44,512 nucleotides of DNA. It comes from Eremomyces bilateralis CBS 781.70. Lineage: Eukaryota. The stretch lies in NCBI GenBank assembly GCA_010015585.1, contig ML975165.1. The stretch is one strand, 5' to 3'. Positions 1 to 44,512 of the stretch are shown here, piece after piece. A program made the position numbers and the translations under genes. Position 1 is the first letter of the stretch; every line of letters starts with the position of its first letter. The notes below the pieces were generated by a model that did no database searches, was not told where the DNA came from, and worked only from the letters and a program-made list of their open reading frames with translations.

Positions 1-1791
1 CACTCACACACCACGCTGCATGATAAGGAGGCCCTGTACAGCGAGTTCTCCAAAGTGGATTCCAAGATTCGAATTATGGTCGCAACTGAGTCACTGGGAA
101 CGGGAGTGGACCTCTCGAATGTCATACGTGTCGTCCAATATGGATTCCCCTTGGAGCGGCTTTTAAGCGTTCTCATCCAACGGTTTGGTCGTGCAGCTAG
201 AATGGCCAGCATCAAGGGGGAGGCTGTCTTCCTGGTGGAAAGCTGGGCTGTAGGCGACAGGGTTTCATCAACAAGAGCGGCGTTCTCCAGAAGCCGGAAG
301 CAGTCGTCTTTAAGACAGCTTTCTTATACGAGCCAGCTAGCTCAGTCATGCCCCGTCGAGCCAGAAGCGGAGAGTGATGTTCCAGACCACGAAGCGGATG
401 TTGCTGTAGACGCCATTGACTATGGCGTCCCAGAAGACCAGCGCAAACGCAAAACACAGAGAGAGCGCCGGACAGAGCTGTACAATGACTGCCCAGCACT
501 ATACAATTTTGTCAATCGATCCAATTGCCTACGCCGAATCCTGATGGATTGGCTGCAAGAGAGTTTGTCAGATCCCGCATCTAAGTTGCCTCCTCCTAGA
601 CCGGACGAATGTTGTAACGCCTGCAACCCTGGCCTGACGCGGACGGTGCCTTTCCCGTGGGACATTGCTCCCAGTCTTCGGAAACCCCACGCTGGGACAG
701 CACCAGGTGCATTTTATGACCGCCTAGCCCTCTGGGGAGACAATGTTGTTAACTCGGCGCATCAGACGGCGAAGCCCGAACTTTCCGTGAAGCTATTTAC
801 TCAGAAGAGTGAGTGGATATCATTATCGACAGAATATGCCTACATCCATACAGCCGCTGAGTTGGAGGAGTTTGTGAAATCGACCTGGTTGAAAGACCAT
901 TCCGATGAACTCTTTAAGGAGTTTAATAATATCAAGTCCTACGTCGTGAGGAACTGGCCTGGAGGTAGCAGGCTAGAAACGTCACGGACGTCAGGAGCTG
1001 CAGGCCCAGTGCAGATTTCCCTTGATTATCAAGAAGTCTACAAGGGTCCAGAAGGGAGAGAGACTCACAAGGGGCAATCTTCAGTCGCGATTGAGCATCC
1101 CACTCAGCCAGAGAAACCTGTGTCCTTCTTGCGTAAGAGCGATGATTATATTTCCTCATTGGAGAAACTCATTGCTCGCGCGAGAGAGAATACAGCATTA
1201 TGCTCTCCATGTTCACCTGACCGAGCGTTGTCAGAAAGACAGCCTATGATTATTGCCGAGCAACAGTTTCGACAAAGTTCGTTGCTCGAGAGACAAGGTC
1301 CCCCTGCCACGAAGCAGATGTCCCAACAAGGAGAGCCTCAGGAAAGAAGAGTATCGACCGAAGTAAAGACTCTAATAACTCCCGATCAAGGACGAAGAGC
1401 ATCATTTTTGCGTGACCGAGAAGAGTACGCTTCCTCGCTAGAACGAATCACTGCCAACGCAAGAGAGATATCAGCCTCGTGCTCTCCTTATCTAGCTACC
1501 CAATCAGTGCCGATAGTGGTAGCAGATTCGTCATTAACATCCATTAGGTCGGTTACATCGACAAACGTAGATTGCTCCTCTGGCATATCTAGTGTTTTCG
1601 AAGACAGTGAGAATGGTTTGTCCAGCGTAAGTGGTGGCAATCAGTCGTCGAAACGTCCCGCACCGAGTGAAGGAGAAGGAGAAATGATAAAGCGGGTCGC
1701 TCTCAGCGTTTTAGACTCTAATATAAGGCGAAGTCCTCGCAGTGAAAAAGAGAAGAATAGGCGTTATTACCACGGAGAGCGGATATTATAG
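1..1791 (+). CDS. RecQ-like SF2 helicase, C-terminal part (5' truncated by window edge)
   Basis: Frame open from base 1 (HSHTTLHDKEALYSEF); motif V ATESLGTGVD, VVQYG, motif VI QRFGRAAR; Zn-binding CLRR...CCNAC; long disordered tail. Confidence 0.85.
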   Translation, partial: HSHTTLHDKEALYSEFSKVDSKIRIMVATESLGTGVDLSNVIRVVQYGFPLERLLSVLIQRFGRAARMASIKGEAVFLVESWAVGDRVSSTRAAFSRSRKQSSLRQLSYTSQLAQSCPVEPEAESDVPDHEADVAVDAIDYGVPEDQRKRKTQRERRTELYNDCPALYNFVNRSNCLRRILMDWLQESLSDPASKLPPPRPDECCNACNPGLTRTVPFPWDIAPSLRKPHAGTAPGAFYDRLALWGDNVVNSAHQTAKPELSVKLFTQKSEWISLSTEYAYIHTAAELEEFVKSTWLKDHSDELFKEFNNIKSYVVRNWPGGSRLETSRTSGAAGPVQISLDYQEVYKGPEGRETHKGQSSVAIEHPTQPEKPVSFLRKSDDYISSLEKLIARARENTALCSPCSPDRALSERQPMIIAEQQFRQSSLLERQGPPATKQMSQQGEPQERRVSTEVKTLITPDQGRRASFLRDREEYASSLERITANAREISASCSPYLATQSVPIVVADSSLTSIRSVTSTNVDCSSGISSVFEDSENGLSSVSGGNQSSKRPAPSEGEGEMIKRVALSVLDSNIRRSPRSEKEKNRRYYHGERIL

Positions 1792-1796
1792 ATGGA

Positions 1797-4537
1797 CTAC
1801 TCCGACTCGATATCCGAAGGTAAGCCCCATTCGTGGGCTTCATCTCTATCTTCCAAGGGCTGGTGACGTAGGTTAGCACAAGACTGAATACTCTACTAGA
1901 ACAAAACATACTAGTATCGCCATCATGTCGTTATCGGGATCCAGATCAGCCGTCGCTCCTCCTGTCTCGTAAGGTGGCACTATTATTTGATCTTCGTCTC
2001 TCATGACCTTGGCGTTAAATATTTCTAGCTTCTTTGTCGCCACCCTTTCGAGCCCGATCGTATGTATGTCCGGCGCTTGATGTCTGGCTTTCCTACCGCC
2101 TCTGTAAAATTTAATCGAATCGCACGCCAATTCAAATGCCAGTATATGAATATCATCCACTGGAGAGGGCACGGAATGCTTGGAGCTTTCCTTCCGCGCA
2201 AATGCTTTCTCTATCGTCTTGCGTAGGAAAACAGTGTATTCTGCTGTTAACGAGGTAGTCTTAAACAGTGCATCTAATCCGAAAGTCGACGTTCGACGGG
2301 CCCAAAGCTCTCTTTTCAGCTCCAGGTTCAGATATTCAAGGCTACGATCGACTTCTTGCCAAGTGTCCCGACAGCCATGTGGATTAACGAGGCTATTCGA
2401 GAGTATTGCGCGCCGAAGCTCCTTATCACAAGCTTTGGTGCTGGTGAGCCGTTTTAGATAGAGCATTTCGAATGCGTAGTTTGATTGTCCAGTCCCCTCG
2501 AAGTAAAAGCAACAGACACCAATGACTCGGTCGATGAGTCCTATATCTCCGTTTTTGATGCCGTACTTCAAGGTCTTGTACACAACCATTTGTTGAAGGT
2601 ATCGAGCATGACTGAGGAACTCCTCATCGACTGTATTGTTGGCATGCTTCTCCTTTGATGGTCGCCAGGCTTCCGGCCCAAATGCGGATCTGCGAACATC
2701 CTCCACTAGGTCCATGAAGCCTCTAGTATTCATGTTCTGAATTGCCTTGTCAACCTCCTCTTGATCGGAGGTATCGATGCCGTACTGCTCGAGGCGAGTA
2801 TAAAGTAGTCCAATAACTCGAGCGTCGAAACTGTGAAGCACCAGCTCTTCTAGAACCTGAAAAGCTGCACGGTCCGCTGGAATATTCTTTCGTCCCCAGA
2901 AGTTGATGTTGTGATAGAGAGTTGAAGCGTCCTGTTGCTCCATGTTTCCGTAATGTGTCTTTTGCATGAGCCATAGAAAATTCATGCGCAGGTGAAAGAG
3001 AGCAGCGACTCCTATCAGCCAGTCTTTTCTATCATACGATATAGACGCGTCGACTTGCTCAGCCTGCATAGATCGGATGAGTGAAGAGGTTTTTTGATCG
3101 CCAAACGCCAAGAACAGACGGTTGTCGAATTCTTTACTATCTAGTTGGAATTGGCGCTTGTAGATGCTCTCTATAACCTCGTAGGAGCCATCTAGAGTAC
3201 CTTCGTTGAAGAGAATCGGACCGAGCGTCTTGCTATCTGTCTTTCGAAGCTCAAGTAACTCGACGGTTGGCATAGCCGGGAATGGGATGTCGGAATTAGA
3301 GAAGATAGATTTGACCGATTTTGGATATGCTGTCCGAATCGCCTCCGCTATGAAGTAGCTGTCAATCTTGGAGGCAGTCTCGTCGTATATGGCGGCGCCG
3401 GGAGAGTAGAAAAGGTCCTCTATTGAAAGTGGAGTCTCACGGTGTAGCATCGATTTCCTTAATCCACCTGGAGGAATGTCGGCGCCTCTGAAAACTTTCC
3501 CCGTTGTTACCGAGCGCATTTCTGCATGGTTTGAAATGAGCTGGTGCTTAACACCTTCTCGATAGTCGAAATTATCGTAGACAACACAGGCGTTCAGCAG
3601 CTGGCCGTATCGACGGACCGTCCCCTACGTACGGTTAGTTGAAATCCATTCCGAGGGACGGTGACGATGCCTTCGCTTGTTCTGCCACGGTTTCAAGATG
3701 TCTGTGGACTGCCTTGTAGCCTTCACAAACCCCAAATTGGTGAAAAAGGTCGAGGACCCGACGTTTCACGCCATTGGAGTGTAGAAAGGCACCAAATACG
3801 CGGGGAAACTTGTTGCTCCCTTCCGACGCCCGAGAATAGCAGAGGATCGACGTGATTATCGCAGTCCTGTGGTTAAATTTAGAAGGATCTCGTGGTGGTC
3901 GATCTTTCCTCTCTATCTTGGGCGCCATAAGACCGTCGAGCAGTCCACATAGAAGAGGAGCATGAGTGTTAACTTGCTCATACATCCAGCCGAACCGCAA
4001 GTCGTCGAGTATGCACTCGTAGTCCTCTGGTTTCTGGCCATCTTCAGACTGGCCATCTTCAGACCGCCCCTCCCGCCCAATACTGGCCTGTAGAGACTTT
4101 TCTCGTTCGCGGTGGACCTGGTAGGCACTAAACATACCTCCGGCTTCTTCCAGCGCTTTCATTTCTTTTCTTAGTGCCTTCACGGTGACAATTCCTCCCA
4201 CACCAGACGCAGGATGTTGTCGTATTGCGTCTAGCACCTCTGGTTGAGTGTATATCGCGTCTACAAGGCGTTTGGCACGCGTCGCAGGTCGATCTCCGTA
4301 GCCGTCACCACCTTGAGTTGTTACATACACTCGGATGAACTCGGCAAGCGTCAAGTGGTGTGTTTGGGACATGTATTTGCATATGTCGTTCACTCGCTTT
4401 TCTGACGTCCATACTCGAGATCTGGCGCGTCTACGATGGACATCGGCAGTCGAAGCAGTAGTTCGTGGCTGTTCTCTGCTCTCTAGAGGCGTTGGGTTCA
4501 GTCGTACGCTGCGCCGAGAGGAGGTTCGATCTGACAT
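1797..4537 (-). CDS. DUF6589-like putative (AcademH) transposase, 3 exons (4537-3671, 3624-1912, 1859-1797), ~880 aa
   Basis: Spliced ORF is continuous; motifs VYDNF, FGDQKT, ALFHLRMN, DRSLEYLN; introns 3625-3670 (GC-AG) and 1860-1911 (GTATGT...CTAAC...CAG). Confidence 0.75.
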
Positions 4538-4701
4538 CGTCCAAAATTCACTGGGTTATCAAGAAACGATAGAGGATTCGATTGAACGAGTCAATTTTAC
4601 TGTGCGATAGCTCGTTGTGGAGGAAAACGAGGTTGATGTGATTAAATTGCTCTCATACAAACGATCTCGATTCAGGCCAAAAATCAATGACAGAATCCTC
4701 A

Positions 4702-4886
4702 GGCTATTTGGTCGAGGACCATACCAATTAGGTATAGCGCGGTTCGTTGCCTCAGGCACGACCACAATGGCCTGAGCTTGCTGAGGTAAGCTATTTGTTC
4801 GAGGAGCACATGTGACTTACCGATTAGGTATAGTCCGCTCCGGTGCCTTGGCACGACCACAAATAGCCTGAGCTTGCTGAGGTAAG
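4702..4886 (+). repeat. Two imperfect ~90-bp subterminal tandem repeat units
   Basis: Exact GCCTGAGCTTGCTGAGGTAAG at 4770-4790 and 4866-4886; ATTAGGTATAG and GGCACGACCACAA also present twice. Confidence 0.9.
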
Positions 4887-4922
4887 ATCAAGGCGATCAA
4901 CCGCAAGCCTGGCTTAGTAGTA

Positions 4923-7500
4923 CAGAGCTTCCATCGATAATTTTTATCGGGTAATCTGATACGATAATCGGTATCGCCGATACCGATTATCCTGTAATAT
5001 TACCCGATAATTCCTTAGCGCCCTGCCGCCCACCAAATGCTTCAAGTGATAGAAATCATAGAATATTATTTACGTCTCAATCACCACGTACAGCATAATG
5101 AGCTCTATATTCGATTTATCTAGTGTTTCAAATTCTCTTGAGTCTGAAAATTCAACCATTACCACCAATTCGCGCAAGAAATCCTCTCCGATCCATAAGC
5201 ATACTCGAGAGCCAAAAGACGGTGAACCAGCGTACGACAAGAACGGACATCTCCTATATTATTGCAACTACTGCACTACTACAGCGAAGAGTTCAACAGC
5301 TGGGCTTCGGCTACATCTTCAAAAAGAGCATGATATCGAGTCTCCTACGGGTATACGTCGTGCGGCAAAAATCGCTGGAGAGGAGGCAGTTGTTGAGCTA
5401 TACCAAGCTATTCTAGCAAAGGGAGGGGGCACTACGGAGATCGATACAGAGGTTCTAGAACAGGTTATCAATCAGGAAGTTCTAAAGAAAGCTATTCTGG
5501 ACTTAGTGATCGTACGACGGCTCCCCTTCTCGATTGTTCAATGGCCCGAATTCCATGCTTTCTGCTCCGCACTCAACCGGGAATCAAATACCTTTATTCC
5601 TACGTCCCCCTCTACTGTCTCAAAATGGATCACGGATTCCTTTCCGGAGGCACAAGATATCGTACGAAAAGTACTTCAATCTGCCAAAACAAAGATCCAC
5701 CTTGCTGTCGATGTCTGGACCTCTCCGAATCGACATCTTTTGCTTGCAATCTGCGCTAGCTTTGTGGACGACCAGGACCATCTCAAGAATACTTTGATTG
5801 CTCTTCGTACGATACATGACCACAGCGGCAAGGGACAGTTTGACGTCTTACTTCCTGTACTAGACGACTATGGAATTACCCAGAGTGTCGGTGCTCTTGT
5901 TGGCGACAATGCAACAACAAACGATACTCTTTGTCACGAGATAAGCCAGCATCTTTCTCTCGAGTATAAGATTTCGTGGAGTGCCACACAACAACGGATT
6001 CGCTGCCAGGGCCACATTCTCAATCTCGTCGTCCAAGCGTTTCTTTTTTCAAAAGAAGACGACGAGGATATCATGAAATCGTACGATAAAGAAGATGAAG
6101 AAGGGGAAGAATTAGGAGAGAAGGAGAAGAAGGATCGAGCGAATAATATTCGGAACAGAATGGGAGTAATGGGAAAACTCCATAATATTGTCGTACACAG
6201 CCGAGAATCAGGAGGTCGGATGAAAGAGCTTGTTAGGCTTATTGGGAGATCAATTCCTCTTGATAATCGTACGAGATGGAATAGCTGGTTTCGGATGTTC
6301 GAGGTGGCGCTTTCCGATTCTGTACGACCAGGACTTCAAAAGTATATGGAAATGTACCATGAACAGGGCTCAATTGACAAAAAGGATCTAATCAGTACTG
6401 AAGGTTGGATACAACTCCGTACGATTTGCTCATTTCTTGAAGTTTTCGATGGGGCAACTCTTTTCTTACAAGGAGACGAAGTCACGCTTGAACGGGTTCT
6501 GGAAAGTATGGACATTCTTGAAGGTTTCTTTGAAAAGACTCTGGTAAGTCGTACGATCCAAAGAAGTATTCTTTTATTAATTCTTTAGGACGAGATGAAG
6601 CAGGATAAAGCTTTGAAGCAAATTTTTACTCGAGTTCAATCTTCCTTTACAAAGTTTAAGGACTATTCCGCGAAGCTAGGGGGATCTCCATACTATGCCG
6701 CAGCGCGAATTCTCCACCCAGAGAGGCGTACGACATGGTTACAAGATAAGAACGGAGAGATTTCAACGGCGTCGCAGCAAACCCTATGGAAAGTGAAGCA
6801 ACTCTGGGGGAAATGGCGCAAAGAAATACTACCTTCAGTTGTTGCAGCAAGGTCATCCGATAAAGAAAGAGCTGGACAGTCAATTACTCAGCCGGACGAC
6901 AGAAAGCTCGATTCGTTTCAGAAGCTTCGCCGCGATTACCAGGACAGACAGCTTCGCCCACAGAGCCAGGATGAGCTTGAGAATTTCCTTGCGGAAACAC
7001 CGTCGTACGGTATCTCTAGACCATCAATCAAGTGGTGGACAGACGAAGTTCAACAACAGAGATGGCCACGGCTCTCACTCTTTGCTATTGAAATCCTTTC
7101 AATACCAGCGATGAGCGATAAGCCAGAGAGAATCTTCTCAGGCGGACGACGTAGAGTAGGATGGGAGCGCGCATCAACGAGTCCAGGGATGATTGAGAAG
7201 ACGGAGTGTATGAAGGATTGGAAGAGCCAGGGCATTTTAAAGGTAAAATTCTAGAAGAACAGATTTCCTTATCGTACGATAGTGTTTATTTAACTTAGAC
7301 TAGCATAAAGAAGAGAAGGTTTAATTCGATTATTTTCTATTTTCTATTCATAATTATAAATATCACGACGATTGTGAGGGCTGGGGTTTAAAATAACGAT
7401 ACATGCGTAAACTATCGGGTATTATTAGATAATCGGTGTCAGGAAGCCCCGATACCCGATAATCGTATCAAACCTATCAGAGCTATCGGTGGAAGCACTG
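4923..7500 (+). mobile_element. hAT-superfamily DNA transposon (Restless/Tfo1-like), apparently full length
   Basis: 17-bp TIRs CAGAGCTTCCATCGATA (4923-4939) vs revcomp CAGTGCTTCCACCGATA (7484-7500); clustered CGATAA/TATCG subterminal motifs at both ends; transposase inside. Confidence 0.92.
5098..7254 (+). CDS. hAT transposase, ~703 aa, one 45-nt intron (6544-6588)
   Basis: BED finger (CNYC...HLQKEH), LAVDVWTS, GDNATTND, RCQGHILNL, TRWNSW, hATC motif WPRLSLFAIEILSIPAMSDKPERIFS; GTAAGT...TTAG intron joins the two ORFs in frame. Confidence 0.92.
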
Positions 7501-8188
7501 CAAGTTAGTAGTTAGTACTTTAACTTAGATCTAAAACGGATGGGGAATTAATCGCACACTGAAGCCTTATGAACATCGTATCTAAATAATACTGGGAAGC
7601 TTATTCTGTATGGGTATGTATAGGCAGCCTAGGATTAATGAATCCCTTCGCATTTGAACTCCCATCAATACATCAGCCACCTTCAGTCAATTCTGATATT
7701 ATATGAATAACATTGAGTGCTACTGAACTTGCCCCCAAAAAACGGCAGTATTTTAATGCCGTATTTGAAGGGGTTTTGGCTTGGTGGAAACTCGCTCGTT
7801 TCATTGCCGTCGTTGCCGGCATTGCCCAAAAGCATTTTCTTAGGAGACGTTTGCGATTTGGTGGATCTATGGACTCGCGGAAAGTGGGTCTATAGTTAGT
7901 AGTTTGACGTTAAATGATGGTGTTGCTAAATCCCTGGGATATAGGGCTATAAACAGACTAACCCCATATCTATGGATATGAGGAAAATAAAGCATTCGGC
8001 ATTCCAGCGCCAGTCATCCTCTCATGATGTAAACCCTTCGCCTTCGTAGTCGATAGCAACCCTCTGTCTATAGGATTCTGGGTAACGGGCTATAGGGAAT
8101 CGATGCAAGGGCTGAAGTCTCATATAGACGGACCCGAATTACGTCTCGGGTGGATAAGCGAGTGCAAATAAGCCCTTTTCGTACTAGG

Positions 8189-9803
8189 TCACGTTTCCGG
8201 GGTATCGAGGGGCTTCTGAGCATAAATGATATGACTAGAGTGCGGTCAGTAACGGCCAAAACCGCCGGACGAACGGTGAGACTGACTACTTGTGGTAAAA
8301 GTACGTCGTCTTCATGTCCTCACGGAACTTCGCGTTCAGCACATCCACTTCCTTCGGATCCCAGCCCCGGAATGCCGTCAAGAGCCGCATGCTCATCGCA
8401 GCGGCCCCCTCGCGCATGGTAGTTCCGTAGTACTGGCCAACCAAACTCTTCTTCTTGTCTTTAGGCCAGCTGCCGGAGGGCACTTCGAAAACATGATTTT
8501 CCAACTTGGTGAAACCTGTAGATTTGCAGATGTCCGGGATGATGAGGGCGGGAGTTGGCGTCGCGCCATAGTAATCTCCGCATGTTTCCATCACCACATC
8601 GTGCCAGGCTTTGACGGCATTGTCGGGCAGCTTTCCTAGTTCGCCGGAGGGGGAGTAAGGACGGACGTCCCAGTCCTTGAACTCAACCCAACCACCAGGA
8701 TTGAGTTGTCTGTTAAGGTCAACTTAAATACATGGGTGCTTAGATGCGAGGGGGGGCACCGGATAGATGTTACGGGGAGAGTTACCGAAAGCACTGTTTA
8801 ATGAGCTTAGACCAATCATGGATGGAGCCGGCCAGGTATCGACAATGGACGAAATCGAATTGGCCGCGGAAATTCCATTCGTCCTCGACGTCATCGATCT
8901 CGAATTGCACATTTGGTGGGACCCTCGTCACGTTAGATGGCACTACTTGAAATTGTCAGTTAGACGCACCAGGAAGGTTGTCTTGGGCTGAGGTCGACTC
9001 CGGTAACCTGGAATATGAGTTAATAGGTAAACTAAGCATGCATTGGGGAGGGCCTATACCTTCGCACTTGGATACTTGTCACCTATTCAGGTAAGAATTA
9101 GAAGCACTCAAGACAATCTGTTCTGTACAGTCCCTTCTCACCCATATCAATTGCCCAGATTCCTGTTCCAGTTCCCACGTCGAGGATTGCTCCCGGATTC
9201 TCGCCAATCGGTGCGAGGTGAAGCTCGCCGTTCAGATGGAGTAGAGCAATATGATGATGAATATCCAGCCGGTCTAGCTCGTCATCGTCATCTGGCATGA
9301 TATATTCTGGTTCAAATCAATCAAAAGAAAGGATCATCTACTGGCAATGGTGGTCGCCTACTGCCCGACTTGTATGAGTGGTATCGGCGACCATTTTCAA
9401 ATGTGTGTTCTAGAATCGAAGACGCAAGCGAGGTGGTCTCGCTTGCTCTACGATGAAAATGTCAGTACTTCTATTGAGAGGACAGTCTGCCGGAATAGCG
9501 GACTGTGCTGAGGGCGGCTCGTAGCCTTACCCGTCGTCTCCGATCGCAGAGTCTACCTATATTCAAAATCAGAAACACATTACAACTTCGACTCGTACAA
9601 ATGGAGAGTTCAAACGCAGAAATATCGACCAATGGATGCAACCAATAATGTTGGGAAACAACAATAGCGTCGCAGATCAAAGCGATGTTGCATACCTCGG
9701 TGCCAACCTCAACGGCTACAACGTCAGCAGCCTCTTCGATGGTAGCGGTTGGCCGATCTGCCGGGGCCGCCGGAGAAGGCGATTTAGATACGGCTTCAGT
9801 CAT
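8189..9803 (-). CDS. LaeA-like/TdiE-like class I SAM-dependent methyltransferase (multi-exon)
   Basis: ENGRRYHSY, ELDRLD, LDVGTGTGIWAID, VPPNVQFEIDD, PGGWVEF, C-terminal YAQKP; ATG 9803, stop 8189-8191. Confidence 0.88.
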
Positions 9804-10248
9804 GGTAGGCGCAAGACTCGCAAGAGATATATCGGATGGATTGACTTGCGGGAGAGAGCGGGAGAGGGTCAAGATAGAGAGAGATACGCGGGGCCCTATT
9901 TTTATAGAGGAGGCGAGGGTAACGAAGGATCATCATGCGGACCAATGACGACCAAGGTCATGGTCGGCTCCATTAGTCTGACGCTAAGCTCAAGGGAATG
10001 GGCGGGCTGCTGCGGGGAGAAAATAGTGCAGAAGCTTATGTACTGTGGTTTGTTGCTAGCGAGTAAGGTATCTAGCTCATATCGCCGATGTTGACTCAAG
10101 TGCTATGGGGCGACTGGTGACTGGTGATGATTGGAGGGAGGTTTGGGGGGCTCCGAGGAGCGGATGGGATCATGGGAGTGATAAAGCACGAAAAGTCGCA
10201 TTTCCGAATCCATCTGTGGCTCCCCTTTTTTTTTCGTGTAACCACAGC

Positions 10249-12039
10249 ATGGATGCACTTCCAGGTCTCCCTGATGGGCTGCTCGCTCGCCTGGCTTTGC
10301 TTGCTACTGTCGCCCTTGTGTCGTCCTGTGTCTGGAGTTACTTAAGGTCACCACTCCGCCATGTCCCCGGCCCGTTTTTCGCCCGTATCTCCGATCTGTG
10401 GCGGGTCGGGAGCTGGTGGACGGGCCATGCGCAACTGACGCTGATCCAACTGCACCGCCGCTTCGGGTCTGCTGTACGGCTGGGACCGAATATGATCAGT
10501 TTGAGCGATTCGAACTTGATCAACGTCGTCTACTCCAGTAAGACGCCATGGATCAAGGTGAGCATCGAAAACGATGCCTGAAGCACCTCGTGCCAAGCAA
10601 AATTGAATCTCCGAATGATCGCTGAGTAACTATTGTATAGAGCGATATGTATGCATCGAACGATGTTGTCGTCGATGGCGTCGTCACCTCCAATCTCTTC
10701 AACACGACGGATCAAGCGTGGCACACCAAGATGGTGAAGCCATTGCGCAACATTGGCACCGTTACCAAAACGCTCGCCTTCGAGCCGGCCGTGGACGAGA
10801 CGATCGAGATTTTCTGCTCCAAGCTAGACCAAATGGCGAGCGAAGGCGTCGTAGTTCCAATGGAGAAATGGTTGCTTTGGTGTAATATGCATCGCTCGTG
10901 CAGTAGAATGACGAAAGTACTTACGCCGACCCATTAGTTGCATACGACTGCCTCCATAAGCTCACCTTTGGCTATCATCGCGGCTATCTCGAGACAGGTA
11001 GCGATGTCGGGAATTTCATCAAAGACGCATATGGCGGTTTGATCTACTTTGGCTTGGTATCGTTCCCCCTTCTTCGGACGAGAATACGGCACTGACAGTT
11101 CTCCAGTGCGTGAACATGCCCTTGCTTGACCGTTTCCTGATGAAGAACCCTTTGATGAAGCCGTTTCTCGGTCCCCCGCCCTTCCTCTGGGCCTTCCAAC
11201 AAGCCTACGCTGACGTGGCCGAACGCAAGCGAAAGCACGAGGCTGAAGGCACGTCCCCCGGGTCCTCGGACTTCCTCGATCTCTTCCTCGGGGCGCGAGA
11301 TTCATTCCCCGATATCGTCAGCAACGACGACGTGGTGGTGAATTATCTCTTCGTGAACCTAGTGGCCGGGTCGGACAACACGGGGATTTCCTTGGCTGCG
11401 ATCGTCTACCATGTCTACCGCAACCCGCGGATTCTCGAGAAGCTCCGGAATGAATTGGAGGTCGAGAAGGTCAATGGTACGCTTCCTGCCTCGTATCGTG
11501 ACACAAGCCGCCTTCCATACCTTGATGCCGTCGTGCATGAGGGTTTGAGAATTCATCCTCCTATCGGACTGCCCCTCGAACGTGTCGTTCCCGCTAGTGG
11601 TTGGCAGATGCCGGACGGTGGCCCATTTATCCCGGCAGGCACGAAAGTTGGGATGAACTCATGGGTGAGCAATCGAGACGAGAAGACATTCGGTCCTGAG
11701 GATGTGGACGAATTTGTGCCGGAGCGGTGGATGCCGAGAAACGGAGAGTCGGACGAAGCGTGGAAGGGGAGGTTGGGCCGGATGAAGAGCTTGATGCTCA
11801 CATTTGGTTTTGGGACTCGGATTTGTACCGGAAAGAGTGTCGCCATGATGGAGTTGTATAAGGTCGTGGGAACTTTAGTCGGAAAATATGATGTGAGTCC
11901 CTTGTTCCTCCTCTGATAGATGGATTTCACTAATGATGTGGCACCGTAGATGACTTTTATGACACCCGAGTGGAAGATGGAGAATATATGGTTTGTGTTT
12001 CCATCAGGATTCGATGTCAAGATACAGCAAAGAAGATAA
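10249..12039 (+). CDS. Cytochrome P450 (pisatin-demethylase-like clan; multi-exon)
   Basis: N-terminal TM + PLRHVPGP; I-helix AGSDNT; ExxR (EGLR); PERW; heme motif FGFGTRICTG; last exon 11950-12039. Confidence 0.92.
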
Positions 12040-14639
12040 GAGCACGATTGTTGATGTCAGCTGGTCTTTGGAGTGTGGAGCTTCGCCCTAGTTTGTTGCT
12101 CTGCCATCGTCCTTATGGCTGAAAGTGTGAGGGTTGAAAGTGATAATATATGTATTATTATCAGTCTCGAAAGTTGAAGTGGCAAAGGAGATTGATAAGA
12201 ACGCTACGGTGCTAAGCTGGTTGGCAATATAATTTTGTTCTGTAGTACGGAGTACTCCGTATGGAGTACTGCAATAGAGCTTAGTACCTAAAGAGGTTAG
12301 CACGGCGGTCAAACTATTAGCGGGGGGCTGGCGGCACGTGTCACCTCAGCTGATCATTGGAGAGGTTTTGCAACCTCGAAAACCATTTTACAACTCGATT
12401 TACAACTCCACAGAAAAAGCGGTTAATATCTCTATATAAGGTTAGCGTATAAACTATTTGATAATATTAAGCCTAAGGCAACGAGGCAACAAAACGCTGT
12501 AGAAGTTGTGAAAAATAATTTCAAGGCATCAACATTTTGGCCTAAAGCATCAAAATCTTCGGTTCCGGCCAATCAAACTTCACCAAAGTTCGTTAGCGCA
12601 TTTACAACCAGTTGTAACTCGATTACAACTCAAGATCGGATGAATTGACATACCAGTACGTCCGGTAGCTACCTTGCCGGAAAAGACATCGCATCCATCT
12701 CCTCGGACATTAAGAGGGTTGTCACCGAAACTCAGTGAGTTTGATGAAAGAGGAAGGTCCACCTCGACTTCCCACAAAAAACACGGGAAACTGGGACCCA
12801 CATACGGGCCGTTCCCTGACAGGTACAGAGCGCAAACAGTTTTCGTCGCAGATCCACAAACAGCAATAACACCGACCAAGCACCAACATCACAACCACGG
12901 GACTGTACCTCATCGTGGTGGTTGGGTCTAGTAGCCTCTCGAAGGGTGAAGCTAAGACAGTCTCAACGATCGATCACGACGTTGAAATACAGCCTATCTA
13001 CACCCGGTTACCGAAATACTCTTCCCCTAAGCGAGGACTGTTATCCGCTCGAAAAGAACCACGAACCACGGCTATCGTAGCCCACGGACAAGCAAGAAAT
13101 TGATCACAAAGATACGGCTGTGGAGGAAAGGGGATACCGACCACCGACATATAGTGGCGTAACGGACGGAGATAGGGGTTTTACGGAGCATAGTTCTCGA
13201 TCGTGACCTCCCCGTCGCGCCTCTATGCCTAAGGGAACGAGCTCGTTGGATGAAGGGTTTTAGATCGCTTTTAACGCTTAGTCAGGACCTACCGCAAGTA
13301 GGAGATCTCCTAGTTAGGTTTTTCCCCCCGTGAGTCTCACGAGACCCAGACGGTCTGGGGCCTGCGGAATCGCCACGACGAGATGGTTTTCAGCCCCCAA
13401 GGATGGCACGTATGGAACTCAGCTTGGTGAACGGTGGTAGGGATGTATATCGCGTAGTATATGTGCTTTTGCAACGTTTTAGTACTGTATACGAGGATAG
13501 ACTGCTGCCAGAGCCTCTGGCTGAGCACCCAGCAGTCGGAGCTAGTGCGCCCATATCGGCCTTTGCTAAGTAGGATCTAGAATATGTATTCAGGGGAATG
13601 ATACAGGAGCAATGAGGCAGGGCCTAATTCAGGGGTAATGGGTCGGGGAATGATACAGAAGCAATCGGTTGGGGAGTTGTACGACCGTAAGGGAGATAGA
13701 GAAACGATTGGAGATGTCAAATTCCATTTCCCAAGCACCAGGAGGAGCCAAGGATTCGTAATTGACCAGGGACCGTGACACTTCATTCCAGGTCGATTAG
13801 CCCGTCGATAGACTTTGCATCTATTTAATAACGTATCGATCCTACTGTTGAGTGATAGCGAGAGAAGAGACAAACTCGTTACCATGAATGGGACCCTCTG
13901 AATTGCAATAAGAATCGGAGCACCTGAATGTGTTTGTCGAAAACGGGATTGTGACCCTTTCAACCACTAAAGACCTCCGCAAGTTTCGTCGAAACTAACA
14001 ATTTGGTCGATACTCTGGTGGCGGAAAGAAGTAATAGACCTTGGTAAACTCAACACGAACACATATATAGCTGCCTTCTAGATCAGAGTGTCTTGCGCGT
14101 CTAACTCTTATTGGGTCCTAGCCTAGCCTTGTGTTAGGATCTCAACTCATACCAGTGAAGATCAATATGATTACAATATAGCCCCAAAGGGATCAAGCAG
14201 AGGATACTGAAGTGTGCGAAGTATGTATTTCTTAAACCAGATTTTCGATCTTTTCGAGGCGATCCGCTTGCGGTTCTCTTCCTCATTAACCGAATGATCT
14301 GCCGGAAGCTCCATTTAGCATATGTGGCTTAGAGTAAGACTGGAAGGCAGCTCTAGAGCCAGGAGAGATGTACAGCAGAGTTTACTCATTTATCAGAATT
14401 CAGAGTAATATGGTACAGACGCAAGGCGAAATTATCAGGTGAATGTATGAATGTTACTTTGCCGAAACATTAACTAACCTATTTTCCCCGCCGTTCCCAG
14501 AAACGCCATCATGCGATGAGACCGTAGTCCAGCGATCCAACGCTGAGCTTGCGTCGGCTGTGTGTGTAAGCAAAATCTAAGTCATACATAATATAACAAA
14601 TCCGAAAACGCTTTCCGCCAATGGTAACTTTTGAGTCCA

Positions 14640-16764
14640 TTACGTTCTACCCACATTGTGGAAGGAGTTGTATAAGCTGCCTTTGTTGACTCCCCAGTAC
14701 CCCTTGCCCCTGAGTCCGAAGAAACCGTTCCATGCTTGAAGTGACTCCGGACGAGTACGCAAGTTCCATTTCACGTAATCGAAGACGTATGCTGTCTGCT
14801 GCTTGAACTTTGACAGGAGAGTATCGGATATATAACGCTGAGACGTACACGGGCTTGGAGGATACCTCATGTCATGCAACCCGTTGAAAAAAGGGTCGCA
14901 TATTGTCCCGCTAAACGACAGGGCCGAATACACGAAGTCCGCGTCTCTATCTTGAGTCCACTGTTGGTCTTTCTGTGCCTTTGCAAAAACGTCCTCAAGT
15001 AGTTTCAGCGACCAATGGCACGCAACAAGACTTAGAGCAAAATGTTGCGTGGGGTTCAAGGACATTTCTGGTGCCACGTAGAAAGCTCGTCGGTCGGGAA
15101 GGTGATGTTTGCCAACATATTTTCGAAATATGGACATGCGGAATCCCAGTGGAATTTCAACCTCAACATCGTGAGGTCCGGCAGTCTGATTCTGCTTTGA
15201 GCCGTTTGCCAGAACAGGGAATCGTTCCAGCCCTTGAATAGCAATTGTCCGGAGCAGTCCTGACAAGCGTGTTTGTGCATTACTAGGGGACTTTCTCGGT
15301 CTATATTCCCACCCTTGTAGCTCTGCAATCGTGAGGATTGCTTCGTCAAGAGTTCCCAATAGCGTATTGTTGTAATCAACTGATAAAGGATATACTTAGT
15401 CGCAGATCAGATCGAGGTTTAAGGAGGCCTACCGAAAACTAGCAGTGGGTTGAGCATGACAAGTTCGCTGACATAGCAACCGGCCCAGTGTACCTTCCTG
15501 ATAGACTGCTGGCGTCTTTGGAGGTACGGTCTACAGCGGTCGCATGGGAAGCCATTGTAGCACTACCAAGACCGTGTTAGCATCCGCAGCCGATGAAATA
15601 GGGCATACACGTACTGGTTGCTTGTCATGTTTGCACCGAGCACACTTGGTAGCATTTTTCAATTTTCCGCTAGTAACAGCTACACTGTGATGCTCACTTG
15701 TGTACCCGGAAATTTGCCATTCTGTGCAATTATTCGCGTATGCAACGCTCGTCTTTGCTTTCTTCGTTGATGCTGTTGATTGAAGGGGCTCATCCCCAGG
15801 CAAGACACCGCCGGTCCCTTTCGTATTCAGTAGATTGGATGATTCTTCTTGGAATGACGCCTGAGATGGATGTGAGGGATTTGATACATGCCACGAAAAG
15901 CCAGAAGTCGGATGCGACCTCTTTAATCGTTGATGTGATGATTTAGTCTCCGCTGCACAGCTGTCTAAAGACCGAATATCTGAGACTGGGGTGAATGATT
16001 GAGTCACATCGATTCCAGCAGGAGAATAAACGCCAGACCATGAGCCTGATATCTCAATGGTTCGGTCATTTGGTATCAACCCTTGGTCGGATACGTAATT
16101 AGCCAAAGCGCAAGATTGGAACGCTTCGTCAAAATCAGCAGTCGACAAAGTGACGCGTGGCGATGCTGGTATAGAATGAACTGGTAATTGATCCATATCC
16201 TGTGTTGGCATCGTCTCTTCTAGGCCGTAGCTGAGCGCTGTACTATTCTTCAAGGGCGATGAGACGGTCAAGGACATCTGCATGCTTCCATTAATTGCCA
16301 GAAGTTCTTGGCCCCCGGCATCGATCGTACGATCACTCATCGCCTCGGAAACCATGCTTAAGCGCATCGGGCTACTGGTTGTATGCCCGTCCGGGCACTT
16401 TAAAGCTCTGTTTCCGCAATGAGATTCTGCATGAGGAGCGTGTGAGATTGATGGCAAATCCACTGCCGTCATTGCGGCTGCGCTGGAGGCGATATTTGCC
16501 TCGGAATCTTGATACACTTCCGGTTCGCTGGCTGCTTGGTTAGCCACAATATCAGAGACCCAGGCTTCATTGAAAAAAGAAGGCTCCCTATTGGAGTGTC
16601 AGTGGATACATCAAATACGCTTTTCATATTCAACTCAAACCATACTCAAGTAGGGGTGGCTGCACCTGGGGATACCAAGGTGTAAGAGCGCTTTCGTCGT
16701 TGGAGGTTGACTCCGCATCGTATAGGGTGAGTTCCAGGAGGTGCTCGCAGGAGTTCATGGTCAT
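14640..16764 (-). CDS. Zn(II)2Cys6-like protein with internal, atypically spaced cluster (4 exons)
   Basis: Splicing out intron 15563-15614 gives CARCKHDKQPCYNGFPCDRC-x18-C; flanking exons join in frame through canonical GT-AG introns. Confidence 0.7.
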
Positions 16765-19043
16765 CACTGTAGCTTATAGTTGAGGAAATAAAACAGACTC
16801 TCGTGACCTGAAGGGAGCAAATTTCAAACTCCGACAGAAAAGAGACTCGGTGAATTTACAGTTGACTTGCAAAGCTGCGTGAATGACAACACTGCAACTG
16901 GTGCGAGTGAAAAATTCCAATAATGGAAATCCGATAGAGAAGTTGAGCCGCAATTAGCAAGTTTGCATGGGATAAAGTCGATAAATTCGAATCCGAGTTA
17001 GGGATAGCGCGTGTTTCAATGCGTTTGTTGCTTTCCCTCGCATTGGACCAATCATATGGTCCAGGCCATCTAATCTACGCATTTGCCAGAGAATGTGTCG
17101 TCAGCACTACCCAATCTCTTTACCTCCATGTCCTGTATGCATGCAACTGCTCCTGCAGGACAAAATTACGGGCTCCAGAAATCGATGTATCGACTTTAGT
17201 GATTAGAGCCAAGAACGACCGTTTGTTTGTGGTTGTAAAAGCGAACTGCTATCAAACCCTCACTGTCAGTGATCGTCCGGTAGAGGACTATGACTCAGGT
17301 GGCTGAGTTATTTTGGAATTTTTGGACGGCAAAGATGATTTCTCTGCCCCGCGCATCGATCTTGAACTGGAGAAATGAAGCGAAAGGCCATGCCACAAGG
17401 ATATTGCCAAGCCACCTGAGAGTTCATACAGCACACCCTTCAGCGGAGTAAAAGATAGTTCTGGTAGAATTCGTCCTTTTAGGTTCGGGGCGGACAACAA
17501 GCCCATCAAAGTTATGTTCAGCACCAAGACTCTTCTGGTAGAATGGATTGAAACGTGAGAACGACTGCACATCGTTAATCCCTCTGGCAACAATAGCCAA
17601 TGGCATCGATCCTCTGACATGCGCAACGATTGAAAGACTGGAGGTCTCGTAGAGGGTATCAGCATAGATACCAGTCATTGGCACATCGACCAATACGCGG
17701 CGTACGAGCGTCCCGGGGCCGCTAAAAAGAGATTCGGGTTAGATAGTCTGAGCCGAACTGCAACAAGGTAAGATGATTCGTTCTGGGCTTATGTACTGGA
17801 GGAGCTGTCGTTCGATGATTTCAGTCCCAATTCGGAATCGAAACTTGCATTGGGAATGAACACACCTCCCCAACTGTCACCCCTCCTATTCCCACACAAT
17901 TCCCCATGCTTATTCGGATCCTTTATCAAAACGTAACTCATTTCACAACAAAACTAAAACAATTGTCAACTTCTTAGCGACTGCAACATCTCACCCAAAC
18001 GTTGTGCAAACATGGTTCAAAATTCAGATACGTTGTCCAAAGGAGAGTGTATCCAACTAATCGCCGTTCTTCTGATTGCCATATATGGCCCAGTTGGATG
18101 GTGGCTATCATATATGCAGAATAGACGCGGTGAGGCCATCTATATGTGAGACAGTGCTTCTTAATAGTCAACTAATATTCTCAAGCTCGTGAACATGGAC
18201 GCCCCGATACTCCAAATGAACAAGCATAGACTTAGCTGTCAACGAGAACGATATTGGAATTGGAACGAACAAAAGATGGTTCCGAAAAAACTTTAGTATG
18301 GTATTTCTCTCAATGCGATAGGATATGTGAAACCGGGATGAAAAGCTAACTTCGAAGCGAACATAGTTTATGTGTAATGGGCGGTGTTCACCCCGTCAAG
18401 GTTTCACAATGCAATACTGGGACAGCGTACTATACTCGCTCTTCTTTCGGGTCTGAATATAGGAGCGACAATTCGAAAAACTGAATGAAACATCTCACCT
18501 GTTGGAGCATGTTCTCTCAAATCAAGATATCGGTTCATTGCCAGTCAACATGAATTTCGTCTCACACAAGGCTGAATCATGCGATCGTCTCCATGATACT
18601 TAGTGGGCTGAAGAAGCGTTGAAAGGCATTGCGCAGAAAATGAAGCAGGAATGCTGATAGCAATTCAAACTTTTGCGAACAACTCATGCGATGTCGTCTG
18701 ATTTAAAGCGGTGCTAGTAGGCAAACATGGTAAGCGGACCATTATTGTTTGCCTCTTTTCCAGCCCAATTACTACGGACTACTTGAGAGCCCCGACACTA
18801 GTGCTGTGGGACGCTTGAGCCTCAAGTAGTGTGGTCGATAATAGCTGCCAATGTGCCATAACTCGGGTTAGCAATTTTGGTCCTCACATTATTGGCAGGT
18901 TGCAAGTGCGCTACCAGTTCTTACGCAAATTAGATGAAGAAATTAATATCTTATCTTTATTTTATAGGCTGGTGAGATTTTCCCACCAGGTTTTGAGATT
19001 TGGCAGCTGAGATTTGTCCCCCCTTTATTTGTCCCCTGCGCTA

Positions 19044-20551
19044 ACGTATTCCACAAGCGAGCCGCCACCTCAACCAGAAAACGCGACACTCGGTCTACAA
19101 ACAACAATGTCTCAATCAATTGATGCTCAATCTATTCAAAAAGAGGGTCGTTTATCTTTAGCTATACACGCTACCGATCAAGGCCAAATTCAGAACAATC
19201 TACAAGCTGCAGCTATATTCAACGTCCCTAGAACAACTCTTAGAGATCGACGCGCTGGAATCCTTTCACGACGCGACTGTACGCCCAATTCAAGAAAACT
19301 TACGGATCTAGAGGAGAGTGTTATTATTCGACATATCTTGGACCTAGATTCGCGAGGATTTGGGCCCCGGTTGGGTGGTGTTGAAGATATGGCCAATAAG
19401 CTACTTGCTGCTCGGGATAGCGGACGCGTCGGCGTCAATTGGGCCTCAAACTTTGTTAAGAGGACACCTGGGCTCAAAATGCGCTTCAATCGACGGTTAG
19501 ACTACCAGAGGGCCCAGAATGAGGACCCAGAGATTATGAAGGGCTGGTTTGAGCTCGTACGCAATACTATCGCCAAGTACAGCATCCATGAGGACGATAT
19601 CTATAACATGGCGTCTCTTAATCATTGATGGGCATGAGAGCCATAACTCGCTTCAATTCCAGGAATTCTGTAAAGAGAAGAACATTATTACACTTTGTAT
19701 GCCTCCGCACGCGTCCCACATTCTCCAGCCGCTTGATGTGGGTTGTTTTGGGCCACTGAAGAAGGCGTACGGGTATCAGATCGAGGGCTTGATACGGAAC
19801 TCTATCAACCATATCACCAAACTCGAGTTCCTACCAGCATTCAAAGCCGCACACGAAGCCGCTCTTACGAAGAAAAATATCCGTGGGGCCTTCCGAGGCT
19901 CAGGGCTAGTTCCGTACGATCCAGAAGCAGTGATTTCGAAGCTCGACGTCAGACCAAGGACTCCGACTCCAGCCGCTGAGGATGCTCAATGGGAGACGAA
20001 AACACCAAGCAACGCTATTGAATTGACGGCTCAATCGAAGCTAATTCAAGGCCGTATTACGAACCATCAAAATAGCTCGCCTACGCCAATCAATGAGGCG
20101 CTTGATCAGTTCGTCAAGGGCGCCCAGGCAATGGTCCATTCGCTCACGATTCTGAAGGGCGAAAACGAGACTCTTCGAAAGGCAAACAAGCTCGCAACGC
20201 AACGAAGACAACGAAAAAAAAGCGGATTCAGGAGCGAGGGTCTTTGACTATTGGGGAGGGGGAGGATTTAATTAATCATTCCGCCATTGAGTCCCAAATT
20301 TCTCAAGAAATACGTCAAAGTCGTACCCTACAGGATGGGGCTACGCCGCGTCGAAGGCGATGTGGACGCTGTCGTGAGGTAGGACATCGTATTGAAACAT
20401 GTCCTCTAGGTCGGCAAGATACTGTAGAATAGACTGGATATTATAAATAATTGATTTTATTTGGCGTTGTAGAGAAATCTGTACTTGAAGTGGTTTGGTA
20501 TAGGTTGAGGTGGCGGCTCGCTTGTAATGGCGGCTCGCTTGTGGAATACGT
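19044..20551 (+). mobile_element. Fot1/Pot (pogo-like, Tc1-mariner) element, internally deleted
   Basis: TIRs begin ACGTATTCCACAAGCGAGCCGCCA; TA on left flank; ~1.5 kb. Confidence 0.93.
19107..20432 (+). pseudogene. Fot1-type DDE transposase with deletion and frameshifts
   Basis: HTH_psq (FNVPRTTLRDR), CENPB HTH, IYN fused out of frame to RLLIIDGHESH, HILQPLDV, C-terminal CGRC-x3-GH-x4-C; DETG region missing; frameshift in A-run near 20214-20221. Confidence 0.9.
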
Positions 20552-21595
20552 AACTAATACTTCGATTACCTTATACCTACCTGATTTTGGACATGGCCAT
20601 TTTGATTCCCGGGGGCTAGGAAGACATCGCTGGCGGATATTGTCGCTTGGGGATTAAGCATATCCTGCTGCAATCCGTCGGGTGGCATCTCAATGCCTTG
20701 AATGGCCTGGCCTGTTGTCACCGAATGGAAAGTATTTTGATGATCGACTCGCTGCTCTTTAATGCCCTCTGAAAAACTCGAAATTGTCGTATGCAGTTAC
20801 GGATGCGCCGCTCTATCCCATGCATTTCACCTGCGCCGCGGAACGGTCTGGCTGTTCTTTGATGACTTTGATGATGGTACCGTAACTGGTGATGAAGCCT
20901 AGACGACTGAGGAGTTCAATTTGCTCGCGTTTAACACCTTTGGAATGAAGGTAGATGCCGAGAGTCGTCTGGAAACCTGTATGACTGTTTTTCCGCTGGG
21001 AAAAACAGAGAATTGACATGATTGCTACGATTCGAGAAACCGGCTCTTTTTGGGCCGTATAATATTGCTGAGCTTTAGGTGCCATGATGTCCCTAATAAG
21101 CTGCAGCAACAAAGGCGCCTCTTCCTGTATTGTGTGCAGGATTTTATCCATACCCAGTGCGTCAAACCCACCACTCTTGGAAGCCGGATCGTATTTGTTA
21201 AATAGGGCCAGATCTCCTAGCCTTTCTACCTCTCTTCGTAACTCATTGTTGCCCAGATCCAAGATCTCAATAATAGACTGCCTGCCACCATCCCACTGTT
21301 GATCTACATCGCCAAAGTAGGACTTCAGAACTTCCGGATCTTTATATGCAGCTGCAGCAAAGGCAGCCTTCCGGCGAGTATTGTTAGAACCATCGGAGAA
21401 AGCTAACGTCTTGACGAAGTCGGAAACTCCCCAGCGGAATTCGTTGCGCATGAAATTGCACACCATATTAAGTTTTTCGACATCGGAGCGGGGCGATCGT
21501 CGACGGCCGCTGCGGCCAGGTGGCGGTAACAATGAAGATGGAGCAGATACGTTATCTTCTGCTACAGTCGAAGGAGATGAACCTTTGGAAACCAT
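20552..21595 (-). pseudogene. Truncated paralog of the DUF6589-like/AcademH transposase (N-terminal ~340 aa)
   Basis: APLL...MAPK, SILCFS, YLHSKGVKR, AYDNFEF, SVTTGQ..G..MPPDGL align with the 4537-1797 gene; TAG at 20813-20815 and frameshifts. Confidence 0.85.
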
Positions 21596-22470
21596 ATTCA
21601 GAGATCAGCTGTCCGAGAGTTCTACGTCAGTTTAGCAAGCATATACGAATCAATAGGCAGAAGGAACTCACTCTCTTCCGTCCTTAAGGTTCGCTGTTAG
21701 TTATTAAATTATTCTTGCATCTTCAATATCAATGCTGTAACTTACTACTATTACTCAGGATTCTTTATGACTACTTAGCCACCTCGCCTTATGAGATCGG
21801 GGATTTAGGAATATGTTTGGTTGTCGACTTGGACGCGCTGTTTGGCTTCGTGTTTTGATGTCGATTTCGAGACGAGTTCGGAGATGAGCTTGGAGGGGCA
21901 ATTTGCATGCCACGAACGTCAACGCCGCCAAAAGTTTTCAAATTTGGCCCAGGCCCTTCGTGTGGGTGACCCATTTTGGGTTAGCGCCTTGGCGTCCTAC
22001 CGAAGGGCCTGAGAGCCTGAGGTAACGTTTTTCGGCTGGATACTCTGATGCCTTAACGCCTCAACGCCTCACCAGCACTGCACGCTGCTGCTGTGCTGCA
22101 CGTGGAGGCGTCACACATGCAGACACGGACCGGGGCCGGGCAAACCTCCCGCAAATCCCCGCTCCGTTCTCCGGACATTCCCCCCGATGATCAATGGGGT
22201 ATGAAGTCTGGATTTCCAACCCATCTGGACCTGATCATCCATTTTCCTCTTCCTTCATTCCCCGGTCCCATTTGATTTCTATTCTTTCCAGCCTCGGACC
22301 CTCGGTACCTTCACGTTTCCATCTGAAAACTTGTCAGAGTCCTTCCTGTATTCGTATCACCATGAAGTTCCGTTGATCTGGTAAGCTCGCGATTGCGGGG
22401 ACCCCGAGCGTTCGGATTCGACTGGACGGCTTTCGTGGACTTAAGATTTCGATATAGACGGATTACAACC

Positions 22471-23325
22471 ATGACATTGCGACGTGCTGCACGTGTGATC
22501 CTTGTGGGAGCGCCGGGCGTCGGGAAAGGAACGCAGACAGAGCGATTGATGAAGCGCTTCCCGCAACTGTCGGCGATAAGCTCAGGAGACTTGTTGCGAG
22601 ACAATGTACGAAATCGGACACCATTGGGTATGACTTCCAGGAGATGTTGAGCGCAGAGGAAGCAAAAGAGCTGACCAATCGCAGGTATCGCGGCCGAATC
22701 CAAGATGAAATCCGGCGCTCTAGTACCCGATTCCATGATCCTACGACTCATCATCAATGAGCTCAAGAGCCGCGGTTGGTTGGAGCAAGAGAACATCATG
22801 CCCTACACCCTCAACTCCTCCGCCTCAACCGAAGCATTCCCCTCCGGTGACAGCTTGGAAGAAGACTTCCTCTCCTCCATGGGAACGGAATCGTTCCGCT
22901 TCTCCGACTCCCCCTCGGCGTCTTTCATCCTCGATGGCTTCCCCCGGACCGCCGGCCAAGCTCGACAGGTCGACGATCTGATCCCGATCAACCTCGTCGT
23001 CAACATCTATACGCCCCCGGAGATCGTCATCGAACGGATCAGCAGTCGATGGGTCCATGCGCCGTCGGGTCGGGTCTACAACACCACGTTCAACGCTCCG
23101 AAAGTCCCTGGGAGGGATGATATCACCGGCGAGCCGCTGACGCGCCGCGATGACGACAATCCAGAAATCTGGAACGCTCGACTGAAGAGCTTTGAGAAGT
23201 TGAGCCTTCCGTTGTTGGAGCACTACGACCGGATGGGCGTGCTATGGACCGTGGAGGGGAACAGCAGTGATGAAATTACTCCTCGGATAATCAAGGAGTT
23301 TGCGAGACGCTTTACCGCCGACTAG
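22471..23325 (+). CDS. ADK2: Mitochondrial GTP:AMP phosphotransferase (adenylate kinase 2/AK3-type), intron 22628-22684
   Basis: P-loop GAPGVGKGTQ, SSGDLLR, ILDGFPRT, LID RWVHAPSGRVYN, LTRRDDD. Confidence 0.95.
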
Positions 23326-23602
23326 AGCTGACGATGGCAAGGATCAGGGATCTGCCGTTGAATTCGGTGACGGTGTATATAAAGCGGTGTGCAATGGCGT
23401 TCGGGGTGGTACGGATGGGTCCTTCATCAGGGCCTTCGGATTATGGGCGGCGGCAAGCACTCTTTGACAGTCTTATATGTATGACTGACTAGTGTAGAAT
23501 CACTCTACTATGTTCTTATGTCACTCTGGCGGGTCCTACAACCTGACTCGAGCATGACGAAAAACAATATTATTATTCTTATTCCTGAAGATTCGCTATA
23601 CC

Positions 23603-24778
23603 TTAGATACAGCTTTTCGTCTGACCAGTCCCTGTTGTGAATTGAGGTAGAAGCTTGTCGTCCTGATATCTCTTGAACCATTTGGACAGCATGTCATCCG
23701 AATACATATACTCATCGAATCCTGCCCTTCGTACCTTGATGCAACTCATTGCACTGGATGTGCCGGCAGTCCTGCCAAATATAAAGTCCGCAAACTGGCC
23801 GCTCTGACCCAAGAACTCCTCAATTCCGGGACTGATGAGACCATGGTCTTTACGAATGCTGTCCCACTCATCTTTCCACTCCTGCGTCTGAATTGCCTCT
23901 GCAAAAGTGATATCCCTATCCTCCCCCACCTCCATCCCGAAGCACTGCGCAATGAACGCCCACTCATGCCTCATCGAGAAGAACTCGCCGTTCGTCAGAT
24001 TATACGTCTGATTCCCCATCGGCACCTCCTTTCGATCCCCTCCCACCACCCTCCCCTTCCCAATCCACTCACAACACCTCGCCATCAAATCCGTATCTGT
24101 CGCCTCCACCATCCCCTCTCCTCCCCCCGGATAATGCAACCTCTCCCCCCTCCCCCGCAAAATCGCCGCATACACCCCCAACACCGCCAACAAATTCATC
24201 GCGCCCCCCACCGCCTCCCCAATCACCAACGCCGGCCTCAGCACCGTATAGCACAACTCCCTCCCCCGCCGCCTCCCCTCCAGCTCGCAAAACTCCGCCA
24301 ACCAATCCTGCTGCGCCCAATAAAAATTCACCACCCCCCGCTCCTCATCGCGGTCCTCCCGCGACCCCGGCCGTACCGCCCCCACATGCACCCCATATGC
24401 CTTCGGCCCCTGCAAGATCGTCACGCGCTCCAGCGCCCCGCTCACCTTCGCCACCGCCTCCACGGTGTTCTGCAGCATGAGCGCGTTGCGGTCGACGTGG
24501 GTTTGCTGGAGCCAGCCGGCGGCGAGGGAGGGCTCTTCGTGGAGGGCGGCGAAGACGAGGTGGGTGATGGGGGGCTGGGACGGGGGGATGGCGGAGAGGG
24601 CTGCGATGATGGAGGGGGGGGAGGTGAGGTCGCAAGGATGCCATGTGGTGGAGGGGTGGAAGGGGGGACGGCGGGAGAGAGAGGTGGTGGGGTGGGAGGG
24701 GAGATTGGAGAAGTGTTCGGTGAGGGCGCGGCCGACGAGTCCGGTGGCGCCGGTGATGAGGGTGTGAGGGGTGGACAT
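23603..24778 (-). CDS. PRISE/VEP1-type short-chain reductase (progesterone 5-beta-reductase/iridoid synthase-like), intronless
   Basis: ITGATGLVG, SLSRR, QGPKAYG, NFYWAQQD, VLRPALVIG, YNLTNG. Confidence 0.88.
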   Translation of the reverse strand: MSTPHTLITGATGLVGRALTEHFSNLPSHPTTSLSRRPPFHPSTTWHPCDLTSPPSIIAALSAIPPSQPPITHLVFAALHEEPSLAAGWLQQTHVDRNALMLQNTVEAVAKVSGALERVTILQGPKAYGVHVGAVRPGSREDRDEERGVVNFYWAQQDWLAEFCELEGRRRGRELCYTVLRPALVIGEAVGGAMNLLAVLGVYAAILRGRGERLHYPGGGEGMVEATDTDLMARCCEWIGKGRVVGGDRKEVPMGNQTYNLTNGEFFSMRHEWAFIAQCFGMEVGEDRDITFAEAIQTQEWKDEWDSIRKDHGLISPGIEEFLGQSGQFADFIFGRTAGTSSAMSCIKVRRAGFDEYMYSDDMLSKWFKRYQDDKLLPQFTTGTGQTKSCI

Positions 24779-26320
24779 CCTGACGGCTGGGGGAGACTTG
24801 GTTGGATTGAATAGAAGGAGATGATGGACTTGGGCTTGTTATGGATTGACTTGGATGTAGTATTAAAGGACTGTTCTTAGGAGAATATCTGAACTGGTAA
24901 CTCGTATACATATGCAACACAAACCCGAGTTTACCTGCAGCCGTAACCGCGGGGAAGAGGGGTTGGGATCGCTGCTTATTGAACGTCATCATTGAATTGA
25001 AGGGGAAATGATCTGATATGCTGATGTCATTGATGTGTATCAAGATATCAACATACCACACGCACCTGTCCTTACCAATTGTCAGTTTGTCACTGTCTAC
25101 ATGCGTGGCTTGGAATGATGAAAAACATGAATGCAAAGTTAGTGCGGACCGAGGGAGAAGGTGACCCAGCTTAGTAATGGCGGCTGGGCGAGATAGGGGA
25201 AAAAGGGGCGGGATTCAGCCTGCTCGACTTCAATATCATCAGTATCTTCATTGTTCTGGTATATTGGACGGCAGGTGGATATTGCCTTATAGCAAAATGC
25301 TTGATATCCGGGCATTGTACCAGCTCCTCTCTGAATGACTGTTTCTTATCGGAACAAACCTCGCAACAACGCGAACGCCAAAGCCAATAGCGGCATGATT
25401 CTCTTTGAACGCCTTTACTGCTTTATCTGGTCCCCATTTCATTGCGTTGTAACTGAAGATTTTATACTTTCTATGTTGTTCAAGTCTTGCATATATCTAG
25501 AGCTGAAGTTGCCAGTGCCGGATTGTCCCAGTCCTGCTTAAATATCTCTTTCACTGAACTATCGTTTCTCTGAGTTGACCTTCATTTCTTCCTAGTTCAA
25601 GGAAACTCATTTTTTGGGGTAAATTTGTCCTAGTGCAATGGCGTTTAGTAAGTCAATTTCGCCGTATGAAATCCTTTCCCATTTGAATTACGGCCGCATC
25701 CAACCCTACAGTCCCAACTGCACGAGGACATACCAACTACGCGGAGCTGTCAACCCGCGATTGTACTGCATCTATTCTGAGGCTTCCAATCCGAGTTCTA
25801 CAACAACAGATTCATCGAGGTATGATGACTACCCTGAGATGGCGACTCCAAGAAGTAGCATGACACCTTAGGCTAATACCACTGGAATTCCTCCAAGCCA
25901 CCCCGAAATCACCAACAACAGCACCCGGCAATTTACGGCAAAAGGCGTCCATAACTACTCGGCAACGGCTATGTGCTGAGGCAGACTAGCGATATGAAGG
26001 GTTATTAAGTCGGGTTGGCTGTGGTGTAGGAATGTCAGATGCTATGGTTTAGTACGAGTAGACGGCTGTGATATCCACAAGGTCCACTAACGTATCATGA
26101 CAGTGCCGGATCTGGAAACCATGTGGTTGGATGGAAACCTAAGTTAGAAGCTCCTTGAACTATTCAAGATTGTAAAAGAGAGTGATGGATATCGATTCTG
26201 AACTAAAGAAGTGATGTAGAACTAGCTGCTAGCAGTACAGGCGGTGTTCTCTGATGGTTTGAACCTATGCAGGACCAGTTAAAACTAAGATAACTACTGG
26301 TACTGGTATATGATAATCCA

Positions 26321-26821
26321 TCACACAACCTCCCAAAGCGGATCGGGGTTCTCGTCCATTTCATCGTCCATCTCCTCGTTCGGCTCCTTATCCGGTGTCT
26401 TGAATTCCGTATCCATCTTCACATCCTGGCTTTCCCGAAGAGGTAGTTCCAATTTCTGTCTCTTCAGAGACTCAACAGAACGCCCAATACGGCTAACCTG
26501 CACATCAACACGGCAAACCTGCGCATTGATACGGCTAACTTGCGCATTCATAGTACGCCTCATCTGTGTATCGACATTACGCTCAATCTGCGCATCACGA
26601 TCTCGCCAATTCTGAGCATGCCTCTGCTCAGACTGCTCTTCCTCAATACGGTCAACCTGCGCTTTTAGCCGCCCAACCTGCGCTTCGATACGCCCAACCC
26701 GCACCTCCATCTGGTCAAGAACCTTGAGCGATGACTGTTGAGTGTCGACCAATTTCTTGAGAATCTCTTTGATTCCAGAGCTCTTTGGCTGCTGATTCTG
26801 TTTATCGGTGGATGTCTGCAT
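26321..26821 (-). CDS. Hypothetical coiled-coil protein with 7-aa tandem repeats
   Basis: 166-aa ATG-initiated ORF; two blocks of three 21-bp repeats (xxAQVxR). Confidence 0.55.
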   Translation of the reverse strand: MQTSTDKQNQQPKSSGIKEILKKLVDTQQSSLKVLDQMEVRVGRIEAQVGRLKAQVDRIEEEQSEQRHAQNWRDRDAQIERNVDTQMRRTMNAQVSRINAQVCRVDVQVSRIGRSVESLKRQKLELPLRESQDVKMDTEFKTPDKEPNEEMDDEMDENPDPLWEVV

Positions 26822-27578
26822 CGTGAGGAGTTACCGAGTCGTAGTCTAGTCTCAGATATTGGCAAGTTACTCGGGAATAAAGGTTTATCAAGGACGTACA
26901 GCTAGGGGAGAAGCTATTGTTAGAGCGGCAGCAGTTGCTTGTGCAGTCGTGGTCGCCTGAGTTCAATGCGGAGTGAGGTTGCTCCTTAGGAAAGAGGCAG
27001 ATAAGTGCACTGGGGGAATTATTCAGTGGTGAGTTGTTTTGATTTGTTCCAGTTAAGACACTGTAAGTGTTGAGTGACTGCGAGGCCTCGAAAGGTCCGA
27101 TTTATGGCTGGGGCCTGAGATAGACTCCATACTGATTAGAGGCTGGGAAAGTAACCAAAAGACCGCAGCGTGTCGATACAATAGTTTGGGAGGTTAGCGA
27201 TGGATTACCGGAAGTGAAGGTAGAAATGGTTCCTATGAATGAGTCAATGAGGCCAAGTTCGGTAGGGAACCAGAAGAACACAAGGTCTGGGGAAAGGGTC
27301 CGTAGGTATCAACTTCGCTTACTTTGGTAGAGTACCAACATATTGGCATTTTGCAATCCTAACAGTAATAGCACCATGTTCAGCGCTGTACTACGTACTG
27401 ACAAGACATTAGACCCTACCGTATATTACTTAGGACACCGGACCGGTACTAGTACTGGTACTCCCTTTGGTCCTGTAGTCCTGTGACTCCCTCTTCATGC
27501 AGGCTGTGGGTGGGCGTGAAGCATGCTATACCACGAAATAACCCCCCCATCCGGGGCGGATTAGTCAATATCTTCCAG

Positions 27579-28127
27579 CTAGCAATTCATGGGGGTCACA
27601 TTCTCCTGTGCAACCCTATTAGGCCCAAAACTCAACATAAGCGACATCGTTGAATTTACCGCAGGCGTTCCGCATTCAGGATTCATTGGCATTTCGTGCT
27701 TATGCTGAGTCATCGTGGGTGCATCCTGTGGGGATGTTTCTGGTATGCCATCCGTCGCTGATTTCGGCTGGATGACCGCCGATTCGGGTCCGCTGAGAGC
27801 AGGGTTTTGCTTCAACTTCTTATACTTGTAAGGAAAGAATAGCACTCCGGCGATAGCGAAGAGGGGCGCGCGGAACGCGCAAATTTCGATGCCCACCATG
27901 GCGCCTGTTGAAAGTCTCTTACCGCCAGATATTAGTCCAAGTGTTTGGAGCTTGATGTGGTACGGCCACCTGGCGTTGGGCAGCTCGTATACTGGCCTGG
28001 TCATACGCCAGGCGAATAGTAGCTCGACAAGAACGCGCATCTCTGTGTAAAAGTTGTCCGACGGGCAGCAGGTGCTCGTTGCGTAGCCCTGCATATGGCA
28101 ACGCCAGATGGTATCGAGGCTATACAC
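27579..28127 (-). pseudogene. Possible decayed single-pass membrane protein (Mid2-like) fragment
   Basis: LSTGAMVGI followed by a hydrophobic stretch and basic KYKK; upstream Cys-rich (CCP) remnant; no clean gene model. Confidence 0.3.
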
Positions 28128-29356
28128 AGATGTCTGGAAGTCCCATAGAAAGCTTTTTGGCAGTAACGGGCATAGGTTATGGTATATAGTTACGTGGGGA
28201 TGGTGATATCCACGGTGCTCTGGGTGAATTCAATGGTTATTGTTGCATAGTGAGGAGAAGGATTTATGAAGCGGCTATGACTTAAGACGGACAGGGACAG
28301 TGTTTGCAATTGAGAGCCAAGATTGTGCGACTCAAACTGGAATTGCTCATAGTCTCGGCTTCTAAAGTAGAGTGAAAGGCTGACCCGTACAATCGGCAAG
28401 CTTCTACTTCATGTAGCGCTCACCGCCAGCGAACCCGAAACGAAGCAACTAGGATAGGCATCGTGAACACAAGGCTTGTTCAATCAGGCAATTGATTGTA
28501 CAGTGGTACACCGACCGGGCGGTGAAGAGGCAAAAGTCAAAACGCCAGGATGCAGCAGCCCCGGGTGTAGGGGAAAAACAAATGGAAGATCTGAATATTA
28601 CGAGAAAATTTTGAGCTACATCCCCGTAGGCGTTCCCCCAATGCCAAATTCTATTCGGTATAGAGGGGTTGACGGAAGGAAATGTCGAGGTCAAGAACTC
28701 TGGATTATGAAAGTCACTACAACCAATAGCAAACGACTCCTATAACTGATTGAGAATGAAACTAAAAAAGAGATGACAGGGAGTCTGGTTTTGAGCAAAG
28801 GAGCAATCTGGAATGTTACTAAAATTCGTTCAGTCGATCTGATCTGATTTTGATGATTGGGTAATTGGTCAATATCAATGCCGAGCGATGAACCAGCCAG
28901 CACGATGATATCGAGACAATGTTGTAGTACCGTACATGAAATATGGAGATAAAATCTAAAAGAGGAAATGAAAATGAAACGAAGTTTGACGAAAACCGCC
29001 AATTGGCCCCTAGTTCTATGTTGAATGCCGCTAGCCTCCCGACACTGTGGATCACGTGAACCTTAACCTCAGTCCTATCTTGACAGGTCCAAAGCCGGTG
29101 CATGAAACTGATTTTCGAGGCATAGAGTACCCGACAAGAGTGGGCTCTTGAGAATGGTGAAGATAGAGATCTATACTATGGTTTGTATGTCAATGGCGTG
29201 CTCCCAGATATGCACCGCAACCAACGATGCGCCTATCTTCGATCGACGATGAACCCAGCGATTTCAGCCGAAGCCTCGGGCTAATACTTCATGGATGCTA
29301 ATGCTGGCATTCATGACTTCCGAAGCCGGTCAACTGAACAATAGGAGTCGTTAAAC

Positions 29357-30036
29357 ATGGCAGTCTGGTCTCAATACGTTGTTGTCGTCTTCGAAACGAG
29401 GAGCACAGAGTATCGGGATGCCGTCATTGATCTTCTTGCGAAGATCGTGAGCAACACTAAAGCAACGGAGCCAGGAGCATTGAAGTACTGCGTCGCGGTT
29501 CCTAGGGATCCTTCGGACGACCGAAAGATCTATTGTATCGAAGAGTGAGCGTCCATGGAAAGTTGGAAACAGAGTCCGAATCGCTTGCTGACACACATGT
29601 TAGATATGCCAGCCAAGCTGCAAACGACATACACATGGCCTCCGCGCCCGTCCAAGCTCTATTTAAATACCTCTCGGAAACGCCAACCGCCCTTGCGGGT
29701 GCGCCGACCGTCATGACCATGTCTCCACTCGCGGCCTTCACTCGACCCGAGATCGCCTCGTACAACGACCCAGCGATCAGCTTCATCGAGCTAGGATCCG
29801 GGAAAGATGTGGATATGATAGCCGTGGCAGCTCAGCAGGTAGCTATCGAATCGCGAGGAGACCCGAGATTGCTATGTACGGCGGCTTTGCGCGATATAAA
29901 CAAGCCGGTGGTTAGGCTGTTCAGGGTTGGGAGAAAAGGAGACGGCTCGGAGGAGAGCGATGGGTCGAATGTGCCATTGAGGGCTGTTTCTGGCTACTTG
30001 TGGAAGGACACGGCGCAAGAGCAGCAGTTATGGTAG
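29357..30036 (+). CDS. ABM (antibiotic biosynthesis monooxygenase, dimeric alpha-beta barrel) domain protein, intron 29545-29603
   Basis: EPGALKY, IYCIEE|YASQAANDIHM after splicing. Confidence 0.8.
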
Positions 30037-30699
30037 AGAACTCGGAGATATGCCAAATATCAGCGTCAATGTAAGTCCTAGCTGCCTCGTGATTCCGAGC
30101 TAGAAAATGATGCCGATTACATTTGACTGTTCTGTATTTCTATTTTCATGGATTTTTGTACTGTTCATGAAAACCATAGTGACTTCTGACTCCCCAATAG
30201 AATCGTGGCCTGACAAGTTTTATTACGGTGATCTCCATTCGAAGCAGAACATCATATGAAGCGCAGACATGGAGAAAGACTAATAATAGACGAAAGTGAT
30301 CGTGTGCATATGATGGGATTAACAGTTACTGGTGTCTAAAATCATGGAAAGATCGATCAGCCATGACTACTTCGATAAGGTCGGATTCACACCGTCTCTC
30401 CAATATTTCCACCTTTAATTTGTGTTAACGCACTAGACTTTGAGCAAAACATTTCATTTTCCTGATTATTTATACATGGCTACTTCCCATCACCTCTTCC
30501 TATTACTTCTTCCTTTTCCTTTTTCCCATCACTGCCACACACTTACACACATCGCTTTTAAGCGTTGAATCTCGCCGCACTATCACTTAATTCTATCTCG
30601 TTCAAGCGCTATCGCTTTTGACTCTTCTATCAACCACTTTAACTTCCTTAACCGCTGTTCCTTCTGATCACTGCGGACGGCAAACACCAGGTGTGGAGC

Positions 30700-32191
30700 A
30701 TGTCAGACCAACGAGGATCACAGGCGTCAGGGTCCTCGCGTAGCGTCCGACGCAAGTCTTACTTCTTCGCTGAGCCTGCGGAAGATCTGACTGTTAGGAA
30801 TGAGAACACACCTAGCAAACAGAAGAAGATTCATATAACTCCTCCGCAGCGCAAAGCTTCCATATCCACTCCTCCATTCAACCCTACGGCGGCGCAATTT
30901 GTGCCTAAACCAGTCGCTGGATCCGAGAAGAATAAGACGGCTCCTAGAAATGAAAATGTTAATGGTGCGAATTCTAATGGTTTGGCGGAACCACAGGGTA
31001 TGTTAACTTAATACTTATATATGGAATTGTCAGGTTTCCAGGTTTCTTTACTGCAATATCCTCGGCACAATCACAGGAACACTACTGACAGGACTGATAA
31101 AGGCACCACCAACAAATCCACGGCTGCTGCTGACCCGATGCTCTCCACTGCCCTGGTACCTCGCAGCATAACAAATACTGCTGGTGCGGAAGGGAACACC
31201 CCCAGAGCTAAAGCAGTTGAAAAGATGAAAGACATTCGAATGGCTGATCTATTCAGCATAGTTCTCGCGCACGAGACGGCTAAACGGGAGAACGACCAGC
31301 TCAAACGCTCCCTCGACCTGGTCGAAGAAGCGGGTGAGCAACTGGCGCAGAAGTGTGCGGATCTAATCATGGAAAGGGATCACCTAAAGGAACTCAGCGA
31401 GGGTGCGGACGAAAGGTACAGAGCTTACGCTAAACGTGAGTTTGCGGACGCTGCGCATTTGCGCGACTTAATCGAGGACCTCGATCAGGAGAAATCCAAG
31501 TTGATAGAGGACAACGAGGATCTAGAAGGGGAGATCAAGAAGGTTACAAACCAGGTAGTATGGGCCTTGTCATTTTATAAGATGCAGCACGCTGACTATC
31601 TAATAGCTGAATGGTTGTATTACCCATCAGTCCGCACTTGGCCATGTGGAGAACAATCTTCGAGAGCAGCTTACTTCCTTCTGGGAAGAAAACACGAACC
31701 TAAAGCAGGAACTCTCTGCCCTTAAAGAGAGCCTCACCCTAGCGACGGAGAGGCCGAACCCTGCGCCGATCGACTCTAAGGAGTACCAAGACCTAGCACG
31801 GAACCTGAACGAGGAGAGGATCCGACGCCAGAATGTCGAACACACGGTCAATAAGCTCACAGCCGAGCTCAACAATGAGAAGGAAACCGGCCTAACGAGC
31901 GAGGAAGCTGGGCAGCTGCGCAGAGAGCTCGGCGAGAGGGCCTGGGAACTTGACGAGCTACAGGAGGACTTGGACAAGTTGAAAGAAACATTGCGGACCG
32001 CCGAGAGGGTGTTCCGCAAGGTCAGCGAGCATTCCACGGTTCGCGCTGAGTCGCTAGGGGGGTTGTCGAAGACGCTTGTGGAGGAGAAAGGGAAAGTGGT
32101 GCTGCTGAAGGATCGGTCGAACCAGATGGCGGACGTTATCAATACGGTTCTTCAAGAGACCGCTACGTCGCAGATGGGTTCGAAACAGTAA
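30700..32191 (+). CDS. Hypothetical coiled-coil protein (multi-exon; junctions approximate)
   Basis: Three consecutive ORF segments, E/K/L-rich heptads, GTATGT and GTAGTA donors with branch/acceptor sites. Confidence 0.65.
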
Positions 32192-32632
32192 CTAGAGCAT
32201 GATCTCGAGCATGGAGTGGTTTATAGGTGGTCGGGGTCTATTAGTCAGTATAGATGCTGACGACGGGTAGATCGATGAAAACGCGAAGTATATAGGGGGA
32301 GCATGGATACGAAAGATTATTGGCATCGGGAAAGGCCTTTTCTAGGTCTCCGTGAACTGCACGGATTTCAGTGAATCGCAGTTCAGTGAGGCTGTTACAG
32401 GATGTGGAAAAGAGCCGCAGCGAACGGTTACACACAATGTGAACTACCAAGGCAGATAGCAATTCAAAATATCATCCAAATTGAGAGGACAGAGTCTATT
32501 ACAATCTAGTACATATATATACAGGAACAAGTATAAGCATATCTAGAAAATGGCCGTGATTCATCTGGCGATAAAGATCTCTCACACTAAGCCGAAGTCC
32601 CAGTGTTCCCAGTGTTCGCCGGCCTGGCGGAA

Positions 32633-33766
32633 TCAGTGCTCCATGCGCTTCCCAATCTCGCTTCCCCAATTTTTCGCCCTCTCAAACCCATTGGCGTGCG
32701 ACTGATAATCCTCCATCGCCTGATACACCTCCTCCCGCGATGTGACGACGAACGGCCCGTATTGCACGATCGGCTGATCGAGCGGCATGCCTGCCACCAC
32801 GATGAACCTCGCCGTCTCGCCCTCCGCCGTGCTCGCCAGGATCTCATCTCCCTCCGGCTTGAACACCGCAATATCGAACTTCTTGACCTCCCTCCCCTCC
32901 GTATCCGCGCCGAACTTCGCCGCTCCGTCCATCAGATACACAAACGCCGTCCACCCATCCGGCACCTCCTGCTCGAACTTCGCGCCCGCCTGCATCTCCA
33001 CATCGAGGAACCACACTGGCGTATACGCCAACTCCTTCGCGCTCTCCGTCCCGTAACTCCGCCCACTAATCACCTTCACCTTCACCCTCCCCCCATCCGC
33101 CTCCACTCGCGGCACCTCCGCCGCTCTTAAATCGCGATACCGCGGCTCACACCCCTTCAATTCCTCCGGCAAATCCACCCACAGCTGCATCCCCTCATTC
33201 TCCTCCTTCGCCGGCATCTCCGCATGCACGATGCCCCTCCCCGCCGTCATGAACTGCAGATCCCCTGGCTCCAACCGCCCCCTGTTCCCCGCAAAGTCCT
33301 CGTGGTCGACACCACCGGAGATGAGGTAGGTGATGGTTTCTTGGCCGCGGTGCGGGTGATCGGGGAACCCGGCGTCGGCGGAGATGCGGAAGTGGTCGAG
33401 CATGAGGAACGGGGTGAGGTTGCGGAGGGAGGGGGTGCCAATGGTGCGGCGGACGCGGGCGCCGGCACCTTCGGGTTGGTCGCGGGAGGGGAGGATGCGG
33501 GAGAGGGTGCGGGGGGTGTGGGTGCATGTGTGGTTGGGGGGGATGACGGGGAAGCCGACGAAGGGGGCGGAGGGGGTGGGTTTGGATGTCATGGTGGAGG
33601 GGTTGATGATTTTGATAAGGTTTGGTTTGGGAAGGTTGCGGAATGCGGAGAGGAAATTGATACCCAGTTGGGCGGCTTTCTTGGTTAGTGGAGCCGTGAT
33701 GGATGGATTGTAGATGGCGATTGCTATGATGCAGAAAAGGGTGGGCAAAAGCCGGCGAGAGAACAT
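32633..33766 (-). CDS. Pirin (bicupin, iron-binding); start could also be the internal MTSK
   Basis: PFLMLDHF, GFPDHPHRGQET, MTAGRGIVHAEMP, QLWVDLP, VQYGPFV. Confidence 0.93.
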   Translation of the reverse strand: MFSRRLLPTLFCIIAIAIYNPSITAPLTKKAAQLGINFLSAFRNLPKPNLIKIINPSTMTSKPTPSAPFVGFPVIPPNHTCTHTPRTLSRILPSRDQPEGAGARVRRTIGTPSLRNLTPFLMLDHFRISADAGFPDHPHRGQETITYLISGGVDHEDFAGNRGRLEPGDLQFMTAGRGIVHAEMPAKEENEGMQLWVDLPEELKGCEPRYRDLRAAEVPRVEADGGRVKVKVISGRSYGTESAKELAYTPVWFLDVEMQAGAKFEQEVPDGWTAFVYLMDGAAKFGADTEGREVKKFDIAVFKPEGDEILASTAEGETARFIVVAGMPLDQPIVQYGPFVVTSREEVYQAMEDYQSHANGFERAKNWGSEIGKRMEH

Positions 33767-34972
33767 GGAGTGGTTCTTATATAGACTCGGAGTCGATGGT
33801 GAGAAGGAAGAAAACTCTGCTCATTGTGATCATGTTGCAAACCCTACATTTAAGAAGCGATGCTTTGAAGCTGCTTACTATGTAACTAGATCAGTCATCA
33901 GATAATTGTTGATATCGCGGAATGGATTCCGCCCTGGCTGGAGCCAGACACTTAGTCACGGAATGTGATTCCACGGTGGCGCGGTTAGGGCACGCCGTTC
34001 TCATAAAGTCTTCATGAAATCTAACCCGATTTAGCCCTAGCGCTCATAAATGCTCTCATAAATACTAGCCCAATTAGGTATAGCATTACCCAAATGTGAG
34101 TGCCTGAGGCACTCACATCGGTATTTGTGGATTCTACCCATTCGTAAAGCTCTCTCCAACTGTATATAGTCTTGTAATCAACATTTACATCACTTAAATA
34201 ACCAAACCATAGCAGGAATGGACGTGTATATACATAGCTTCAATCCTCAATTCTTCATAAAGAAGGCGGGTTACATGATGAGTCAGCAACGCACGGGCCC
34301 ATTACCGCCACCTTTTATGAGATTCCTCCGTAATTCATCATTTAATCCAGATGCGCTCATTTGGACTGCCCTAGGTAGAATCGCAGCAATTGGAATGACG
34401 AAATATCACGTGCCTTATATTATAAAATTGTGCCTTGGCAGGTCTTCAGGCAACAAAGGTGACAACTAAGACGATCTAATGCCGTCATGGTACACCAAAA
34501 ACCGGATGAACAACTCCTCGATTCCAACTAATGCAAATCGGCAATGATAGTAACCCTGAATCCATCCGGGGCAGCCGGGGATGTCGGGTCCCTTGGAGAT
34601 AATCTTCAGCCCTGCCCTGTTCTGTTTGGATGACCCTGGACTCCTGGAGAGGGTCTGATTTCACTGGGAAAACGCCAACGCCACGATTGGCCACCCTCAC
34701 TAATATCCAGGACCAGGATGGGATGAGTAAACTGGTGCTAAGCAACGAGGTCATCACCGTAAGGAACCCAGATTATTACTTGTTCGTCCCTACATACTCA
34801 CGATATGATATCTAATTTCTATTTTACTCCTTATTTGCCTTCACCTGGCGTATTCACGCCGTATAGGAAAGTGTCGCTTTTGGTTACAAGTTGTCAGTTG
34901 AGTCTTAATGTCAATTTGACGGATTAATACACCCGAGGATCCTGTACGGAGCGACCGACTCGAGTTTCCAAG

Positions 34973-37330
34973 ATGAATCCTACACATCAGGTCAACTCTG
35001 ACCCCAACCACCCGGACGAAGTGCAGACCACGACCTTTTCTCCCTCAACCACGACAACTACCGGCCCTGATGGGACTGTCACCCAGATATACCATGACGA
35101 CCCGACATCTACGACGTCGCCGTCACGCAACACCCCATCGCAGCATGTCTCACCCATGCCGTCTGCTCAGCAGACCCCTCCGCAAGTCGACTCCCACGCC
35201 CTGCGACCACCTCCTCACTCTCGCGATTTCGCCACCGTTCCTCAGTCGAATCTCCTTCAACCCGAACCCGCTCGTCCACAGCGAAGTCGCCGACCAAGTA
35301 TCCGAATCCGACGCATGGAATCCGGAGCAAGCTTGAACCGACAGCCTTCCAACACCGCACAGACGCCGGCTCAATCGGTTGCGCAACTGGAGCACATACC
35401 CAGCGATGGAAGCGGCGGTCGAATAAGAAGTCGGTCGGAGCCACAGCGGCCGTCGATGGAGCTAATTGGGGGTCCTCGGAACATTGCGCCTGCGATGGAG
35501 TGCCTGCGCGAAGAAGAACCACATACCTCGCAGCCTCATCCTGCCTATGTGCCCGAGTATGGGATACATCGAACGCAGACGGCCCCCGATTTTCAGGACG
35601 ATTGGGCACAACGGGAGGGAATCCCGCCTGAGAATCTCCATGCCGCTCGCCATGCAAATCAACATTGGGGGGGTATTCGGAGCGCGACGCGAGGGTTTTT
35701 CGGGGGGTTCAATCGGAGACCACAGGTTGATTACCCGGATAATGCGGTAAATGAGAATAGTGTGCAACTTGGCGAGTATGGGCCCGAGATCGTCGATTAC
35801 CTTGACGTTGTTGGTATGAGCACGGTTCGAAATCCCTGATCATACCCAAGATTAACTAAACATTCAGATCCGGAGGTGTCCACCTTGACCACGCTTACAA
35901 ACGTGCAAAACTCCCTTTTCGTTCCCGATTTGGGTGGCTGGCTTAATCGAAGACCAACATATACCGTCACTCGGCCGGCCCCGGGGCCTCCTTACCAGGA
36001 ACCAGAACCCGAGGGTCTACCGACAATATCGACAGAAGATATCTCAAAAATGACAACCGCCGAACGGACACAGACCCGCGATACCATCAGCTCGACACTC
36101 ACGGACTCGCGGTATGCTGTCCTTCCCCACGGCATGTCGCTCGACGGCTGGGGTCCTGGCGAGAAGGAGGAACTGAACGACCACGTGAGACACATGCTGC
36201 ATTCACGACGATCAAGACTCAAGCGGTCGATGAAAGGATTCGGCCAATATGTTAAACGGCCACTGGGGTTCCTCGTCACGCTGTATGCGACGCTCATCAC
36301 CCTCTTTGGACTCGCATGGGTGCTCTTCTTAATCGGTTGGATCTACCTTGGCGATCGCCAACTCTACGTCGTCCACATCATCGACAGCGTGCTCGTCGCG
36401 CTCTTCGCCGTAGTCGGCGATGGCCTCGCGCCCTTCCGCGCCGTCGACACTTACCACATGATCTTCATCGCCAAATACGGCCACAAAACATGGGAGCTAC
36501 GGAACAAGCGCGGGCTCCCCGAGCTTAAAAACAAAAACGATTTCCCCACCCGGCAGATCGGCGAGCCGAAGCCCGAACCCAAACCCATCGACCCGAACGA
36601 CGATGCCGCTATCGCCGACCAGAAGTTCAAGGAGCAACGCCACTGCGACGAGCGTGAGAAGCCCGTCGAGGAAGCCGAATCCACGCCGCGCCGCGACTCT
36701 GACACCGACGTCGAAAACGACGCGGCGTCCATTAAAACCGACCTGTCGTCGTGGGAATACACAGTGCTCACACCTAAAGAACAGCAGCGGCTCTCACACC
36801 ACCAGAAAAAGTTCGCGCGCTCCCACACGTTCTACAAGCCGCACGAAACACCCACGCACTACGCGTTCCCGCTCCGCTACCTCATCGCAATCGTCGTCCT
36901 TCTCGACTGCCACTCCCTCCTCCAAATCTCGCTCGGCGCCTGCACGTGGGGGATCTACTACAAAGTGCGGCCGGTCGCGATCACCACGGTGATCCTCTGC
37001 TTCAGCATCGCGTGCAACATCACGGCGGGGGTGCTGATCTCCATAGGGGATCGGAAAACGCGGAAGAAGGACGTGCGGGAGCTACTGAAGCGGCAGAAGT
37101 TGACGGGGGAGGCGGTGAAGGTGATTGAGAAGAAGAAGGAAAAGGAGAGGAGGAGGGGGGAGAGTATGGATGTGGAGAGGCGGGGAAAGAGTTTGGATTT
37201 TGGGAGAAGGGGGAAGAGTGTGGAGGTAGGGAGGAGGGGCAAGAGTATGGATGTGCGGAGGAAGGGGGAGATGAGTTGGGACGTTGAAAAAAGCGATGGG
37301 GAGAGGGTGGGTGCTTATGAGGGAACATGA
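34973..37330 (+). CDS. Integral membrane protein, DUF2985-like, intron 35814-35867
   Basis: LDVVDPEVSTLTTLTNVQNSLFVP, PLGFLVTLYATLITLFG, VLVALFAVVGDGLAPFR; four TM segments. Confidence 0.8.
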
Positions 37331-38820
37331 TGGAAATGGTTTGGGAAAGTTTGAGATGATTCGTACAGATGGTCTGGTATTTAGCGTGATTGGATACCAT
37401 TTGTAGATAAGACTGAGCGGGCTAGGTAACATATGTCTGAGAATCTCCTGGAACCATACGGTCCCGGTCCTGGTCGTTCGCCCCCTAAGCACCGTGATGA
37501 AGCTCATCTTTCAGTTCTCCTTCTCATCAAATGTGTGTCGGGGGAATCCTGCCCTCTTTCTGTCAAGAAATCTACAAGGTCCTAATCCTCTGTCGCGGAG
37601 ATGACCCAACTATGCCAGCAGCGATTGACACCTGCAGGCTGTATGGGCACGTACCTACTTGTTTCCGCCTCAAAAGTTTCATTTGATTCATAGCAGTTTT
37701 GTCCAGCTCAATGTTCATGTTATTTATTCCTCGGAGTTCGGTTTCTTCCACCGGGTTTCCCGCCCACAGTTGTTCGCGTTGGCCCTAACAAGTAACAACA
37801 GACATCCAGCGATTGACTACTCCTCTCCAGCTTCCCCCTCCCAAAAGACTAAGTGCGGACCTCTTGCTATGGATGTGTTTCTCAGCCGAGCACCAAGTTT
37901 GTAATATCGCAAACGAGAGGGCTTGAAATCATGACGTGGAGAAAACCGGAAGTCGAGCTAAGAAATGAGAAACAGTCAGTTCTGGAGGAAGTGAATCGAA
38001 CTCAACAGGCGTGCAGCGACCTGGGGGCACAACTAGAGCTAGAGATCGAGAAACCATCTTCGATTTCTTTGGGTACCGGTGTAATAGCTAAGACCGAGTC
38101 AACTGGGCTTGGTACGTACCCTTTCCGGCCCAGGCTTTGAGACGATTAATCTAATATCTAGCGAACTAGTTCGCGTCGTTGGAAGGGAAAGTGTTCCACC
38201 CTCCTATCTCACTCCCAGAATAGAGAGCACATTCTCAAGCAGCTCGCGGAGGCATCAGGCCGGTTGGAAAAACCATCTAGTTTGCAATTTCATTGCGATT
38301 CTCCATGGCGTATTCCATGCCGCGGTATGGAATGACATCTTCCCTTATGTATTCGGAACGTGGCCTCGAAGGGTTTCTCTCTGTCTGGTCGCTGTTTGGG
38401 CAGCCGTTGGCACGATGGTTTTACTCGCCGGTCGCTTGCCTAATACGGGCAGTAACAAGACAGAGGACGTGGAGGCTTCTTTGCAGCAGCTGGAATAGGA
38501 TGGCAACCAGGCGTCTACGTGTTCGGTATCGTAGTCTCAACTTTCTCCTCTAAGGGGGTATAAACAAATAATACAGTGATTCCCGGCCGTCTCATCACTC
38601 CGTGGGTGGAGTCCTGATAAGACTGATATATTAGGGGCATGGATGGCAGTCCCATATGGGGTTGCTCGACAATTTCGTTTCAGTAGAAGCATTCCTCAGT
38701 TTTAAGAAACTACCAGCCGCGGCGTACAGGAATCCACAGTGGAGCCAATATATTGCACACACTATGGTACATATCTACTTATGAGAAATATCCTCCTCCT
38801 CACCTGCGTCATGTCTTATG

Positions 38821-40733
38821 CTAACCACTGGTCGTGCCGTCCCGTTCGACTAGCGACAACTTCACATACAGTGGCGGCTTCATCCACAGGAAGTAGACCT
38901 TCTGCTGGTTCCACAGTTCGCTCTCTGGAAGCAGCGTGAGGTCGAAGTTCCAGATCATGCGGGCGAGGATCAGCTTCATCTCGAGATATGCAAGACTAGA
39001 AACGCGGTCAGATTCATTCGGAGGAGATTCACATTGGAAGTGGAAAACGCGGATTGGATGCAGACGTGACCAGAGAGCCCCTTGTTTGTTGGCGTCGTCC
39101 AGAAATAGCACTATGGAAACCAGAAAAACGACTTACTTTTGCCCGATACAGTTCCGCGGCCCATAGCTAAACGGCTGCAGTACATCGAAGCGATCGTCTT
39201 TATATTTCTCATCCCCGAGAAACCGCTCCGGTACAAAATCGTCCGGGTCCCGGAAATTTCGGTCGGAGTGGTATGCGGCCCTGTCGACCAGTCATGTCAG
39301 TTAGACGAAGCCATGGAAAAGAAAGGAAGAGCGGATGGGAACCAAAGGGGATTCAGAACGCACCAGGGCGCGACGCTGACCAGAGTGCCGCCCGGAACCC
39401 ATTGCCCTTCGATATAATCGCCGGCGCCTGGGACGACTCGCTGCATCGACGTCGGAACCGGCGGATAGATGCGCAGCGCCTCGTCCAAGACCGCGAGCAG
39501 ATATCGGCACTTATTAACACGGTCATATCCGATCTCCTTCTCCTCCTTAAACGTCCCGCGAATCTCTTCGACCAGCCGCCGATACGCACGCGGTGTCTTT
39601 AGCAGATAGTAAAAGCACCCTGTCAGTAACGTTGCGGTCGTCTCGCTACCGGCAACGATTAACACTTCCGAAGTCGCCTCCATCTCTTTAACCGACAGCC
39701 CATCCCCGTCTTTCATCGTCGCAATAATATGGCCCATGAAATCCGGCCGCTGCGTTTCCATCGCTATACGCTTCTGGACCTTAGCCGCCGTCAGCGCCCA
39801 ATGATAGTCCCGGCTCCTCCGCATCTTTGGGGGTATCAAGACGTTCATTAGGTCGAGAGCGCCTGGGATGAAGCGCAGCACCTGAACGTAGACGAAGGTT
39901 TTGAGGAAGTCGAATGTCAGCTGGATCCAGGGGTGCATCTGGACGTTTTCGAGGCAGCCGAAGGGCTCGCCGTACGCGAGGTCGCCGATCACGTCGAAAG
40001 TGATGAAGTTCATCCAGTCGGTCAGATTGGTGGATTTCTGGCCGACGCGATCTTTAAGGCGGTCAATAAGCAGGTCGACATAGCGTGTGATAAGCGGTTC
40101 CTGGCCACGGAGACTCTTCTCGCTGAACGACGGGTTCAGCAGACGTCGGATTTTCGAATGGATTGGGATGGTAGGCGCATTAATGATGCTCCACGCTCGT
40201 CCGGGCTGCGAGGCATATTGCACGGGATCCTGAGAGGGTCAGTCGGGGTCCCAGATATAAACTACAGCCACCATGGCGCATATATGGTGCTCACCTTCGG
40301 CATCTGGCTGTGCGTCTTACCGGGCCGGTGCCCGTATATCTCTCGCCAGGCACCTCCCGTGATGTAGCTCAACGCGTCCGGGCCAATGCGCACAACAGGT
40401 CCATACTTCCCGTGCAGCGCGGCGTAGTCAAACTGCTGGTCGCCATGGAGAGCCGCATACAGGTTTGGAAAGGGCGTCGCGCTTCGAAGCTTCGGACCGG
40501 GAAACTTTGCAAGGGGATGGAGGTACGCATTGTACACGAAGAGACCAATGTAGTAAAACAAGCCCTGCCATATCTCGTTACTAAAGAAGTGGAAGGACAG
40601 AAGGAATGATAATGCTTCTATTCATTGTCCAGAGTCGAACTGTTCACTGAAAGGACCTAATAGAACGTACCGTAGCAACCCCGACCAACACCAAACTGCT
40701 CGGCCGCGGAATGCGATCCAATAGTTCCGTCAT
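38821..40733 (-). CDS. Cytochrome P450 (CYP65/Tri11-like; multi-exon)
   Basis: [46 protein letters not shown], heme motif [23 protein letters not shown]. Confidence 0.92.
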
Positions 40734-41450
40734 TTTACTCCCATCATCAAGATGAATCCGCTCTGATGAGCTGCTAAGAAATCCAACAGTCTTTTGGAAT
40801 ACGTACATGTACGGAATACTACTTCTCTTATTAATCTTCTGTAGTCCGTACGTACCCTGCCCCGCCTCCCAAGCATCCTGCTTAGCAGCATTTCCTTGGA
40901 CGTCCTCAACGAATGGTTGGCTTCCAAGAGAATACTAGCAATGAGCACCACATGTCGCACTAGGTGTGCTCGGTTACCTGGATATGACCCCATCCGAGAC
41001 TTAGCGTAGATTTTGCAAGCCTACCATTTGGCCGCAAGCTTCGTTCCCCATGCGGCGAACCGTACCCGAATTAACTACAGCATGACCCTGACTCGACTTT
41101 GAGTCTGTGGAGTGTGAATGCGCCATGCAGTGAATCAGTTCAATTCTACTTTCGGATCGCAGTGTGTCAATTAGCCAAATCGGAACATTATGGACATGAA
41201 TCCTAGCTTAGCGCCGAGACCAACCAATCAATGTATATACGAAACAGGTACGGAAAGGGAGATAGCCCTAATATGAATCAGGAAACGAAAAGGGGGAAAG
41301 GACTGGCTGGAGAAGTCGGGATAGGAAATGAGGCCGTCCATGAATCAACAATCACAGATCTTCTATGGCAGTTTCTTCAGTCCCTTCAGCGGCCAAGGAG
41401 ATAGGCAGTTTTGATATCCAATAAGACCGTAACACTAACCCAGGGTTCTT

Positions 41451-42509
41451 CTACTCCGGCTTCTTGCCATGGACAAAGTAGAACAGGCTGTAGAAGTGAT
41501 TTTTGGGATCCCGAAGCTCTGCGATGACCTTTGCAACGAAGACCTTGCATTCCAATTCGGTCCAGCCGAGCCCTTTGCCGATGAAACCAAGGGTGTATGG
41601 CTCGACGCCAGAAATGCAGTTCTCGCCCTGAAAGCGGCCAATCTCCTTGAGCCTTTTGCTCTTTGACCAGACGCCGATGGGAACCTACCCGGATTAGCTG
41701 AATGTGTAGGAGATAGCAGGAGAGAGATGACAAAAATTCCATGACATAACGCGTACCTTCATCATCTCACACGTAACGTCGACGAAGCCGGCGTTGATCA
41801 TGCGGTCCTTGATGAGGTGGGCACAGCTCACCTCCCTCCCAAATTGTCTAGCAGCGTCGTTACATAGGCGGACGAACTCCATAGTACTAACCGCGCGCTC
41901 GACCGTGTCGTCGTCGGACTGTGCCTGCGCCTCGGCCTCATGAAACTCCAGCCACCCGCCAGGCTTGAGGTTGTTGAAGGACTGACGGATGAGTCTGTCC
42001 CAGTCCCCGATGGCACCGCTGAGGCCGCGGCCGTGGATCAGGTCGAAGGCCTCATCAGCCGGATAGACCCAGTCGCTCTCCGCATCGTCGACGTAGAACC
42101 TTACGTTGGGCGGGATCCAGGTAGGCTGGATAGGGCTGAGGTCGGTACCGATCACCTGGGCGTTGGGGTACTCATCGCCGACGTCAATCGCCCAGATGCC
42201 GGTGCCAGTGCCAATGTCTAGCACGCGCTTGTTCTCGGGGTCAATAGGCGCCTGAAAGAGCTTGCCACCGAGAAGCAGACGGAACAGATGGTGACCTAGG
42301 TCGAGGCGATCCTGCTCCTCTGGATCGTTGGGTAGCACGTACTGGCCCTTGCGATAAGCGTGGTAGCGGCGGCCGTTCTCGTAGACGTAGTCGATTACGG
42401 AGGAGGCGAGCGAGGCACTAGCAGTCGAGGTGCCGTCCTCGAAGGCAGAGTCGCTAACGAAGGATCCAGCATTACTATCCACTTCGATTGCGGGAAGAGT
42501 ATCGGCCAT
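41451..42509 (-). CDS. LaeA-like/TdiE-like SAM-dependent methyltransferase (2 exons)
   Basis: YENGRRYHAY, EQDRLDL, VLDIGTGTGIWAID, DLSPIQP, LKPGGWLE, terminal HGKKPE*. Confidence 0.9.
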
Positions 42510-43021
42510 TGCTAAAATGCTAAGGCGGAGCGAGCCGTGAAGAGATGGGCGGTGTGGAGACTGTGGGTTACTTGACTGGGAGGGGGGTTGTGGGGACTTT
42601 TTATAGTGTTCAACGCTAACATTGTTCGTTACCGGCAGTATGGTTCTATGGTGCCATAGTGCAGTGCACAGACAGCCAAGTATGTTCAAGTACGGAATAG
42701 GGAGATCTATATACGGTTTAGCCTGGCATATTACAGTAAGCAGGATCTCTAGCACGCGGACCGCCCGTGACGGGGGCGGCTACTACTCGTGGCGGAGGCC
42801 CTGGTAGGGGGGGAGTATTAAGCATAGGGAGGGGGTTGCCAAAATTGGCGATTGGGGGGCTAACGGGTGTGGCGGTGCCCAAAATTGGCGGGGGGGATGC
42901 TAGAACTGGTGGAGAAAGACCTAACGTAGGCGGGGGTTGCCCAGCTGAGGCGGCCGTTAAGGCGCATGCAGCCGGGAGGGTCCCCGTCACAGGCGGTCGA
43001 TAGCCTCGAGACTCTGTTTCA

Positions 43022-44512
43022 TCACCAAAGCTGTATCCGTGGTCCTTGGACCCCACCCACACCGAATACGATATTTTCATTATAAACCATATTTTCAATT
43101 TCAATATCAAAGACGTATTGCTCGAATTCTGGCAACGCATTAAAATTAAAACCCACATTCTCCTTCTCCACGGGTAATTCCTGTATGGGAGATGCTCCCT
43201 TCTCTTTTTCCCGGCCCCATACCCGCTGTGCCTTCCTAATCTTGGCCTTTCGCTCCTCCTCACCCTGCGCATCGATATGTCTCTTCGCCTGCCGGACATC
43301 CAAGGCACCCGTCTGGCTAAGGCGCATTTTTACATGCCGCCGGGTCTTTGGCTTTTTTCCTTGCTTTTGGCGGCGCTGGATATCCGAAACTACGACCTGA
43401 AGCTCCTCCAGGAGCTCAACCGCCCGGATATTGGCCTGGGTCGCTTGGCGGATGCGACGTTGGTACTTCCGGCTCGAAAGTAGGGCCTCGGGCGTATTTA
43501 CGATCTTCATCTGTCTCCGGCGTGCCGTTCGAATAGTATTGGGTGGAGATACGCTTGGAGGGGGCGTAATACTTGAGGTTGGTGGAGAAGAAGACCCATT
43601 GTATATTTGAAGATCAGGGCCGTCATCCATCTGATTATGAAGTAACGTATTCCACAAGCGAGTGGCCCATACAAGCGAGTGGCCCAGCTCATTTTACTAG
43701 TAAATTCGACAAAATTCGATATCAATATCTCAACAACCACTGGGTAATATAGTCTGAAAACTTAGAATTAGGTTTTCCTATCGATTTCTAGCTTATTATT
43801 AGAATCTTAGAGCTTTATCTTTTATAGTTATAAAGATATAGAGATTTGGTCTCTAAATCTTGCCAAGAAGTAGGTATCTCTATACCTGTAAAAGCTAGGG
43901 CTTTAATATTTCAATAGTAAGCTAGAAATGGCTAGGAAAACCTAACTCTAAGTTTTCAGACTATATTATCCAGTGGTTGTTGAGATATTGATATCGAATT
44001 TTGTCGAATTTACTAGTAAAATGAGCTGGGCCACTCGCTTGTATGGGCCACTCGCTTGTGGAATACGTTATTGGTATAATCTTCTCGGGATCTATCAGCC
44101 AAAGACCCCTCTCTTTAAAGGAATTTCGAACCGTACGTGGTTTGAGGGCGTTTTCGCGAATCTGAGGCATCTCATCGAGGAAGGGAATAATATCAACGGC
44201 ATGGCAAAATTCGATGAAATCGTTCGTAAGATGGACCCATGGTTATCCATAAGAAAAGCCGTTTCCCGCATAGGGTAACGCGGTGCTGCGTATGCCGGTG
44301 GAAATGTTGAATCCAATCGAAGGCAATTAGATCGTTTGACCAGCCAGAGGTTGAGGTATTGATCCGGTAATCGTCTGGAATACGAGGACTGTCGTACCAC
44401 CGTTCAAGATGGTTCTTACCCTTAAGGACAAAATAGGGCGGAAGAACGAAGCCATCGGCGGCAATACACTCGATATCGGTAACCGATTCGCCTGTCTCCG
44501 TACTCGAACTAC
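43022..44512 (-). pseudogene. Second Fot1/pogo transposase, dead (frameshifts, internal deletion, MITE insertion); runs off window
   Basis: ESVTDIECIAADGFVLPPYFVLKGK, SGWSND, MDNHGS, SFKERGLW; frame restored (IIPILHNQ) on removing the MITE plus one TA. Confidence 0.85.
43645..44068. mobile_element. 424-bp pogo-derived MITE with long TIRs and TA target-site duplication
   Basis: 99-bp perfect inverted repeat, similarity extending to ~160 bp; TA at 43643-43644 and 44069-44070. Confidence 0.96.

What the first reader, a model, noticed from the sequence alone, without database searches (positions are those of the whole stretch)
1..4911. Apparently intact helicase + DUF6589-like transposase element (AcademH-like) in an ascomycete-type genome
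Seen: an uninterrupted RecQ-like helicase C-terminus (motifs V, VI, Cys cluster) convergent with an ~880-aa protein carrying spaced acidic motifs (YDNF, GDQ, LFH, DxxxE), then subterminal repeats and a possible end (revcomp CAGGCTTGCGG, ending at 4911). Established: AcademH DNA transposons encode a transposase plus a RecQ-related helicase and make 9-10-bp TSDs; the helicase's role is unknown. Inference: this is a young, potentially autonomous member of a mechanistically uncharacterised transposon class that pipelines would label as two hypothetical host genes.
Basis: partly seen in the sequence, partly recalled or inferred. Interest (0 to 1): 0.75.

Follow-up and report, generated by a model that had tools for sequence, protein, structure and literature searches.

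The report
Helicase transposon inserting beside E-box sites
This is a real, recently active fungal jumping gene carrying its own DNA helicase, and most copies of its family have landed 10 to 33 bases from one short promoter word (CACGTG) of the kind bound by a host transcription factor, whereas a related family in the same genome has not, which points to an undescribed way for a DNA transposon to choose its target.

Summary
The element is real: a 6.3-kb, multicopy DNA transposon with an 880-aa DUF6589 transposase (RNase H/DDE fold; both introns seen spliced) convergent with a 940-aa RecQ-like helicase. Termini are TTACC…GGTAA and the duplication is 8 bp, not AcademH's 9-10. The copy ends at 4789 and sits inside a sister element ending at 4885. 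The proposed TSD belongs to a neighbouring hAT-like element. The scan already noted the 8-bp TSD and hairpin ends on other DNA of this genome.

New here: target choice. CACGTG starts within 35 nt of the duplication at 14 of 21 TSD-paired sites, and RTCACRTG at 17 of 21 (0.75% expected). None lies closer than 10 nt. A sister helicase-DUF6589 family in the same genome shows 0 of 11. Ends with the same 20-nt terminus in metagenomes repeat the pattern (10 of 34, conservative). The word matches Cbf1-type bHLH sites, and the host has a Cbf1 orthologue. Best reading: cut-and-paste insertion positioned by a bound host bHLH factor (inferred, about 0.5). AcademH-like; membership not established.

The parts
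1..1791 (+). 3' part (residues 345-940) of the RecQ-like helicase gene: motifs V-VI, Cys cluster (C520, C548, C549, C552), HRDC-like helical region (resemblance recalled), low-complexity tail with a repeated helix
   Evidence: full 940-aa ORF in sister copy L029:6607-9426, best PDB matches RECQ1/WRN E about 2e-16; alignment
3671..4537 (-). Transposase exon 1 (289 aa, all-helical N-terminal region, no Pfam, no fold match)
3625..3670 (-). Intron 1, 46 nt, GC..AG
   Evidence: 46-nt skip in contigs of run X3, not in DNA runs X1/X2
1912..3624 (-). Transposase exon 2: DUF6589, RNase H-like DDE core with large helical insertion; candidate triad D306, D465, E719
1860..1911 (-). Intron 2, 52 nt, GT..AG
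   Evidence: 52-nt skip in run X3
1797..1859 (-). Transposase exon 3 with stop codon
4690..4789 (.). Right end of the inner (family A) element; terminus ...GAGGTAA at 4789; folds as a single-strand hairpin
   Evidence: fold z -4.35, 0 of 200 shuffles as stable
4790..4797 (+). 8-bp target duplication of the inner element (GCTATTTG); the same 8-mer precedes an A left end nested in a B-type end at L029:6119
4809..4816 (-). E-box GTCACATG (CATGTG on +), starting 12 nt beyond the inner element's TSD, the modal distance
4790..4885 (.). Last 96 nt of the outer (family B) element, 100% identical to family-B right ends; terminus at 4885
4886..4893 (+). 8-bp target duplication of the outer element (GATCAAGG), matched by the family-B left end at G000:C42:100335 (L058); this site has no RTCACRTG nearby
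4921..7503 (+).
   Evidence: the hAT label is from recalled motifs plus a weak zf-BED hit (E 0.018)

Best explanation
A cut-and-paste DDE transposon of an AcademH-like lineage whose transpososome is positioned by a host bHLH factor bound at RTCACRTG, most likely the Cbf1 orthologue. Shown: intact spliced genes, TTA..TAA termini, 8-bp duplications, recent spread, non-autonomous derivatives, and insertion 10-33 nt from an E-box on either side of the element. Inferred: the transposase cuts at the ends and joins them across an 8-nt stagger. The RecQ-like helicase unwinds or remodels the fold-back ends or the joint. A contact between an element protein and the bound factor holds the complex just outside the factor's footprint, with flexible spacing. 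Because the ends of families B and C and one LTR-like repeat contain such words, elements pile into them, which explains the double end in this window.
For: CACGTG within 35 nt beyond the TSD at 14 of 21 paired sites; 17 occurrences in 1470 near nt against 2 in 5292 far nt. RTCACRTG at 17 of 21 against 0.75% expected genome-wide. Control family C (31% identical transposase, same genome, same 8-bp TSD): 0 of 11 sites, Fisher P 4e-4; 1 of 54 ends against 19 of 67. Metagenome ends with the same 20-nt terminus: 14 of 43 distinct flanks, or 10 of 34 after removing nine related flanks; 1 in 8880 far nt. Nearest distances are 10-33 and never under 10; the TSD itself has no strong consensus; left and right B ends are used equally (7 and 7). 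This fits a flexible tether better than rigid readout. RTCACGTGAY is enriched in the genome (228 sites against 32 for the reversed word). A Cbf1 orthologue is present (L165, E 5.6e-17). TCACGTG is a Cbf1-like in vivo footprint in Aspergillus oryzae (PMC4482085, passages). Precedent for retrotransposons: Tf1 and Sap1 (PMC5371812, passages). No bHLH-like domain was found in the element's proteins.
Against: No binding or chromatin data exist for this fungus. 4 of 21 paired sites lack RTCACRTG, including this window's own outer insertion. 12 bHLH genes could bind E-boxes, so the factor's identity is a guess. The distances (clusters at 12, 17-18, 23-26) show no 10.5-nt helical phase. The motif and the 35-nt window were chosen after seeing the first flanks. 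Surviving insertions are filtered by selection. TSD length and true termini were not established for the metagenome ends, and only 14 of 62 such loci show a transposase or helicase hit. Tethering determinants were not identified.
Confidence: 0.5

Rival explanations
1. An element-encoded domain (the uncharacterised helical N-terminus of the transposase, or the helicase) reads RTCACRTG directly and delivers the ends at a distance, as target-selector proteins do in Tn7-like systems (analogy recalled).
For: The bias is lineage-specific. Spacing may differ by subfamily: A-type ends mostly 12 nt, B-type often 23-26 nt; P 0.12 on paired sites, 0.013 with nested sites added (post hoc). Exon 1 is a conserved domain of unknown fold. 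One metagenome group shares a longer flank word.
Against: The word, including its 5' T preference, matches a host factor's site that is already enriched genome-wide. Spacing varies over 23 nt. A tether would also be lineage-specific.
Confidence: 0.25
2. No contact: the bound bHLH factor opens or bends chromatin and the transposase passively uses the accessible edge of its footprint.
For: Exclusion zone under 10 nt. Both families show a mild excess of another promoter-like word near their ends (YRAGGC, about 5-fold in C and 2.6-fold in A/B, post hoc), so both seem to favour open promoter DNA.
Against: Family C shares the genome, the TSD length and the gene content, but hits CACGTG at 0 of 11 sites. 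The signal falls to background beyond about 60 nt.
Confidence: 0.2
3. The association is an artefact of non-independent sites, assembly or selection; the element is an ordinary AcademH copy.
For: Some targets are repeats (B ends, C ends, an LTR-like repeat), the assembly breaks inside the elements, and pairing across contigs rests on 8-nt matches.
Against: Nested A-in-B and LTR-like targets were excluded from the 21 sites (one of the 21, L026/L056, lies in a family-C end), and the printed flanks are otherwise unrelated. The five sites with both ends first seen give 5 of 5 CAYGTG (3 of 5 exact CACGTG). The pattern recurs in other samples.
Confidence: 0.05

Closest known systems
AcademH lineage of Academ DNA transposons (Kojima 2020, PMC7165386; paper not held, known here from passages in PMC10045372 and PMC10799480 and from recall)
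   Same: DDE-type transposase plus a separate RecQ-like helicase between terminal inverted repeats; low to moderate copy number in ascomycetes; non-autonomous derivatives.
   Different: 8-bp TSD against 9 or 10 bp (PMC10045372); termini TTA..TAA, whereas the TAG..CTA ends recalled for Academ occur only in the distant family D of this genome; a target rule tied to an E-box, which I found no report of.
KolobokH (PMC9587614, passages)
   Same: Fungal DNA transposon encoding a RecQ helicase.
   Different: Kolobok shares C/DxxH, whereas H500 here is preceded by A-L-F; Kolobok duplicates TTAA (recalled), here the 8-mers are variable; here the helicase is a separate convergent gene.
Host-factor-guided retrotransposons: Tf1 with Sap1 (PMC5371812, passages), Ty3 with TFIIIB (PDB 7q5b title; PMC5911963 listing only)
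   Same: Insertion next to a site bound by a host DNA-binding protein.
   Different: Those are LTR retrotransposon integrases with tested contacts; this is a DNA transposon, the word is a bHLH E-box, and no contact is shown.
Dada (targets small-RNA genes; title seen in a reference list) and P element / Hermes transposases
   Same: Dada is a target-specific eukaryotic DNA transposon; P and Hermes are the closest solved folds (Z 9.8 and 9.0); hAT elements such as Hermes, and P, also make 8-bp TSDs (recalled).
   Different: Dada inserts inside a conserved sequence; here the insertion point is free and the motif lies 10-33 nt away. P and Hermes carry no helicase.

Membership tests
AcademH | Transposase with an RNase H-like DDE core | tested here: met
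   Model pLDDT 84.7; best matches P element transposase Z 9.8 (rmsd 4.9, 277 aligned) and Hermes Z 9.0 (rmsd 7.1, 280), then integrases; Foldseek gave no E <= 0.001 but ranked Hermes first; E719 invariant and D465 in at least 90% of 31 rows
AcademH | Transposase falls in the Academ clade | not testable with these tools
   No Repbase Academ sequences or profile available; the link DUF6589 = Academ is recalled, and DUF6589 is not mentioned in PMC10799480
AcademH | Encodes a RecQ-related SF2 helicase | tested here: met
   940-aa ORF with DELH box; RECQ1/WRN/RecQ best matches, E about 2e-16
AcademH | Terminal inverted repeats, multicopy, flanks differ between copies | tested here: met
   76 termini with at most 1 mismatch, 0 for the reversed control; 20-nt perfect TIR plus a looser 100-nt end
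AcademH | 9- or 10-bp target site duplication | tested here: not met
   8 bp at 21 of 21 independent paired sites; one 9-bp case at a repeated target (L018); none at 10; sister family C also 8 bp at 11 of 11
AcademH | TAG..CTA-type termini (recalled, not read in a paper) | tested here: inconclusive
   Families A, B, C end TTA..TAA; family D ends TAG..CTA; the defining text could not be read
KolobokH | C/DxxH motif after the second Asp | tested here: not met
   The conserved His is in A-L-F-H
KolobokH | TTAA target duplication (recalled) | tested here: not met
   Variable 8-mers
Zisupton/KDZ | 8-bp TSD | tested here: met
   PMC12730594 passage gives 8 bp for Zisupton; 8 bp here
Zisupton/KDZ | KDZ-type transposase profile | tested here: inconclusive
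   Pfam scan of the exons returned only DUF6589; no dedicated profile comparison was run
Host-factor-tethered integration (Tf1/Sap1 type) | Insertions cluster beside a host factor's binding word | tested here: met
Host-factor-tethered integration (Tf1/Sap1 type) | The factor binds the integration protein and is required for targeting | not testable with these tools
   Needs knockout and binding assays

The most novel reading that the evidence does not exclude
A widespread fungal lineage of helicase-carrying DNA transposons docks on the host's Cbf1-type bHLH factor, possibly with its RecQ-like helicase as the adaptor between factor and transposase, and so inserts next to promoter E-boxes. Sister lineages may use other host factors. 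That would be a transcription-factor-guided eukaryotic DNA transposon and would give the unexplained AcademH helicase a role in target selection.
Probability: 0.3. Interest if true: 0.88.

Novelty: new variant of a known kind. Interest (0 to 1): 0.7.

Why it matters
Target choice at a distance from a specific host word is well studied for yeast retrotransposons but rarely described for eukaryotic cut-and-paste transposons, and nothing on target preference turned up for Academ elements in my searches. The rule is sharp enough to test directly: one intact, spliced two-gene element, one motif, one candidate host gene, and a sister family as a built-in negative control. It also gives a concrete hypothesis for the helicase's unknown role. 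It predicts that this lineage preferentially alters promoters of E-box-regulated genes across several fungal classes. If the determinant can be mapped, it is a natural starting point for site-directed integration tools. The work also ties DUF6589 to an RNase H/DDE fold.

Tried and rejected
1) Extending upstream of base 1: impossible, the window starts contig C17; sister copies were used instead.
2) End at 4911 and TSD GCTTAGTAG: rejected.
3) My first idea, that one composite moved as a unit to C17 and C20: dropped. The two outer elements are of different B types (C42/C17 autonomous type; C50/C20 2-kb type), so two separate insertions of A into the same spot fit better.
4) The neighbouring hAT-like element as a control: single copy, useless. 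Family D: only 6 pattern matches, two of them the ends of each of two full copies; the four ends viewed show no flank E-box in 70 nt.
5) Bridging through E-boxes inside the ends: A ends have none, and D has one inside its left end but no flank bias.
6) Structure of exon 1: pLDDT 62, best Z 3.3, uninformative. ESM Atlas gave unnamed fungal clusters only.
7) Complex prediction of the Cbf1 bHLH-zipper dimer with transposase residues 40-289: no verdict, score 0.10 against a mark of 0.34, alignment not used; not evidence either way.
8) TSD pairing among metagenome ends: no usable pair.
9) No run is on record as RNA; X3 is RNA by guess and by its spliced contigs only. Logan contigs cannot test the 4789-4885 junction.
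10) Kojima 2020 and Kojima's review were not held.
11) Horizontal transfer was not tested against host-gene controls.
12) The tree separates A/B from C and D but has long branches and no Academ reference, so it was not used for membership.
Full report
Observation. The window is the start of contig C17 of the 26.9-Mb genome G000, so nothing lies upstream in the assembly. Bases 1-1791 (+) are an open 596-aa frame with a Helicase_C hit, and the minus strand carries DUF6589 (E 9.5e-68). Contigs of run X3 skip both introns and those of DNA runs X1 and X2 do not. The gene is therefore transcribed and spliced, with the caveat that X3 is RNA only by guess and that the read-out covers the family, not this copy.

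Proteins. A model of exon 2 (31 sequences, pLDDT 84.7) aligns best to P element transposase (Z 9.8, rmsd 4.9, 277 residues) and Hermes (Z 9.0, rmsd 7.1, 280), then to integrases; Foldseek found nothing at E <= 0.001 but ranked Hermes first. The likely triad is D306, D465, E719; E719 is invariant and D465 nearly so; D306 lies before the start of many rows. The complete helicase in a sister copy is 940 aa with a DELH box and matches RECQ1, WRN and RecQ best. Exon 1 has relatives but no known family or fold. Transposase homologues at 84-89% identity are named from Stachybotrys, Fusarium, Metarhizium and Dactylonectria, and helicase homologues from several Leotiomycetes. The identical database protein carries a label from a third class (classes recalled). 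This suggests horizontal spread but was not tested against host genes.

Ends, copies and nesting. The family has 76 termini reading TTACCTCAGC.AGCT.AGGC with at most one mismatch, and none for the reversed control. Of 79 ends recovered with a looser pattern, 8-nt reverse-complement matching gave 30 end pairs, 7 and 10 nt gave none, and 9 nt gave three, all from one site; 28 ends stayed unpaired. Leaving out the A-in-B nested pairs and an LTR-like repeated target gave 21 independent sites, all with exact 8-bp duplications. Family A is 6309 bp; four other stretches match the window at 99.8-100%. Family B is about 81-83% identical in DNA, with one full-length copy of 6016 bp (L023). The window's copy ends at 4789. 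The next 96 nt are identical to B right ends, begin with the duplication GCTATTTG, and end at 4885; the flank GATCAAGG pairs with a B left end at the tip of contig C42. So A sits inside a B element, 96 nt from its end. The same spot was hit in a 2-kb B derivative (C50/C20) and in small derivatives (L006, L010, L020). The nesting in this window rests on the assembly; contig depth over A is about 3.5 times that of the single-copy neighbour, a weak fit to three A insertions. Both A ends fold as single-strand hairpins (z -4.35 and -4.94), as earlier scan notes proposed; I did not test covariation.

Target rule. In the first flanks I noticed CACGTG at a fixed distance and then counted. It starts within 35 nt beyond the duplication at 14 of 21 sites, and CAYGTG/CACRTG at 18 of 21; random positions in window 7601-44512 give 1.3% and 3.1%; near flanks hold 17 in 1470 nt and far flanks 2 in 5292 nt. 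RTCACRTG is present at 17 of 21 against 0.75% expected from its genome count. Nearest distances are 10, 12 (five times), 17, 18 (three), 23, 24, 24, 25, 25, 26, 26, 33. The nested targets follow the rule: B right end 12, B left end 12 (a variant word), LTR-like repeat 12 (a variant word), C left end 24. The duplicated 8-mers have no strong consensus. Four sites lack RTCACRTG, including this window's outer insertion; its inner insertion has it at 12. The threshold was set after seeing data; the five sites with both ends first seen later give 5 of 5 CAYGTG, 3 exact.

Controls. Family C is a second helicase-DUF6589 family in the same genome, about 31% identical in the transposase, with 57 termini, of which 54 were analysed (three with two mismatches were not fetched), and 8-bp duplications at 11 of 11 pairs. 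It has CACGTG at 0 of 11 sites (Fisher P 4e-4 against 14 of 21) and at 1 of 54 ends against 19 of 67 distinct A/B ends. A scan of metagenome contigs for the 20-nt terminus returned 62 loci, 66 exact ends, 64 with enough flank, and 43 distinct flanks. 14 of 43 have CACGTG at 10-35 nt past the first 8 nt, mostly 14-17, against 1 in 8880 far nt. Several flanks from one assembly series share a longer word and probably lie in another repeat; removing those nine leaves 10 of 34. Each is one side only, so about half is the most one would expect. Limits: no TSD pair was found there, and 14 of 62 loci show a transposase or helicase hit (38-46% transposase identity for most, 90% for L082).

Mechanism. 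Shown: a DDE-fold transposase, RecQ-like helicase, discrete ends, 8-bp duplications, recent activity, and a lineage-specific insertion zone beside an E-box. Inferred: cut-and-paste chemistry, a helicase role at the fold-back ends or the joint, and positioning by a bound host factor. RTCACRTG is the Cbf1/CDEI consensus (recalled). TCACGTG is a Cbf1-like footprint in Aspergillus oryzae (PMC4482085, passages). The perfect word is 7-fold above its reversed control in G000, and one of 12 bHLH loci is a clear Cbf1 orthologue. An exclusion zone under 10 nt, loose spacing and no side preference fit a tether (0.5). Direct readout by an element protein (0.25) is favoured by a possible subfamily difference in spacing (P 0.12, or 0.013 with nested sites). 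Passive use of chromatin opened by the factor (0.2) struggles with family C. Artefact or selection is unlikely (0.05).

Relation to known systems. It works like AcademH, a helicase-bearing Academ lineage that is low-copy in fungi (PMC10799480, passages). AcademH makes 9- or 10-bp duplications (PMC10045372, passage), which this element does not, and Academ placement could not be tested, so I call it AcademH-like and do not file it as a member. KolobokH fails on motif and duplication (PMC9587614, passages). The defining paper (PMC7165386) and Kojima's review were not held; their figures and supplements may bear on TSD length and targets. Other papers seen as passages only: PMC12730594, PMC5751038, PMC4455052, PMC8290104, PMC12210899, PMC5371812, PMC13017519. 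No supplements were opened. Eight full-text searches (listings only, apart from the papers named) showed no report of E-box- or Cbf1-adjacent insertion by a DNA transposon or of any Academ target preference; the library lacks most subscription journals. Within this scan, the 8-bp TSD and hairpin ends were noted before on other pieces of this genome, and no note held all my target-motif words.

Verdict. A real, young, probably autonomous AcademH-like transposon with corrected ends. The element alone would rate about 0.4. The E-box-adjacent targeting, with an internal negative control and outside replication, raises it to 0.7: a new variant of a known kind with a directly testable mechanism.

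Noticed in passing
window 4921-7503: Single-copy hAT-like element (zf-BED-like N-terminus, long ORF, intron, palindromic subterminal region at 4944-5010) inserted 35 nt from the family-B end, with an imperfect 8-bp duplication.
   Followed up: partly
family C ends, L020, L026-L028, L033, L035, L036, L123-L161: Second helicase-DUF6589 family with 57 termini and 8-bp TSDs; near flanks show about 5-fold excess of YRAGGC-like words (14 of 54 ends near, 2 of 54 far; post hoc), possibly its own target word.
   Followed up: partly
L031:3365-9415 and L034:2459-8815: Family D, about 30% identical transposase, TAG..CTA termini, an E-box inside its left end, stops inside the DUF6589 match; closer to the recalled Academ termini.
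   Followed up: partly
L014, L018, L020:1724, L050, L057, L059: Repeated insertions about 24 nt inside a multicopy sequence starting TGTTGG (LTR-like), with a CAGGTGAC word at 12-13 nt; L014 is flanked by the same side inverted on both ends, suggesting rearrangement between copies; L018 has a 9-bp duplication.
   Followed up: partly
L007, L008, L009, L019: Small derivatives with a tandem 92-nt duplication of one end; no E-box at the internal junction.
   Followed up: no
L105:1-150: Metagenome contig where a right end and a left end face each other across only 7-8 nt: tandem insertion, circle junction or assembly loop.
   Followed up: no
window about 1140-1200, 1420-1480 and 1690-1735 (helicase tail): The tail carries a twice-repeated helix (EY.SSL.R.IA.AR) kept in most close homologues and a terminal motif resembling a destruction box next to a basic stretch (resemblance recalled).
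   Followed up: no
L064, L068, L070, L089, L090, L092, L096, L110, L113: Flanks in one metagenome assembly series share a longer word (A-run, TAC, then GTCAYGTG) and often a palindromic first 8-10 nt; may be another repeat's end or an extended target.
   Followed up: partly
L003 (G000:C50:1-5772): Divergent A-like copy (92% DNA identity) whose helicase part is mostly missing and replaced by other sequence containing an inverted repeat.
   Followed up: no
window 8150-9650 and 10250-12000: Host genes that look by eye like a methyltransferase (minus strand) and a cytochrome P450 (plus strand); not searched.
   Followed up: no
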